From NCBI GenBank assembly GCA_965198115.1, contig OZ240241.1, forward strand, positions 288,001 through 352,000: a DNA stretch of 64,000 nt, written 5' to 3'. The DNA comes from Candidatus Latescibacterota bacterium. Its GTDB lineage: Bacteria > Latescibacterota > UBA2968. The notes under the pieces were generated by a model, which searched no databases, was not told the origin of the DNA, and was given only the letters and a program-made list of their open reading frames with translations. The translations under genes were made by a program, and so were the position numbers. Below are positions 1 through 64,000 of this stretch, piece after piece (the stretch's first letter is position 1; each line of letters starts with the position of its first letter).

Positions 1-2
1 TC

Positions 3-83
3 AGCGACGATGCCTCCTTCGTGACCGGGTCCACCTTGTTCATCGACGGCGGACGCGTCGGAAACGACCCGCCTAAGTGGTAA
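3..83 (+). CDS. 3' end of SDR-family oxidoreductase (truncated by window start)
   Basis: Manual translation SDDASFVTGSTLFIDGGRVGNDPPKW*; typical SDR C-terminal motif (ASFVTGxxLxIDGG). Confidence 0.75.
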   Translation, partial: SDDASFVTGSTLFIDGGRVGNDPPKW

Positions 84-233
84 ACCTTAAAACCTTCAAC
101 CACGAAGACACGAAGGAAAACCAGGGGGGAAGACCTGTCGGCTTCGAAGGCCTCACCTCGCCTAGGGTGAACCTGACGTGACCGTCCTTGTCCAGGTATG
201 GTTAATTCCCCCCGTAGCGACGACGCGCCTCCA

Positions 234-1044
234 TCACGTCAGCAGATCCAGCACCTGCCCCGGCAGCCGATTCGCCTGCGAGAATGACGAGAGGCTTGCT
301 TGCGTCAGCGTTCGTGCACGGGCGAGAGAGGCCGCTTCACCCGCGATATCCGCATCGCGAATCGTGGACTCGGAAGCGATGAGGTTTTCCCTCGCCGTCT
401 CTGAGGCGCGAATGGACGAACGCAGCCGATTTTCGATCGCGCCTATCTGTCCCCGTGCGGCCGTGACCGACGCAATCGCCTGCTCGATCGACCCAGTCGC
501 ACGTGCGGCATCGGGTGCGGTGCTCACCGATGCCGTGTCCAGCCCCAGCGTCGATGTCGACGCATCGGGAACCGATATCTCCAGGCGGTCGGCCTCTCCG
601 GATCCGCCGCCCGCCTGGATCGTCGCCACCGGCCCCTCCGGGAACGCGGAGGTGGTGGACGCGGCCTGACGATTGACCTCGGCGGACAGCTGGTTGAACT
701 CCGCTTGAATGGCCCGTCGATTCGAATCGCTCAGCGTCGAATTCGACGCCTGCGCGGCCAACTCCCTCATCCGAACCAGGATCCCGCTTGTCTGGTTCAG
801 GGCGCCTTCGGCCGTCCGCAGGCTGGTTCACAGCCAGTTCGGCGTTCCGCACACCCTGGCTGGTTCCCGAGATCTGCGCTCGCAAGCCTTCACTGACGGC
901 CAGGGCCGCAGCATCGTCTGCCGCGCGGTTGACCCGAAGGCTGGAGGAGAGCCTCTCGAGCCTGCTCCGCAGGTCTGCGGAATTCACGCGCAGAAGGCGC
1001 TGCGCTGTTTGGGCGGCCGTGTTGGTGTTCACTCGAGTCGGCAT
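234..1044 (-). CDS. fliC: Flagellin (short, D0/D1 only), one frameshift near 825
   Basis: N-term RVNTNTAAQTAQR...LERLSSSLRVNRAADDAAALAVSEGLRAQ and C-term RGQIGAIENRL...ENLIASESTIRDADIAGEAASLAR...QANRLPGQVLDLL. Removing one base near 825 joins them (NSLRTAEGALNQTSGILVRMRELA), giving about 269 aa. Confidence 0.9.
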
Positions 1045-1140
1045 TTGGTTTCCCGCTGGTTCTGAGAAAAATACCGACTATGTACGAGAACGCCAACCAG
1101 GTTGGCCTCGCTCCGGAGGGCTGCGCAGGGCCGTTCGGGG

Positions 1141-4100
1141 CTATCCTTCGAACTCAGCGGGTATTCGAATCGAAAACGTGCTCCCTTCGCCAATGATCGA
1201 TTCAACCTCGACCGATCCGCCAAGGAGCTCGGCGAATCGTCTTGTTATTGAAAGCCCCAGTCCTGTCCCGTGCAGGGCCTCGCCTTCCGATTGCCCTTTC
1301 ACCTGGCGGTATTCGTCGAAGATCGTCGACAGTTCGTCCTCAGGAATGCCCTTGCCGGTATCCGACACCGAAAGCGCAAGCTGCCCATCTGCCTGACTGG
1401 CCTTCACCACCACACTTCCTGTGTGGGTGAACTTTATGGCGTTGCTGGTCAGGTTGATGAGCATCTGTCTGAGCCTTGCTTCATCCGTTTGCGCTTCGCC
1501 CACGCCATCCGCGACCTCAAACCGCAAGTCGACGCTTTCCTGAACCAGCGGACTCACCGTCGACACGCACGATTCCACCAGCTCCGAGACGTCGAATGAA
1601 GAGACATTCACATCCATTCGGCCGGCTTCGATCTTGGAGAGATCCAGCAGGTCGTTGATCATCGCGAGAAGATGGTCGGAGGCGTGCGTCACCTTGACCA
1701 GGTTTGCTTTTTGCCTGTCTGGCAGCACATCACCAGATCGGCGGAGGACCAAGTTCGTGAAGCCCCGGATGGCATTCATCGGGGTGCGCAGCTCGTGGGA
1801 CATCGAAGCCAGGAAGGCCGATTTGCGCTCGGTCTGCTGCTGAATCTCCCGATTGGCTGCAAAGAGGTCTCGATTCGCTGAGGAGAGAGCGTCGTTCGTT
1901 TCTTGGAGTCGACGACCTCGTCGCACGACACGCGTTGTCTGCCAGGCGATCAGCACGATCGAAACGCCCAGCGCGCCCATCCACCCAAATCGTTCATAGG
2001 GGAGCGCCACGGTCAACAAAAAAGTCGCCGGTAGCTCCGAATACACGAGATCGCGGTCCACTGCGTGGACTTCGAACGTATAGATCCCTCGCGGCAGGTT
2101 CTCGTATTCAACGCGTCTCTCACGCGTGGCCAGCCAATCGCTGTCATAGCCCTTCAGCCGATAGCGGTAGACGATCCCGTATGGACGGGTCTTGAAGCTC
2201 ATCCCTTGAAACTCGAACGTTACCAAGGTCACGTCCGTGGACACCGTCAGCTCGCGGACCTCTTCGTATCGCCGGTCGGCCACGACGCTCTCGATGGCCA
2301 CCGCGGGAGGAAGGGGCTCCGGGGGGTCGAAACGGGTGATGCCTCCCAGGGTGCCGAACCAGAAGACCCCGTCAGTATCCTGCAGGATCGTAGTGACGGC
2401 ATTCCCGGAGAGCCCATCCGCCACCGTCAGCCTCTGGAACGTCTTTCCATCATACCGGTAGATCCCGGCTCCTTCGGTGCCGAACCAGAGGTGGCCGTCC
2501 CGGTCTTCGAACATGGAAATGACCTGGCTGTCCTCCAGTCCATCCGAATCGGGGTAATTGGTGAACGCGCTTCCGTCCCACCGGCTCACCCCCTTGGTGG
2601 TGCCGAACCACACGTCTCCCGACTGGTCCTGCAAAATGAACCAGACCCGGTCGTTTGCCAGGCCGTCCTTTGGCATATATCTGGTGAACTGCTGTCCGTC
2701 ATAACGGGTCGTACCGGAGTTCCAGTTCCCGAACCATAGGATTCCATCCCGGTCCTGGAAGACGACGTTACAGGAGGGGTGACCGAGATCTGCCGAACTG
2801 ATGTTGGTAAATGTAGCCTGCCCTGCCTGCCCTGAGTCTGCCGAACGGGAGCCTGCCGAAGGGTCGTAACGGACCACGCCTCCGAAGTTTTGAACGAACC
2901 ACAGCTTTCCCGACCGGTCCTCAAGTGCCTGAGCAACGTACCGCGCCTCGGACGTCATCAACATGTCTTCTTTGTCAAACGTCGTGAACGTCCCCGCCCC
3001 AGTCCTGCGCTGCCCGTCAACCGGGAGATCAAGCAGGCTGATTCCGCCCTGGGCCGAAAACCAGAGCCTGCCGGACGAATCCTGTATCATCCCGAAAACA
3101 TTATTGCTGATCAGCCCGTCTTCCGTTCTGTAGGCCGTCCATTCCTTCCCGTCATGCCGAAGGACGCCCTGGTTGAAAACGCTGAACCAAAGGTTGCCAT
3201 CCCGATCCATGAGGCCAGACTGGACCTGATTCCCCGGCAGGCCGTCCTGGGTCGTCAGGGTGGTCATCACTCGACCGGTGTAGCGGCTCACACCGGCCTG
3301 CGTTCCGAACCACATCTGACCGGAACGATCCTGAAAGATTGACGCTACGCGGTTATCGGGCAGGCCATCTTCCTCGGTCAGTGAGGTCCAGGCAGCCTGT
3401 CCTGCCTTGCCAGCCGTAGCTTCGCGAAGGCTGGAGCCTGCCGAGGGATCGTACCGGCTGACGCCTCCTTCGGTACCGAACCACATCACGCCGTCACGGT
3501 CCTCACGGATGGATGTCACGACGTTGTCGACCAACCCGTCCTCAGTCGTAAACCGCGTGAAATGCTGCCCGTCAAACCGATACACTCCACTTCCGCGGGT
3601 GCTGAACCAGAGGTCGCCCGAGCGGTCCTGCACGATGGACCTCACGCCCCTCCCGACAAACCCGTCTTCAGCCGAAATCGCGGTCCAGGTCTTGCCGTCG
3701 TAGCGGGCCACACCTCGCGAATGCCCGAACCACATCTGACCCGACCGGTCCTGTAAGATCGATCTCGGCCACCTCATGTCAGCCTCTTCCGAGTTCACCA
3801 GGGTCCACTTCTCGCCGTCAAATCGCTGTAAGTCGATTGCGGATTGGCACCAGAAGATGCCTGACCGGTCCTGATAAATCAGCTGCGAGGTATTGCTGGT
3901 CAGGCCGTCCGCAACGGTATGGGTGGTCCAGGCCTGTCCAGGACTCGCCGACGGATCAAAGCGGCTTATGCCGCCGCCATCGGTGCCGAACCACATGTTG
4001 CCGTCCCGGTCCTGGATGATCGAGCGTATATCGTGGTGGCCCAAAACGTCCTTGTCTGTATACGACGTGAACTCGCGGCCGTCGTATCGGCACAGCCCGA

Positions 4101-4659
4101 AAAGCCCGCCGAACCAGAGGTAGCCGTCCCGATCCTGGTAAATGGCGACCGTCGTACCGCTGGTCAGGCCGTCCGTTGCGTCGAAGGTGGTTCACAGTCC
4201 CATTCCCTTCCCGACAGGCACCGTCTTCCCCGATCCTGCTGGCATTGTCGTGCCCGCTCCGGCAGGTCCGCTATACACCTCCAGATTGATCAATCGCCGC
4301 TGGAACTGGAACTCTTCCGGCAACTCTCGCACTACTGTCGACCATTCAGGATCATCCCTGAGCGCCGCCCGCGTCACCGTGGGGTCGAAATCATCGCTGA
4401 CCTCGAAGAGCCGGCTGAAAACGCCCCTCGACGATGGGGCGACCCGTTCTGCAGGTCGTCCCAGACCGTGTCGCTTCAGAATCGGAACAACACGCTTCTC
4501 ATACGCTGCTTCGAACTTGGCCATCCGGTCAGGTTCCACATACCGTGCGGAGAACCGCGCAACAGTAGGGACCGTCGCCACGCAGTCGGACATCGATTGA
4601 ACGCACAGAAGACAGACCACTCCGGAAAATCTCGAGAGCATTCTTGCTGATGCACGCAT
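1141..4659 (-). CDS. Sensor histidine kinase (two-component regulator propeller repeats, Y_Y_Y, TM, HisKA, HATPase) with one in-frame TGA at 4192-4194
   Basis: Many QDRxGxxWFGT blades; YRYRLKGYDSDW; SMSHELRTPMN H-box; NLTSNAIKFT, DTGKGI and GTGLGL boxes. ORFs 4192-4659 and 1141-4044 share a frame, separated only by GGA CTG TGA ACC (expected W). Confidence 0.88.
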
Positions 4660-4787
4660 TTCCTAGCCCCAAACTGAACAGGACACCGAACGGCAACATA
4701 TGCCCTGAGTCAGATCTCAGGGAAATCCCCATTTCCGCACCTGAAGCTGCTACCTGTCGCGTAATAGATGTTCGCTATGGAATGAAG

Positions 4788-5150
4788 TCAAGGGGATCGG
4801 CCAGGGACGGTCAGCGATCGAGTTCCCAGAATGCGGTCTCGACTGCTCGCTGCGCCTTGGTGGGCAAGGGTGGGACGTGGATGCTTCGGCGTCCACACGT
4901 GGAGATCGCTCTCCGGCAGGATGTGCACGAAGGACTCGTCGACTGGCCGGGCGTCGCCGTGCACAGCCGACAGATCCAGATTCAGATGTTTCGCGAAGAA
5001 TGTGTAGGCTTCCGACTCGTTTCGAGTAACCGTAGTCGTGATTCTCTTCGGGAAGATGGAGATTCTCGACATTCTCCTCGGCACCGAGCCGGCGATATAC
5101 GCCTAGCACGTAGGGGAACTCGACTTCCGGGGTGTTGCACGACTGGTCTT
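4788..5150 (-). pseudogene. C-terminal remnant of an acetylxylan-esterase-like alpha/beta hydrolase
   Basis: Frameshifted pieces NTPEVEFPYVLGVYRRLGAEENVENLHLPEENHDYGYSKR and AYTFFAKHLNLD; no N-terminus present. Confidence 0.55.
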
Positions 5151-5329
5151 TGCGGCGGGCGTTCGCGGACACGGGGCACCGTTCGTTGGGGTCTTCACGG
5201 GATCCCGGCTCACGCAAGGTCCGCCAGGTGATGGAGATGGAGGTACGGTCCTGCGCGACGAGCGTGCTTCCGCTGACGGGCGTTACAAGCCGTGGGCCAA
5301 GTTTCGCCCTAGCGACACCCAGCTGGCAG

Positions 5330-5838
5330 CGGGTGTGTGGACTCTGGGCTATGTATTCCAGCGACGGGATCCGTTGGCAGGAGTACAGCGGCCAGCCCAA
5401 TCCTTTCGATCAGTGGTGTGACACGCAGAACGTGTTCTTCTGGGATGACCGGCTGGAGCAGTATGTCGGCTACACGCGTGTCCGCGAGACCCAAGTCGCT
5501 GAGGAGGCCGCCGCGGCTGGCGGAGGGACCTATCGCAGTATCGGGCGTATCACCTCACACGACTTCCGTTCGTGGTCCAAGACGCAGATCGTCCTCGAAG
5601 CTGATGCTGATGACCTGGCCATCCCCGTCCCCTACCAGCGCGAAGGCCCGAGGCTGAGCCGTTGCCTGGGTACGGTCTGGCTGACGCCGTGGCTGTGGTG
5701 GGAAACGCTACGTGCAAGCCCGTGAAGTGGAGGAATCGAGACACCGTGGATGAGCTGATAGGACAGCCGGTCAGGCTGCGATTTGTGATGCGCGATATGA
5801 AGCTCTACGCGTTCCAGTTCTCACTAATCGAGGCATAA
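5330..5838 (+). pseudogene. Internally deleted remnant of a five-bladed beta-propeller glycosidase-like protein
   Basis: SSDGIRW...DTQNVFFWDDRLEQYVGYTR...SIGRITSHDFRSWS, then a jump to the C-terminal GQPVRLRFVMRDMKLYAFQFSLIEA*. Confidence 0.55.
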
Positions 5839-5901
5839 GCCGAGCAGGGACTCACTAGTGGCCTGTCACACAAGTCGCACTGTACAATGACAAGGAGCAG
5901 G

Positions 5902-6001
5902 GTCACTTCGAGCACCTCGACTTCGCTCGGCACAGGCTCCGTCGAGAAGTCCCTGTTCGCTCATCCCAATGGGCGTGTTCTCGACTCGCGCTCGAACTGA
6001 C
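5902..6001. repeat. REP-like long palindromic element
   Basis: GTCACTTCGAGC (5902) pairs with GCTCGAACTGAC (5990-6001); inner GTCGAGAA/TTCTCGAC pair; contains CTCGACTTCGCTCGGCACAGGC core. Confidence 0.65.
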
Positions 6002-6669
6002 GCCGCGAGGAACGATGCCAAAACCTTTGTTATAGCTCACCAGTCAATCGTTTTCAGCGGGTTGGTGGATAGGGTGGCTGGATGTACTGAGGCCACGGTG
6101 TTAAGCGCAGGTGGGACGAAAGGCACGCTCAGTGTATCGTGCGCCAATGGATGTCGAAGAAGTCAAGCAAGTCTTCATGATCTGGGGGTAACTCGTGTGT
6201 GCGATGATAGGCTTCAAGGAATATCCCCTGCTCATCTGGTAACAAATCACGCCTGATCGCGGCCACATCTGAAAGGAAATAACCCCATCCAAACGGTCTG
6301 AAGTCGATGAGTGATGCACGATCTCCATTCAAATCACACTGAGAGCTCCTGTCTCGTGCATGATCAGGCCGAAATTCTCCGAGGACTCGCCGATGTCCTC
6401 CAATTTGTCAAGGATGTCCGGGTCGGTCACGCCACGCTGCTGCAGCCTTTCAATCCCGTACCGGGGTCGGCTGAACCAGCTTGGGAAAGCGCACGCTCCA
6501 CTATGGCTGTGAAGCTTCGCGAGGGTTTCACCGATGCTGGCAATCGCCGCTTCCGTCCTCTGGGAACCGCTGACCCTTGCCAGCACTTCGCCCTCTATCC
6601 AACGGTAGGCAGTACAGAATCGGGAACCATTAGAAGATTCAACGCGCTGTACTTCCTGGCCATCAAGGT

Positions 6670-8043
6670 GAGCTCAGGTCAATAGGTGTGTAAAAGAAAT
6701 CAGGCGGCCATCTTCCCGGCTTCGACCTGCGGTCCGGTTGAGTGTTTCTGATCGTAGACTTGTTGTAGCAAGTGTGGCGCGGTGAGTTTCCTGAATCGGC
6801 TCTCTGCGACCTTGAGCGTACGCCAGATGAGAGTCGTGGCGTTCCTGACTTTCTTGAATCGCCTGGCGGCGTTTGTGCGAAGCCGAACGGAAGCAAAGGG
6901 GCTCTCGACGACGTTCGTGGTTCTCAGGTGTTTCCAGTGTTCCTTCGGGAAGTCGTAGAACGTGACCATCCGATCCCAGTCTCTTTCGAGCGTCTCCACG
7001 GCGGCAGGGAACTGTGAGCGATACCGTGCGGCAAAGCGTTTCCGGAGCTTCTCGGCCTCCTTTTTCGTGCCGGCATAGGGGATCTGGACGAGCAGTGCGC
7101 GGGCTTCAGCCTGTGCACGCTTGGCGACCTTGTCGAGCACGTTGAGGATCTTGTGGTTCCAGCACCGTTGTTGCCGGCTCTCTGGCCAGACCTGATCAAC
7201 GGCCGCCCAGATGCCCATATTCCCGTCCGCGGCGATCAGGACAGGATGTTCGAGCCCGCGATCCCGGAGATCCCGTAGCACCGTGAGCCAGGATTCTGTA
7301 GACTCTCGATAACCGGGTTCTATCGCCAGGATCTCCTTGCTGCCGTCGCTCATCGCGCCGATCACGACCAGCAGACACGCCTTCTCGCGCTCGAGCCCGG
7401 CTTTGACGTAGATGCCATCAGCCCAGGCGTAGACCAGTTCGCGATTATCCAGACGCCTTTCTTTCCAGTCCTGGAAGTCGACCTCCCACTTCCCTCGAAG
7501 ACGAGCGATCGAGGTCGGCGAAAGCGGCGCGCCATCACCGAGCAGCGCACGCAAAGACAACTCGAAGTCGCCCTGGGAGAGACCGTGGAGATAAAGGTCG
7601 GGAAGCAGATCTCCAATGGCCCTGGTTCTCCGGGCGAACAGGGGGAGGATGCGGCTTTCAAACCGCTCTTCCAGACCACGAACCCGGGGACGCCGGACCT
7701 TGATCGTTCCGCAGCTCGTCGAGAGACGCCGGGGCTTGCCGTAGCCGTTCCTGTAGCCCCTGGAGCTATCGACCTCGGCTCGGCGCTCATACCACGACCG
7801 GCCCAAGAACGCGGTCGCCTCCTCCTCCAGAATGAACTGGAACCGGCCCTGGATCTCTTCACGGATCCAATCGTCAACCGTCTCCCACGTCGGCATGGAC
7901 TTCAATGGGGCTCTATGCGTATGTTCCTTCACGGCGATCCTCCTTCCCAACCGGGCCTCTCACCCGGTTTTGTGTGAATCAACTATCTCACGGGAAGGGT
8001 AGGGTCGCCCTTTCTCTTTTTCCACACCTTTTGATTATAGCTC
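6670..8043 (-). mobile_element. IS256-family element, copy 1 (1374 bp), 9-bp TSD CATCAAGGT
   Basis: Imperfect terminal IRs GAGCTCAGGTCAATAGGTGTG / GAGCTATAATCAAAAGGTGTG; TSD at 6661-6669 and 8044-8052. Confidence 0.93.
6700..7950 (-). CDS. IS256-family (mutator-type) transposase
   Basis: YRNGY, LYLHGLSQGD, WADGIY, ADG, QRCWNH and RTTNVVES motifs. Confidence 0.93.
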   Translation of the reverse strand: MGRRIAVKEHTHRAPLKSMPTWETVDDWIREEIQGRFQFILEEEATAFLGRSWYERRAEVDSSRGYRNGYGKPRRLSTSCGTIKVRRPRVRGLEERFESRILPLFARRTRAIGDLLPDLYLHGLSQGDFELSLRALLGDGAPLSPTSIARLRGKWEVDFQDWKERRLDNRELVYAWADGIYVKAGLEREKACLLVVIGAMSDGSKEILAIEPGYRESTESWLTVLRDLRDRGLEHPVLIAADGNMGIWAAVDQVWPESRQQRCWNHKILNVLDKVAKRAQAEARALLVQIPYAGTKKEAEKLRKRFAARYRSQFPAAVETLERDWDRMVTFYDFPKEHWKHLRTTNVVESPFASVRLRTNAARRFKKVRNATTLIWRTLKVAESRFRKLTAPHLLQQVYDQKHSTGPQVEAGKMAA

Positions 8044-8631
8044 CATCAAGGTCGCGTATGGGGACGGGCACATTCGCACGCGCCTCACGAAGAAGGCTGT
8101 TGAGCCAGAACGCCTCCGATCTCACGACATTCTCTTCTACACGGGCGCCGTGGAGGATCGTAAAGCGACGCTCACCGGCTTCGACCATCACGAGGACGTG
8201 GGCGAAGTCGAGTCCACCCGCTGACCCAATCACGTCGGCGTCTTCAAACCCAAACCTGTCTGATGCGAGCGTAGCATAGCGCTGTGCCTCGATGAGCCTT
8301 TGAACCAGATAAGGACCATAGACAACATCGTCCACCCAGTTGCTGTTCGACCTGGACAGAAATGAGAGCTCCTCCTGAGTCGCCCCCTTCAGAAGATCGA
8401 GAACCGTCGACTCGATCTTGGGGTGTTCTCCCTCGAGATCCATCAACATCGATCCACAGCTGCCCTCACACGCGCAACTCAGGATCAGACGACCATCCGT
8501 TGGGTGCCAATCCGGCGGTGGGACAAGCTCCGTGTGCGCGCTCGCACCGCAGATCGGACATTTTTCAGGCGCGGTTGGCCTTTTCTGGTTCAAATAGCCT
8601 TAGCCATTGATTGGACGTATCCCTTCCGAGC

Positions 8632-8940
8632 TCACCAGTCAATCGTCTCCGCTGCGAGAAACTGTGTCTTCTTTCGCCATCGGATGTCGCTGGTTCGATC
8701 GTGATCGCGCTGGTAGAAGGGGTAGTACTTGCCGCGCGGGTAGATTGCGACGACGTCGTTGCCGCGGCGGACGAGCGAGTAGCGGCGCTTCTGGGCGTAA
8801 ACGGCGTCCTGCCGTTCCTCGATCGGGAAGGTGAGCGTTACCGACTGGCCGGCATCCACGCGGCCCACCTGCGCGTATCGCCCCTTCCACGTGATGTTCC
8901 GATCGATTCTGTCGACCTGGACCCGTGCCTCGTGGGGCTG
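8632..8940 (-). pseudogene. C-terminal remnant of a GH127-like protein
   Basis: QPHEARVQVD...WKGRYAQVGRVDAGQSVTLTFPIEER...RGNDVVAIYPRGKYYPFYQR...TIDW*; no N-terminal part. Family assignment is by recollection. Confidence 0.45.
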
Positions 8941-10327
8941 GGTACCGTATAAGAAAGGTCGTGGAAGAGACTGAACCCGACAATGAAGTCGAGGAAGCCG
9001 AGCCTTGCTATTTCAGCAGTGTATCTTGTATCTACGGGTACAACTGCGCTGGAGAATGCCGACTATGCAAATATCTCGGTCTTCAGGTGGGATGGATGGT
9101 TAGGGTTCGCGAATAAATAAACGGTCGATCTCAATGTTGAGCCATTGGCCGGATCGTGTAGTTCCAGTCGCCGTGGAAATCGTGCGGAGTGAGATCGATT
9201 TGGGTCATCTGTTCATCGGTCACCTTGACCCCGTTAGGGTAGGGTCGCTTGTCGATCTCGGAGCGTACTCGGAGACCGGCTTGAGTGGTTGTTCCGGCAA
9301 TGAGATTCACGGTTGCAGCCAGGCTGACCAGGGGCTTGCCTCGCCAGTTCATAGCGATGAAGGAGAACAGGCGATGTTCGATCTTGTTCCACTTACTAGT
9401 GCCAGGAGGGTAGTGGCATACGGTGATCGTCAGGCCAGTGCGATTCGCAAAGCGCTGCAGCTCCCACTTCCACAGCCGCGTCTTGGCGCCGTTGCTGCCG
9501 CCTGCGTCCGCCGTGATTAGCAGATGCGTCGAAGTGCCGTAGGCGGGCCGTCCCATGTTCTTCCACCAACTTCGGATCGCATTCACGGCGAAGCTGGCCG
9601 TGTCGTGATCGATACCGACACTTACCCAGCCTTCATCACGGCTCAGATCATACACTCCATAAGGGATCGCCTTGCCCTGAGCAGGCACTATGAAATCGTG
9701 TACCTTCACACGCTCCGGGTCTCCCTTGGGTCGCCATTCTCGGCCAGGATTCTTGAAGTCGCCGATCAACTCTTTCTTCTTGGTGTCCACCGAGATAACG
9801 GGAAGGCCCTGCTGCTGCTGCTGGCTAATCCGATCATCGAGGTAAACGAACTGAGCGTCCCGATCCGGGTGTGCAGATCCCTCCCTTGTCTTCCGATTCG
9901 CCTGCAGCGTGTAATCGTGTTCGTGCAGGAGATTGGCAACGATCCTGGGGCTCACCGAATGCCCCATCGCTTGCAACTCGGCGGCCAGTTTGCGAGTGCT
10001 CTTCGATGTCCATCTCAGAGGATTGTCGTCAGGCGACCCCGCAGTCGTTGGCTCGACCAGATCATTCAGGTCCTGCCACAGCGTCGGGTCCGTGTCGGCC
10101 TTCCGCTTACGACCGCCGCCTGGACGCCGGATGCGAGCCGGGTCCAAAGGTTCGTCCGACCTCAACTCCTGAATGCCACGAAAGATCCGCTCTCTGGACA
10201 TTCCTGTCGCCAGAGCCACAATCGCGATCCCACCGTGACCCAACGCTTCGGCTTCCGTGGCGGCCCACAGACGACGCGTGCGTTCCGTCAGCACCGGAGC
10301 CAAGGCTTCATACTTCGTTCGGAGAGT

Positions 10328-11701
10328 GAGCTATAATCAAAAGGTGTGGAAAAAGAGAAAGGGCGACCCTACCCTTCCCGTGAGATAGTTGATTCACACA
10401 AAACCGGGTGAGAGGCCCGGTTGGGAAGGAGGATCGCCGTGAAGGAACATACGCATAGAGCCCCATTGAAGTCCATGCCGACGTGGGAGACGGTTGACGA
10501 TTGGATCCGTGAAGAGATCCAGGGCCGGTTCCAGTCCATTCTGGAGGAGGAGGCGACCGCGTTCTTGGGCCGGTCGTGGTATGAGCGCCGAGCCGAGGTC
10601 GATAGCTCCACGGGCTACAGGAACGGCTACGGCAAGCCCCGGCGTCTCTCGACGAGCTGCGGAACGATCAAGGTCCGGCGTCCCCGGGTTCGTGGTCTGG
10701 AAGAGCGGTTTGAAAGCCGCATCCTCCCCCTGTTCGCCCGGAGAACCAGGGCCATTGGAGATCTGCTTCCCGACCTTTATCTCCACGGTCTCTCCCAGGG
10801 CGACTTCGAGTTGTCTTTGCGTGCGCTGCTCGGTGATGGCGCGCCGCTTTCGCCGACCTCGATCGCTCGTCTTCGAGGGAAGTGGGAGGTCGACTTCCAG
10901 GACTGGAAAGAAAGGCGTCTGGATAATCGCGAACTGGTCTACGCCTGGGCTGATGGCATCTACGTCAAAGCCGGGCTCGAGCGCGAGAAGGCGTGTCTGC
11001 TGGTCGTGATCGGCGCGATGAGCGACGGCAGCAAGGAGATCCTGGCGATAGAACCCGGTTATCGAGAGTCTACAGAATCCTGGCTCACGGTGCTCCGGGA
11101 TCTCCGGGATCGCGGGCTCGAACATCCTGTCCTGATCGCCGCGGACGGGAATATGGGCATCTGGGCGGCCGTTGATCAGGTCTGGCCAGAGAGCCGGCAA
11201 CAACGGTGCTGGAACCACAAGATCCTCAACGTGCTCGACAAGGTCGCCAAGCGTGCACAGGCTGAAGCCCGCGCACTGCTCGTCCAGATCCCCTATGCCG
11301 GCACGAAAAAGGAGGCCGAGAAGCTCCGGAAACGCTTTGCCGCACGGTATCGCTCACAGTTCCCTGCCGCCGTGGAGACGCTCGAAAGAGACTGGGATCG
11401 GATGGTCACGTTCTACGACTTCCCGAAGGAACACTGGAAACACCTGAGAACCACGAACGTCGTCGAGAGCCCCTTTGCTTCCGTTCGGCTTCGCACAAAC
11501 GCCGCCAGGCGATTCAAGAAAGTCAGGAACGCCACGACTCTCATCTGGCGTACGCTCAAGGTCGCAGAGAGCCGATTCAGGAAACTCACCGCGCCACACT
11601 TGCTACAACAAGTCTACGATCAGAAACACTCAACCGGACCGCAGGTCGAAGCCGGGAAGATGGCCGCCTGATTTCTTTTACACACCTATTGACCTGAACT
11701 C
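10328..11701 (+). mobile_element. IS256-family element, copy 2 (1374 bp), 8-bp TSD CGGAGAGT
   Basis: Near-identical to copy 1 in inverted orientation; TSD at 10320-10327 and 11702-11709. Confidence 0.93.
10421..11671 (+). CDS. IS256-family transposase
   Basis: 416 aa; differs from copy 1 at two visible residues (F/S, R/T). Confidence 0.93.
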   Translation: MGRRIAVKEHTHRAPLKSMPTWETVDDWIREEIQGRFQSILEEEATAFLGRSWYERRAEVDSSTGYRNGYGKPRRLSTSCGTIKVRRPRVRGLEERFESRILPLFARRTRAIGDLLPDLYLHGLSQGDFELSLRALLGDGAPLSPTSIARLRGKWEVDFQDWKERRLDNRELVYAWADGIYVKAGLEREKACLLVVIGAMSDGSKEILAIEPGYRESTESWLTVLRDLRDRGLEHPVLIAADGNMGIWAAVDQVWPESRQQRCWNHKILNVLDKVAKRAQAEARALLVQIPYAGTKKEAEKLRKRFAARYRSQFPAAVETLERDWDRMVTFYDFPKEHWKHLRTTNVVESPFASVRLRTNAARRFKKVRNATTLIWRTLKVAESRFRKLTAPHLLQQVYDQKHSTGPQVEAGKMAA

Positions 11702-11974
11702 CGGAGAGTTTCGACGTCCACACTCCGAGCGTAAGATCATTACCTTGAAAAGTGCAGCACTTATTTCGTGGCAAACCCTTACCATGTCGATGTAGTCGAA
11801 GACAGGGTTCCATTGTCGATGCTGTGACATAGTCCTTTGGCCAGTCGGTAGGTCCGTTGTTGGCCGATAACATCCTGAAGAACCCGGCCTTTCATAGCTG
11901 TAGCCGCAATCCTCTTTCCCCGGTACAGCGGAGTGACGGCGAGGGCCAGACCTTTTCGCAGAAAGGCAAACGGC

Positions 11975-13281
11975 ATGCGTCTCACTAAAAATACGGTCAT
12001 CGGTCTCGTCGCATTGGCAGCATTCGGCTACGGCGGATACGAGATCTACTCTCTTCGCCAGGGACTGACACGCCTGGAATCCCGGATCGCGTCGGCAAGC
12101 CCCCAGGTCATACCTTTCGCATCCTCAGGGCGGACGACGCTTGCTCCAGGTTGGAACAAGATCGCTTCTCTTCCCGAGGTGGACCTCCTGCGATCAGCGG
12201 TCTTTCCCGACCGGAAGAACGCCCATGCCGTGGGAAGGGATGCGGGCATAGGTGTCGTTCTGTCGGTCACGCGGCGAGGATGGAGCTGGCGCCAGTCTTC
12301 TGTTGCCAAAGAGCTCTATGGGGTGGACTTCCCGACTGTGACGCACGGCTATGCCGTTGGCAGAGACGGTCTCGTGATAAGAACGGTCAATTCTGGGACA
12401 AACTGGGCATCGCAGAATCCTGGGCCTGCACTCGGTTGGGATCTCCGATCGGTCGCATTCACGGATCAGCTGGAAGGACACGTCGTTGGATCCGGTGGCC
12501 GGACCTGCGTACAATCGATGGCCATAAGTGGGATGGCTACAAAAAGCAGGTCATCGTCAGCCATCTAGCGGCAGTTCACTTCCACAACCGAAGTCGAGGT
12601 TACGCGATCGGGGAAAGGCCGAATGTCTATGCAACACAGAACGACGGCGAGAACTGGGAGGTTTTTCAGCAAAACAGCGGCTGGGATATGCTGGACGTAC
12701 ACTTCCCTACGCCGAACATCGGCTATGCTGTAGGGTTTAGGGGCAAGATCCTAAGGTCGGACGACATCGGCCGGAGTTGGGCGTCACAGGTTTCGGGAAT
12801 CAACGAGATGCTGAACTCTGTTTGGTTCCTGAGCGCAGACGAGGGGTTCGCAGTCGGGGGATCACGCGGTGGAACGGGAATCATCCTGGCCACCACGAAT
12901 GCGGGGGCTACGTGGACCTCCCAATCATCCCCCCAAGCCCTCTTCGATGTCAGATTCCTGACTCTCGAGTTTGGTTACGCCGTCGGAGACGCTGGCGCGT
13001 TCCTCGTGACTTCCGATCGTGGACAGACCTGGCGGGAGGTTGCGGAGTTTGGAGCACTCACGCACACCCACGCCGACGTCTGGCATCTCGTCGGCGACTC
13101 TGGACTTACGCTCAGGACCACCGACTCCGCGGCGTGAACTTCTCCATCGGGGCGTCTCCGACCGAAGAGAAGCTGAACGATGTCTTCTTTCCGGATAGCT
13201 TCCTGAGATTGATCGGATACGCGGTAGGCGAACGTGGTACTGTCATCCGGACGACGGACCGGGGAGATTCGTGGATCCTTA
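11975..13281 (+). pseudogene. YCF48/BNR-repeat beta-propeller protein with N-terminal anchor; two frameshifts, and IS630 in the last codons
   Basis: Repeated LxxVxFxxxxxGYAVGxxGxIxRTxDxGxxW blades across three frames (shifts near 12503 and 13128). Removing the IS630 gives ...GDSWILKE*. Confidence 0.75.
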
Positions 13282-14544
13282 GTACTCCTGTTCTCAAATA
13301 CGGTGACGTATTCTAAGCAGACTTTGCCAAGGGCGTATCGTAGAACCTGAGTTTGTCGATCATCTCCGCGAGATCTGTTCGTGTGAACTTCCATTTGAAG
13401 GGTGTGGCGATACGTCCGTAGCGTTCCTGAAAACCGAGGATTCTTGCCTCAAGCTCTTCGAGCGATGCAAATTCGATAGGTGTCAGAGCCTTGCGTTTGA
13501 GGATCGAGAAGTAGATCTCGATCTGATTGAGCCAGCTTGCGTGGATCGGAAGGTGAACGGGGTGGATGTTTGGCCACTTCCCCTGGATACGGTCGATGCA
13601 TGTTTGCCCTCGGTGCGAGGAGCCATTATCCACGATGAGGTAGACTTTCTTTGCCGAGCAATAGGGTTTCCGGCTCATGATCAGGCTCAGGAGCCGGTTG
13701 AAGGGCTCGATACCCGAAGAAGACTCACAGAGACCGAAGATTCGACCATTGTGCACGTCGAGAGCAGCCAGATAGGCCAGGGCTCCTTTCCGCTCGTATT
13801 CGTGTTTCAACGCGTGCCGCTCTGTTCGAGGCTGGCGGTAGGGTAACGTGCTTGCGAGCTCGTGCTTGAATACTGGTCTTTTCGTCGGCAGAAAGTACAT
13901 ATTCCCTCGGCCCTAAAGGCTTTCCTTGCCATTGGCGGTGATACAGATCAAGGACTCTACCTGCTTTGGTTTGGAAGTCCGGGTCCCGTGGGAAAATCCA
14001 GGAACGATGATACCAAGGACGAATCGCGTCCTCGTTCAACCAGCGCCAGACAGTGGCGCCGCTGATCTTGGCAACGAAGCCCCTTTGCACTGCCTCGGCG
14101 GCAATCTCGGAACAGCTGAACCGCGAGAGCGGTATCCCGCTCTCGCTCGGTAGTTCACACGCCAGCGCCTTGATCTGAACGACCACCTGAGGGGGGAAAA
14201 ACCGGGCGGGCGCCCGGGACGAGATCTATCTTCGAGTCCCGAAAGACGCTCTTCGAAAAAGCGCTTACGCCATTTGCTTACGATCGGACGCGGGACATCC
14301 AACCGTTGGGCGATAATCTTGTTGGATAATCCCTCGGCGGCGAGAAGCACGATTTTCGATCGGATCACTTGATAATACGGTAACGTATATTGTCCAGCCA
14401 TTCGCTCGAGGTCGACCCGTTCCTTCTCAGACAGTAGCACCACATAAGGCGAACGTCTTGGCATTGTTCTCCTCCTTTTGAAGGAGAACATAAGCTACAA
14501 ATAATGTTCAGAACATACGTAATAATATTTATGAACCCATGCAC
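13282..14544 (-). mobile_element. IS630-family element with TA target duplication
   Basis: TA at 13280-13281 and 14545-14546; imperfect IRs GTACTCCTGTTCTCAAATA / GTGCATGGGTTCATAAATA. Confidence 0.85.
13313..14491 (-). CDS. IS630 transposase (HTH orfA, probable programmed frameshift at TTTTTCCCCCC near 14191-14201, extra indel near 13807)
   Basis: SADEKTSIQA, HEYERKG, IVDNGSSH and HLPIHASWLNQIEIYFS motifs. Confidence 0.85.
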
Positions 14545-14627
14545 TAAGGAGTAATTATAAATGGCGAAAGAACATCAGGTTATTGTTCGGGTGTCTACCC
14601 GAACACTTATCTCCGCTTCAACCCCCT

Positions 14628-16106
14628 TTAAACTTCACGCTTGGTGTCGATCCAGCGGTTGATGGTCACCTTCTGACGGGTGAAAAAAGAAACGCCTTCG
14701 CGGCCCTGGACGTGCAGGTCGCCGAAGAAGGAGTTGTTCCAGCCCGAGAACGGGAAGAAGGCCATGGGAGCCGGGACGCCGACGTTGATGCCGACCATTC
14801 CGGCGTTGACGTGATGTCGAAACGTGCGCGCCGCGCCCCCGCTCGACGTGAAGAGGACGGCCGCGTTGCCGAATCCGCTGTCGTTGCATCGTTCGATGGC
14901 TCCGTGGAGGTCGTCGGTGTGCATTACGGAGAGGACGGGGCCGAAGAGTTCGTCCTTCGCGATCGACATGTTGGGTTCGACCTTGTCGAAGACGGTGGGT
15001 CCGAGGTAGAAACCGTTGGGGGCGTCTTCGACTTTGACGTCTCGGCCGTCGACGAACAGGTCGGCCCCTTCTTTGAGACCGACATCGATTGAAGCGTGCA
15101 GGGATTCCAGATGCTGCCGCGTGACGACGGCACCCATCTGCGAGTCGGGATCGCGATCGGTCGGGCCGACGCGCATTTTACGGGCGGCATCGCCGAGGGG
15201 ATCGAGGAAGCGATTGCCAGCCTCTTCGGCACATACGAGAACGCTTCCGGCCATGCAACGCTCACCGGCGCACCCATAGGCGGAACCCATAACAGCATCG
15301 ATGGTGGAATCGAGGTCGGCGTCGGGCAGGACGACCATGTAGTTTTTCGCGCCCCCGGCGGACTGAACGCGCTTGCCGTTTTGCGTGGCGGTTTCATACA
15401 CGTATTTGGCGACGGGCGTCGAACCGACGAATGAAACGGTCCGGACGAGAGGATGCGTGAGGAGGGTGTCGACCGCGTCTTTACCCCCGTGAACGAGGTT
15501 GACGACGCCCTTCGGGCAACCCGCTTCCTCGAGCAGTTCGATCATTCGGATGGCGCTGAGCGGGACCTTTTCCGACGGTTTGAGCACGAATGTGTTTCCG
15601 CATACGAGGGCGACGGGGAGTGTCCAGAGAGGAACCATCACGGGGAAATTGAACGGCGAGATGGCCACGGAGACGCCGAGCGGCTGGCGAATCGTGTCGC
15701 AGTCGATGCCGCGAGCGATGTTTTCGAGCGATTCTCCCATCAGCAGGGATGGAGCGCCACAGGCGAATTCGACGACTTCGATTCCGCGCCGGACGGAGCC
15801 GCGTGACTCTTCGAGGGTTTTGCCGTTCTCACGCGTGACGATCTGGGACAGCTCTTCGAAATGGTCCTCGAGAAGCTGTTTGAACCTGAACATGATTTGC
15901 GCGCGATCGGTGGCCGGGGTCTCCGACCAATCCGGAAAGGCGTTATGGGCGGCTTCGATCGCTCGGCTGACTTCGTCAGCATCGCCCACGGGCGTCGCAG
16001 CGATCTGCGTCCCATCCGAAGGGTTGTAGACGGGGCTCGTTTCCTTCGCGGACGAGGCTTGCCATTCGCCTCCGATGAAGACACGGCAGGTTTCGGGTTG
16101 GGGCAT
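14628..16106 (-). CDS. mmsA: CoA-acylating methylmalonate-semialdehyde dehydrogenase
   Basis: ENGKT, PFNFPVMVPLW, LKPSEKVP, SFVGSTP, GGAKN, GCAGERCMA and INVGVPAPMAFFPFSGWNNSFFGDLH. Confidence 0.9.
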   Translation of the reverse strand: MPQPETCRVFIGGEWQASSAKETSPVYNPSDGTQIAATPVGDADEVSRAIEAAHNAFPDWSETPATDRAQIMFRFKQLLEDHFEELSQIVTRENGKTLEESRGSVRRGIEVVEFACGAPSLLMGESLENIARGIDCDTIRQPLGVSVAISPFNFPVMVPLWTLPVALVCGNTFVLKPSEKVPLSAIRMIELLEEAGCPKGVVNLVHGGKDAVDTLLTHPLVRTVSFVGSTPVAKYVYETATQNGKRVQSAGGAKNYMVVLPDADLDSTIDAVMGSAYGCAGERCMAGSVLVCAEEAGNRFLDPLGDAARKMRVGPTDRDPDSQMGAVVTRQHLESLHASIDVGLKEGADLFVDGRDVKVEDAPNGFYLGPTVFDKVEPNMSIAKDELFGPVLSVMHTDDLHGAIERCNDSGFGNAAVLFTSSGGAARTFRHHVNAGMVGINVGVPAPMAFFPFSGWNNSFFGDLHVQGREGVSFFTRQKVTINRWIDTKREV

Positions 16107-16136
16107 TAGGGATTTCTCCTGTGGGGTTACCGTGAT

Positions 16137-16920
16137 CTACGCGTCGATCATCGATTCCAAATTTTCGACACTGTCGGGGCGCTGACCGATACTGGGTGGA
16201 GCCAGAATTCGCTTCTGTTGTTCGGTCATGTCTCCGTTGAATTCGTCGAGCTCGTAGTAGTTCTGCGACCAAGTGGAATGGCCCGGGCTGAATTTATAGA
16301 GGAGCGCACGTCTTTCGTGATCGGCTTCCCAGGGCATCGTTCCGTGGATGAGGGCCTCGGTGAAGATGAGCGCATCGCCAGCCTCAACCTCCGGTTGACG
16401 GACGTATTCGGGTTGTCGATCGAAGGACTTCACGTCGGCCGGTAGATTCGGGACGAAGTTGCTCTTGTGACTGCCAGGAACGCACGCAAACCCGCCGTCG
16501 CCAGGACCTGCGTGCGTGAGGAAATAGGTGCAGACCGTGAGTCCGTTCCGCATCACGCCCGTCGTGGTAGCGATACCAGTGGTCGGCCGCCCGGCCGATG
16601 ACGTGGCCGGATCCGCCGTGCAAGTTCCCGCGCTTCGCCCCTTTTTGCATGAAAATGCAATAGTCGTGATCCGCACGGAATTTCTCGCCAACCAGCTCCA
16701 CCAGATAGGGCAGCGTTTTGGGATGGTCGAAGAGGTTGACGCAGGCCGGATCCCAATGTGATACGCGACTGGTGCGCTTGAAACCGGTTTCCTCGTCATA
16801 CGGTTCGGGAAACTCGCGATCGGCGATGGCGTTGAGGTTCGCGACCTCCTCTTTGCTCAGCGCGTTCTTGATGACGATGTAGCCTTGCAGGTCGAAGATG
16901 AATTTCTCTTCAGGTGTCAT
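16137..16920 (-). CDS. PhyH-family Fe(II)/2OG dioxygenase (HGG type), +1 frameshift near 16559
   Basis: FDLQGYIVIKNAL, LHGG, GGFACVPGSHK and GDALIFTEALIHGT; paralog of the 24022 and 25063 genes. Confidence 0.85.
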
Positions 16921-17270
16921 GGAAACTCCTTGAAACCAAAAGCAGCCATGGAGAACACAGAGAACACGGAGGGACCTGTCCGCGGGTTCGAGGCCCTATC
17001 CGGGGATGAGAGTCGGAGTAGCTTCAGAGCATCTCCCGATTGTTGTGGTCTTACCGATATCCGACAGCGGAAAAAGCAGTGTCATCCCGGTACGCTTCTG
17101 AGCCGGGATCCATTCTGATTTCGGAAAGCGAACACAACCCCGTTGGGTTGGATATACTCTCTGCCGATGGCCAAGGGTTCTTCGAACCCTTGGCTGAGAA
17201 ACTCAACCCCTTCGGGGTTGGAACGGCCCACAATCCTTCGAGTCTTTGTGCCTTCGTGTATGTCTTGGTT

Positions 17271-18728
17271 TCACGTTCCGTGTTTGCGGAACGCGGGTTT
17301 CTCTCCTGGCACGGGCGAGTTATCGAAGGCACCCCTTGCCAGTACTGCATCCACTCCACCGAAGGAATCGATTTTGGCTTTCTGATCGGCTTTGGCATTC
17401 GCGTCTTCGGCTTCGGGATCGACGATCGCGCGCAGGTTGACCTCGTAGCGTTCGATCGTGGCGGCGTGGGACGGATCGGGGGCGAGGTCGTTGACTTCGT
17501 CGGGGTCTGCGGTGCAATCGAAGAGCTGGGGATCGTCATTCACGTAGTGAACGTATTTGTAGTCGCGGTCCCGTACCATGTAGAAGGCGTGTTCGGACCC
17601 GACCGCGTGGTACTCGCTGAAGACGGTGCGGTCCCTGTCGGGCCTGTTGGCGATCGTTAACATCGATTCGCCGGGGAGATCGGCGTCGGCGTCCGAATAC
17701 GATGCGCCGACGCATTCAACGGCGGTCTGGAAGGTATCGATCAGAGAAACAGGTGTTTCGCAGACCTTTCCCGCTGGGATATCGGGTCCGGCAGCAATCA
17801 TGGGAACGGCGGCCGCATCGTCATACATCGTAAACTTGCCGTAAATGCCACGAGAGCCGAAATGCTCCCCGTGATCGGACGTGTAGACGACGCGCGTGTT
17901 CTTTGAAAGACCCAGGGCGTCGATATGATCGAGCACACGACCGATTTGGGCGTCGACATACGTGCACGCGCCGAAGTAGGCGGCCATCATCTGCTGGATT
18001 TCGTCTTCGTTGAACTGGGGTGGGCCGAAATCGAAGAAGCGTCGAAAGTAGTCCATCGCTCCGTGTGCTGGCCAATTCTCTTCCTTCCATTGCTTTGGCC
18101 ACGGGAGGTCGCCGCCGTCGTAGAGGTCGAACATTTCCTGCGGGGCGGTGTAGGGTGGGTGTGGGCAAACGAACGAGAGGAAGCAGGCCCAGGGCTTGTC
18201 ATCCTCCTTGTGGGAGTCCAGCCAGGCGATACCGCCGTCGGCATTGCGCTTGTCGTATTGGAGATACGTCGAGTCACCGGGTCCTGCGTTCAGGATGCCG
18301 CCGCGTTTCTTGCGGAAGGGCGCGTCCTTCCGAATGCAACCGAGGAGATCTCCGACTCCCTCGACGACGTGGAGGGGTTCGATCTCTTGCGTGAAGCCGT
18401 GGTCGTCGCCCGGCCCGCTGAAGTGGAGTTTGCCAATCGAGTCCACCGTGTAGCCCTGTTCGCGCAAACGATGATGCCAGCTCTCGGTGCTGCCATCGTA
18501 GGGATGACCATTGTCCCAGGCCCGAATCTGGTGGACGTAGCGCCCGGTCGCGAGTGACGCGCGGACGGGCACGCAGATGGCGCAGTTCGTGTAGGCGTTG
18601 CTGAATCGCGTGCCTCGCTCGGCAAGCCGGTCGAGGTTGGGTGTCTGGACGACGGGATGGCTGTAGCAGCCGAGGGCATCGCGGTTGTGTTGGTCAGAGA
18701 TGATGTAGAGGAAATTGGCGGGATCCAA
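17271..18728 (-). CDS. Sulfatase (choline-sulfatase-like)
   Basis: IISDQH, CVPVRASLATG (CxPxR), GKLHF, PHPP, SDHGE and GKFTMY. Confidence 0.9.
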   Translation of the reverse strand: MDPANFLYIISDQHNRDALGCYSHPVVQTPNLDRLAERGTRFSNAYTNCAICVPVRASLATGRYVHQIRAWDNGHPYDGSTESWHHRLREQGYTVDSIGKLHFSGPGDDHGFTQEIEPLHVVEGVGDLLGCIRKDAPFRKKRGGILNAGPGDSTYLQYDKRNADGGIAWLDSHKEDDKPWACFLSFVCPHPPYTAPQEMFDLYDGGDLPWPKQWKEENWPAHGAMDYFRRFFDFGPPQFNEDEIQQMMAAYFGACTYVDAQIGRVLDHIDALGLSKNTRVVYTSDHGEHFGSRGIYGKFTMYDDAAAVPMIAAGPDIPAGKVCETPVSLIDTFQTAVECVGASYSDADADLPGESMLTIANRPDRDRTVFSEYHAVGSEHAFYMVRDRDYKYVHYVNDDPQLFDCTADPDEVNDLAPDPSHAATIERYEVNLRAIVDPEAEDANAKADQKAKIDSFGGVDAVLARGAFDNSPVPGEKPAFRKHGT

Positions 18729-18793
18729 GGCAGTATCCAGTTGAGTAGCGTTGTCAGTTGTCGGGGCGCCGGCCAGAGAGCGGCCGTCTAAGG

Positions 18794-20233
18794 CTACGCC
18801 GTCTGTCTAGGTGAATCGGCGATCATTCGGTCGAGGACGTTGCGCGTGATGCGTTGAACTCTTGAATCGACACCGAGAGGGCCGGAGCGGCCGGTTCTGG
18901 CCGGGATGTGCCCCGGCGGCTGTGAGAGGCCTTCAGGCCACCAGATGGTACCGGCGTTGAAGACCCAATTGCCTTTCGAACACGGGTAGACGAGCGCGCC
19001 GTGACGTTGATCGGGGTTCGATCGGTGCGATCGTGGAAAGAGGTCGGTTTCGGCGACGACCTCGAGTCCGTCGATGTCGGCATACGGCGGTCCGTGGTAT
19101 TCCCAGCCGATCAAACCCGGGATCACGTCGCCGTCGTCGAGATCCGTATCGTCGTAGATCCAGTGTTTGCCGTTCGAGACGACCCAATCGCCGGCTGCGC
19201 TTCCGTAAGACTTGGACCCCATCAAGCGCTCCTCGTCGCCCATTAGTTGCTTGCGGGCGAATGCGCGACAGGGTACGCCGGTGACCTCGCTGTCGTAGAA
19301 CTCGATTTCGTGGTAGACGGCGTTGCCCGACAGGAACGCGATGCTGAGTCCGTCGTCGCGGGCGGCGAGCGCGTTGTCGAACATGTCGCGTGACCAGTAT
19401 TCGTCGTGGGCGACGGAAATCAACGCCTTGCTTCTCGAGAGCACGCTGGGGTCGCGTTGTAGATCCAGGTTAGAGCAGTAGCCGACGTCATAGCCCTGCG
19501 ATTCGAGCCAGAATACGAGCGGGTGCTCCCAGAGGAGGAATTCGCCGGAGCCGATCGACAGGGGCGCGTCGAGGATCTGGCAGTATTTCGAAAAGGGTCG
19601 ATCGAGACTGACGCGCACATTCGGTCCGGAGTACCAGAGTGGCCCACTGCCGTCGTCATAAATCGAATCGTTTGCCGGCCACTTGTTGTACGCTTGCCAC
19701 GTCAGGTCGCTGACCTGGACGAGCAGGTCGGTTCGGGAACGGGTCTTGACGATGAAGATGACGTAGCTTTGCCAGCCCGGTTCGTCGCATCGGCAGAGCT
19801 TGGCAAGGTAGACTCCGCTGCACCAGTCATCTGGAATCGTGAATTCGGCCGTGACATCCCACCGGCACGTGCGGAGCCGCTCGATCGTCATCATCGGTAC
19901 GGCTTGTGGCTCGGCCGGAAACGGCCCTCCCGATCCTGCAAAACGTCCCCCTGCTCCCTCGTAACATCCCAGCCGATAGAAGTCCATCTGGACATTGCCT
20001 GCCGGGTCGAGGCTGACGTGGAAACTCATCGTCTCACCGGGATAGACGCTCGAAGCCGACGCGTAGCCCTCGATGGAGGATGACCTGAGACGACGCACCA
20101 TCGGGTAGCCAGCGAGCGCGGTGACGTCATCGAATTTCGTCCACTGTAGCTGCCACTCGAGCGTGCCCGCTCGCCGATTCTCTGCCGTCACGATGCTGTC
20201 AGTAACGGCACTGGATGCGCTGTAAGTACTCAA
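18794..20233 (-). CDS. N,N-dimethylformamidase large-subunit-like (DUF6605) protein
   Basis: IEGYASASSVYPGE, SGVYLAKL, DLTWQAYN, VSLDRP, HDEYWS, FLSGN and VFNAGTIWW. Confidence 0.7.
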   Translation of the reverse strand: MSTYSASSAVTDSIVTAENRRAGTLEWQLQWTKFDDVTALAGYPMVRRLRSSSIEGYASASSVYPGETMSFHVSLDPAGNVQMDFYRLGCYEGAGGRFAGSGGPFPAEPQAVPMMTIERLRTCRWDVTAEFTIPDDWCSGVYLAKLCRCDEPGWQSYVIFIVKTRSRTDLLVQVSDLTWQAYNKWPANDSIYDDGSGPLWYSGPNVRVSLDRPFSKYCQILDAPLSIGSGEFLLWEHPLVFWLESQGYDVGYCSNLDLQRDPSVLSRSKALISVAHDEYWSRDMFDNALAARDDGLSIAFLSGNAVYHEIEFYDSEVTGVPCRAFARKQLMGDEERLMGSKSYGSAAGDWVVSNGKHWIYDDTDLDDGDVIPGLIGWEYHGPPYADIDGLEVVAETDLFPRSHRSNPDQRHGALVYPCSKGNWVFNAGTIWWPEGLSQPPGHIPARTGRSGPLGVDSRVQRITRNVLDRMIADSPRQTA

Positions 20234-20504
20234 GGACGTGTAACTTATCTTTGCCCGAGCAGCCGATCAAGGGTTTATTCGCGAGGGAACTGCGCCACTG
20301 AGCACACAGAGGACACTGAGAAACCCAGACTACCACGGAGAACACGGAGGACGCGGAGAAAAGGCGAGGAAGTACTGGTGTCCGGTTGCACGCATTGAGG
20401 ATCGAGGCTCAGCCTTGCGGTGCGATGCCGAGAAGGCATTGGTCTGAACCCTTGCCTTGCCGCCCGCTTCCCCCGTCTCCCGCTCGAAAACACGAAGGTA
20501 AAAA

Positions 20505-21899
20505 ATGCCATCTGATAACAGACTCTTCGGCGTCACCGTTATGGCTGACTTTGTCCTGAACGAAGGCGTCGAGCCGATTCTCGATGGGTTGGCGAAGCAG
20601 GGTGTGAATGCGGTTGCGGTGAATCCGATCGTGACGGCGGAGGCGTCGGAGGGCGAGGGGAGCTGGCAGCCGCCGTCGGATGCAGGGAGCAGCCCGCGGT
20701 TGTTTGATCGGCCCTTATGGGGGAAGCGGGAGCTGTGGGTGAGGAGCGGGCCCAGCTATCGGCCGGAGGTGTCGCTGTATTCGGATACGTCATACAAACC
20801 GAAGCAGCCGAACGAACTGACAGAGGCACACGGTCATCTGGTGGGCGACTTCATCGATGAAGCACTGGAGCGAGGGTTCGAGGTCTATTTCCAGATTCCG
20901 GGGGCGACGCCGTCGGGGTTGCAGGACAAGGATCGGCGGCGGATGCCGGACGGTTCGATTCCGGATGCGATGGTCGATGTGGGAAGTCTGGCAAGCGAGG
21001 ACAGTCGGGCGTATCTGCGAGCGTTCGTGCGCGATCTGTGCCGGGCTTATCCCAACATCACGGGGTTTCGTCCCGACTGGCCGGAGTATCCGTGCTACAA
21101 ACTACCAGAGACGTTCGTCGATTTCGGGGAGCCCGTGAAGCAGTGGGCGGAGGCGCGGGGGGTCGCCTTCGAAGGCATTCGGTTGGAAGTCGGCGAGTTC
21201 TACGACTATCTGACGAATGACCTGAAGAACGATGACATCGCGGAGTTCGCGGAGGTCGAGCGAGGGCGATGGGCTCAGTTGCGGTTGCTGCGCCGGTTCC
21301 CGGCGATTGGTGCCTGGCTGCGCGTCAAGACGGCGCTGTCGCTCGATCTTCTGAGATTCTGGCGAGAGATGATCACCGAAGCTGGTGGCGAAGAGAAGGT
21401 GCTATCGGCCAACGCATTCATGCCGCCACTGACCTTGTTCACCGGGTTGGACATTGCCGGAACCCTGGAGATTGCCCAGGCGGTGTCTCCGAAGCTCTAC
21501 ACGATGCACTGGTCGGCGATGGTCGAGTTCTGGGGTCGGGAACTGATGGCAAACAACGATCTGGACGAGTCGCTGGTCGTTAAGGCGTTGGTCAACCTAT
21601 TCGATCTCGATGACGAGGCAACGGCGACCCGCATCAGTAACTACGGATATCCGGAGAATGATGAGCCGCATCCGATTCCAGACGAGCCGCAGGCTAGACG
21701 GATTCGCCAGGTGCTGGCGGATGCGAATGGGCGCGGGAAAGTGACGCCGCTGATGCACGGGTATGGGCCGATCGATGATTTCGTCAGGCGGTTCAGGATC
21801 GTGGCGGAGAGTGAGGCAGGTGGAGTGTGGATCAATCGGTATGGCTATTTGAGTGATGCGAAGCTGGAGGCGGTGGGGGAGGTTTGGCGGAACACTTGA
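20505..21899 (+). CDS. Hypothetical protein, probable glycoside-hydrolase-like TIM barrel
   Basis: Long intact 464-aa ORF with good codon usage; ITGFRPDWPEYP and WINRYGYLSD motifs. Confidence 0.65.
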   Translation: MPSDNRLFGVTVMADFVLNEGVEPILDGLAKQGVNAVAVNPIVTAEASEGEGSWQPPSDAGSSPRLFDRPLWGKRELWVRSGPSYRPEVSLYSDTSYKPKQPNELTEAHGHLVGDFIDEALERGFEVYFQIPGATPSGLQDKDRRRMPDGSIPDAMVDVGSLASEDSRAYLRAFVRDLCRAYPNITGFRPDWPEYPCYKLPETFVDFGEPVKQWAEARGVAFEGIRLEVGEFYDYLTNDLKNDDIAEFAEVERGRWAQLRLLRRFPAIGAWLRVKTALSLDLLRFWREMITEAGGEEKVLSANAFMPPLTLFTGLDIAGTLEIAQAVSPKLYTMHWSAMVEFWGRELMANNDLDESLVVKALVNLFDLDDEATATRISNYGYPENDEPHPIPDEPQARRIRQVLADANGRGKVTPLMHGYGPIDDFVRRFRIVAESEAGGVWINRYGYLSDAKLEAVGEVWRNT

Positions 21900-22272
21900 A
21901 CATTGGGAAATCGAGGATCGAACATCGAGAATTGAAGAACCCACTTTTTCTGCCGAGGATGGCGAGCGTTTCCGGCATGATGTCTGTTCGATTCCGTGAG
22001 TGAGGGGTGTGAAACTCGACGGAAGGTTCTAGGCAAGCACTTTCTCGTATTCGATTCGATAAGGTCTGAATCCCAACCTTGCGTGAAGCTTCTGCGAGGC
22101 GATGTTCTCGATTCCGGTTTCCGACCGCAGCAGATGTGCGCCTCGTTCCCTGACGAGAGCTTCGACGTGCTCTAAAATTGCTGTGCCAACCCCTCTCTGG
22201 CGATGTGGCGTATCCACCGCGATATCGTTCACCCCGGCGATCGTCACGTCGTAGTCCTCGACATCTATAAAC

Positions 22273-23693
22273 GGCTATATCCGGATCTCTCAACGAGATG
22301 AAGTGGGTGAAGGTGCCGTGGTTCCTGGCATGGGGGCGCGGTTAGAGTGTGCGGAACCTCTTCGGAATCTGCTCAGGGATGTTTATGTCTCCGACGGTAA
22401 GGAAGATCATATCGTTGAATGCGTCGAGTGTGCGGAATCCGCTGGCTCGGTTCTTGACGATTTGGACGATTCGGTTGAGGCCTTCGGCGATGGCGTTGGT
22501 AAGACGCGTGTTCACGAATGCGAGGACGCCGAAGAAGTGCTGTCGCAGGGTCCTGACGAACTTTCGCAGGGGTTCAAGTCGACTTCTGAGTGCGGACGTC
22601 GTCCAGCATTTCAGGAAGCGTTCGGCAGCCCAGGGCGCTTTGTATTCCCAGAACTGCTCGAACTCGTCCTTGAGTCTCCAGGCTCTATAGATTCGGTAGT
22701 TCGCCTTCTCCAGTGCTTTGAGTGTCCGAGTATCCCCTCTGGAGCGTGTCGCTGAGTGCCGGTAGAGGAGCCATCGGAGGCCCTTCATGGCTTTGCGCTC
22801 ATCCGGGGCAGCTTTACGCCACTGGTCCTTACGGACCTCGTCAACGGCGGCATTGAGAGCCTTGACGATGTGAAAGCGATCGAGGACCAGCTTGGCATTC
22901 GGACAGTGTTCCTGGATGGCTCCGATGTAAGCTTCGCTCATGTCGCAGCAGGCCCCACTCGATCTTGGATCTCTGGTAGGGACTGAGAGCCTCTGTGAAG
23001 AACCGATCGATCGTTTTACGCGCCCTGCCGCGGCCAACCCACACCACGCAGGAGCGGTCCAGATCGTAAACGAGCGTGGCGTACCTGTGACGCTTGGCGT
23101 AGGAGATCTCGTCGATCCCGATGGTTTTGAGCCCTCGGATACGATGACCTTCACGAAGCCGCGTGATGGATCGGTGAAGGAGATCCGACAGCGTCGAGGC
23201 AGAGATGCGCAGTAACTCGGACGCCGCCTTCTGCGTCATGGTCTGGCAGTAGCGCAGCATGGCATACTCGAAGCGATACGTCACCCGAGAGAACCGCTCC
23301 GCCCACGGAATCTCCTCGACCACACGACCGTGGGTAGGACACCGAATCTCCCGAGGATGGTAGAGAAGCCAGACCCTCCACCCGCACACCGGAATGTCAC
23401 GCCACCGACGCGGATGGGGCATTGTGCGGACGATTTTACCTCGACGGCCGCACTCCGGACAACAACAACCATTCTTATGTGGCTTTACGGCGATGACGAA
23501 ACAGCTTCTCCCCTCAAACCACCAGCTGACAACACGGAACCCCTTGAATCTCAGCAGTTTCGATAGTAATCTGCTCCCGGTCATAGGTCGCACCCCCTTC
23601 GCTTTGATTGTCCTACACACACAACCAAGCGTAGGGAACGATCTATGACCTTGTCATTCTATAGTTTCACCGTTGAGAAACCCGGATAGAGCC
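22273..23693 (-). mobile_element. ISL3-family element, copy 1, TSD TATAAAC
   Basis: IRs GGCTATATCCGGATCTCTCAACG / GGCTCTATCCGGGTTTCTCAACG; TSD at 22266-22272 and 23694-23700. Confidence 0.92.
22342..23584 (-). CDS. ISL3 transposase (one extra base near 22955)
   Basis: CPECG zinc finger, GIDEIS, CDMSEAY, DRFHIV and TNAIAEGLN; 1243 nt = 1242+1. Confidence 0.88.
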
Positions 23694-24021
23694 TATAAAC
23701 ACGACCCAGACGAATCCAAGGGCGATTCCATCCTCCTCAGCTATTTCGGCGATCGTTCGATCATCATCCGCGGAGGCATCCAGATGTGACAGGAACGAGT
23801 CCGGCTGCTCCGTGCTCAGCCATTTCTCTCGGTAGGCCTCGTATGAGGTCGTCCTCGCCCACGGGGTCTCGCTTTCATAATTCCCACAGCAATGCAACTC
23901 GAGAAGAAGATCTCGATCCGCCTTCACATCGATTGGTCGAAATGTCAGCACGGCTCTCGGTTGGAGTGATGAACCTGTCGTGTAGGGCAGCGCATGGTGG
24001 CACACGTCGAAGACGGTGCGA

Positions 24022-24759
24022 TTACGCTTCCACGGTGTCGGGTCGCCTGCCGATCGACGGAGGTGCAAGCATCCGCTTCTGCTGTTCGGTCAGCCCGCTG
24101 TAGTTGCTCAGGTCGTAGTAGTTGCTGGACCAGGCGGAGTGGCCGGGGCTATATTTGTAGAGAAAAGTCCGACGTTGATGGCTGGCTGTCCAGGGTGCCG
24201 TTCCGTGAACGAGGGCCTCGGTGAAGATCATAGCATCGCCGGGTTCGACGACAGGTTGAACGACATAGTGCGCATCGCGATCGAATTGACGGACGTCGTC
24301 CGGAATGCTATTCAGGAAGTTCGTTTTGTGCGTGCCGGGGATGCAGGCGAAGCCGCCATCGCCGGGTCCGGCCGGTGAGGAGAAATACGTCACGACCGTC
24401 AGGCCGGTCCGGATGATTCCGTCCCGATACTTGTACCAATGGTCGCCCCCGCGCCCGTGATCCCCGCCGTGCAGCCTGCCTCGCTTCTCGCCCTGTGACA
24501 TGAAGATCGCGTAGTCGTGGTCCAGACGGACCTTCGGTCCGAGCCACTCTGTGAGGTAAGGGACGATCGCGGTGTGGTCGATCAGGTCCTGGAAGATCCC
24601 GCCCCACGCCGATGGTCCCCAGACCTCCTCGTCCGCCTTCTCCGTCTCTAGCTTTTCATCCGTGATCGCGTTCATTTCTTCGACTTCGCCATCGGTGAGC
24701 ACGTCTTTGATGACGATGTAGCCGTCGAGATCGAATACGAAACGTTCTTCGTTGGTCAT
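24022..24759 (-). CDS. PhyH-family Fe(II)/2OG dioxygenase (HGG type)
   Basis: FDLDGYIVIKDVL, LHGG, GGFACIPGTHK and GDAMIFTEALVHGT; 245 aa. Confidence 0.88.
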   Translation of the reverse strand: MTNEERFVFDLDGYIVIKDVLTDGEVEEMNAITDEKLETEKADEEVWGPSAWGGIFQDLIDHTAIVPYLTEWLGPKVRLDHDYAIFMSQGEKRGRLHGGDHGRGGDHWYKYRDGIIRTGLTVVTYFSSPAGPGDGGFACIPGTHKTNFLNSIPDDVRQFDRDAHYVVQPVVEPGDAMIFTEALVHGTAPWTASHQRRTFLYKYSPGHSAWSSNYYDLSNYSGLTEQQKRMLAPPSIGRRPDTVEA

Positions 24760-24920
24760 GGCGAAATCCTTCCGTTGGAACCACCGATCACACAGAACAC
24801 ATCGAGGGGTGTGACGCCAAGCCTAGGTCGGGATTGCAGTATGTGGAAAGTTGAGTGTATGGAGTATGACTGCGAACCCTGCGCTCTGTTCTTCGCGTAT
24901 TCGCGACTTCGTGTTGCATT

Positions 24921-25047
24921 TCACCGCCAGCCGACCTCCTGGCGGGCTTGCATCATCATCAGACACGTCCGGGGCGTCGGGATACGACAGTCACCGTCGC
25001 GTTCAGGACGAGGGGCACTTCGGGTCCGATGTCGACTCGCGCGGCTC
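24921..25047 (-). pseudogene. Degenerate duplicate of the 3' end of the 26100-26672 gene
   Basis: TCACCGCCAGCCGACCTCCTGGCGGGCTTGCATCATC... aligns to 26100 onward; encodes DIGPEVPLVLNATVTVVSR...MQARQEVGWR*. Confidence 0.8.
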
Positions 25048-25062
25048 CCTATACCCTCTCGC

Positions 25063-25800
25063 TCAGGCGTCGACGGTATCGGGTCGTCCTCCAATGGACG
25101 GCGGGGCGAGCATTCGGAGCTGCTGCTCGGTCAGGTCGCTGTATTGGCTGAGGTCGTAATAGTCACCTGCCCAGGCGGAATGGCCGGGGGCGTATTTGTA
25201 GAGGAAAGCACGCCGCTGATGGTTGGCAGTCCAGGGTGACGTTCCGTGGACGAGGGCTTCGGTGAAGATCAAGGCATCTCCGGGTTCGACGACGGGCTGA
25301 ACGACATAGTGTACGTCGCGTTCGAACTGACGGACATCGTCAGGGATGCTGGTCAGGAAGTTCGTCTTGTGGGTTCCGGGGATGCAGGCAAAGCCGCCGT
25401 CGCCGGGTCCGGCGGGCGCCGCGAAGTATGTCACGACCGTCAGTCCTGTTCGAATGACGCCGTCCTGATACTTGTACCAATGATCGCCTTCGTGCCCGTT
25501 ATCCCCGCCGTGCAGCCTGCCGCGCTTCTCGCCCTGTGACATGAAGATCGCGTAGTCGTGGTCCAGACGAACCTTCGGTCCCAGCCATTCGGTCAGGTAC
25601 GGGACGATCGTGGGATGGTCGATCAGGTCCTGGAAGATGCTGTCCCACGCGGACGGTCGGCCGACCTCCTTAGCCGCTTCCTTCGGTTTTTGTTTCTCGT
25701 CGGTGATCGCGTTCATCTCTGTGACTTCGTCATCCGTGAGTACGTTCTTGATGACGATGTAGCCGTCGAGATCGAATATGAAGCGTTCTTCGTTAGTCAT
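25063..25800 (-). CDS. PhyH-family Fe(II)/2OG dioxygenase (HGG type), tandem paralog
   Basis: 245 aa from ATG 25800; about 40 differences from the 24022 copy by eye. Confidence 0.88.
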   Translation of the reverse strand: MTNEERFIFDLDGYIVIKNVLTDDEVTEMNAITDEKQKPKEAAKEVGRPSAWDSIFQDLIDHPTIVPYLTEWLGPKVRLDHDYAIFMSQGEKRGRLHGGDNGHEGDHWYKYQDGVIRTGLTVVTYFAAPAGPGDGGFACIPGTHKTNFLTSIPDDVRQFERDVHYVVQPVVEPGDALIFTEALVHGTSPWTANHQRRAFLYKYAPGHSAWAGDYYDLSQYSDLTEQQLRMLAPPSIGGRPDTVDA

Positions 25801-26099
25801 GGCGAAATCCTTCAGTTGGAACCACCGACTACACAGAACACACAGAGGAGTTGGCACCACAAATACACACAAATGAACACGAATGGGTGGAAAACCCAAA
25901 AAACCAAGGCCCGATCAAGGAGTGGATTGACGGTAGGGCCCGGAAGGATTCGCAACGTCAATGTGGTTCCCGTTGTCGCGGTCGTTGGCCGCAGTTCACC
26001 GCATTTCTAAACGCCTGGAAGTCCCTCGATTCTCTATGCGCCTCCCCGTTCTCTGCGCTGAATGAGATCCGTCTTTCTTCGCGTCTTCGTGTTTGCATT

Positions 26100-26672
26100 T
26101 CACCGCCAGCCGATTTCCTGGCGAGCTTGCATAATCAACAGTCGGGTCGGGGGTGTTCGCGACACGACGGTGACGGTCGCGTTCAGTACGAGTGGAACCT
26201 CCGGGCCGATGTCCTGACGAGCGCGGAGCTCTATCACGGCGATGAGGCCTGTGTCGGACACGCGCCAGGGCTTCATGAAAAGGACGGCGCGTAGCGGCCC
26301 TTCGGATCCTTCGGGCGAGATCATCGACAGTGCTTGGGGTTCGGGTCTTTGCGAAATGTCTTCGAGGATTTCTCGGACTTCAGAACGGATCTCGACGATT
26401 TCGAAGAACGATGCGAAGCTGCTGTCCTGATCCTCGAAGTAGATCGTGAGACCATAGGCCTCCAGCGCAGCTGCGTCCGGCATAAAAACCTGGAAGCGGA
26501 CGGAATCATCCGCCGCAGGACGAGGAACGGGCGCGATTCCGCTGTAAACGGGCGGTTCCTCGACCCTGGAATCGATGAAGACGGGAAACACGCGTGTGGT
26601 CGGCGTGGCACCCGAGAGGTCCTGACCGAAGCCAGGCGGTGTCCCGGCCAACATCAGGACCAGCAGGATCAC
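26100..26672 (-). CDS. Hypothetical exported beta-rich protein
   Basis: Signal-peptide-like N-terminus; start overlaps the upstream stop; 3' end conserved in the duplicate remnant. Confidence 0.65.
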   Translation of the reverse strand: MILLVLMLAGTPPGFGQDLSGATPTTRVFPVFIDSRVEEPPVYSGIAPVPRPAADDSVRFQVFMPDAAALEAYGLTIYFEDQDSSFASFFEIVEIRSEVREILEDISQRPEPQALSMISPEGSEGPLRAVLFMKPWRVSDTGLIAVIELRARQDIGPEVPLVLNATVTVVSRTPPTRLLIMQARQEIGWR

Positions 26673-27388
26673 GCCGGGTTACCGTGCTTGTTGATGACGG
26701 TGATTTCCGACGAACCGTCCGCGCGGATGGACTTGACCAGGAGCGAGACGCGGTTGTTTTCGTTCAATGCGTTCCAGAATGTCTGAGCCGTTTCCGCGGG
26801 ATCGTTCGCCAGGTCGACGAGATAGGGCTCGCCTGAAAAGGAAAGTACCGGGTCGCCATCATCGTCGTAGGTGGTGATGCAATGACCGTAGCCGGGCAGG
26901 AAACGATCATAGGCAAAGTAGTGTCGGGCGGGGTGGTCTGCACTCTTGCCAACGGTTTTGAGGACGGCCAATCGGTAGGCGACGTCGTCATCGTCGAGGT
27001 CCACGATACCTGAAATGCGCGGCGTCAGAATGGGTGGGTCCGGTTCGAACGACCTCGTGTCCAGCGCGGACTCGAACGTGTCGCCCCGCGCGAGGTGTTC
27101 GACGATGGTATCCGTCTGGTCGCCGTTGGTGACGATGTGACACGATCCGTGGATTCGAATCGGATGGTATACGACGAGAGAGAGGTCGGTCACCTTGGAT
27201 TCGTCGAACGCCCAGGTTCTGACGGTGTCGCCTTCGTGGATGAAGATGCGATTTCGACTTCCCTCGCTCCGTCCCATGATCCAGTAGACCTGAAGGACTC
27301 GACTCTCGTCGGGTGTCTGGCCAATGACGATGCCGCGACCCGGGTAGGTGGCGTTTCGGATTCTGGTCATTTCGGAGGTGTGGATCAC
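26669..27388 (-). CDS. purO: IMP cyclohydrolase-like protein (PurO type, Ntn hydrolase)
   Basis: YPGRGIVIG, YWIMGRSEGSRNR, IVTNGDQTDTI and FEPDPPILTPRISG. Confidence 0.8.
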   Translation of the reverse strand: MIHTSEMTRIRNATYPGRGIVIGQTPDESRVLQVYWIMGRSEGSRNRIFIHEGDTVRTWAFDESKVTDLSLVVYHPIRIHGSCHIVTNGDQTDTIVEHLARGDTFESALDTRSFEPDPPILTPRISGIVDLDDDDVAYRLAVLKTVGKSADHPARHYFAYDRFLPGYGHCITTYDDDGDPVLSFSGEPYLVDLANDPAETAQTFWNALNENNRVSLLVKSIRADGSSEITVINKHGNPA

Positions 27389-27401
27389 GTTGCGTGTTCC
27401 C

Positions 27402-28679
27402 TCAGGGGGACCGGAAGAGGTCCGCGTATGTTTCGGGTGTTTCGAAGATACCGCCGCTCTGGTCGTAATAGGTGGCATCGAGCGTAAAAGCCCCGTTCGC
27501 GGGACGCAGCCACGTTCCGTCGACCGGGTAGTCTGCCAGAAGGCGATTCCACGCACCGTAGGTCTCTGGACCGTTCGATTCCATCAGGCCGCCGTAGAGC
27601 CCGGGGAAACGCGGGAGCCGGGCAGCGATATTCTTGTTCCATTCGACGAGGGTCGGGACGCACCCGTTGTCGGCGACGAGGCACTCGAGGCCCGCGTCGC
27701 TGGCTGCCCGCACCATTTCGAACGCGAGCGAAAGGGTTTTGCCGGCGGGTTTAATGGCGACGGCGCCGTAGCCCTGTTTGGCGCGGAACCCGATGTCTTC
27801 GACCGTGTGGACGCTTTCGTCCGCGGCACACAGCGCGGGCAGGTCGGCTACGTTGACATCGACTGAATCGCTGAACGGCTCTTCGATGAGGATGATTCGA
27901 TCCAAGGCGTCGATGGTTTCCGCGTGGGCGAGGAGGCCGGCGATCGACGCTTTCTCGCGGTAGCGTCCGTTGGCGTCCAGATGGTAGAGGACGCGACCTG
28001 ATTCAGTTCGATCGGTTCGACAATCCTTTGCCAGGCTGTGGATCTGTGACAGCCACGCCTTGTCCTTTTCGAGCATCTGTTGCTCATCGCCCGGGTGGCC
28101 GATCTTGATCTTGAGGACGTGGGCGCCGGCTTCGATCAGCGCGTCCAGTTCGTCCATAGGTAAGTTATAGTTCACGGCGGGAGCAATCACCAGGTGATCC
28201 TGGTGGTGGGAAAGATTTGGGGCTGCCCAGTTCGGGATGAGGTCATCGAATCGGGTGATGCCGTTTTCCTTGGCGTAAAGAAGCCAGGCGGAGTTGTCGA
28301 GCGCGACGAGCGCGGTCAGCACGAATGTGAGTCGGAGGGTGTTGCGTCCGGTGATACGGCAACCGTATTCGTGGGCGATGGGGAGGACGTCACCGAGGAT
28401 CGAAGGCGGGTCTGCGTAATCGTGTCCGGTGACGTGTTGAAGCGCGTGCTCGAGCACGGCCGACTGTAGAAGGTTTCCGCCCACCTCCGTGTGTGTGGTG
28501 AAGACGTCCGGGTCGGACCACAAAACGGCGAGTCCGCCGATGCCGATCGCCTCGTGGCCGTTCTCAGAACGGAGACGGACAACACAGTTCCATTTCTCGT
28601 GGAAAGCCGATCCTTTGAATCCGAAGGGTCGTGCGAACGGTTCGCGCTGGATTTCGAGGTCGGATGAGGTGATAATCAT
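27402..28679 (-). CDS. Enolase-superfamily (mandelate racemase/dipeptide epimerase-like) protein
   Basis: LKIKIG, LDANG, IEEP, ADES and IKPAGK. Confidence 0.82.
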   Translation of the reverse strand: MIITSSDLEIQREPFARPFGFKGSAFHEKWNCVVRLRSENGHEAIGIGGLAVLWSDPDVFTTHTEVGGNLLQSAVLEHALQHVTGHDYADPPSILGDVLPIAHEYGCRITGRNTLRLTFVLTALVALDNSAWLLYAKENGITRFDDLIPNWAAPNLSHHQDHLVIAPAVNYNLPMDELDALIEAGAHVLKIKIGHPGDEQQMLEKDKAWLSQIHSLAKDCRTDRTESGRVLYHLDANGRYREKASIAGLLAHAETIDALDRIILIEEPFSDSVDVNVADLPALCAADESVHTVEDIGFRAKQGYGAVAIKPAGKTLSLAFEMVRAASDAGLECLVADNGCVPTLVEWNKNIAARLPRFPGLYGGLMESNGPETYGAWNRLLADYPVDGTWLRPANGAFTLDATYYDQSGGIFETPETYADLFRSP

Positions 28680-28682
28680 TTG

Positions 28683-29286
28683 ATGAAACGAAAAACATTC
28701 TTCGTGGGGATCGCGGGTGGATCAGGGGCTGGTAAAACTACGCTGGCCGACGCGCTGCATCGTGCGTGGGGCGAGGAGCGCAGCGTGGTGATTCCGCACG
28801 ACGCGTACTATCGCGATCTGTCGAATCTGACTCTCGCCAAACGGGCGGAGCAGAACTTCGACGCCCCGGAGGCGCTGGAGACGGCGTTGCTGGTCTCGCA
28901 CTTGGACCGTCTCGCAGAGGGAAGGGCCATCGATCGGCCGACTTACGATTTTGAACGACACGTGCGGACGGATCGCCGGGTTACGGTCGAGCCTGTAGAC
29001 GTGATTGTCGTCGAGGGAATCCTGGTGCTTTCGGAGTCGGCGCTTTGCGAGCGGTTCGACCTCAAGGTCTACGTCGACGCGGACTGACATTCGACTGTTG
29101 CGTCGTCTCGAGCGGGACGTGGCGGAACGCGGCCGGGACATCCGGTCCGTGGCGGAGCAGTATCGGTCATCCGTTAAGCCGATGCACGAGGCGCACGTCG
29201 AGGGCAGTAGAGATCGTGCGGATGTGATCGTGCCGGGGGAGGGCGATCTGGATCGGGCTGTTGAAGTGATCGCCGCGTACTTCTAA
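28683..29286 (+). CDS. udk: Uridine kinase, frameshift near 29085
   Basis: GIAGGSGAGKTT, HDAYYRD, NFDAPEALE, VEGILV, DIRLLRRLERDVAERGR and VKPMH. Confidence 0.88.
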
Positions 29287-29288
29287 TC

Positions 29289-29417
29289 AACACGAAGGCA
29301 CGAAGACACGAAGGAGAGACAGGGCACTGGCCCGATTTCTCGGCTGCCTGACGAGCCAGTCCTTTCATTCCCGAACCGATCGTCTCCTTCGTCTGGTTTT
29401 CTTCGCGTCTTCGTGTT
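29289..29417. repeat. Inverted pair of 9-mer tandem repeats (ACACGAAG units) between convergent genes
   Basis: AACACGAAGGCACGAAGACACGAAG at 29289-29313 and CTTCGCGTCTTCGTGTT at 29401-29417. Confidence 0.65.
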
Positions 29418-30414
29418 AATCGCCGGTTGACGTATCCACGGTTCGGATGTCGTCCGCGCGTCGGTCGATGGTCGGGAAACCGACGTTCTTGTCGATTTCG
29501 TTCTGCAGCGGTTCGCCGGCCATGAACCGTACGAGATTCTCGCAGAAGAATCCAACTGTGCGATGATGACGCTTCGGGGATGAACCCGCCGCGTGGGGTG
29601 TGACTAACACGTTTTCCATATCCCACAGGGGGCTGTCCGCTGGCAGGGGTTCTTTCTCGAATACATCGAGTCCGGCGCCCGCGATTTCTCCAGCTTTGAG
29701 CGCGTCGATGAGCGCTGCTTCGTCCACGATGCCGCCACGTGCGGTGTTGACGAGGTAAGCGCTCTTTTTCATGTGCTTGAGCAGGTCGGCGTTGATCAGC
29801 TTGTCCGTCTCGGGTGTGTGCGGGCACGCGATGAAGACGATGTCGGCCTGTTCGACGACGTCGTTGAGTCGACTCATGTCCCAGAGCGCCTCGACGTGGT
29901 CGGGCTTGTCTCCGCCTTGCACATCGAGCGCGAGGATTCGGGACTGGAAGGCCGCGCATTGCTCCGCGTATTTTCGTCCGATGCCTCCGAACCCGATGAT
30001 CCCAATGGTACAGTTATAGAGGTCGTCGAGGACGGGACGTTTCCACTCGTGATTGCGCTGGAAGACGACCGACTGGTGTAGCCCTCTAATTAGGGCCATC
30101 GTCAGCGCGAAAGCCTGCTCCGCGACCTGGATGGCGTGAACACCGCTGGCGTTGCAGAGCGCGATGTCGCTGTCTTTGAGCTCGGGTGGGATGCGACTGC
30201 CGTCCATCCCGGCGCTGGTGGTCTGGATCCACTTGAGCGATCCCATTCCCGCGCGGACCATCTCCCGGTTGTAGTTGCCGAAAACGATGTCGGTTCCAGC
30301 CATTTCGGCGACGGCTTCCTCGCTGTCACACATAATGACTTCTGCGTCTGGTGCGGTGTCTTTGACTTTCTGTAGCAGGGCCTCTTCGACGGGGGGATTG
30401 AGGATGATTTTCAT
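29416..30414 (-). CDS. D-2-hydroxyacid dehydrogenase
   Basis: GIIGFGGIG, VNTARGGIVDE, GLDVFEKEP and TPHAAG. Confidence 0.9.
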   Translation of the reverse strand: MKIILNPPVEEALLQKVKDTAPDAEVIMCDSEEAVAEMAGTDIVFGNYNREMVRAGMGSLKWIQTTSAGMDGSRIPPELKDSDIALCNASGVHAIQVAEQAFALTMALIRGLHQSVVFQRNHEWKRPVLDDLYNCTIGIIGFGGIGRKYAEQCAAFQSRILALDVQGGDKPDHVEALWDMSRLNDVVEQADIVFIACPHTPETDKLINADLLKHMKKSAYLVNTARGGIVDEAALIDALKAGEIAGAGLDVFEKEPLPADSPLWDMENVLVTPHAAGSSPKRHHRTVGFFCENLVRFMAGEPLQNEIDKNVGFPTIDRRADDIRTVDTSTGD

Positions 30415-30486
30415 GAGGTCTCCGTTTAAGGTCGTGCAGTGAGAAGGCAGCAGTGAGAAAGGCCTTGTTTCGTGACCGTGTTATAG

Positions 30487-30530
30487 GGCCGGTTCCCTTC
30501 GGCTGCGCTCAGGACAAGCGGGAACGGGCC
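30487..30530. repeat. REP-like hairpin
   Basis: GGCCGGTTCC...GGAACGGGCC stem enclosing CTTCGGCTGCGCTCAGGACAAG. Confidence 0.6.
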
Positions 30531-30537
30531 TTCTTGA

Positions 30538-31452
30538 TCACGTCAGCTCGGCGACCAATTGCTTCAGGTAATCGCAGCTTTTCCTGTCGCCGTAGTAGGG
30601 ATCGCCCACCCGCATGCCTTCGACAATGATGGTGCCGTCGAATCCGCCTTGGATCATTGCAGTGAGGGCAAAGCAGTAGTCGATGTCCCCGTCGGGCAAT
30701 GGCGTCTGGAGGAAGATGGCGCGCTCGAGCTCGGGAAAGTAGACGCGCTTCAGATTCTTGCAATGCCAGTAGTGGTTGGAGACCGGGGCGATGTCGTGTA
30801 TGGCCTGCTCGCTCGTCTCGTGCGGGTTGTCCCAGGTCCAGTAGATGTTGCCCAGGTCGGGGTTGATCGAGAGGTTGGGTCGGTCGACGAGCGTGTGGAT
30901 TTTTCGAGCCGCCCACGTGGTGTCGAAGATCGAGTGTTGGTGGATCTCAATCGAGATGCCGATGCCCAGGTCGGCAGCGCGGTCGGCGAAGCCGCGTAGA
31001 GCGTCTGCGCTGATCTCGTAGTCCTGTTGGGACGCGGCTTCGCTGGAACCCTGGGAGACGGTTTCGCCCGTGAGCGAACCCGGTTGTGCGGGGTCGGTTC
31101 CCGCGCCCATGCTGGAGTTGACGATGGGGGAACCGATCCACGAGGCGAACTGGATCGCCCCTTCCCATCGTTTTTTCGTTACCTCGCCGGTTCGCGGGTT
31201 GGCTACGCTCCCCCCACCGCGAATGCCAAACACACTGAGGCCCGCGTCGGTGACTTCCTTCGCGATATCCTTGACGTTGGCCTCATTGCTCACCATCCCG
31301 TCGGGCAGTTCGTGACCCATCTCGAACCCGACGAAGCCCATCTCCTTGACTTTCTTCAGCCATCGACCGCGGATCGCCTTCGGCATCAGGTTCGTGCCAC
31401 GGCCGAAGTGCGGGTAGGAGGCCTCGCGTCGAAAACCGTATGCGATGTTCAT
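30538..31452 (-). CDS. Sugar phosphate isomerase/epimerase (xylose-isomerase-like TIM barrel)
   Basis: ISIEIH, NPDLGN, HCKN, GDIDY and IIVEG. Confidence 0.82.
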   Translation of the reverse strand: MNIAYGFRREASYPHFGRGTNLMPKAIRGRWLKKVKEMGFVGFEMGHELPDGMVSNEANVKDIAKEVTDAGLSVFGIRGGGSVANPRTGEVTKKRWEGAIQFASWIGSPIVNSSMGAGTDPAQPGSLTGETVSQGSSEAASQQDYEISADALRGFADRAADLGIGISIEIHQHSIFDTTWAARKIHTLVDRPNLSINPDLGNIYWTWDNPHETSEQAIHDIAPVSNHYWHCKNLKRVYFPELERAIFLQTPLPDGDIDYCFALTAMIQGGFDGTIIVEGMRVGDPYYGDRKSCDYLKQLVAELT

Positions 31453-31513
31453 CGTTTTACCCCTCAAGTTACATCGAATGTCGAGGATCGAACATTGACA
31501 GTCGGGACGTCAT

Positions 31514-32414
31514 CTACACGCGATGGTGCTTGATACCCTTTCCTGCCTCTATGCCTTTGATCCAACGCCGACACCATTCGTCGTAGTCGTTCTGGACGCT
31601 CGACGGATTGTGCCTGCTCTGTATAATGAACTCGGGATGGGAGGGTCGCCCCGTCGGCGTGCCGGTTTTCTGGAATCGGAGATCTATCGTCCAGCGGACA
31701 TAGTCCGAGCAATTTGGCTGACCTCTGTGGGGGGTGTAGGCGCTAAAGAAAAAGAAGATCCCCACGGTTCATGACACAATCGAAGAGCTCGACCTCGGGC
31801 ATCAAATGGGGCTTGATGCGTGTGCCACCCTCCGCTTCGTGCTGGAGGAATCCAGCCTTCGTGATGCCGGGCAGGATCTGAAGGCATCCACTTTCCGGAC
31901 TGACATCGACCAGGGGAATCCAGACGGTCAGGATCTCGGAGGCGTCCGCTTCTTCCTGCGTCACGCCCTGGTCCTGGTGCCACGGCACCTGGCCCGGCTG
32001 CCAATCGTCCCGACTCGGGAGGTAGGGTCGAATGTGTTGGATCGGGCTCAGGGTGATCTCAGGGCCAATGATGCCTTCAACAGGGGCGAGCAGGTTCGGG
32101 TTGAAGAAGAACTCGAAAACGACGGGGAGCCGTGCGTGCATCAGGTCGAGCCCTGCCGTCAAGCTTTTGATCGCGTCTTCGTCGTCTCCCGGAATCTGTT
32201 CGGCCACTCGGACGAGCCTGGTGGCGAATCCTTCGTTCTCGGCGGCTGACTCGATCTTCCCCGAGGAAACGAGGCTCTGAATACGTTCGTCGATCAGCTC
32301 AGCATAGGCCGATTCCAGGGGCGAGAAGTCGTCGTCGGAGAGAGCTCCCTCAACGATCAGAAAACCCTCTTTGTAGTACTGGTCGACTTGCTCCGGCGTC
32401 AACGTGACAGCCAC
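31514..32414 (-). CDS. PhyH-family dioxygenase (canonical HQD), frameshift in T-run near 31750
   Basis: YYKEGFLIV, PWHQD, WIPLVD, GCLQILPG, GDLLFFSAYTPH and RWTIDLRF. Confidence 0.85.
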
Positions 32415-32844
32415 TGTTCCTCCCGTCGTTCGAATAGCGGTTTACGATAACACGGGGTGTTGGGGGTTTCAAGGAAAAAGGCAGAGGAAGGCAGACGAGC
32501 AGGCGATCCTCCTTCGCGGCTGCGCCACTCGGAGGGCGGAAGGGCGTGGCAATGGCGGAGCGATATCCGATGGATTTTGACGGATCCGATCTCCCACATT
32601 GGTTTTCGGATATCACGCCGAATTGAAAGATCGGTCTTACTGGCAACAGGTGTGAAAGTTCGTTGCTCACGTTGATGTCCATCGGCTGTAGCAAAAAGTG
32701 TGTGTTTACGAGTATTTCGAGATCGGAATCAATGGGCACGCACTTTGCCTTCGTTGCGTGACTTGATCAGTGTTGGCAACTGCACTACCTTCACAGCACG
32801 CGTCTGGGTGGGACTGCGCGTCTTCGATCATTGTGGAGATTTCT

Positions 32845-33120
32845 TTGGCTGAAGAACTTGGCACGCGAGACGTTCTGGAACAGGTCGATACGCGGCTGAC
32901 GAACGTCGAGCAGGACATGAGGGCATTTCGCAAGGAGATGCGTGATGAGTTTGCGTTCGTGCGAAGCGAGATGCGCGAGGGGTTTGCCACACAGCGTGGA
33001 GAGACCAACGAATTCAGAGCCGAAATCAACGCACGTTTCGACAAGAATACTCGTTGCCAGACCGGGTTCGTCTTCGCAACCTGGCTGACTGTGATGGTCT
33101 CGATCTGGCTCAAACCGTAA
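32845..33120 (+). CDS. Small coiled-coil protein with C-terminal TM (DUF1640-like)
   Basis: GGAG RBS and TTG start; 11-residue FxxxRxEM periodicity; hydrophobic tail; followed by a terminator. Confidence 0.65.
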   Translation: MAEELGTRDVLEQVDTRLTNVEQDMRAFRKEMRDEFAFVRSEMREGFATQRGETNEFRAEINARFDKNTRCQTGFVFATWLTVMVSIWLKP

Positions 33121-33141
33121 GCGAACGGCAAGGAATGAATC

Positions 33142-33178
33142 AGGGGACCGTGAGTGTTCACGGTCCCCTTTGTCGTTT
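33142..33178 (+). terminator. Intrinsic terminator
   Basis: AGGGGACCGTGA-GTGT-TCACGGTCCCCT perfect 12-bp stem plus T-rich tail. Confidence 0.75.
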
Positions 33179-33254
33179 GGTGTCAAGTCAAAGCTTCAAG
33201 GGTTCAGTCGTCAGTCGTTGGAAGAAGCAATCTCACAGGCACCTGGTGAAGTGT

Positions 33255-35008
33255 CTACTCAATCTGATCGGCTGCGAGCACCGGCAATAGACGCGACGTG
33301 CCGTTATCGTCGATGATGCGAAAGCCCCTCAACATGCCGCCCCATCGTCGGGTCGTGCCAGCTTCGATTTTCCTGACCGCCCGCTCGCGGGGAGCGAGTG
33401 AGACGATGAAGTCGTGGCCGGCCGGGCTCCCGCGCGCGATGAAGAGCTCGCGGATTCCGTCGCGGGCGAGTGGCTGAGTCGATTCCAGGTTGCCCTCCCA
33501 CGCACCCGATCCTCCGCTGAACCGTTCGAGCGAGGGTTCGGGTTCGTTCAGGGCCTGATGGATCTCGGCCAGGGTGATGGGTGGGGGTGGTTCTTCGATG
33601 GGTTCGAGTTCATTGGGGTCCAAACCGGCGGAATCGGTCTTTGTGGAATCAGCTTCGGCCCCTTCGAGATCGATGATGATGAGAAGCCACACCCTCCGAG
33701 GCGCGAGGGCGTAGGCCTCTTTATAGCCGTTCAGCGCTTTTTCGCGATCCCCGTTCTCGAGATGCGTGGCCGCCTGTTGCGCCGCCCTTTCTGCTTTCTC
33801 ATCGTTGGTTTCGGCTGTGGCAGTGGCTGTTGCGGACACCGAGACATTGACGTTGATCTCGGGTGTGGCGCCCGTGGTCTTGGTGGTGACGCGCTCGATT
33901 ACCGATGCCCGCTGAGGTTGGGTTGGTGCCTTTTCCTGTGATGTGGCTGGTGAGGTTGCCGGTTCCGCCGTTGCAGACCGGGCAGGGGCCGAAGGCGGGG
34001 AGTGGCCGGGTTCGCGTTGATCTGCTGGATCGCTTCCGCGAGTGCGTGCTTGACTTCTGGGTTGGGCTCCCTCTGCGCTGCCTGATGGAGCAGTGGGATC
34101 GCTTGCGAACTGCCCTGCTGGCCGAGCGCCTCCGCGAGATTCTTCTTCTGTTGTTTAGACAGGTTTCGGGAGGGTTGGGTCAAGTGACGAGCCAGGGCAG
34201 GACCGAGTGCGGGATCGATGCGTGAGATCGCATCCTTGGCTTCTTCCTGAATGACAGGATCGGGATCCCCGAGTGCGATGATGAGCGAAGGAACGGATTG
34301 GAGCCCGCCGAATTCGCCCAGGACCTCAATGAGGATGATCTTGGAGGCTCGACTCAGGTCGATTCCTTCGAGTCCCTCGAGAGCGTCTCCGATGATGACG
34401 GCGGCTGAGGGGCCGATTTCGATGAGCAAGCCTTTCACCTTTTCGGGTGGAAGGCCGATTCTGGTGCCTTTGTCGGACAGCGCCTGGATCAGTCCGGGAA
34501 CCGCTTTCGAACCTTCGCGGAGAAGGGCCCGTTCGGCGCTCGGGTCGCCCGCCCGCAGCCTTGCGATTCGGTCGGTCTGGGTTTGAGCACGCTGATTGGC
34601 CGGGGTCGCTCGGCGTGCCCGGGGTGGTTCACTCAGGAAGATGTAGAGTCCACCGGCGATGAAGCCGAGGACGGCCAGGATGGCTGCGATGCGTTGGGCG
34701 AATGGTCCGGTCAGACGGGACGAACCGTCTTCAGGCGGTTGCTCGGTTGACGGTTCGGGCTGAGGTGCCGGTTCTGCCTCAGACGTTTCATCAGCCGTTT
34801 CCTGCGGTCTCGGCTTCGGTCTGAACGCTTCGATTTCACGCAGGCGGCCCCACGTTTCCATACCCTCGCACCAGACCAGCGTTCCCCCGTCGATTCGCTT
34901 ACGACCCAGCAGATACCGGATGTCGTCCGCAGACAGAGGCCCTTGCCGTTCTCCGCCGATCATGATGAACCACGGCTGTTCTTCTTCAGGCACGTCAACC
35001 TCAACCAC
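33255..35008 (-). CDS. GYF_2 (DUF4339)-TM-HEAT repeat-TPR-like protein, frameshift near 33970
   Basis: WFIMIGGERQGPLS...IDGGTLVWCEGMETW; TM; HEAT helices; P/T/A linker; TPR-like C-part in a second frame. Confidence 0.72.
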
Positions 35009-35021
35009 AAAGCTTTTTAAT

Positions 35022-36443
35022 GGCTCTATCCGGGTTTCTCAACGGTGAAACTATAGAATGACAAGGTCATAGATCGTTCCCTACGCTTGGTTGTGTGTGT
35101 AGGACAATCAAAGCGAAGGGGGTGCGACCTATGACCGGGAGCAGATTACTATCGAAACTGCTGAGATTCAAGGGGTTCCGTGTTGTCAGCTGGTGGTTTG
35201 AGGGGAGAAGCTGTTTCGTCATCGCCGTAAAGCCACATAAGAATGGTTGTGTTGTTGTCCGGAGTGCGGCCGTCGAGGTAAAATCGTCCGCACAATGCCC
35301 CATCCGCGTCGGTGGCGTGACATTCCGGTGTGCGGGTGGAGGGTCTGGCTTCTCTACCATCCTCGGGAGATTCGGTGTCCTACCCACGGTCGTGTGGTCG
35401 AGGAGATTCCGTGGGCGGAGCGGTTCTCTCGGGTGACGTATCGCTTCGAGTATGCCATGCTGCGCTACTGCCAGACCATGACGCAGAAGGCGGCGTCCGA
35501 GTTGCTGCGCATCTCTGCCTCGACGCTGTCGGATCTCCTTCACCGATCCATCACGCGGCTTCGTGAAGGTCATCGTATCCGAGGGCTCAAAACCATCGGG
35601 ATCGACGAGATCTCCTACGCCAAGCGTCACAGGTACGCCACGCTCGTTTACGATCTGGACCGCTCCTGCGTGGTGTGGGTTGGCCGCGGCAGGGCGCGTA
35701 AAACGATCGATCGGTTCTTCACAGAGGCTCTCAGTCCCTACCAGAGATCCAAGATCGAGTGGGCCTGCTGCGACATGAGCGAAGCTTACATCGGAGCCAT
35801 CCAGGAACACTGTCCGAATGCCAAGCTGGTCCTCGATCGCTTTCACATCGTCAAGGCTCTCAATGCCGCCGTTGACGAGGTCCGTAAGGACCAGTGGCGT
35901 AAAGCTGCCCCGGATGAGCGCAAAGCCATGAAGGGCCTCCGATGGCTCCTCTACCGGCACTCAGCGACACGCTCCAGAGGGGATACTCGGACACTCAAAG
36001 CACTGGAGGAGGCGAACTACCGAATCTATAGAGCCTGGAGACTCAAGGACGAGTTCGAGCAGTTCTGGGAATACAAAGCGCCCTGGGCTGCCGAACGCTT
36101 CCTGAAATGCTGGACGACGTCCGCACTCAGAAGTCGACTTGAACCCCTGCGAAAGTTCGTCAGGACCCTGCGACAGCACTTCTTCGGCGTCCTCGCATTC
36201 GTGAACACGCGTCTTACCAACGCCATCGCCGAAGGCCTCAACCGAATCGTCCAAATCGTCAAGAACCGAGCCAGCGGATTCCGCACACTCGACGCATTCA
36301 ACGATATGATCTTCCTTACCGTCGGAGACATAAACATCCCTGAGCAGATTCCGAAGAGGTTCCGCACACTCTAACCGCGCCCCCATGCCAGGAACCACGG
36401 CACCTTCACCCACTTCATCTCGTTGAGAGATCCGGATATAGCC
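35022..36443 (+). mobile_element. ISL3-family element, copy 2, imperfect 8-bp TSD TTTTTAAT/ATTTTAAT
   Basis: Same IRs as copy 1, inverted orientation; lies 13 bp upstream of the GYF gene start. Confidence 0.9.
35131..36374 (+). CDS. ISL3 transposase (two extra bases near 35250)
   Basis: Near-identical to copy 1; 1244 nt = 1242+2. Confidence 0.88.
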
Positions 36444-36551
36444 ATTTTAATACAACTGGTTAGGGATGATTAATTATAGGATCGGCGAAGGCGGAGGGCA
36501 AGAAAGCGAAGCTGTTAGGCCCGTCGGGAAGACAGCGCCCGTGTGCGGGCC

Positions 36552-37385
36552 CTATTGGAGACCGAGGACGCGGCCGTAGATTTCGGTGGCGCGCATTCGG
36601 ACGGTGAGGTCGGGGTCGCCCTGCATAGCGGAGGCGAGGAAGGGGAGACCGGCGCGGTCGCGAACGAGGCCCAGAGACTTGACGACCTCGAGACGAACGC
36701 TCGTGTTTTTCTCGACACCGGCGACCAGGGCTTCACCCAGTACACTGGCGACCTGACGTTCCTTCTTGCCGATTTCGCCGAGCGCGTCGGCAGACGACAT
36801 TCGGATGGTGAAGTCACGGTCGTTGAGAAGGGCTTCGTGGAGGGGTTGCACGCTGAACTGCGTGCCGATCTTGCGGAGCATACGAACAGCCTCGAGGCGC
36901 ACACCCAGATCGCCGTCGTTGCGGAGCGCCTCCTGAATGTAGGGGACGGCGAAGACGGTGCCGGCGTAACGCAGGGCTTCGACGGTCCGCATTCGCACGG
37001 TGACGTCCCGGTCTCGGAGCGAGATGCCGAGCGTCTCGAGCGCTTGACGGCCCCCGATGTCACCCAGCCCCTTGGCCGCTTCGGAGCGAACGGCCGCGGA
37101 TCGCTCGAGATCGTCGTCGACGGCTCTTCGAAGAAGAAGGGCGGCCATAGGACCTCCGACGAGCGCGAGTGAATGAACGGCCTTGATACGGACGGCCTCT
37201 TCGCGAGCGTCGAGCTGGGCGAACAGGGGACTCAGTTCCTGAGGATAGCTGCCGGCCGTGACGATGGTTTGATACTTTTCCACCGTCTCCTGGTTCAGGT
37301 TGTCCATCTGGGTCGGCTGCTGGGCTCGGATGGTTGTCGCACTCAGGAGGACGACGATGAGGATGGGGAACGATTTTCCGATCAT
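36552..37385 (-). CDS. Exported HEAT/PBS-lyase repeat protein
   Basis: Signal peptide; repeats of LxxALxNDxDxxVRxxAAxALGxIG. Confidence 0.82.
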   Translation of the reverse strand: MIGKSFPILIVVLLSATTIRAQQPTQMDNLNQETVEKYQTIVTAGSYPQELSPLFAQLDAREEAVRIKAVHSLALVGGPMAALLLRRAVDDDLERSAAVRSEAAKGLGDIGGRQALETLGISLRDRDVTVRMRTVEALRYAGTVFAVPYIQEALRNDGDLGVRLEAVRMLRKIGTQFSVQPLHEALLNDRDFTIRMSSADALGEIGKKERQVASVLGEALVAGVEKNTSVRLEVVKSLGLVRDRAGLPFLASAMQGDPDLTVRMRATEIYGRVLGLQ

Positions 37386-38125
37386 GGTTGAATTTCGATG
37401 CGATCCACGCACTTGACGTTGGCACAGCGGTCATCGCCGCCGGGTATGAACAGTCTGATGGGACCGCCAAAACGAGCCGGAAGTGGCCCGTTATCTTGCT
37501 TGAAAACGAGAAACCCGTCAAATCGCGCCTGTTTGAACGAAACTTCAGCCGAAAAGTCGCTTCCGGACCGGAAAACGAGGCTTCCCTCGTGGTTGGTGTA
37601 GCCGATGTGATCCAGCAAAACGCGGACCGGCAAGGCCTCGCCCTGTCGTCCTGCGACCCTGGCGCCGATGTCGGGCAGATGGTCGGGGAGAGCGTCCAGG
37701 TCGCCGTAGGCGAACCCGTGCTCCCGGCCGTCTGCACCGACCATGGTTAGGATCGGCATCTCCGGGGTTCGGCTCGACTCCGCCGCAGCCGTCATGACGC
37801 GCTCTTCGGTCACTTCGGCGATGCGACGGTCGTAGCCGACGGGTGCGGCCAGGGTCAGCGTCGTATTCGGGTGACGCGCACTGCCGGCTTGGAGCGCTTC
37901 CTCGAGCAGGGTCTGTTCCCCGGGCAGGAGTTGGAGAAAGAACGGCAGTAGGACGATCGGCTCGGCTTCGGTGGTGGACATCTTGTCGAGCACAGTTGGA
38001 AGGCACTTGTGGAGTTCCTCGATCAGGACGTGTGCGACCCGAAACGAGGTGAGCGCCTGGACGGTCTGATTCAGCGGAGGGTCGTCCCGACGGCTCACGA
38101 TGATGACGGCGGGTTTTGAGGACAT
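37382..38125 (-). CDS. CbiX/SirB-like domain fused to a sulfite-oxidase-type molybdopterin-binding-like domain
   Basis: IVLLPFFL...LAAPVGYDRRIAEVTEERV; C-term FKQDNGPLPARFGGPIRLFIPG...NVKCVDRIEI. Confidence 0.65.
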   Translation of the reverse strand: MSSKPAVIIVSRRDDPPLNQTVQALTSFRVAHVLIEELHKCLPTVLDKMSTTEAEPIVLLPFFLQLLPGEQTLLEEALQAGSARHPNTTLTLAAPVGYDRRIAEVTEERVMTAAAESSRTPEMPILTMVGADGREHGFAYGDLDALPDHLPDIGARVAGRQGEALPVRVLLDHIGYTNHEGSLVFRSGSDFSAEVSFKQARFDGFLVFKQDNGPLPARFGGPIRLFIPGGDDRCANVKCVDRIEIQP

Positions 38126-38309
38126 AGCCTATGGTGATGTGGGGGTCGTTGGCGGTTGGATGGACTGAGACGTGGCAGGGGTTCGGTGAGTTGCCCCTGT
38201 TCGTGCAAGTCGTGCTGTTAGCCTGGTCGGCGATCGTGATCCTCGCCGGAGGCAGCTTCCTGCTGCGTGTGTTTCGGGGTGCGTGGCGGCCGCCGCGTCT
38301 CGACCGCGA

Positions 38310-38561
38310 TCAGAAATCGCGGCGAGCGTAGTCAAGGGCCATCAATTCGAATGCGTTCATGAGGTAGACGTCGCGCACGTCGGGCTCGAGCGTTTCGACC
38401 ATCTGTTTGGCGAGTTGAGGCACATCGATCTGGAGCTGGTCGTGGAGATGGTCGCCTCCGTCGAGCGGATCGCCGTGCTTCTGATTGTAAGATTCGAGCG
38501 CCGCCCGGTAGATGGCCGTGGCGAGTTTTCGCGGGTCGCCGTCGAGCTGAATGTTGTCCAT
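38310..38561 (-). CDS. Small acidic hypothetical protein
   Basis: GAGGA RBS and ATG at 38561 just after the thyA stop; 83 aa, helical. Confidence 0.6.
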   Translation of the reverse strand: MDNIQLDGDPRKLATAIYRAALESYNQKHGDPLDGGDHLHDQLQIDVPQLAKQMVETLEPDVRDVYLMNAFELMALDYARRDF

Positions 38562-38574
38562 CGATTCCTCGGTT

Positions 38575-39411
38575 TTACACGGCCATTTCCGCCCGGATGG
38601 CGGGATGGCTCTCGTAGTCGACGAGCTCGAAGTCGTCGAAGACGAAGTCATCGATCTCGCTCTGACCCCGGTCGGCGATGTGGAGCGTTGGCAGTGGCAA
38701 AGGCTCGCGGCTCAACTGTTCGTCGACCGCGTCGAGGTGATTCAGGTAGATGTGCGCATCTCCGAGCGTATGGACGAACTCCCCGGGCGTCAGGACCGTT
38801 ACGCGGGCGACCATATGCAACAGGATCGCGTAGGATGCGATGTTGAGCGGGACGCCCAGAAACATATCGCAGGACCGTTGATACATCTGTAGCGAAAGTC
38901 GTCCATCGGCCACGTAGAACTGAAAAAAGTTGTGGCACGGTGGGAGCGCCACCTCGGTGAGGTCGATTTCGGCGGCGTTCCACGCGTTGACCATCATACG
39001 CCGCGACCCGGGGTCGTTGCGAATCAGATCGATGGCTTCCTGCAGCTGATCGACGACCTTTCCGTTTCCTCGCCACGCCCGCCACTGGACGCCGTAGATC
39101 CTGCCCATGCTCCCGTCATTCCCGTCGATGTTGAGCCGTTCGAGGTAGTCCTCGTAGTTTCCGTCCCACAGCTTGTTGTGAGCGTAGATCGATTTCAGAT
39201 CGTTGATGTTGTCGCTGCCCGACACGAACCAGAGCAGCTCGGACACCATCGATTTCCAGACGAGTTTCTTGGTCGTGACAGCAGGGAAGGTCTCGCTCAG
39301 GTCGTAGCGAGCTTGAAAGCCGAAGGCGGACAGCGTTCCGACACCGGTGCGATCTTCCTTCCGGACCCCGTGTTCACGGATATAGCGAAGCTGATCGAGA
39401 TAGGCGTGCAA
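38575..39411 (-). CDS. thyA: Thymidylate synthase
   Basis: DRTGVGT, TTKK, ELLWF, ALPPCH, YQRSCDMFLGVPLNIASY and GDAHIYLNH; start estimated at TTG 39411. Confidence 0.95.
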   Translation of the reverse strand: MHAYLDQLRYIREHGVRKEDRTGVGTLSAFGFQARYDLSETFPAVTTKKLVWKSMVSELLWFVSGSDNINDLKSIYAHNKLWDGNYEDYLERLNIDGNDGSMGRIYGVQWRAWRGNGKVVDQLQEAIDLIRNDPGSRRMMVNAWNAAEIDLTEVALPPCHNFFQFYVADGRLSLQMYQRSCDMFLGVPLNIASYAILLHMVARVTVLTPGEFVHTLGDAHIYLNHLDAVDEQLSREPLPLPTLHIADRGQSEIDDFVFDDFELVDYESHPAIRAEMAV

Positions 39412-39449
39412 GAGAAGCTCTCGGTAGGGTGAAGGTGAACCTTGGGGAG

Positions 39450-39917
39450 TTACCCGGTCTTGCGATGGTATTCGACACAACGGAATTCGGGATGGTCATC
39501 TTCGTGGACGACGTCCCAGTCCGATTCGTCGAAGTCGGGAAAGTGGGTGTCGCCCCGGTAGTCGCCCTTAACGTAGGAGAGGATCATGCGATCGGCAAGC
39601 GGGAGGGCCTGATCGTAGATCTGGCCTCCGCCCATTACGAAGACTTCGCGACCGTAGGTTGCCGCTTGCGTGAGGGCCTGTTCGAGAGACGGACAGACGT
39701 CGACACCGACGATCGGTTCGAGTGTGCGACTGACGACGACGTGGGGCCGGTGCGGCAACGGCTTCGAACCGATGGATTCGAACGTCTTTCTTCCCATGAC
39801 GAGCGTTCCCTTCTGCGTCGTTCGGAAGAAGTGAGCAGACTCCGTTTTGATTTTCCACGGCATGTCGTTGTCGCGTCCGATGACTCGATCCTTCGTCATA
39901 GCGGCGATGATGGTCAT
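39450..39917 (-). CDS. folA: Dihydrofolate reductase
   Basis: VIGRDNDMPW, VMGRKTFESIG, PLPHR, VMGGGQIY and GDTHFP. Confidence 0.93.
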   Translation of the reverse strand: MTIIAAMTKDRVIGRDNDMPWKIKTESAHFFRTTQKGTLVMGRKTFESIGSKPLPHRPHVVVSRTLEPIVGVDVCPSLEQALTQAATYGREVFVMGGGQIYDQALPLADRMILSYVKGDYRGDTHFPDFDESDWDVVHEDDHPEFRCVEYHRKTG

Positions 39918-41275
39918 CGGACGGGACCCACGGGTTCGACGGCGATGAGAGAGGACGGTGCAGCCTTCTCGACGCGCAGGATGCGGCCATACAGATCGTA
40001 GCCGGACGCGTCGGTGATCTCGGCTTCCACGAAGGTGCCCGTCTCGCCCTCCCCGGTGAGAAAGACGGCTCCGTCGATTTCGGGCGCGTCCATCCGGGTG
40101 CGACCGATCCAATCCACGCCTGCAGTCTGCCCGGGCTCGTCGATCAGGACACGAAATCGCGTCCCAATGTGTCCGAGGTTCGTTTCGGTCGCGATTTCCT
40201 CCTGGAGCGCCGTGACGCGGGCCATTCGCTCCTGTTTGACGTCTTCGGAGACATCATCCTCCAGATCGCCGGCGGCGGTGTTCTCCTCGTGCGAGTAGGT
40301 GAAGCCGACGAGTCGGTTGAAGCGCACGTCCTCGAGGAATCCGAGAAGCTCTTCGAACCGGGCCTCGGTTTCGCCGGGATAACCGACGATGACGGAGGAC
40401 CGGATGGTCAGGTCGGGGACGGCGTCGCGTAGTCGCTTGACGAGCGACTCGATGGCGTTTCGTGTCGTGCCACGATTCATCGATCGGAGGATGGTGTCAT
40501 CCGCGTGTTGGATCGGCATGTCGACGTAGGCACACAGCTTAGGTTCGCTGGCGAGGAGCTCGACGAGGTCGTCACGCCAACCGGTCGGGTAGGTGTAGAG
40601 CAGACGGATCCATTCGATGCCGTCGACGGCGACGAGTTTTCTGAGAAGCTCGACGAGCCGTGGGCTTCCGTAGAGGTCGGTGCCGTAACGCATCGTGTCC
40701 TGGGCGATGAGCGCGAGCTCTCGACATCCGTGGGCAGCCAGGCGGTGGGCCTCGGCGACGAGTCGTTCGATTGAGAGGCTGGCGTGAGGGCCCCGGATGC
40801 CCGGGATGGCGCAGAATGCGCACGTTCGGTCGCAGCCGTCGGCAATGCGTAAGTAAGCCCAGTGCGCGGGTGTGTGTAGGTGCCGGGCGTCGAGTGCTTT
40901 GAGAGGACCTTCACGACGTCGTCCGAGCAACCGGTCGCAGTGCTCGACGATGCGCGACTCTTCAGCCAGTCCGATGATGAGGTCGGCCTCGGTCAGTTCG
41001 TCCCGGAGTTCGGTGTTGTATCTCTGGGCGAGACACCCTGTCACGATCAGACCCCGGCACCTGCCGTCGCGCTTGAAGTCGGCTGCATCCAAAGCTGTCG
41101 AGATCGACTCTTCCTTGGCCGGCTGGATGAAGCCGCACGTGTTGACGACGATGACGTCGGCCTCGTCGGGTCGCTCGGAGACGGCATAGCCGTTGAGCTC
41201 CAGGAGCCGGTGCATGTGCTCGGAATCGACCGTGTTTTTGGGGCATCCGAGCGTGATGATGCTGACGATGTCCAT
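39914..41275 (-). CDS. rimO: Ribosomal protein S12 methylthiotransferase
   Basis: LGCPKNTVDSE, NTCGFI, GCLAQRY, CDRTCAFCAIP and TRAM domain with DAPEIDG. Confidence 0.93.
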   Translation of the reverse strand: MDIVSIITLGCPKNTVDSEHMHRLLELNGYAVSERPDEADVIVVNTCGFIQPAKEESISTALDAADFKRDGRCRGLIVTGCLAQRYNTELRDELTEADLIIGLAEESRIVEHCDRLLGRRREGPLKALDARHLHTPAHWAYLRIADGCDRTCAFCAIPGIRGPHASLSIERLVAEAHRLAAHGCRELALIAQDTMRYGTDLYGSPRLVELLRKLVAVDGIEWIRLLYTYPTGWRDDLVELLASEPKLCAYVDMPIQHADDTILRSMNRGTTRNAIESLVKRLRDAVPDLTIRSSVIVGYPGETEARFEELLGFLEDVRFNRLVGFTYSHEENTAAGDLEDDVSEDVKQERMARVTALQEEIATETNLGHIGTRFRVLIDEPGQTAGVDWIGRTRMDAPEIDGAVFLTGEGETGTFVEAEITDASGYDLYGRILRVEKAAPSSLIAVEPVGPVR

Positions 41276-41463
41276 CGATGGTGAAAGAATCGGATGTCGG
41301 TGACGTTGTGTCAAGGCATCGAGGATCGAGAATCGAGAATTGAACGAATGCTCGGGCGCCGGGACATTGTGATTGCGCGGGTGGATGCGACCTGCTACTT
41401 TTCCGCAGTGCTGATGGGTCGCCTGGGTTCCGCCCGGGCGTTTTTATTGATCGGTGAGATGAC

Positions 41464-43590
41464 GTGGATTTCGTTCAGAGCAGACGCTTTCTCGATACGC
41501 TTCCCGACTGGGAGACGGGTCGGCCGCCGAAGGGGCCGATCGAAGACTACCTCCCCCGCGAGCGGGCCTTACTCGCTCGATTGGGAAACCCGGAGCGTGC
41601 TTTTCGGTCGGTGATCGTTGGCGGGACGAACGGGAAAGGCACGACGGGCAGTTTTATCGCCGCGCTGGCACAGGCCGCCGGTCGAAGGGCTGGATTCTAC
41701 AGCTCCCCACACCTCCATTCGGTGCGCGAACGAATCCGACTGGATGGGGAGCCGGTGTCGCGTGAGGTGTGGGCGGAGGGAGTCGCTCGCATTCGGGACG
41801 CGACGGTCGGGTTCGAGGACGAGGGGGTCGGGGAATTCTCCAAGTTCGAGGCGATGACGGCGCTCGCCGCGTTGCTGTTCCACGAAGCAGACGTGGATGT
41901 GGGGGTGTTCGAGGTTGGGCTGGGAGGGCGATACGATTCGACGAACGCGTGGGACCACGAGGTTTCGGTTCTGACCGCGATCGACCTGGATCACGTCGAC
42001 TATCTGGGAACCACCCTGGGCGAAATCGCCCACGACAAGGTCCACATCGGACGTCGGGGGCGACCGCTCTACACGATGACGAACCAGCACGCGCTCGTTC
42101 GGGAGGCCATCGAGGAACGACGAGCAGAGATCGGGTTCGACCTGCGCTGGGTGTCGGCGGACGAGCAAGACGACCTTCCGGCGAGTGGAGCCCGGCGACC
42201 TCGCGTTTTTTGTGACAATGTCTGCCTCGCGCAGGCGGTGGCTGCGGATCTGTTCGACGTTACAGATGTGTCGGTCGCACGCGCGCTCGAGCTGCACGAC
42301 TGGCCAGGTCGATTCGAAGTCGTGCGGACCGTGCCGCCCATCGTACTGGACGGTGCTCACAATCCGGCCGCCGCTACCGAACTCGTGAACAGTCTACGAC
42401 GCACGGCGCCCGGGTGGCAGTTCGTCGTCGGAGGCGCCGTTGGTCACGACGCGCGCGGCTTGATAGAGGCGCTGATGCCGATCGCGGAGGGTTTTTACTT
42501 GACACGTTCGGATCATCCCAAGGCGTTGCCGGCTTCGGACCTCGTTCCCTACACCGGGAAGACGCCCCACCATCTGTTGCCGCCGGGCGTCGAGAGTCTG
42601 CGATCCTTCCTCCGCGCGGTCGACCGGCCGACCTGCGTGACGGGTTCGCTGCACCTCGTGGCACAAGCGCGACGGGCCCTCGACTTGCCCGCGGAGCTGG
42701 ACGGGATTACCGAGGATGTGTTGCTCGAATCTTTGGCCTGTTTGGCTCTGGCGGCAGAGGAGGAGGGTTTCGGGCTGGAGGCCGCGTCCGAAGACGGGAA
42801 TGTTCTTGTGATTCGCGGACTGCATCGACCGACGTATTTCCTGAGAAACAAGCATCCCTTCAACGATTACGTCACGGCGCGTCTCGCGGAAGACAAGGCC
42901 TATCAGTATGAACTCTTCACGGCGGCAGGTCTGCCAGTTCCCCTATCTATGAAGGTGTTCAACCCGCTCGCAGACGAACGTTTTCACCGCTATCGCACAC
43001 ATTCGTCCGTAGAGGATGCGCTGAGCGACGTGGAGGACCGGTTCAGTTACCCTGTGGTCGTCAAACGCAATCAGGGTTCGATGGCCCAGGGTGTTTACCT
43101 CGAGTTGAACCGCCAAGGGCTGCGTGCGCGTCTCACTCAGCTGTTCGAGTCGAGCGGGTTGTTTCAGAACGTTATTCTCGTCCAGGCTTACGTACCGGGT
43201 TCGGAGTATCGGGCCGTCGTCGGCGAAGGCAGGTTGTTGCTGGCGTATGAAAAGCAGGGCCCGATCGAAGAAGAAGACACCGACGATCTGAATCCCCTGC
43301 ACCACCAGGGTGGTCGGGCTGTGCGTGTCGAGGACGGGAATCTCCTCAAGGCCTTAGGGGAGATTGCCGAATCCTTGTATGAGGTCCTTCCCCTCGGATT
43401 TTGCGCGATCGATCTGATTGCAGGGGTGGATGGACTCGTAATTCTGGAGGTCAACCCCAACCCGGTCTGCTTCTTTTATAACACGGAATATGGCCGGGAG
43501 GACTTCGTGCGTATCTATCGTGATCTGCTGCGTCGACACCTGGCGACCAACGCACTGAACCTGGTTTCCGTGCGGTCGGATCAGGCGTGA
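41464..43590 (+). CDS. folC: Folylpolyglutamate synthase fused to a C-terminal ATP-grasp domain
   Basis: GTNGKGTT, SSPHL, RERI, EVGLGGRYDSTN, DLDH, WPGRFE and LDGAHN; then AEDKAYQYELF, YPVVVKRNQGSMAQGV, LVQAYV, EYR and IDLI...ILEVNPNP. Confidence 0.88.
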   Translation: MDFVQSRRFLDTLPDWETGRPPKGPIEDYLPRERALLARLGNPERAFRSVIVGGTNGKGTTGSFIAALAQAAGRRAGFYSSPHLHSVRERIRLDGEPVSREVWAEGVARIRDATVGFEDEGVGEFSKFEAMTALAALLFHEADVDVGVFEVGLGGRYDSTNAWDHEVSVLTAIDLDHVDYLGTTLGEIAHDKVHIGRRGRPLYTMTNQHALVREAIEERRAEIGFDLRWVSADEQDDLPASGARRPRVFCDNVCLAQAVAADLFDVTDVSVARALELHDWPGRFEVVRTVPPIVLDGAHNPAAATELVNSLRRTAPGWQFVVGGAVGHDARGLIEALMPIAEGFYLTRSDHPKALPASDLVPYTGKTPHHLLPPGVESLRSFLRAVDRPTCVTGSLHLVAQARRALDLPAELDGITEDVLLESLACLALAAEEEGFGLEAASEDGNVLVIRGLHRPTYFLRNKHPFNDYVTARLAEDKAYQYELFTAAGLPVPLSMKVFNPLADERFHRYRTHSSVEDALSDVEDRFSYPVVVKRNQGSMAQGVYLELNRQGLRARLTQLFESSGLFQNVILVQAYVPGSEYRAVVGEGRLLLAYEKQGPIEEEDTDDLNPLHHQGGRAVRVEDGNLLKALGEIAESLYEVLPLGFCAIDLIAGVDGLVILEVNPNPVCFFYNTEYGREDFVRIYRDLLRRHLATNALNLVSVRSDQA

Positions 43591-43698
43591 ACGGTCGGAT
43601 CGGCGGGATGCGCTTTGTGCCCCTACCTGCGCGATGCCGTCACCCCGGGCAAACCCTGAGCCGGGTGTGTCATCCTGGCTGACTATGTGGAGGTTGCT

Positions 43699-44442
43699 AT
43701 GAATCGAATAGGCTGGATGATCCGATTGTCCGCTCTGACGCTCGGTCTGATCGCTGCGTCTGGCTCTGCCCACGCCCAGAGCGAGTTCATCGTTTTCAAG
43801 GCGAAAATCCCGTTGGATACGGGCGCAGCGGTGCCCGACTCCGCCAGGCAAAACGACTTTTACATCAAGATCGGCACCGATCGGGGCATCCAGATCGGCA
43901 TGACGATGAACGTCTATCGCGACCACATCGTGGAAGCCGATATCGGCAGCATCACGTTCAAGACGACGCAGTTCATCGGACGGGTTCGTGTGTATGATGC
44001 GCAGCAGGATATGTGCGTCGGTCGCGTGATCGAGCTGGCCTCTCACGGCGATCCCCACCTGGACCGAACGGCCGTGATGATGGGGGACTATGTTCAGCCC
44101 GTGTTCGTCGTGTCCTCGGAGAATCTGTTCGACAAGGGGAGCAGCACGCTCCGTCCCGAGGCGATTCGGGAGCTCGACCGGGCGATCGCCTTTATCAAGC
44201 GGTTCAGACCGATCAAAGTGCGTGTGGAGGGTCACACGGACAGCGAAGGTCCCGATGACGTAAACATGCGGCTGTCTGAAAATCGCGCGGCTAGTGTGAA
44301 GGCGTATCTGGTCAGCCAGGGCGGTATTGCCGAAACCGTGCTGATTCCGGTCGGCTACGGTGAGCAAAAGCCGATCGCCTCGAACGATACGCCCGAGGGC
44401 CAGCGCAAGAACCGGCGGTTCGAAATCGTGATTGAGCAGTAG
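43699..44442 (+). CDS. Exported OmpA-family peptidoglycan-binding protein
   Basis: Signal peptide; VEGHTDSEG, NMRLSENRA, GYGEQKPIASN and NRRFEI. Confidence 0.88.
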   Translation: MNRIGWMIRLSALTLGLIAASGSAHAQSEFIVFKAKIPLDTGAAVPDSARQNDFYIKIGTDRGIQIGMTMNVYRDHIVEADIGSITFKTTQFIGRVRVYDAQQDMCVGRVIELASHGDPHLDRTAVMMGDYVQPVFVVSSENLFDKGSSTLRPEAIRELDRAIAFIKRFRPIKVRVEGHTDSEGPDDVNMRLSENRAASVKAYLVSQGGIAETVLIPVGYGEQKPIASNDTPEGQRKNRRFEIVIEQ

Positions 44443-44560
44443 AGCTTGCGGCCTGTGGCCCCAGCTGTTGGCCGTTCTCCGTTGTCCGGAATGCGGTTTT
44501 TGGGACTCGCGGGCTCTTGAGGATCATTTAAGTCGCGACTTGGTTTGGGTGTCCCTTTGG

Positions 44561-44592
44561 AGGCCGTTCGCCTTTGGCGAGCGGCCTTTTTC
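44561..44592 (+). terminator. Intrinsic terminator
   Basis: AGGCCGTTCGCC-TTT-GGCGAGCGGCCT stem followed by TTTT. Confidence 0.7.
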
Positions 44593-44607
44593 GTGTGTCG
44601 TATGGGC

Positions 44608-44635
44608 TCAAGTCGAATCGAGAAACGGCCGATAT
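44608..44635 (+). promoter_or_regulatory. Putative sigma28 (FliA) promoter
   Basis: TCAAG-N15-GCCGATAT, 56 bp upstream of ATG 44692 and directly after a terminator. Confidence 0.55.
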
Positions 44636-44691
44636 AAAGAAGGGGAGCGGATCTCTACATCCCGACCTCACCACACTCACAGAATCTTCCG

Positions 44692-45689
44692 ATGATCGAT
44701 CTCTCTTCGTTTTCCAGCGCGTTTCCGAGTCTCGCATCGTTCTTCGCCGATCGTTCTCCACTGGCCGAACGTCTGCAGGGTGTCCCTCCGGATTCTCAGG
44801 CCCAGGAGGGGGCGAGCGATCGCGTCGAGCTGTCGCCGGAGAGCGCGCGACAGCGTCTGCTTTCGAACCTTGCAGGGCCTCGTTCGATCAACCCGGGGAG
44901 ACGCCTGCGATCGCTGTTCAGAATGGGACCTACGCACCGTCCACGGTCGTGAGTTCTTCGTTCGGTTTCTCGTTCAACCTGAACATCGAACACGAGCGGA
45001 CGCTTATCGCATCCCCCGTCTCCGTGCACGAACAGGGTGACCCGGTGGCCGCCGCCGTTCAGGCGAGGGAATCGAGCAGCCTCTACTACCAGTCGTCGCT
45101 GTTCGAATCGCGCCGGTCTATCGCCGGCGGTTTCAGCGAGGTCCGCCAGCTCCAGACCGAGCTGTTCTATAGCCGTTCACGCGAGCTGTCGGTCAGTATG
45201 CCGTCCGACCAGGCGGACCGATTCGGCCAGACGAGCGAACGTGTCGCACGCACCTTCCAGCTCGACATTTCCCTCGAGTTCTCGTTCCTCGGTCAGTTCA
45301 CGCGTCAATCGGAATCGATCGGCGAACTGGACAACAGTCTGCTCGATCGATACCTGGCGGGGACGGACGCGCGATCGGGATCGAACGGCGACGCCCTGTA
45401 AGCTTTCTTCGACCGCGTCGAGTCGGCACTCGATCAGGCGAAGTCGTTCGTGATGGCTTCGCTCGACGCCCTGTTCGCCCAGGCGGCAGACACGTTCGGT
45501 CTCGACGCACAGGGGATGGATGCCCTGAGTTCTTTCGTGACGGATGAACTGCACGCCTTCTTCGAGGAAGTCGACGGTTTCCTCGCTGAAAGCCGAGCCT
45601 CGTTCGGAGAGCCTGCTTCATCTCCCGAGGAGTTAGCTCCTCCGGCGCCCGAAGCAGACATTCAAGAAGAACCTGCCGCACTCGTCTGA
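44692..45689 (+). CDS. Hypothetical protein (about 330 aa) with frameshift near 44875 and in-frame TAA at 45399-45401
   Basis: Three collinear pieces: MIDLSSF...DRVELSPESA; FGFSFNLNIE...DAL*; AFFDRVES...EEPAALV*. Confidence 0.6.
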
Positions 45690-45713
45690 TCGATCCACCT
45701 GAAGGAGGTCGGT

Positions 45714-46046
45714 ATGATCGGGACACCCGTCTCGTCCGCCGGCCATCCTGCCCCATCCAGTCGCTCGACCCACCCTCGAAAGCGCTCGAGCAAGCTCGCC
45801 AAACCCCGTACGCGACGCATCAAATCGTCCGCGAAAGGCGCCTCATACGATCGGATCCTGAGGCCTGAGTCGGGCAGCAACCTGGATTTCGCCTCGCGAC
45901 CCGAGAAGAATCCGACGGTTCTCGGGCGGAGAGAAGGTCTAACGAGCAGGCGTAATACATCGATGACTGCCCACAGGATCGTCGCAACCTACCGTCGAAG
46001 TCTGTCCTTTTTACTTCAGATCAGGAGGTTCTCCGTCACCGGCTGA
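45714..46046 (+). CDS. Possible small protein (frame uncertain)
   Basis: Strong AAGGAGG RBS before ATG 45714; no recognisable domain. Confidence 0.25.
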   Translation: MIGTPVSSAGHPAPSSRSTHPRKRSSKLAKPRTRRIKSSAKGASYDRILRPESGSNLDFASRPEKNPTVLGRREGLTSRRNTSMTAHRIVATYRRSLSFLLQIRRFSVTG

Positions 46047-46175
46047 CCTGTTGAAGAGGGCTTCGCCCTTTTCTGGTGTACGGTTGACGGTGGACCCCTC
46101 GCATCCGCTCGGGGCAGGCTCCGAGACGGCTCGCCCCATTGGCGGAGAGTAGAGGATAGAAGCTCAGATAACAAC

Positions 46176-46208
46176 AAGACCGAGCCAGTGCAACGGCTCG
46201 GTCTTTTG
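46176..46208. terminator. Likely bidirectional terminator
   Basis: AAGACCGAGCC-N8-GGCTCGGTCTT perfect 11-bp stem between convergent units. Confidence 0.7.
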
Positions 46209-46230
46209 CGTTCGGACATGACTTCGCGGG

Positions 46231-49200
46231 TTACGTGCGTATGGCGCTCATGCGGTGGGTTCGCGTGTTGAACCGCTTGCCAGTCAGCAGCCGGGACAAG
46301 GTGTTGGACACGCGGAGGGTGATGCGGTTCCGTCCGTTCTTGAGGAAAGAGGATTTGCCTTCCCACGTGTAGGGGGACCACGGACGGACGCCGACGACGT
46401 GACCGTTGACGCTCAACTCGTAGACGTCGTCCGAATCGCGCAATTCTCGATCGAGGGTGACCGCGAAGCGGTCTAGTTTTGGCCGTTTGAGAGAGATTTC
46501 CTGTGTGTAGGCGACCGTTCCGGCGAAGAATGGCATTCGGTTATGGTCGAGATCTCCGAATGGACCTCGCTCGGGCAGTGCCCCGATGCGGTAGGCATCG
46601 GATCTCCACTTGCGGACGCCGAATTTTCCGAAGAGGTAGAAGGCGTCGACGAGCCCGTCGGAGAGTTTCGACACCTCCAACCGAACCGCGATGACATTTT
46701 TGCCCTTGTTCACGCGACGCCCAAGTGCGCACGTGAGGTTGCTGTTGTCGTATCGAAACGTGGGTCGAAAAGCGTTGTTCGGGAGTCGGGAACCGTTCAC
46801 GAAGACCTGGTACTCCCCGAGGATGGCACTGCGGTCGAGGACAAGAGACAACTTGCTCGGTACGATGTCGGCCTGGAACGTGGAGCGATACCAGACGACG
46901 AGGGGCAGTTCGACCTCGGGCTTTCCCTCCTCGTTAGCGTAGGTGAGGGGGACGTTCGTCTGGGAAACCGATCCCAATTGTTCTGAAAACAGAGCCGGTT
47001 CTACGGACGCCCATCGGCCGTCGTTTTGGCCGAGGGCTGCCCATCCATTCTTCGAACCACGGTCTTGCGGATCGATCTGCATCCGGAATCGGTCCAGACG
47101 CAGCGCATTGTCGGCCTCGGGATCGAGTCTCCAACTGCCTTCGAGCGACAGGTCGAGGGCGGCTGATTCCGGTAGCTCGACGTCCACTGATTCAGCTTTC
47201 GAGACGACCAGGAGGTGCGACGTATGCGCCTCAAAGCGGAGCTGCGTCGTCAAACGACCTCCCTCCGATTCGGTCGGGAGGGGTTTTCGAGCCCCAGTTT
47301 CGAGGTCCCACCGCTCGATCGAGTAGCCCCGACCGGGGGTCGTGATGCCGACGCGTGCGTCGAATCCGAACGCGGCGGTGTTGGCGAGGAAGACGATGTG
47401 TTGATCGTCGTCGACCCGCTCCTGGCAAAGCACGGCTCCGGTCGCCCGCTTTTCGGTTTGAACGAAGACGGTGCGGGGGGAGACCTGGTCGAGGACCTTG
47501 CCGAGGGCGTGGGTGCCGTTGTTTTCGACGACGCAGCCCCCCGTGCGCACGAGATGGAGATTTCCCCGATTGACCAGGTGGACTCCGAGCTCGTGGCCCA
47601 TGTAGTCCTTGATCATGCGGCCGGCTTCCATATCGGACAGTTTGGAAATGGCCTCGACGATGGACGGGCCCTCCTGGATGTCTTCGATCGGGAGCAGGCT
47701 GACCGAAATCACGATGCCTTCGTTGTTGATGAAATCCCGAATGACCTCGAATGCATCCCGCTCCAGGTTGGTAATGGGAGGGATGACCACGACGTCGTAA
47801 ACGCAGTCTCCCAGGTGGATCTCACGTCCGCGCACTTTCCCTTGCGCGAGCATTGCAGGGTCGAGGCAATCGAAGCTGCGCCCCATACGCGGCAGGGCCT
47901 CGAGAATGGCCGCCCAATCGGATCTAAGACGCTCGGCCAGTTTTTCCTCGTCGCTGTCGAAGCCATTGTAACGCCAGGCCTGGCCGGGATGACCGAGATG
48001 GGCGATCAGGGAGGTCCCTGGTTCCAGCAGGGCGACCCGGCTGGCACGGGTTCCGGCGGTGAGCGCGTAGGTCAGCCGACCGACGTAGTCGCTGACGGAA
48101 CGGTAGGATTCCCAGTGCGGGCTCTGGTTGAACTGGGATGCGGACCCGTCGTGCTTGCGGAGGCCGTCGAGTGTGTAGGCGAACCCGTGGGGATTGAAGA
48201 CGTTGCACCCTTCGGCGGCAAGATGGTCGACAGCCGACTTGATGTCTTTGGCCGAAAGGGACCATCCTGCGCCCTGGCCGACGGTCGCGAAGACGCGTCC
48301 CGAACCGGTTTGACGCGCTGCGGAGGCCGCGAAAACGGGGTTGAGCCTCGGATCGGCGCACGCCCCGTCGGGCGATTCTGCGTGACCCTTTTCCGTGCCT
48401 CCCCTGATGCCGGCGATATGCCCCGCATCGAGGTGCGCGCTCCTGAACAGGGGCACATCGGTGGCGAAGGACAGCTTGTTGTCGGCCGCCCACTCCGCGC
48501 AGGTTCGATGGTAGCTGAGCCGCAGGAGTTCGCTCAACGTTTGGAAGTAGTCGTAGCGGATCCTTGCGGTGTTGGGACCGAAGGGGGTGATGAGGGCGGG
48601 CAACTGCGACACGAGATCGTAGCCGTTCCGCGCTCGGTAAGCGTCTGGCAGAAGGCTCGACCAGGGGAGGTGTCCGGGCGGATCCGTTTCGCGTGTCGTG
48701 TAGAATCCCTTGACCGTTTTGCCGGCGTGTTTGCCGGACAGTTCCACGTAGGGCTGGAACGTCGATCGAATGTACGTCAGGACGGCTTCGCGGCTGAGCG
48801 GATCGAAGTGGGTGCCGGTCTGATCGGGCCCCCTGACCTCCTGCTGGAGGAACACGATCACGCGCCAGCGTCCCGCCGGCGCCTTCCAGTAGAGTCGCTG
48901 AATCGGATCGTGGGTTTCGAACTGGAGGTCGAAGAAAGGCTGGTCTGCGGACGTGCGCCGGAGTCGCTGGGCCCGGTGATCGACGCCGATAAAGCCATCG
49001 ATCTCCTCGGTATCCTCCCAGAGGCTGCGATCGCGACGAAGAGGGACCGCAACGGCACGAAGAACCGTGGCCCAGGGCAGCTCGAGATCGACTTGTTGTC
49101 CCCCCTGGACGGTCGTTTCGCGGAAGGTCAGATACTGGGCCCGGTGGCGTGGCTCGGTCAAGACGACACGTCCGCCTGTCAAGCCTCGCGCGTGGGGGAA

Positions 49201-49455
49201 AGCGTCGTGAAACCAGACGTGAAGGTCGTTCTGGCTGGCCGTTTCGACCGCGAGCGTGACACGATCGAACCAGATCTTTGACAGGTAGGGGATTCGGAGC
49301 CCGGCCCCGGCGGCAATGACGAATCCACCGACCCCCTTGTCGGCCATTTCGCGAATCTGGCGGACGAGTTCGGCTTCTTCGATATTCCCGTTCCAGAACC
49401 AGAACGGTGCCGGTCGACAGGCGCCCGGCGGGTTTTCGAATGTCTTAGGGTTCAT
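46231..49455 (-). CDS. GH106 (alpha-L-rhamnosidase)-like large protein, acidic motifs apparently degenerate
   Basis: RPAPFWFWNG...QIREMADKGVGGF, YLSKIWF, IRYDYFQTLSEL and HGFAYTLDGLRKHD; C-terminal GNRITLRVSNTL sugar-binding fold. Confidence 0.78.
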   Translation of the reverse strand: MNPKTFENPPGACRPAPFWFWNGNIEEAELVRQIREMADKGVGGFVIAAGAGLRIPYLSKIWFDRVTLAVETASQNDLHVWFHDAFPHARGLTGGRVVLTEPRHRAQYLTFRETTVQGGQQVDLELPWATVLRAVAVPLRRDRSLWEDTEEIDGFIGVDHRAQRLRRTSADQPFFDLQFETHDPIQRLYWKAPAGRWRVIVFLQQEVRGPDQTGTHFDPLSREAVLTYIRSTFQPYVELSGKHAGKTVKGFYTTRETDPPGHLPWSSLLPDAYRARNGYDLVSQLPALITPFGPNTARIRYDYFQTLSELLRLSYHRTCAEWAADNKLSFATDVPLFRSAHLDAGHIAGIRGGTEKGHAESPDGACADPRLNPVFAASAARQTGSGRVFATVGQGAGWSLSAKDIKSAVDHLAAEGCNVFNPHGFAYTLDGLRKHDGSASQFNQSPHWESYRSVSDYVGRLTYALTAGTRASRVALLEPGTSLIAHLGHPGQAWRYNGFDSDEEKLAERLRSDWAAILEALPRMGRSFDCLDPAMLAQGKVRGREIHLGDCVYDVVVIPPITNLERDAFEVIRDFINNEGIVISVSLLPIEDIQEGPSIVEAISKLSDMEAGRMIKDYMGHELGVHLVNRGNLHLVRTGGCVVENNGTHALGKVLDQVSPRTVFVQTEKRATGAVLCQERVDDDQHIVFLANTAAFGFDARVGITTPGRGYSIERWDLETGARKPLPTESEGGRLTTQLRFEAHTSHLLVVSKAESVDVELPESAALDLSLEGSWRLDPEADNALRLDRFRMQIDPQDRGSKNGWAALGQNDGRWASVEPALFSEQLGSVSQTNVPLTYANEEGKPEVELPLVVWYRSTFQADIVPSKLSLVLDRSAILGEYQVFVNGSRLPNNAFRPTFRYDNSNLTCALGRRVNKGKNVIAVRLEVSKLSDGLVDAFYLFGKFGVRKWRSDAYRIGALPERGPFGDLDHNRMPFFAGTVAYTQEISLKRPKLDRFAVTLDRELRDSDDVYELSVNGHVVGVRPWSPYTWEGKSSFLKNGRNRITLRVSNTLSRLLTGKRFNTRTHRMSAIRT

Positions 49456-49477
49456 AAGCCTTTTTTGAGGATGATCT

Positions 49478-50152
49478 CTACGGCCCCGTATCGATATCGA
49501 TGCCGAAGAATCCGGATGACAACATTCCTTGCACGATGGTCAGCAACCACGTGGCCAGGAGGCACGCCAAAAATGCCAGGATGTAATTTCTGCCCCTGTG
49601 ACTTCTCGTCCGTCTCTGAGCACGGCGTCGTCTTTCGGGACGCGTCTCGACCTGCGGCCGATCTCGCTGAAGCTGCTCGACACCGGCTCCAGGGGATATC
49701 GCCTGGGACTCCGGCTCTTCCTCTTTGACCTCTTCTGTTACCGGTGGACCGTCGTCGACCGTCGGTGCACTCTCGCCCGAGGGTGTCTGCTGAGCCAAAT
49801 CCTCGCTCCACATCGCGAGGACCTGCTCGACGACGACAACCAGGTCATCCTCTTCGAACGGCTTTCGGACGAATCCGCTCGCGCCAAGCTGGCCGAGTTG
49901 CTGCATCTTGTTCGGATCGATCTCGGATGAGACGATAACGACGGGGAGGTTCAGGTCCAGATCTTTGATGAATTCGAGGAGCGCCTCTCCCTGCACGGTC
50001 GGGAGGTAGAGATCGAGAAGTACGATGTCCGGCGGCGTTTCGTGGATCTCGGCGATGGCCTCGGTCCATTTATTGACGGATCGGATCCGGTATTCCCGGC
50101 TGTCCAGCGCCGATTCGAGCACCGTAGAGACTTCAGGTTCGTCATCGACCAC
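49478..50152 (-). CDS. Response-regulator receiver plus acidic linker and C-terminal TM
   Basis: VDDE, PDIVLLDLYLP, IVSS and FVRKPF; basic RRRR then a hydrophobic helix; no output domain. Confidence 0.82.
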   Translation of the reverse strand: MVDDEPEVSTVLESALDSREYRIRSVNKWTEAIAEIHETPPDIVLLDLYLPTVQGEALLEFIKDLDLNLPVVIVSSEIDPNKMQQLGQLGASGFVRKPFEEDDLVVVVEQVLAMWSEDLAQQTPSGESAPTVDDGPPVTEEVKEEEPESQAISPGAGVEQLQRDRPQVETRPERRRRAQRRTRSHRGRNYILAFLACLLATWLLTIVQGMLSSGFFGIDIDTGP

Positions 50153-50210
50153 CAGGATTGGTCCGCAACTCCTCCAAATCCGGGTCCTCCCCGGGGGTGG
50201 GACATTTGCT

Positions 50211-50476
50211 TCAGCCGGCCGCGCACGCCTGACAGAGGTAAACCACGACTCGCCGGTCTCTAACGAATCGCGTCAGCTTGACGTCGCCTTCGGCCTGGCG
50301 ACACGACTCACACGGTCGCTGAAGGTCGGGTGTCGACTGCTCTGACTGGGCGAGACACGCATCACAGCTACTACGAGACACGCATCACAGCTACTATAAA
50401 CGACTGTTTTATATCCGTTTACGACTTCCGTCTTGGCCTGGGTTGCAGGACGCTCACCACAATGATCACAAATCAT
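50211..50476 (-). CDS. 80-aa tandem McsA-like zinc-ribbon protein, frameshifted by a 23-bp duplication
   Basis: With one repeat unit removed: MICDHCGERPATQAKTEVVNGYKTVVYSSCDACLAQSEQSTPDLQRPCESCRQAEGDVKLTRFVRDRRVVVYLCQACAAG*. Confidence 0.75.
50351..50396. repeat. Exact 23-bp tandem duplication CGAGACACGCATCACAGCTACTA x2
   Basis: Read directly at 50351-50373 and 50374-50396. Confidence 0.92.
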
Positions 50477-50699
50477 CGCCTGACCATCCTGCTGAAACGT
50501 TTTATCTAGTTGATAATACGATACTTATGTACCCAAGCGTCGGACGGGCGCTTCACCCGATCGGCGCACGCCTGAAGCGGTGCCAATTTAATTTCTGCGA
50601 TCTGAAAGTCAAGAAAATTCAATAGATTGCACTCGCCGGGCGGCTTCTGAGTCAAGCTTTCGGTGGCCATCAACTTTCCTTTGTGTATAATTCAGGGCC

Positions 50700-51320
50700 A
50701 TGCCCAAGCAGATACACGCACTCGTGCTTGCCGCAGGATTGTCTCGCCGAATGGGCCGATTCAAGCAGTTGCTTCCGTTCGGCGGGCAAACGGTCGTCGA
50801 ATCCGTCGTTCAAGCTGTTCTGGACGGGGGCGTCGACGACGTTGTGGTTGTTTTGGGCCACCGGGCGGACGAGGTGCGGCAGGTTCTCGATCCGCTGGGG
50901 GTGACTGCGGTCGTGAATGAGTCTTATCGAGAGGGGATGTTCAGCAGTCTCCTGTGCGGGTTGGGCCAGATCCCGGGGACCGATGCGATCCTCCTTGCGC
51001 TGGGGGACCAGCCACAGATTTCTTCGACGACCGTGGCGAGGGTGATCCAAGCGTTTCGGACCGGAAATGCCGGGATCGTCGTGCCCGTTTACGGAGGGAA
51101 GCGGGGGCATCCGATCGTTTTCGATCTGCCACGATACCGAGACGAGATCGTCGGATTGTCCGGCGAAGAGGGCCTGAAACCGGTCGTACGTGGACACCCG
51201 GAGGACACACTCGAGATCACGATCGATGATGAACGGATACTGAGGGACCTGGATACACCCGAGGACTATCAACGCGAGCTCGCCGATAAGCGGAAAAACG
51301 AATCAGAGGATGCTTCATGA
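50700..51320 (+). CDS. mocA: MocA/MobA-like nucleotidyltransferase
   Basis: LAAGLSRRMGRFKQLL, EGMFSSL, LGDQP, RGHPIVF and DLDTPEDY. Confidence 0.8.
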   Translation: MPKQIHALVLAAGLSRRMGRFKQLLPFGGQTVVESVVQAVLDGGVDDVVVVLGHRADEVRQVLDPLGVTAVVNESYREGMFSSLLCGLGQIPGTDAILLALGDQPQISSTTVARVIQAFRTGNAGIVVPVYGGKRGHPIVFDLPRYRDEIVGLSGEEGLKPVVRGHPEDTLEITIDDERILRDLDTPEDYQRELADKRKNESEDAS

Positions 51321-52783
51321 ACGCGAAGCTGAACTACCGGAATCTGCAGGAGTTCATCCAGGCCATCGACGAAGCGGGCGAACTGAAGCGTATTTCGACA
51401 GAGGTCGACCCACATCTGGAGGTGACGGAGATCGCCGATCGCGTGATGAAACGACCTGGCGGTGGGGATGCGCTCCTGTTCGAGAACGTGAAGGGGAGCG
51501 CGATTCCGTTGGGGATCAACCTGTTCGGGTCGGCTCGCCGGATGGGGATGGCCCTGGGTGTCGAAGCGCTGGACGAGATCGGAGATCGTCTGTCGAGCAT
51601 GCTAAAGCTGGAGGTGCCCGATTCGTTAATGGGCAAGCTGGCAATGCTTCCGATGCTCAAAGAGCTGGCGAGCTTCCCGCCCCGTGCTGTGCGATCCGGG
51701 CCCTGCCAGGAAGTCGTGCTCCAAGGTGAGGATGTCGATCTCTCTACGCTACCGGTGGCTACGTGCTGGCCGGAGGACGGGGGACCTTACATCACACTAC
51801 CCCTCGTGATCACGAAGGATCCCGAAACGGGGATTCGAAACGTCGGGATGTATCGGATGCAGGTGATGGATCGGAACACGACCGCGATGCACTGGCAGCG
51901 TCACAAGGTGGGTGCACACCACTTCGAGCTGGCCAAGCGCAAGGGTGAACGGCTGGAAGTCGCCGTCGCCCTCGGGGGAGATCCGGCGACGGTCTACAGC
52001 GGGTCAGCCCCCCTGCCACCGGTCGTCGACGAGTTCATCTTCACCGGATTCCTCCGACGTCGGCCGATGGAACTCGTGAAGGCGGTGACGGTCGATCTCG
52101 AAGTGCCGGCCGAAGCGGAGATCGTGCTCGAGGGATATGTGGACCCGTCTGAAGATCTGATACGGGAGGGACCGTTTGGCGATCACACGGGATTCTACTC
52201 GCTCGCGGACGACTATCCTGCGTTTCACGTGACGGCTATGACGATGCGGCGGAATCCCGTCTACCCTACGACGATCGTGGGCAAGCCCCCGATGGAGGAC
52301 TATTATCTGGGCCACGCGACGGAACGGATTTTCCTGCCGCTGACTCGCCTGATACTGCCCGAAATTGTCGACTACCATATGCCGGCCGAAGGCATCTTCC
52401 ACAACCTTGTGTTCGTGTCGATCGACAAGGCCTACCCGGGTCACGCCTACAAGGTGATGAACGGGCTCTGGGGTGCGGGGCAGATGATGCTGGCCAAGGT
52501 CATCGTCATCGTCGACAAGGACGTGAACGTGCAAGACCCGCAAGAAGCCTGGTGGGTTGCCCTGAACAATATCGATCCCGAACGCGACATCCGATTCACG
52601 CCGGGCCCGGTCGACGTACTCGACCACGCCAGCAGCGCCTTCACGTTCGGAACGAAAATGGGCATCGACGCCACGAAGAAATGGCCCGAAGAGGGCTTCG
52701 ACCGCGAGTGGCCGGAGAAGATCGTGATGAGTGATGACGTCAAAGCGAAAGTCGATAGACTCTGGAGTTCTTTGGGACTTTAG
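51317..52783 (+). CDS. ubiD: UbiD-family decarboxylase (menaquinone/futalosine pathway type)
   Basis: INLFGS, RNVGMYRMQ, EGPFGDHTGFY, GKPPMED and KMGIDATKK. Confidence 0.88.
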   Translation: MNAKLNYRNLQEFIQAIDEAGELKRISTEVDPHLEVTEIADRVMKRPGGGDALLFENVKGSAIPLGINLFGSARRMGMALGVEALDEIGDRLSSMLKLEVPDSLMGKLAMLPMLKELASFPPRAVRSGPCQEVVLQGEDVDLSTLPVATCWPEDGGPYITLPLVITKDPETGIRNVGMYRMQVMDRNTTAMHWQRHKVGAHHFELAKRKGERLEVAVALGGDPATVYSGSAPLPPVVDEFIFTGFLRRRPMELVKAVTVDLEVPAEAEIVLEGYVDPSEDLIREGPFGDHTGFYSLADDYPAFHVTAMTMRRNPVYPTTIVGKPPMEDYYLGHATERIFLPLTRLILPEIVDYHMPAEGIFHNLVFVSIDKAYPGHAYKVMNGLWGAGQMMLAKVIVIVDKDVNVQDPQEAWWVALNNIDPERDIRFTPGPVDVLDHASSAFTFGTKMGIDATKKWPEEGFDREWPEKIVMSDDVKAKVDRLWSSLGL

Positions 52784-52826
52784 CGGTGGGCTGTCGGCGG
52801 TAGATGATATACAAGGATGCGCATTC

Positions 52827-53828
52827 GTGTACGAATCTCTAGGTCAGGTGACACTGAAGAACGGGGAGGTCGTGGAGGCGGGGGTCGTAATCGGGCCCGA
52901 CCTCGAATGGGCTGATCGGGTGGAGCAGCTGCTCGGGCACAAGGGCCCGCTGTGGCGATGGGGGAATGAGGTGGTGTTGCGAGAGGCCGTGCCTGTCGAA
53001 TCCTACTTCTACCTGCTCCACCGGGACGGTGAGCCGTTCGCGAATATGTTGAACATCGAGGTCGATGGCGTCGGGATGTACGCCCACGTCTTCACGAAGC
53101 CGGAGGAGCGGCGGAAGGGGGCAGCGAGCCGCCTGCTGGATCTATTGCTCGATCATTACCGGACGCGTGGAGGACGGGCGTTGGTACTCGGAACAGGCTA
53201 CGACTCTCCGCCCTACCACATCTATGCACGTGGCGGCTTCGAAGGGATCGAGGCGGAAAGCGGGAATATGGCCTACTACCCGGATGGTGAGAAAGCGTTT
53301 TACGAGACCTACTTCGCCGGTCAGGCGATGAGCGTTTCACGGCTGGGCTGGCAACACTGGCCCCCTTCCATCCCTCTGTTCATTGGCGACTATCCGGGCG
53401 TGGTTCGTTCAGCCGTGATGGGGATTCTGAGACGCCGGTCGACGGAGGGCCCGATCGTGGACCGGATGAAGAGCGAGCTGGCGAGGCGGGAGCGAGGGGC
53501 GGGGACCCAGACGGCGGTCTTAACGGGTAACGACACAGGGGCGGTCTTCGGGCTATCGACATTCGACGAACATCCGATCTGGCCACGGACCCTGCTCGTG
53601 GATGTCTACTGCCATCCTGATGCGTGGGATCGCGGCGCCGGAATCCTGGACGCGCTGGAGCTGGACCGGGCGGATCGAACGATTGTCTACTGCGATGAGG
53701 GACTGGCGGAGAAGGAGGCCATTCTGGAAGCGGCCGGCTTCCGGCCGTCGGTGACGTTCAACCAGCGCGTGGCCGTCGATGCCGCTTGTACCGGCTTCGT
53801 GAATGTGCGGGAGTGGGAGCGGGTGTGA
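52827..53828 (+). CDS. GNAT-family acetyltransferase (extended)
   Basis: HVFTKPEERRKGAASRLL and LGTGYDSPPYHIYARGGF. Confidence 0.78.
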   Translation: MYESLGQVTLKNGEVVEAGVVIGPDLEWADRVEQLLGHKGPLWRWGNEVVLREAVPVESYFYLLHRDGEPFANMLNIEVDGVGMYAHVFTKPEERRKGAASRLLDLLLDHYRTRGGRALVLGTGYDSPPYHIYARGGFEGIEAESGNMAYYPDGEKAFYETYFAGQAMSVSRLGWQHWPPSIPLFIGDYPGVVRSAVMGILRRRSTEGPIVDRMKSELARRERGAGTQTAVLTGNDTGAVFGLSTFDEHPIWPRTLLVDVYCHPDAWDRGAGILDALELDRADRTIVYCDEGLAEKEAILEAAGFRPSVTFNQRVAVDAACTGFVNVREWERV

Positions 53829-53913
53829 TAGGCGCGCTCAGTTGTTCGAAACAGACGTGCGAAAGTAGGAGCCGAGGGGCAGACCGAATTGGTCTCGCCC
53901 CTTTTCTGTGGGG

Positions 53914-54423
53914 CTAGCGTCGACCGAGAAGGAGTCCGATTCCGAAGGCTACGCCACCCGCAATGAGAGTCCCTGCTGACGGCTGAGGGCCCCGCTTTGA
54001 CGAATGGCGGCTGGGGGTAACGACAGGATCCTCGGGATCTGTGGCTAGAAATACATCGGCCCCGGAGGGCGCCTTCACTCGACGTTCCAGCGTCTCGATG
54101 TCGAGCAAATCCCTTTCGATCAACTCGTCGAGCAGGGCGTCGACGGACCCTGAATAGTGGCGCTCGAGGAGCTTGGGCAGCGCATCGCCGTCGACCTCCT
54201 CCCGACTCAAGCCGGCCCGATAGCGCTTCCGATAGGTGGAACCGTCGTCGACGATCAGCCCCCGTTCGGCCATAATCTGGAGCAGTGATCGCACCGTGCT
54301 GGCGGTGGGTGCGTCTGGCAGGGCGCTGCAGATGTCGCCGCTCGTAGCCTCTCCCCGCGACCACAAGACGTCCAGGATCTCCCTCTGCCGTTTGGTGATC
54401 TCGTCTGACATTCCCATTTCCAT
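53914..54423 (-). CDS. BlaI/MecI/CopY-family regulator with C-terminal hydrophobic tail
   Basis: ITKRQREILDVLWSRGEATSGDI...STVRSLLQIMAERGLI; tail TLIAGGVAFGIGLLLGRR. Confidence 0.8.
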   Translation of the reverse strand: MEMGMSDEITKRQREILDVLWSRGEATSGDICSALPDAPTASTVRSLLQIMAERGLIVDDGSTYRKRYRAGLSREEVDGDALPKLLERHYSGSVDALLDELIERDLLDIETLERRVKAPSGADVFLATDPEDPVVTPSRHSSKRGPQPSAGTLIAGGVAFGIGLLLGRR

Positions 54424-54479
54424 CTGTGTAAATGCTTGTAAATGAGGATTATCGAATCTTAGGACTTTTCGTCGGGTAT

Positions 54480-54642
54480 GTCCAATGGATTCGCGTTGTG
54501 TTGGAATCCAGCCAGAACGCTCTGATGTCCAATGGATTCGCGGTTATTTCCATGGAGGAATGAAACGTCCAATGAGTTCGCGTTTGTTAAAAGTGGCCTG
54601 AGGCCACTGTTAAGACGGTTGAAAACGTCCAATCCGTACGCG
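54480..54642. repeat. Four spaced 16-bp direct repeats, consensus GTCCAATGGATTCGCG
   Basis: Copies at 54480, 54527, 54567 (GTCCAATGAGTTCGCG) and 54627 (GTCCAATCCGTACGCG); spacers 31, 24 and 44 nt. Confidence 0.8.
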
Positions 54643-54661
54643 GTCAGGTTTTAGGCCCATT

Positions 54662-56047
54662 TCAGGGGGAAAGGACATCCGTGCGGAGGTTGGCGAGAAG
54701 CTCGAAGGAGGCCCCCGCGTCGATGCTCCGGTAGAGGCTGAAGCCCTCAGCGATCGCGAAGACGGTATCGGGAGCGCTCGGGGAAAAAACGATGTCGGTG
54801 ACGGTGTTGTCCGCGGTGTGGACGAGGGCCACCGTTTGAACGCCATCGAACGATCGGTAGAGGTTGGCCGTGCTGCCGTAAACGACGATCTGCGGGTCGG
54901 CGGGAGAGACGGCCACGGGACCGTTGGTCTGGTTGATTTCGGTCGTGAACCAGGAGACCCCGGCATCCTGAGAGATGAGCATTCGGAACGAGTTCCGCTC
55001 GTGGGCGTAGATCACCCGTCCATCGTGGCTGACGTCGAACGACCCGATGGACTTTTCCGTGTGCTCGGGAGCGAAGGAAGTCCAGCTGGCGCCGTCAAGC
55101 GATCCGCGGTAGAAGCCCACGTTTCTTTCCGGGTCGTTGAAGACCGACCCGAATGTCAGAAAGCCATCTTCGATCCGACGCATCCAGATGTATCCGTTCA
55201 GACGATCGTTTTCTCCCAGGTCGGCGCGCGTCCAGCAGGCGCCGCCGTTGTCCGATCGAAAAATCCCGCCATCGAAGAATTGCCCGGCCAACTGGGTGAA
55301 CGAGGGCTCTCCACCCTCAATCCCTATGACGACGATGTTGGGATTCTCGGGATGGACCTGCACCGAAGTGACCCGTGAGTTCTCGAGCCCACAATTTCGC
55401 CGTTGCCACGTGTCGCCGCCGTCCGCACTCCGGTAGACGCCCCCGATAGCGCTCGGGAAATCCCCCACGACCGGCCCGGGGGAGTCGAGCGTGGCGGCGT
55501 AGACGACAGATGGATCGCTCGGGGCGTAGGCGATGTCCCAGATTTCGGCGTAGCCGCCGTTGAAGTGTCGGAGGCCGTGGCGATGACGGGTCCACGTCTG
55601 ACCACCGTCCGTGGTTCTGACGAATCCGTTTCGTTCGGTCCCGATGAGCAGAGTGAAAGCGTCCGACGGGTGGACGGTCAGGGCGCGGAAGGCGTTGTCG
55701 TGATCGGGGCCTGCGGGTCCATCCGGTCCGTCGATGATCTCGCCCCCGTTGCCCAGATCGTTGCCGCAGTCGACGGTCTGACCGAATTCGAGCACGAACA
55801 GGACAAAGTCGCCGAAACCGACTGACCCGTCGGCTTCGAGGTCAAACCGGTCGTCAAAATCGGGCGATACGGATGTGGTTCCGAAGGCGCCAGCGAAGAG
55901 GACGAAGTCGTCCAATCCAACGATGCCGTCGGAGGTGAAGTCGGCCTGGAAGGGCGAGGCGCACAGCGTGGCGGAGAGGAGCAGCAGGAGGCTGACGCAG
56001 AGCAGGAGGCGTGTTGGAGCGTCAGTCAGCAGCGTTTTCCTGGACAT
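54662..56047 (-). CDS. Secreted protein: dockerin/EF-hand-like domain plus BNR/VPS10-like beta-propeller
   Basis: Signal peptide; ADFTSDGIVGLDDFVLFAGAFG...FDLEADGSVGFGDFVLF; repeated RSxDGGxxW. Confidence 0.8.
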   Translation of the reverse strand: MSRKTLLTDAPTRLLLCVSLLLLLSATLCASPFQADFTSDGIVGLDDFVLFAGAFGTTSVSPDFDDRFDLEADGSVGFGDFVLFVLEFGQTVDCGNDLGNGGEIIDGPDGPAGPDHDNAFRALTVHPSDAFTLLIGTERNGFVRTTDGGQTWTRHRHGLRHFNGGYAEIWDIAYAPSDPSVVYAATLDSPGPVVGDFPSAIGGVYRSADGGDTWQRRNCGLENSRVTSVQVHPENPNIVVIGIEGGEPSFTQLAGQFFDGGIFRSDNGGACWTRADLGENDRLNGYIWMRRIEDGFLTFGSVFNDPERNVGFYRGSLDGASWTSFAPEHTEKSIGSFDVSHDGRVIYAHERNSFRMLISQDAGVSWFTTEINQTNGPVAVSPADPQIVVYGSTANLYRSFDGVQTVALVHTADNTVTDIVFSPSAPDTVFAIAEGFSLYRSIDAGASFELLANLRTDVLSP

Positions 56048-57791
56048 TGCGAAAGATGCCCCACTCCCGGGTGAGGTCCTGGCTCTGCACCATTCGTGAA
56101 TAGAGCCCGTTCGTCGCCATCAGGGAGACGTGCGATCCGGATTCGACGATTCGACCGTCGTCGAGGACGATGATCTTGTCCGCGCTGCGAACCGTGGACA
56201 GTCGGTGAGCGATGACGACGGACGTGCGGTTCCGGGCCAGGCGTGTGATGGCCTGCTGGATGAGGGCTTCGGTTTCGGCATCGACGGAGGAGGTGGCTTC
56301 GTCGAGAATGAGGATCGGAGCGTTCTTCAGCACTGCTCGAGCGATCGACAGTCGCTGTTTCTGACCGCCAGACAGACGTACGCCGCGTTCGCCGATCACG
56401 GCGTCGTAGCCATCGGGAAAGTCGAGGATGAATCTCTCCGCGTTGGCGGTCTGAGCCGCCTGGATGACGTCCTGATCGGGGGCGTCGGGCCGGCCGAACA
56501 GGATGTTCTCCCTGACGGTGCCGTGGAACAGAAAAACATCCTGCAGGACGGGCGCCACGTTGCCACGAAGGAATTCCAGCTTGAGAGACCGGACGTCGTG
56601 TCCGCCGACCCGAACGACGCCGGACTGGACATCCCAGAAGCGTGGGATGAGGTTGGAAATCGTCGTTTTTCCGGCTCCCGTGGGGCCCACGAGGGCAACG
56701 ACTTCACCGGGCGCGACGTCGAACGTGACGTCTTTGATGACGGGTGTTTCGGGCTCGTAGCCGAAGGTGACGTGGTCGAAGGCAATGTTGTAATCGGTGC
56801 GAGACGGAGCGATGGCGTTGGGGGCGTCGACGATGTCGGGTTCTTCGGCCAGGAGCTGAAACACCCGATCGATGCTGGCCGCGGCTTTTTGAAGGACGTC
56901 GTTGATCGAAGCGAGGGCCAGGAACGGTTGGTAGATGTGGGCCATATAAACGATGAAGACGAACAGGTCGGCTACGCTGATGCGGCCCTGGAGGGCCATA
57001 TCGCCGCCCGTCCAGATAACGAGGACGATGCCGACGCCACCCGCCGCTTCGATGATGCCGGAAGGCAGGAGGGAAATCGTGTTGGCCCGAATCATCTCGT
57101 CCCGGAACCGGTTGCTTCGCGACTGGATGAGATCGGCGCGTCGTTTCTCCTGTGTGAAGGCTTTGATGACGGCGATTCCCGACAGGTTGTCCTGAACGAG
57201 GGCGCCCAATTCCGAGAGACGTTCTCGAATACCGTGCCACATCAGGCGAACGCGGGAGACGTAGCGGTAGACGAGCCACCCGGCGAGCGGAACGGGCACG
57301 AGCACGATGAACGCCAGCTCGGGATTCAGCACAAAGAGGACGGTCATCATCGATATGGGGATGATGGCCGCCAGTACCGTCTCTGGAATGCCGTGGGCGA
57401 TGAAATCTTCGATGGCTTCGACGTCGTTGATCGATCGAGTGATCAGGCTCCCTGTGCGCTGATCGTTGAAGAAGCGGTGCGGCAGACGCTGGAGATGCCG
57501 ATAGATCCGGTTCGTCAGGTCGTGCATGACCCGATAGGCCGTTACGTGAGAAAAAAATCCATAACCGTAACGCGTGGCGCCCCGAATCAGGTAGACACCG
57601 AAGAGCAACACGGTCACGCTGAGGAGGTCGGATGTTTCTGCGCCACCCTCGGTGATCCACCGGATCAAGCGTCGTATCAGAAGGGGCGGGATGAGGTTGG
57701 CGCCGGCGAAGAGGAGGCCGCACACGATCGACCACGTCATGAAAAGTCTGCGTCCCCGGAGGACTTCATACACGTTCTTCAAAAATTTCAA
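56022..57791 (-). CDS. ABC transporter, fused permease/ATPase (MsbA-like exporter)
   Basis: TM domain; GPTGAGKTT, LSGGQKQR, ILDEATS and IAHRLS. Confidence 0.92.
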   Translation of the reverse strand: MKFLKNVYEVLRGRRLFMTWSIVCGLLFAGANLIPPLLIRRLIRWITEGGAETSDLLSVTVLLFGVYLIRGATRYGYGFFSHVTAYRVMHDLTNRIYRHLQRLPHRFFNDQRTGSLITRSINDVEAIEDFIAHGIPETVLAAIIPISMMTVLFVLNPELAFIVLVPVPLAGWLVYRYVSRVRLMWHGIRERLSELGALVQDNLSGIAVIKAFTQEKRRADLIQSRSNRFRDEMIRANTISLLPSGIIEAAGGVGIVLVIWTGGDMALQGRISVADLFVFIVYMAHIYQPFLALASINDVLQKAAASIDRVFQLLAEEPDIVDAPNAIAPSRTDYNIAFDHVTFGYEPETPVIKDVTFDVAPGEVVALVGPTGAGKTTISNLIPRFWDVQSGVVRVGGHDVRSLKLEFLRGNVAPVLQDVFLFHGTVRENILFGRPDAPDQDVIQAAQTANAERFILDFPDGYDAVIGERGVRLSGGQKQRLSIARAVLKNAPILILDEATSSVDAETEALIQQAITRLARNRTSVVIAHRLSTVRSADKIIVLDDGRIVESGSHVSLMATNGLYSRMVQSQDLTREWGIFRNVQENAAD

Positions 57792-57976
57792 CGATTCGGC
57801 CTTTCATTCGAGTGGATGACCAAGCTTAGCGACATCGCCCCGATTCTGTCAAATTCTTTGGTCCTGCCGTCTGTCGTCTTTGGTGTTGTTCCGGTCTGTC
57901 TTCGCATCTATATTAGGGTCACCTGCGGGGTGCTGAAAAATGAACATAACACATTGTTTTTAGGAAGTTTATGTCG

Positions 57977-59489
57977 TGACAGACGATAAAGCGGACAATT
58001 CTTCGACTGGGTCGCGTATCCTTTTAAAAACATAGGGTTGTATCTTGGAAGCGTCTTCCTGATCACCTTTTACGGTGTCCAGGTCTGTCCTTTTCTGGAA
58101 CAGCTCAACGTTCCGGAACTGGTCGGCGAGATCGCGGTCGCCTTCGCTCTGGTTTTCTGGGTCAAGTCGTGGGTCTTCGGCCGCGCCTGTCATTTGGACG
58201 ACGATCGGACATCCACCCTGGAGAAGCCCTGGGTCGCCCTGAGGTCGGAATTGCTGGCGTGGCTCGCCGTGGGGATCGCGCTCGGTCTGTGGAACGAATT
58301 CCGCTACGACTTCCCGATCGAAAGCGGTCTGAAGCTGGTGATGGGCGCGATTACCGTGGGCATCTTCAGCTCGACCTACCTGGCACTCGACGTCGAGCAC
58401 GCACTCATCCTCTCCTGTGCCCAGCGCTCCGACATCGACCGGATTCGTCAGGGTCGTTTCTTCTCGATCACCACGAAGTTCATGATTTTCGTCTGCGCCT
58501 CTTTCGTCGTATTCGCCGTCGTCATCATGCTCCTGATCTACAAAGATTTTCTGACGATGATCGAGTCTTACGAAACGATGATGGCATTCCAGTTCAGATG
58601 GGTGGTTCAAGAAATGCTCTATGTGTTCGCCGTGCTGCTCGGCGGGAGCTTCTTGGCCGCAAGACACTACTGCCGAAACCTGGAGCTGATGTTCGACCTG
58701 GAGTTGAAGGCTCTCTCCGCGGTAGAGTCAGGAAACTATGACTCTTTCGTGCCCGTGGTGAGTCGCGACGAGTTTAGCCAGATCGCGCGTCATACGAACG
58801 AGATGATCGAAGGGCTGCGGGATCGGGAACGCATCAAGCGGTCGTTCGGAAAGTATCTGAGCCCGACGGTCGCAGAGTCGATTCTGAGCAGCGAGGAGGA
58901 GACGAATCTGGGTGGACGCGAGGTGGAGGTGGCGGTCCTGTTCACGGATCTTCGGGACTTCACGCCCTATTCGGAATCGTGTCCACCGCAGGAGCTGATC
59001 GAGATCCTGAACGATTACTTCACGATGGTGGTCGACCAGGTTCACGGGCACGATGGCATTCTGGACAAGTTCATTGGAGACGCGGCGATGGCGGTGTTCG
59101 GGCTCGCATCGGGAGAACGCAACGCTTGCGACGATGCGCTCGAAACAAGTCTGGAAATCCGGAACGGGTTGGAGGATCTGAACGAGAAGCTGGTCGGCCG
59201 GGGTTTGACACCGCTTAGGAATGGCGTGGGCATCCATTTCGGAAACGTCGTAGCCGGGAACATCGGCTCCGAAGAGCGGTTGGAGTACACCGTGATCGGC
59301 GATACGGTCAACACGGCGTCGCGGTTGGAAGGTGCGACGAAGGACCTGCCCACGCCGATCGCGATGTCGATCGAAGCCTACGAGCATCTGAGCCATCGGA
59401 ACAGGGATCGACTGACGCAAATCGGCGAAGTCGCCCTGAAGGGGAAGTCACAGCCACTCACGGTCTATGGACTGCCGGCGGCCGCCTAG
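57977..59489 (+). CDS. Membrane adenylate/guanylate cyclase with HAMP domain (probable 5' homopolymer frameshift near 58025)
   Basis: Six TMs; SRDEF, FGKYLSP, LFTDLRDFT, DKFIGDAAMAVFG and EYTVIGDTVNTASRLE. Confidence 0.88.
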
Positions 59490-59634
59490 TAAGAAAGTGT
59501 TCAGTGTTCGGTGTTCGGGAAACCCGCGCACCATAGCAGTTGCGATCGACTCGGAGTCCGGTCGTGAAGTGAACGTAGGTGCGGTGTAGAACTAACGCGA
59601 AACAGGACAGATCGCTGGGCTAGGTGAACGATCG

Positions 59635-60654
59635 ATGACGACCGCGACGGACCACATCGAAACGGAAGCGCAGCTGATCGACCAGATGACGACACCGTCC
59701 CCGGAGGTCAAGGCGGCCGTTCGAGCGCTCGACGGGGACATCGCGATTCTGGGGATTTCCGGGAAGATGGGACCGACGCTCGGAGAGCTCCTGGTGAGAG
59801 CGGGGGCGTCGCGCATCATCGGAGTGTCACGGTTTTCGGACCCCGATGCGCAGGCCGATCTCGAAGCGCGAGGGATCGAAACGCGCAAGGCCGACCTTCT
59901 CGACGACGAGACGCTGAATGCGCTGCCGGATGTCCCCTACGTCTACCTGATGGCCGGGCACAAGTTCGGATCGACCGGGAACGAGTCGCTGACCTGGGCG
60001 ATGAACGCACTCCTGCCGGCGAAGGTGATGAAGCGCTACCCCGCCGCCAAGGTGGTCTACGTCTCATCGGGCAACGTCTATCGCTTCACGCCAGTCGATC
60101 GGGGGGCGATCGAGACCGACCCGGTCGATCCGATCGGAGAATACGCTCAGTCCAGATTGGGTGGGGAGCGTGTGGCCGAACACCTTTCGGCGTCGCAGGG
60201 AACGGACCTCGCCATCATCCGTCTGTTTTACGCGACTGAACTGCGATACGGGATTCTTCTGGACATCGGTCAACGCGTTCTGGCCGATGAGACGATCGAT
60301 CTGTCGATGGGATACGTGAACCAGATCTGGCAGGGCGACGCCAACGCCTACCTGGCCCGCTCGTTCCCGCTGTGTGGAACACCGGCACGAATCTGGAATA
60401 TGACGGGGGCTGAAATCCTGTCGGTGAGGGATATGGCCGAGCAGTTCGGGGCGCGCTTGGGGCGTAAACCCAAGTTTGCGGGCGAGGAGGAGCCCACGGC
60501 CCTGCTGGGAGACGCCTCCGCGATGTTGGACCGACTGGGACCTCCCAAGGTCGGTTTGGACGAGATGGTGACGTGGGTGGCGGGCTGGCTGGAACGGGAC
60601 GGCCGGACGCTGGGGAAACCGACCAAATACGAGTCCCGATCCGGGAGATTTTAG
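59635..60654 (+). CDS. NAD-dependent epimerase/dehydratase
   Basis: ILGISGKMG, SSGNVY and GEYAQSRLGGER. Confidence 0.85.
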   Translation: MTTATDHIETEAQLIDQMTTPSPEVKAAVRALDGDIAILGISGKMGPTLGELLVRAGASRIIGVSRFSDPDAQADLEARGIETRKADLLDDETLNALPDVPYVYLMAGHKFGSTGNESLTWAMNALLPAKVMKRYPAAKVVYVSSGNVYRFTPVDRGAIETDPVDPIGEYAQSRLGGERVAEHLSASQGTDLAIIRLFYATELRYGILLDIGQRVLADETIDLSMGYVNQIWQGDANAYLARSFPLCGTPARIWNMTGAEILSVRDMAEQFGARLGRKPKFAGEEEPTALLGDASAMLDRLGPPKVGLDEMVTWVAGWLERDGRTLGKPTKYESRSGRF

Positions 60655-60662
60655 GCTGTCCG

Positions 60663-61775
60663 ATGAAGTTTAGCGATCTGGTTCTTGCCCCTGACATTCA
60701 GCAGTCCCTCGCCGATATGGGCTATGACGATATGACGCCCATCCAGGAGTCGGCGATTCCTCACATTCTCGAGGGCAAGGATCTGATCGGACTGGCGGAG
60801 ACAGGGTCGGGCAAGACCGGCGCCTGCGCCGTACCGCTCGTGCAGATGGTCGATCCCGATCTGTCGGAGTTGCAGGCTCTGATTCTGGTGCCGACGCGGG
60901 AGCTCGCACAGCAGTATGTGTCCGAGATTGCAAAAGTCTCCCACCACACGAACGTGGCGCCTTTTGCGATGTTCGGTGGGTTCGACATGGACATCCAGCG
61001 GGCCAAGCTCAAGCACGGTGTGCATATTCTGGTCGCAACACCCGGTCGTCTGATCGACTTCGTCTGGAACAACCCGCTGCCGCTCAACCATATCCGGACG
61101 GTGGTTCTGGACGAGGCGGACGAGATGATGAAGATGGGGTTCATCGAGAACGTGGACTTCATCTTCTCGTGTATGATGCACGATCACCAGACCCTGCTGT
61201 TTTCGGCCACGATGCCGAAGGAAGTGAAGCGTCTGGCCGAAGCCTATCAGACGGACCCGGTTCGTATCGAGCTCAACCGCGACCAGGTCGCGCCCCAGTC
61301 GCTGCGGCATTGCTTTACGGTGATTCGGGAAGACGATCGTCTCGATTCGTTGAAGCGGTATCTGAAGCGCGAAGACATCCGGCAGGCGATCCTGTTTTGC
61401 AATTCCCGGACGGGGAGCAGTCGCCTGCTCAGAGACCTTCGCGGCGCCTTCGATTCGGTTGAAATCATCCACGGGGGGCTCGAACAGCCCCAGCGGACGT
61501 CGATTTTCAACCGGTTTCGATCGATGGACATCAAGCTACTCGTGGCGACCGATGTGGCGGCACGCGGTCTGGATTTCGATCACGTGAGTCACGTGATCAA
61601 TTACGAGTATCCGCACACCGAGCTAATTTATACCCATCGGACGGGTCGCGCCGGCCGTATGGGTCGAGAAGGCATCGCGATGACTTTCCTCACGCGACGG
61701 GATTTGGGCGGAATGCGACGACTCATTCAGACGACACGGCTCGAGCCAGAGTGGCTAGGTGATGTCCCGATCTGA
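60663..61775 (+). CDS. DEAD-box RNA helicase (core only)
   Basis: TPIQ, AETGSGKT, PTRELA, TPGR, DEAD, SAT, ARGLD and HRTGRAGR. Confidence 0.93.
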   Translation: MKFSDLVLAPDIQQSLADMGYDDMTPIQESAIPHILEGKDLIGLAETGSGKTGACAVPLVQMVDPDLSELQALILVPTRELAQQYVSEIAKVSHHTNVAPFAMFGGFDMDIQRAKLKHGVHILVATPGRLIDFVWNNPLPLNHIRTVVLDEADEMMKMGFIENVDFIFSCMMHDHQTLLFSATMPKEVKRLAEAYQTDPVRIELNRDQVAPQSLRHCFTVIREDDRLDSLKRYLKREDIRQAILFCNSRTGSSRLLRDLRGAFDSVEIIHGGLEQPQRTSIFNRFRSMDIKLLVATDVAARGLDFDHVSHVINYEYPHTELIYTHRTGRAGRMGREGIAMTFLTRRDLGGMRRLIQTTRLEPEWLGDVPI

Positions 61776-61957
61776 GCAAGGCAAGTGGCCGGTCGAGGGG
61801 GAGGAACTTTCATCAGCGCGGTGGCAGACGGGGCGGCCGCGGCCGCCCGCGAAGGTCGTAGTGTGATGTCATTCAGACCAGGAACGATGGTGGGGAATCC
61901 GGGGTCCGACGGTTGGGGTCGTGATCCAGCCGAACACGCGGAGAAAGGACGGCAACG

Positions 61958-62956
61958 ATGGATAAGGTCAGGGTAAAAGAGCAAAAACTCGAGGGAGAGA
62001 TCGTCTCCGTGACGATGACGAGCGACCAGTATGCGCTCACGATGGCGCCACAACTGGGTGGCAAGATCGTGTCGCTCGTGAATCGCAAGACCAAGCGCGA
62101 GGTGCTGTCGAGAACGAACGTGACCTACCGCGAGCGTCGATACGGCGACCCCTTCGAAGACTACGAACGGGATGGTGCGGATGAATGCTTCCCGACGGTC
62201 GGGGGATGCCCGTATCCGGTCTACCCGTGGTCGGGTGTGGAAATACCCGATCACGGTGAAGTCTGGTGCTTGCCGTGGGAGCACGAAGTTCGTCAGGGCA
62301 AACTGCACGGATCGGTTCGCGGTGTTCGTTTGCCCTACCTGTTCGAACGCACGATCAGTTTCGAGACGCTCGCCCGCCACGACAAGCAGTTCATCAGACT
62401 ATCTTACAAAGTGTCGAACGACAGTCCCTACGATATGCCGTTCCTCTACGCATTTCACCCGTTGTTCAAGGCCGAGACGAAGAGCCAGATCCTGTTCCCG
62501 TCCGAGACGAACGTCGTAACGTATTCGAGCAGTGAAGATCGCCTTGGAACGCCGATGACCGAACACCAGTGGCCGCACGTGACGGACTTCACGCTCGACA
62601 AGTCCTACGACCGCAGTGTTGTGCGATCGAGCCGGAACAAGGAGTCGGAAAAGCTGTTCACGACGCCGCTCTCGCAGGGTCGGGCGGCGATGGTCTATCC
62701 GAAGGACGAATACGTGGGGTTCCTGTTCCCGGCCAAGCGGTTCCCCTACCTCGGCTTCTGGGCGAACGAAGGCGACTGGCACGGCCAGCACCAGATCGCG
62801 CTCGAGCCATCGACGTCGCAGGTCGATCGGCTGGACATTGCTGAAGGGTTGAAGACGTGCGGCGTTGTGCCCGCCAACGGGTCGACCGAATGGGATCTGA
62901 GCATGATCCTCGGCAAAGGTCGGGATGAGATGGCTCAGGTTCTGGGCGAGTTCTGA
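61958..62956 (+). CDS. Galactose-mutarotase-like (aldose epimerase superfamily) protein
   Basis: PQLGGKIVSL, DECFPT, PDHGEVW, FHP, YLGFWAN and ALEP. Confidence 0.75.
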   Translation: MDKVRVKEQKLEGEIVSVTMTSDQYALTMAPQLGGKIVSLVNRKTKREVLSRTNVTYRERRYGDPFEDYERDGADECFPTVGGCPYPVYPWSGVEIPDHGEVWCLPWEHEVRQGKLHGSVRGVRLPYLFERTISFETLARHDKQFIRLSYKVSNDSPYDMPFLYAFHPLFKAETKSQILFPSETNVVTYSSSEDRLGTPMTEHQWPHVTDFTLDKSYDRSVVRSSRNKESEKLFTTPLSQGRAAMVYPKDEYVGFLFPAKRFPYLGFWANEGDWHGQHQIALEPSTSQVDRLDIAEGLKTCGVVPANGSTEWDLSMILGKGRDEMAQVLGEF

Positions 62957-62987
62957 CAGGATTGGCGTAAGACGCGTGAGACCCATT

Positions 62988-64000
62988 ATGACACGATGGT
63001 GCGCAGGGCTTGGCTTGACGGCCCTCGTGTTTCTGGCCGCTCCCGGTTGGGCCCAGGACACGCTCGTGCTGCTGTCCCCGCACTCCGACGAGATCCAGAA
63101 CGAGTTCACGGCTGCGTTCGAGGGCCACTACGAGCGCGAGACGGGCCGTGAGATCTCGCTCGAGTGGCTCGACGTGGGGGGCGGGACCAGCTCGATCATG
63201 CGCTACATCAAGGGTGAGTTCGGCCGGTCGCCCGAAGGCATCGAGATCGATCTGTTTTTCGGGGGCGGCCTGGACCCCTACACCGAGCTGGCCGAGATGG
63301 GACTGTTCGAGACCTACCGACTCCCTCGGGAAATCCTGGATCGCGTGCCTGCCGTCATCGGTGGGGGCATTCCGGTTTACGATGCGGGGCACCGCTGGTA
63401 TGGGGCCACGCTCGCCGGCTTCGGCATTGTTTACAACCGGAAGGTGCTGGACATCCTCGGTTTCCCCGTGCCCGACACCTGGGCAGAGCTGGGGAATCCT
63501 AAATATCAGTCGTGGGTGGGTTCGGGAGACCCGCGCTTTTCGGGCAGCGTCCACATGGCCTATGAACTGATCATCCAGGCTTACGGCTGGGAAAAGGGTT
63601 GGGAAGTGATCACGCGAATGGGGGCGAACGTCCGGAACTTCGGCGCGAGCGGGAGTGCGGCCCCCAAGGACGTGGCGGTAGGGGAAGTGGCCTACGGGCT
63701 GTCGATCGATTTCTACGCCTGGGCCCAGATGACCGAGGTGGGCGAGGCGTTTGTCGGTTTTACGATGCCCGACAACATGACGATCGTCAACCCCGATGGT
63801 CTGGGGATCCTCAAGGGGGCGCCTAATCCAGAGGGTGCGAGAGCGTTCGTCCGATTCGTCATGTCGGAACCCGGCCAGAAGCTTTGGTTTTTAAAACAGG
63901 GTGTGCCCGGCGGCCCGGTGAGCGACCAGCTGAACCGTTTTACGGTCGTTCCCGACCTGTATGAAGCGTATCGCGATCAAGCCGCGGTGACGCTCAATCC
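62988..64000 (+). CDS. ABC transporter substrate-binding protein (Fe3+/AfuA-like), truncated by window end
   Basis: Manual translation MTRWCAGLGLTALVFLAAPGWAQDTLVLLSPH...DLFFGGG...GFGIVYN...GDPRFSGS; open to the end of the window. Confidence 0.85.
   Translation, partial: MTRWCAGLGLTALVFLAAPGWAQDTLVLLSPHSDEIQNEFTAAFEGHYERETGREISLEWLDVGGGTSSIMRYIKGEFGRSPEGIEIDLFFGGGLDPYTELAEMGLFETYRLPREILDRVPAVIGGGIPVYDAGHRWYGATLAGFGIVYNRKVLDILGFPVPDTWAELGNPKYQSWVGSGDPRFSGSVHMAYELIIQAYGWEKGWEVITRMGANVRNFGASGSAAPKDVAVGEVAYGLSIDFYAWAQMTEVGEAFVGFTMPDNMTIVNPDGLGILKGAPNPEGARAFVRFVMSEPGQKLWFLKQGVPGGPVSDQLNRFTVVPDLYEAYRDQAAVTLN

Follow-up and report, generated by a model that had tools for sequence, protein, structure and literature searches.

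A single-chain fusion of FolC and an ATP-grasp ligase domain with a predicted role on the folate tail

Folate tails are taught as gamma-linked, the products of FolC/FPGS. Among the ligases that act on cofactor tails is MptN, an ATP-grasp enzyme with the RimK fold, and the ATP-grasp and Mur-ligase folds are joined in CphA1. FolC attaches gamma-linked glutamate (PMC1971073, PMC10861534), and ATP-grasp ligases convert a carboxylate to an acyl phosphate that is then joined to an amine (PMC8141765). For F420, CofE builds a gamma chain, to which CofF then adds a terminal alpha-linked glutamate (PMC8498797). Alpha linkages have been reported in the distal part of E. coli folate tails (PMC1971073, citing Ferone 1986). 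No enzyme was assigned to alpha-linked folate tails in the papers we found, and no paper on a FolC–ATP-grasp fusion or on its ATP-grasp family appeared among the literature matches listed.

In the window, i.e., the whole stretch of 64,000 nucleotides that was analyzed, a single open reading frame of 708 aa (41464..43590, + strand) runs from a GTG start at 41464 to a TGA stop at 43588–43590 with no internal stops, confirming the intact frame described in the first-pass annotation. No sigma-70-like promoter was found in 41150–41550. The first half (aa 1–409; 41464..42690, +) has the dihydrofolate synthase/folylpolyglutamate synthase fold, and the second (aa 410–697; 42691..43554, +) folds like RimK, ArgX and LysX but has a reduced N-terminal subdomain. 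When each half was searched against profiles, as the annotation had suggested, both matched above cut-off: TIGR01499 at aa 32–404 (264.5 bits, cut-off 162.65) and PF08443 at aa 517–667 (31.1 bits, cut-off 21). The predicted structure of the full-length protein had a pLDDT of 88.8 and a pTM of 0.75.

The frame is also unbroken in relatives. Among 61 genomes, all 56 matches sit in open frames of at least 692 aa, the whole fusion aligned as a single piece in 40/40 fetched loci, and sequencing runs X1 and X2 each gave one contig spanning the fusion with 0 differences, both from one sample that is possibly the source of this DNA. These observations rule out a frameshift or assembly artefact, and two separate genes were not seen. 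At E ≤ 1e-75 the domain was present in 117/125 genomes of the host's class (probably Latescibacterota) and in 0/28 genomes of other classes. The ATP-grasp domain is under purifying selection, with a median dN/dS of 0.13 compared with 0.20 in the FolC half (113 of 741 pairs, which are not independent, had usable dS). An underpowered analysis of covariation between the two domains (117 sequences, Neff 69) gave no enrichment, inter-domain pairs making up 26 of the top 100 against a background of 48%.

As had been noted earlier, the fusion is divergent from a rimO-folA-thyA block on the – strand. The start of rimO (39914..41275; TIGR01125, 466 bits, over cut-off) lies 188 bp from that of the fusion, followed by folA, encoding DHFR (39450..39917; PF00186), and thyA (38575..39453, start codon uncertain; TIGR03284 and NF002497, both over cut-off). 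Since folA and thyA lie beyond rimO and are transcribed in the other direction, they form no operon with the fusion. The synteny that was offered as a functional argument proved weak, because this divergent block is kept in only 16/40 loci for rimO, 15/40 for thyA and 13/40 for folA, the folA/thyA linkage being gone from 15/15 loci of genus g4. We therefore largely rejected the block as functional evidence; the rimO neighborhood is probably the ancestral gene order.

The FolC half is the single FolC match above cut-off in the genome. It has about 29% identity to E. coli FolC and matched solved FolC/FPGS structures in Foldseek with a TM(target) of 0.75–0.84. Alignment with FolC from E. coli, M. 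tuberculosis, L. casei and T. maritima showed the P-loop, EVGLGG..D..N, D-H with its downstream Lys, DGAHN and GSL. In the P-loop, GTNGKGT (aa 54–60; 41623..41643, +), residues G54, N56, G57 and K58 are invariant in 88/88 sequences, as are E150, D158, D176, H177, K192, D296, H299 and G394 elsewhere in this half. The T/S-x-F-E segment, a mark of bifunctional (DHFS-active) FolC enzymes, is present as S126-K-F-E129, with E129 found in 88/88; M. tuberculosis FolC has the same SKFE. The claim that all FolC motifs are present thus holds for most of them, but not for the D-K-D of the C-terminal domain, which is conserved and common in FolC, though not universal. Alignment with E. coli FolC places G-H-D there (aa 327–329; 42442..42450, +), with G327 and H328 in 88/88 sequences and D329 in 85/88. 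Because D-K-D also varies in other FolCs, e.g., those of loci L095 and L156, this replacement does not exclude FolC membership. Nearly all carriers have no FolC besides the fused one; the exceptions are the genomes G150 and G151, each with an additional copy of the ordinary type, and G051, with a duplicate. The fused FolC scored about 250–300 bits, compared to 320–410 for the full-length ordinary FolC of the phylum.

In FolC trees, the fused form occupies a long branch. A quick LG tree, which omitted three non-FolC Mur ligases and the long-branch G893 FolC, joined it to the ATP-grasp-adjacent FolCs of Symploca and Caldithrix with a support of 93. On a 26-row subset, a careful LG tree gave the same grouping only 64/63, descent with the FolC of the sister family remained compatible with the data in an AU test (p = 0.10), and a mixture-model tree gave no resolved placement. 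The fused clade itself had a support of 100/100, so one fusion event is enough.

The AlphaFold model of the ATP-grasp half (aa 410–694, pLDDT 89) matched ArgX, LysX/ArgX and RimK over its whole length, with Z scores of 21.8, 21.1 and 20.1, respectively, at about 20% identity; the superposition on ArgX (3VPB) had an rmsd of 2.8 for 243 aligned residues. Residues K478, K534, R583, D650, E662 and N664, at catalytic or metal/ATP positions, are invariant in 88/88 sequences. The fold and the ATP/metal residues confirm that this is a complete domain of the ATP-grasp superfamily, as previously stated; the quoted motifs were slightly misspaced and actually read VVVKRNQGSMAQGV and AIDLIAGVDGLVILEVNPNP. 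A family motif, RNKHPFNDY...EDK (aa 461–478; 42844..42897, +), includes R461, N462, N467, D477 and K478, all found in 88/88, the last being the counterpart of RimK K100. EYR (aa 581–583; 43204..43212, +), in which R583 corresponds to RimK R189, is equally invariant, as are the NPLH loop (aa 610–613; 43291..43302, +), where RimK has R211-S-N213-L-H215, and D650...E662-V-N664-P-N-P (43411..43464, +), equivalent to RimK D248, E260 and N262. A family-specific insertion of about 14–15 aa, NPLADERFHRYRTH (aa 500–513; 42961..43002, +), falls in a gap of the RimK alignment and has R506 in 88/88 and R509 in 86/88 sequences.

The description "RimK-like" is true of the fold, but not of the family. The domain scored 58.2–61.2 bits against the RimK family profiles (TIGR00768, NF007764; cut-off 143.4), and most of the glutamate-binding arginines are gone. 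Residues that contact glutamate in RimK include S7, R8, S14, R64, S68, R189 and N262 (PMC10092738, PMC10375531). By sequence alignment, only R189 and N262 of these are kept; the R64/S68 segment is absent, and S7/R8/S14 did not align reliably. The belt positions R96/R98/R102 are L474/E476/Y480 in the domain, and R211-x-N213 is L-N-P. Other families were also rejected: CofF (TIGR04443) gave no match to the window domain at E ≤ 0.001, MptN (NF040720) gave 19.3 bits (cut-off 350), and cyanophycin synthetase, in which the ATP-grasp domain precedes the Mur domain, gave 51.8 bits (cut-off 850). Two homologs are called "cyanophycin synthetase" by NCBI.

Free-standing proteins of about 275 aa make up the rest of the unnamed family to which the domain belongs. 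Its distribution is patchy, with members in 10/401 CPR, 1/121 in the Caldithrix phylum and 17/251 cyanobacteria. Genome-locus neighbors were taken for the best 80 of 320 loci. A folate-type neighbor was found in 8 of the 177 standalone loci listed, leaving 169 without one. In three cases, representing as many unrelated FolC lineages, a free member and a folC are immediate neighbors with a shared orientation: in Caldithrix (L138) they are about 510 bp apart, in a cyanobacterium (G893/L156) 4 bp and in a metagenome (L241) 83 bp. About 0.03 such adjacencies were expected for 39 contexts (rough P 4e-6). In Symploca (L095), folC is two genes upstream; at L070 and L071 the free member is convergent with FolK-PabB, and at L078 it follows glyA-fhs and is convergent with 5-formyl-THF cyclo-ligase (5-FCL). 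At L128 it lies directly 3' of a CofE-like PF01996 gene; in Chlamydia, the CofE homolog CT611 stands in for FolC (PMC1971073).

Elsewhere the contexts differ. None of the 109 loci in the large groups from Nostoc and Microcoleus had a folate-type neighbor, and 5/5 carriers of this type have one ordinary folC elsewhere in the genome. In the 10 carrier CPR genomes, which are incomplete MAGs, FolC was found in 1/10 and a CofE-like protein above cut-off in 2/10, so most have no visible gamma-ligase partner; 6/10 had a DHFR-family match above cut-off, a count that covers carriers alone. The recurring metG-X-tatD context (L178, L201; metG alone in L206) and a 7TM/ATP-grasp/RimK cluster in which the free member adjoins rimK (L172–L174) point to peptide tagging, and at L128 and L178 the free member is two genes from rpsF. 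The nearest free relatives of the fused domain, P0147–P0157, form its sister group (SH-aLRT 99). Metagenome and viral scans yielded none of their loci, nor, in a weak search, any longer forms, and no plasmid match for a free family member was found.

Because free relatives adjoin folate genes in unrelated bacteria, the ATP-grasp domain likely extends or caps the folate tail through a different kind of link. In the predicted pathway, to which we assign a probability of about 0.5, the FolC half would produce dihydrofolate and start a short tail of gamma-linked glutamate, the end of which would then receive a further amino acid, probably glutamate in alpha linkage, from the ATP-grasp half. The two-chemistry folate-tailing enzyme proposed in the first-pass annotation is thus supported in its folate-tail role by the free relatives. 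RimK R64, R96, R98, R102 and R211-x-N213 have no counterpart in the domain, and the alpha-glutamate product is therefore one that we infer, as are folate as the carboxylate substrate, the alpha linkage and glutamate as the amine. Since little of the RimK arginine belt is retained, long poly-alpha-glutamate of the RimK kind is less likely than one capping residue, a short extension or an amino acid other than glutamate. Other tailed cofactors are not evident: the CofE family (PF01996) occurred in 1/61 relatives and not in G000, and Mch (PF02289) was not found in G000, these two families being the F420/methanopterin markers searched. The genes folP and folK are both present alongside the fused FolC.

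We consider it rather unlikely that the ATP-grasp domain forms an amide on a peptide or small molecule with no link to folate, having been joined once to folC because the two genes were neighbors, and that the fusion is tolerated or gives constitutive expression. Such an origin would fit the 169 standalone loci without folate-type neighbors, the patchy family, the absence of FolC from most CPR carriers, the replaced RimK glutamate-binding residues and the sufficiency of one fusion event. However, it leaves unexplained the folC adjacency in three unrelated FolC lineages, the three other folate-type contexts and the retention of the domain in 117/125 genomes. A division of labor, in which the FolC half adds only the first glutamate (DHFS) and the ATP-grasp half replaces FPGS by building the entire tail, with free members doing likewise on salvaged folate in FolC-less CPR, is improbable. 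The fused FolC is long-branched and low-scoring and has G-H-D for D-K-D, yet keeps the S-K-F-E...D158 segment, and DHFR-family matches outnumber FolC in the CPR carriers, all of which would agree with it; but D-K-D counts here by its conservation alone, carriers among Nostoc and Microcoleus still have a folC of the ordinary type, and the DHFR count covers carriers only.

Modification of a protein C-terminus in the manner of RimK, e.g., that of ribosomal protein S6, is quite improbable. Apart from the fold, the adjacent rimO and the free members near rimK and rpsF, it would account for the acidic S6 tails and for there being no other RimK-type gene in G000, where the second match was a carbamoyl-phosphate-synthase-like frame. 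The RimK substrate S6 needs a terminal Glu. Among the 24 class members whose S6 was read (29 found, 5 not parsed), only 11 have such an end, and the S6 of G000 ends ...TEETA. Moreover, rimO encodes the radical-SAM S12 enzyme, and its linkage is divergent and limited to 16/40 loci; the domain lacks the arginine belt and falls short of the TIGR00768 cut-off. The ribosomal alternative raised earlier therefore finds little support, given the S12 specificity of rimO and the S6 ends. We regard it as highly improbable that the domain is non-catalytic and regulates or scaffolds FolC: the adenine-binding RimK position E178 is A575 here and variable across the family, but the six catalytic or metal/ATP positions are invariant and the dN/dS of this half is 0.13.

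The fusion and its free relatives may form, at somewhat under even odds, a dedicated folate alpha-ligase family that attaches either alpha-linked glutamate or some other amino acid to folate tails. The family, with its FolC-fused domain and the free relatives found repeatedly beside folC, is a concrete candidate for the alpha-linking or capping of folate. If this is true, one bacterial class and scattered cyanobacteria and CPR would run one-carbon metabolism on capped or mixed-linkage folate, and some FolC-less CPR genomes would tail salvaged folate by ATP-grasp chemistry alone. A cap would set tail length, alter recognition by hydrolases and folate enzymes, and affect folate cross-feeding. 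Should the substrate be unrelated, the fusion would still be a useful lineage marker, and its partner an uncharacterized ATP-grasp family misnamed in databases.

Compared with FolC (DHFS/FPGS; TIGR01499; PDB 1W78, 2VOR, 1O5Z), the fusion has the same fold, P-loop, motifs and T/S-x-F-E segment, and it is accompanied by folP and folK in a genome that has no other FolC; it differs in the added C-terminal ATP-grasp domain of ~290 aa, the G-H-D and the long branch. The added domain resembles RimK/LysX/ArgX (TIGR00768; PDB 4IWX, 5ZCT, 3VPB, 5K2M) in its Z of 20–22 and its equivalents of RimK K100, K141, R189, D248, E260 and N262, but has a short N-terminal subdomain, the insertion, an NPLH/SPLH loop for R-S-N-L-H, and an arginine belt that is mostly absent. 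Like CphA1 and GshF, the protein carries two ATP-dependent amide ligases on a single chain, although the domain order is reversed, the length is 708 rather than about 870 aa, and the Mur-type half is clearly FolC. The methylofuran polyglutamate ligases MyfA/MyfB, likened here by description only (PMC8141765), are also ATP-grasp builders of a cofactor glutamate tail; Mch was not found in G000. A further parallel is with CofE plus CofF (PMC8498797) and with MptN, where, as proposed for the fusion, a gamma-glutamyl ligase acts first on a cofactor tail and an ATP-grasp ligase of the RimK fold acts next. Unlike those systems, the fusion occurs in a genome with no CofE or Mch, its proposed substrate is folate, and both activities would reside on one polypeptide.

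The frame at 41464–43590 (+) is continuous over 708 amino acids, as the first-pass annotation had read it, and both halves scored above their profile cut-offs: residues 32–404 matched the FolC model TIGR01499 at 264.5 bits (curated cut-off 162.65), and residues 517–667 matched the RimK-like ATP-grasp Pfam at 31.1 (cut-off 21). AlphaFold gave the ATP-grasp domain a pLDDT of 89 and a pTM of 0.88 (88.8 and 0.75 for the entire chain). Recurrence in relatives, also raised in that annotation, was confirmed. A C-terminal domain query matched 56 of 61 genomes, every one in an open frame of at least 692 aa, and in all 40 loci compared, out of 55 relatives' loci, the fusion aligned over its full length without a break. 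When a family profile was run against 153 genomes of the phylum, strong matches (E ≤ 1e-75) were obtained in 117/125 genomes of the class (31/31 in family f1, which includes the window's own genome, 21/22 in f2, 65/69 in f3 and 0/3 in f4) and in 0/28 from other classes; ordinary free folC was found in f4 (2/3) and in the other classes. The FolC–ATP-grasp fusion is real and class-wide. Several of its homologs bear the name Candidatus Latescibacteria/Latescibacterota and two Gemmatimonadota, which makes a Latescibacterota member the probable source. Across 118 proteins, the FolC half had a median identity to the query of 50% and the ATP-grasp half one of 56%; median dN/dS values were 0.20 and 0.13, respectively, from the 113 pairs (out of 741) whose dS could be used, pairs that are not independent of one another.

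A few variants were seen. Genome G138 has a 490-aa FolC frame (C24:15389-16729) matching the start of the ATP-grasp domain alone, presumably through truncation or a contig end; G051 carries the fused-type FolC twice, and G150 and G151 each have an additional ordinary folC. Two fused homologs, P0022 and P0103, carry the NCBI name "cyanophycin synthetase", a probable misannotation.

In the window's genome (a single contig of 8.4 Mb), the fusion provides the sole FolC, and folP and folK are present. Searches there for F420 and methanopterin markers found none, and tblastn with a CPR Fhs query gave no match. In the FolC half, the P-loop, EVGLGG..D..N, D176-H177, K192, DGAHN and GSL line up with those of solved FolC/FPGS enzymes and show little or no variation across 88 homologs, and Foldseek gave target TM scores of 0.75–0.84 to solved FolC/FPGS structures. 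The S-K-F-E segment also occurs, unchanged, in M. tuberculosis FolC. G-H-D stands in place of the usual D-K-D, so that the claim of a full set of FolC motifs holds for the main ones only. The fused clade forms a long branch in the FolC tree, and may have arisen vertically or by replacement. At L280 and L281, loci from sister family f4, an ordinary folC diverges from an ORF that resembles fhs, judged by eye from its N-terminus.

The nearest solved folds to the ATP-grasp half were ArgX (Z 21.8, rmsd 2.8, 243 aligned residues), LysX/ArgX (21.1) and RimK (20.1), at ≈20% identity. The "RimK-like" label is thus right for the fold but not for the family, as the domain scored 58–61 bits against the RimK cut-off of 143. 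It also fell below the cut-offs for MptN (19 of the required 350 bits) and cyanophycin synthetase (52 of 850), and no CofF profile match was found. By alignment, E. coli RimK K100, K141, R189, D248, E260 and N262 correspond to K478, K534, R583, D650, E662 and N664, each invariant in 88/88 sequences. Excerpts of two papers list poly-Glu contacts of RimK at S7, R8, S14, R64, S68, R189 and N262 (PMC10092738) and, from simulation, an arginine belt including R64, R96, R98, R102 and R189 (PMC10375531). In contrast, the fused domain lacks the R64/S68 segment, has L474, E476 and Y480 at the R96/R98/R102 positions, and reads L-N-P-L-H for R211-S-N213-L-H. Invariant basic residues particular to the family are R461, R506, R556, K597 and R678, and it carries a 15-residue insertion relative to RimK. 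We read the half as a probable active ligase with a substrate site unlike that of RimK; from this sequence alignment, a RimK-type poly-alpha-Glu polymerase appears unlikely.

The neighboring rimO, folA and thyA had been identified correctly, but they lie on the opposite strand (rimO and fusion start codons are 188 bp apart) and were kept near the fusion in only 16, 13 and 15 of 40 loci, respectively (two lacking upstream DNA); in genus g4 all three were absent at all 15 loci. Local synteny is weak evidence. In three close relatives (L024, L025 and L026, from G001, G007 and G010), thyA directly follows rimO with no folA match between, unlike in the window. Just 3' of the fusion, on the same strand, lies an OmpA-domain protein gene (43687–44442, +), kept in 11/40 loci and tandemly duplicated in four. 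A 247-aa ORF (37382–38125, −), conserved close to thyA in several relatives, has a weak CbiX-like region (20.7 bits, below cut-off) and a molybdopterin-oxidoreductase-like domain. Farther away are a 375-aa ORF (35247–36374, +) that by eye is presumably an ISL3-type transposase, a GH106-like glycosidase (46231–49455, −), and a MobA-like NTP transferase with a UbiD-family decarboxylase after it (50700–52783, +).

Searching 1.84 billion representatives with a profile of the ATP-grasp family yielded 123 proteins at E ≤ 1e-30, most of them full-length at 260–300 aa, and the profile–profile match between the free family and the fused domain had an E of 2e-57. The fused clade has the nearest free group, P0147–P0157, as its sister (SH-aLRT 99). 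The wider free group carries a GNLSPLHW motif and has a patchy distribution: 10/401 CPR genomes, 1/121 of the Caldithrix phylum and 17/251 cyanobacteria. P0147, P0149 and P0151 end in similar His/Gln/Ser-rich tails, where H/R/P/L and S/C/Y substitutions give the impression that a conserved gene on the other strand overlaps them; knowing that gene could show the genomic context of the sister group.

We compared 177 free-family loci (the best 80 of 320 genome matches, the best 80 of 141 metagenome matches and 17 regions, with some duplicates) by tblastn with folate-gene queries, plus Pfam scans on 35 + 88 selected neighbors. Folate-type neighbors occurred at 8/177. Caldithrix L138, cyanobacterium G893 (L156) and metagenome L241 each have a directly adjoining folC in the same orientation, and these three FolCs belong to separate lineages (the long-branch G893 copy is unsurely placed). 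In Symploca L095, folC lies two genes upstream. At L070 and L071 a FolK-PabB gene faces the ATP-grasp gene; at L078 glyA-fhs lies upstream and a 5-formyl-THF cyclo-ligase gene faces it; and at L128 a CofE-like gene is directly upstream. The folC adjacency test was fixed by the fusion, ahead of viewing the loci. Single-linkage clustering sorted the loci into 41 contexts, of which 39 had neighbors; the true number is higher, because this clustering merges unrelated events. Assuming 1.5 folC per 4000 genes, 0.03 adjoining folC were expected in the 39 contexts and three were seen (P ≈ 4e-6, a rough value, as kin are not independent); for any folate-type gene within two genes, there were six events (P between 1e-4 and 4e-3, according to how many genes are assumed, also rough).

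Several of these loci have further features. Three tandem family paralogs face the FolK(HPPK)-PabB-type fusion in Amazonocrinis and Nostoc sp. NIES-4103 (L070:3008-8186, L071:3006-8114). Symploca (G155) has three folC copies and G893 two, the one beside the ATP-grasp gene being the extra copy; that of G893 is strongly diverged, with GGYND instead of GGRLD. A metG-X-tatD arrangement and a RimK cluster are further recurring contexts. At L172–L174, a cluster of 7TM_transglut, ATPgrasp_ST, a RimK-family gene and a free-family member faces a MATCAP-like peptidase and adjoins rplL-rplJ-rplA. The 10 CPR carriers, whose genomes are incomplete, have FolC in 1, a CofE-like protein over cut-off in 2 and a DHFR-family protein over cut-off in 6.

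With a probability of about 0.5, we favor a joint reading in which FolC would make dihydrofolate and a short gamma tail, whose terminal carboxylate the ATP-grasp half would activate in order to attach an amino acid. Within this reading, alpha-Glu is somewhat more probable as the added group than another amino acid or amine. Against it, 169/177 free-family loci have no folate neighbor, and in each of five other carrier cyanobacteria the one ordinary folC lies away from the ATP-grasp gene; the rarity of FolC among the CPR carriers and the recurring metG-X-tatD and RimK contexts count the same way. Action of the ATP-grasp half on an unrelated substrate is possible, if doubtful, set against the folC adjacencies.

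The ATP-grasp half might instead replace FPGS, which we consider unlikely. Modification of a protein or of S6 would fit the RimK fold and is still less probable; a C-terminal Glu was present in 11/24 S6 sequences read. That the half is non-catalytic is very improbable alongside its invariant ATP-grasp residues.

Among the literature-search results listed, we found no publication on the fusion or its ATP-grasp family. The fusion offers an inexpensive way to find out which enzymes produce folate tails that are not gamma-linked; alpha linkages have been reported in distal E. coli folate tails (excerpt of PMC1971073, citing Ferone 1986). On mechanism, the excerpts consulted describe FolC as extending the chain at its end with gamma-linked Glu (PMC10861534). 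ATP-grasp enzymes form an acyl phosphate to link a carboxylate with an amine, and the methylofuran tail is assembled by MyfA/MyfB (both PMC8141765). E. coli folC can be complemented by CT611, a CofE homolog from Chlamydia (PMC1971073), and some archaea use CofF, following CofE, to attach a terminal alpha-Glu (PMC8498797). The parts of the fusion are known folds, and its two-ligase logic has an archaeal precedent.
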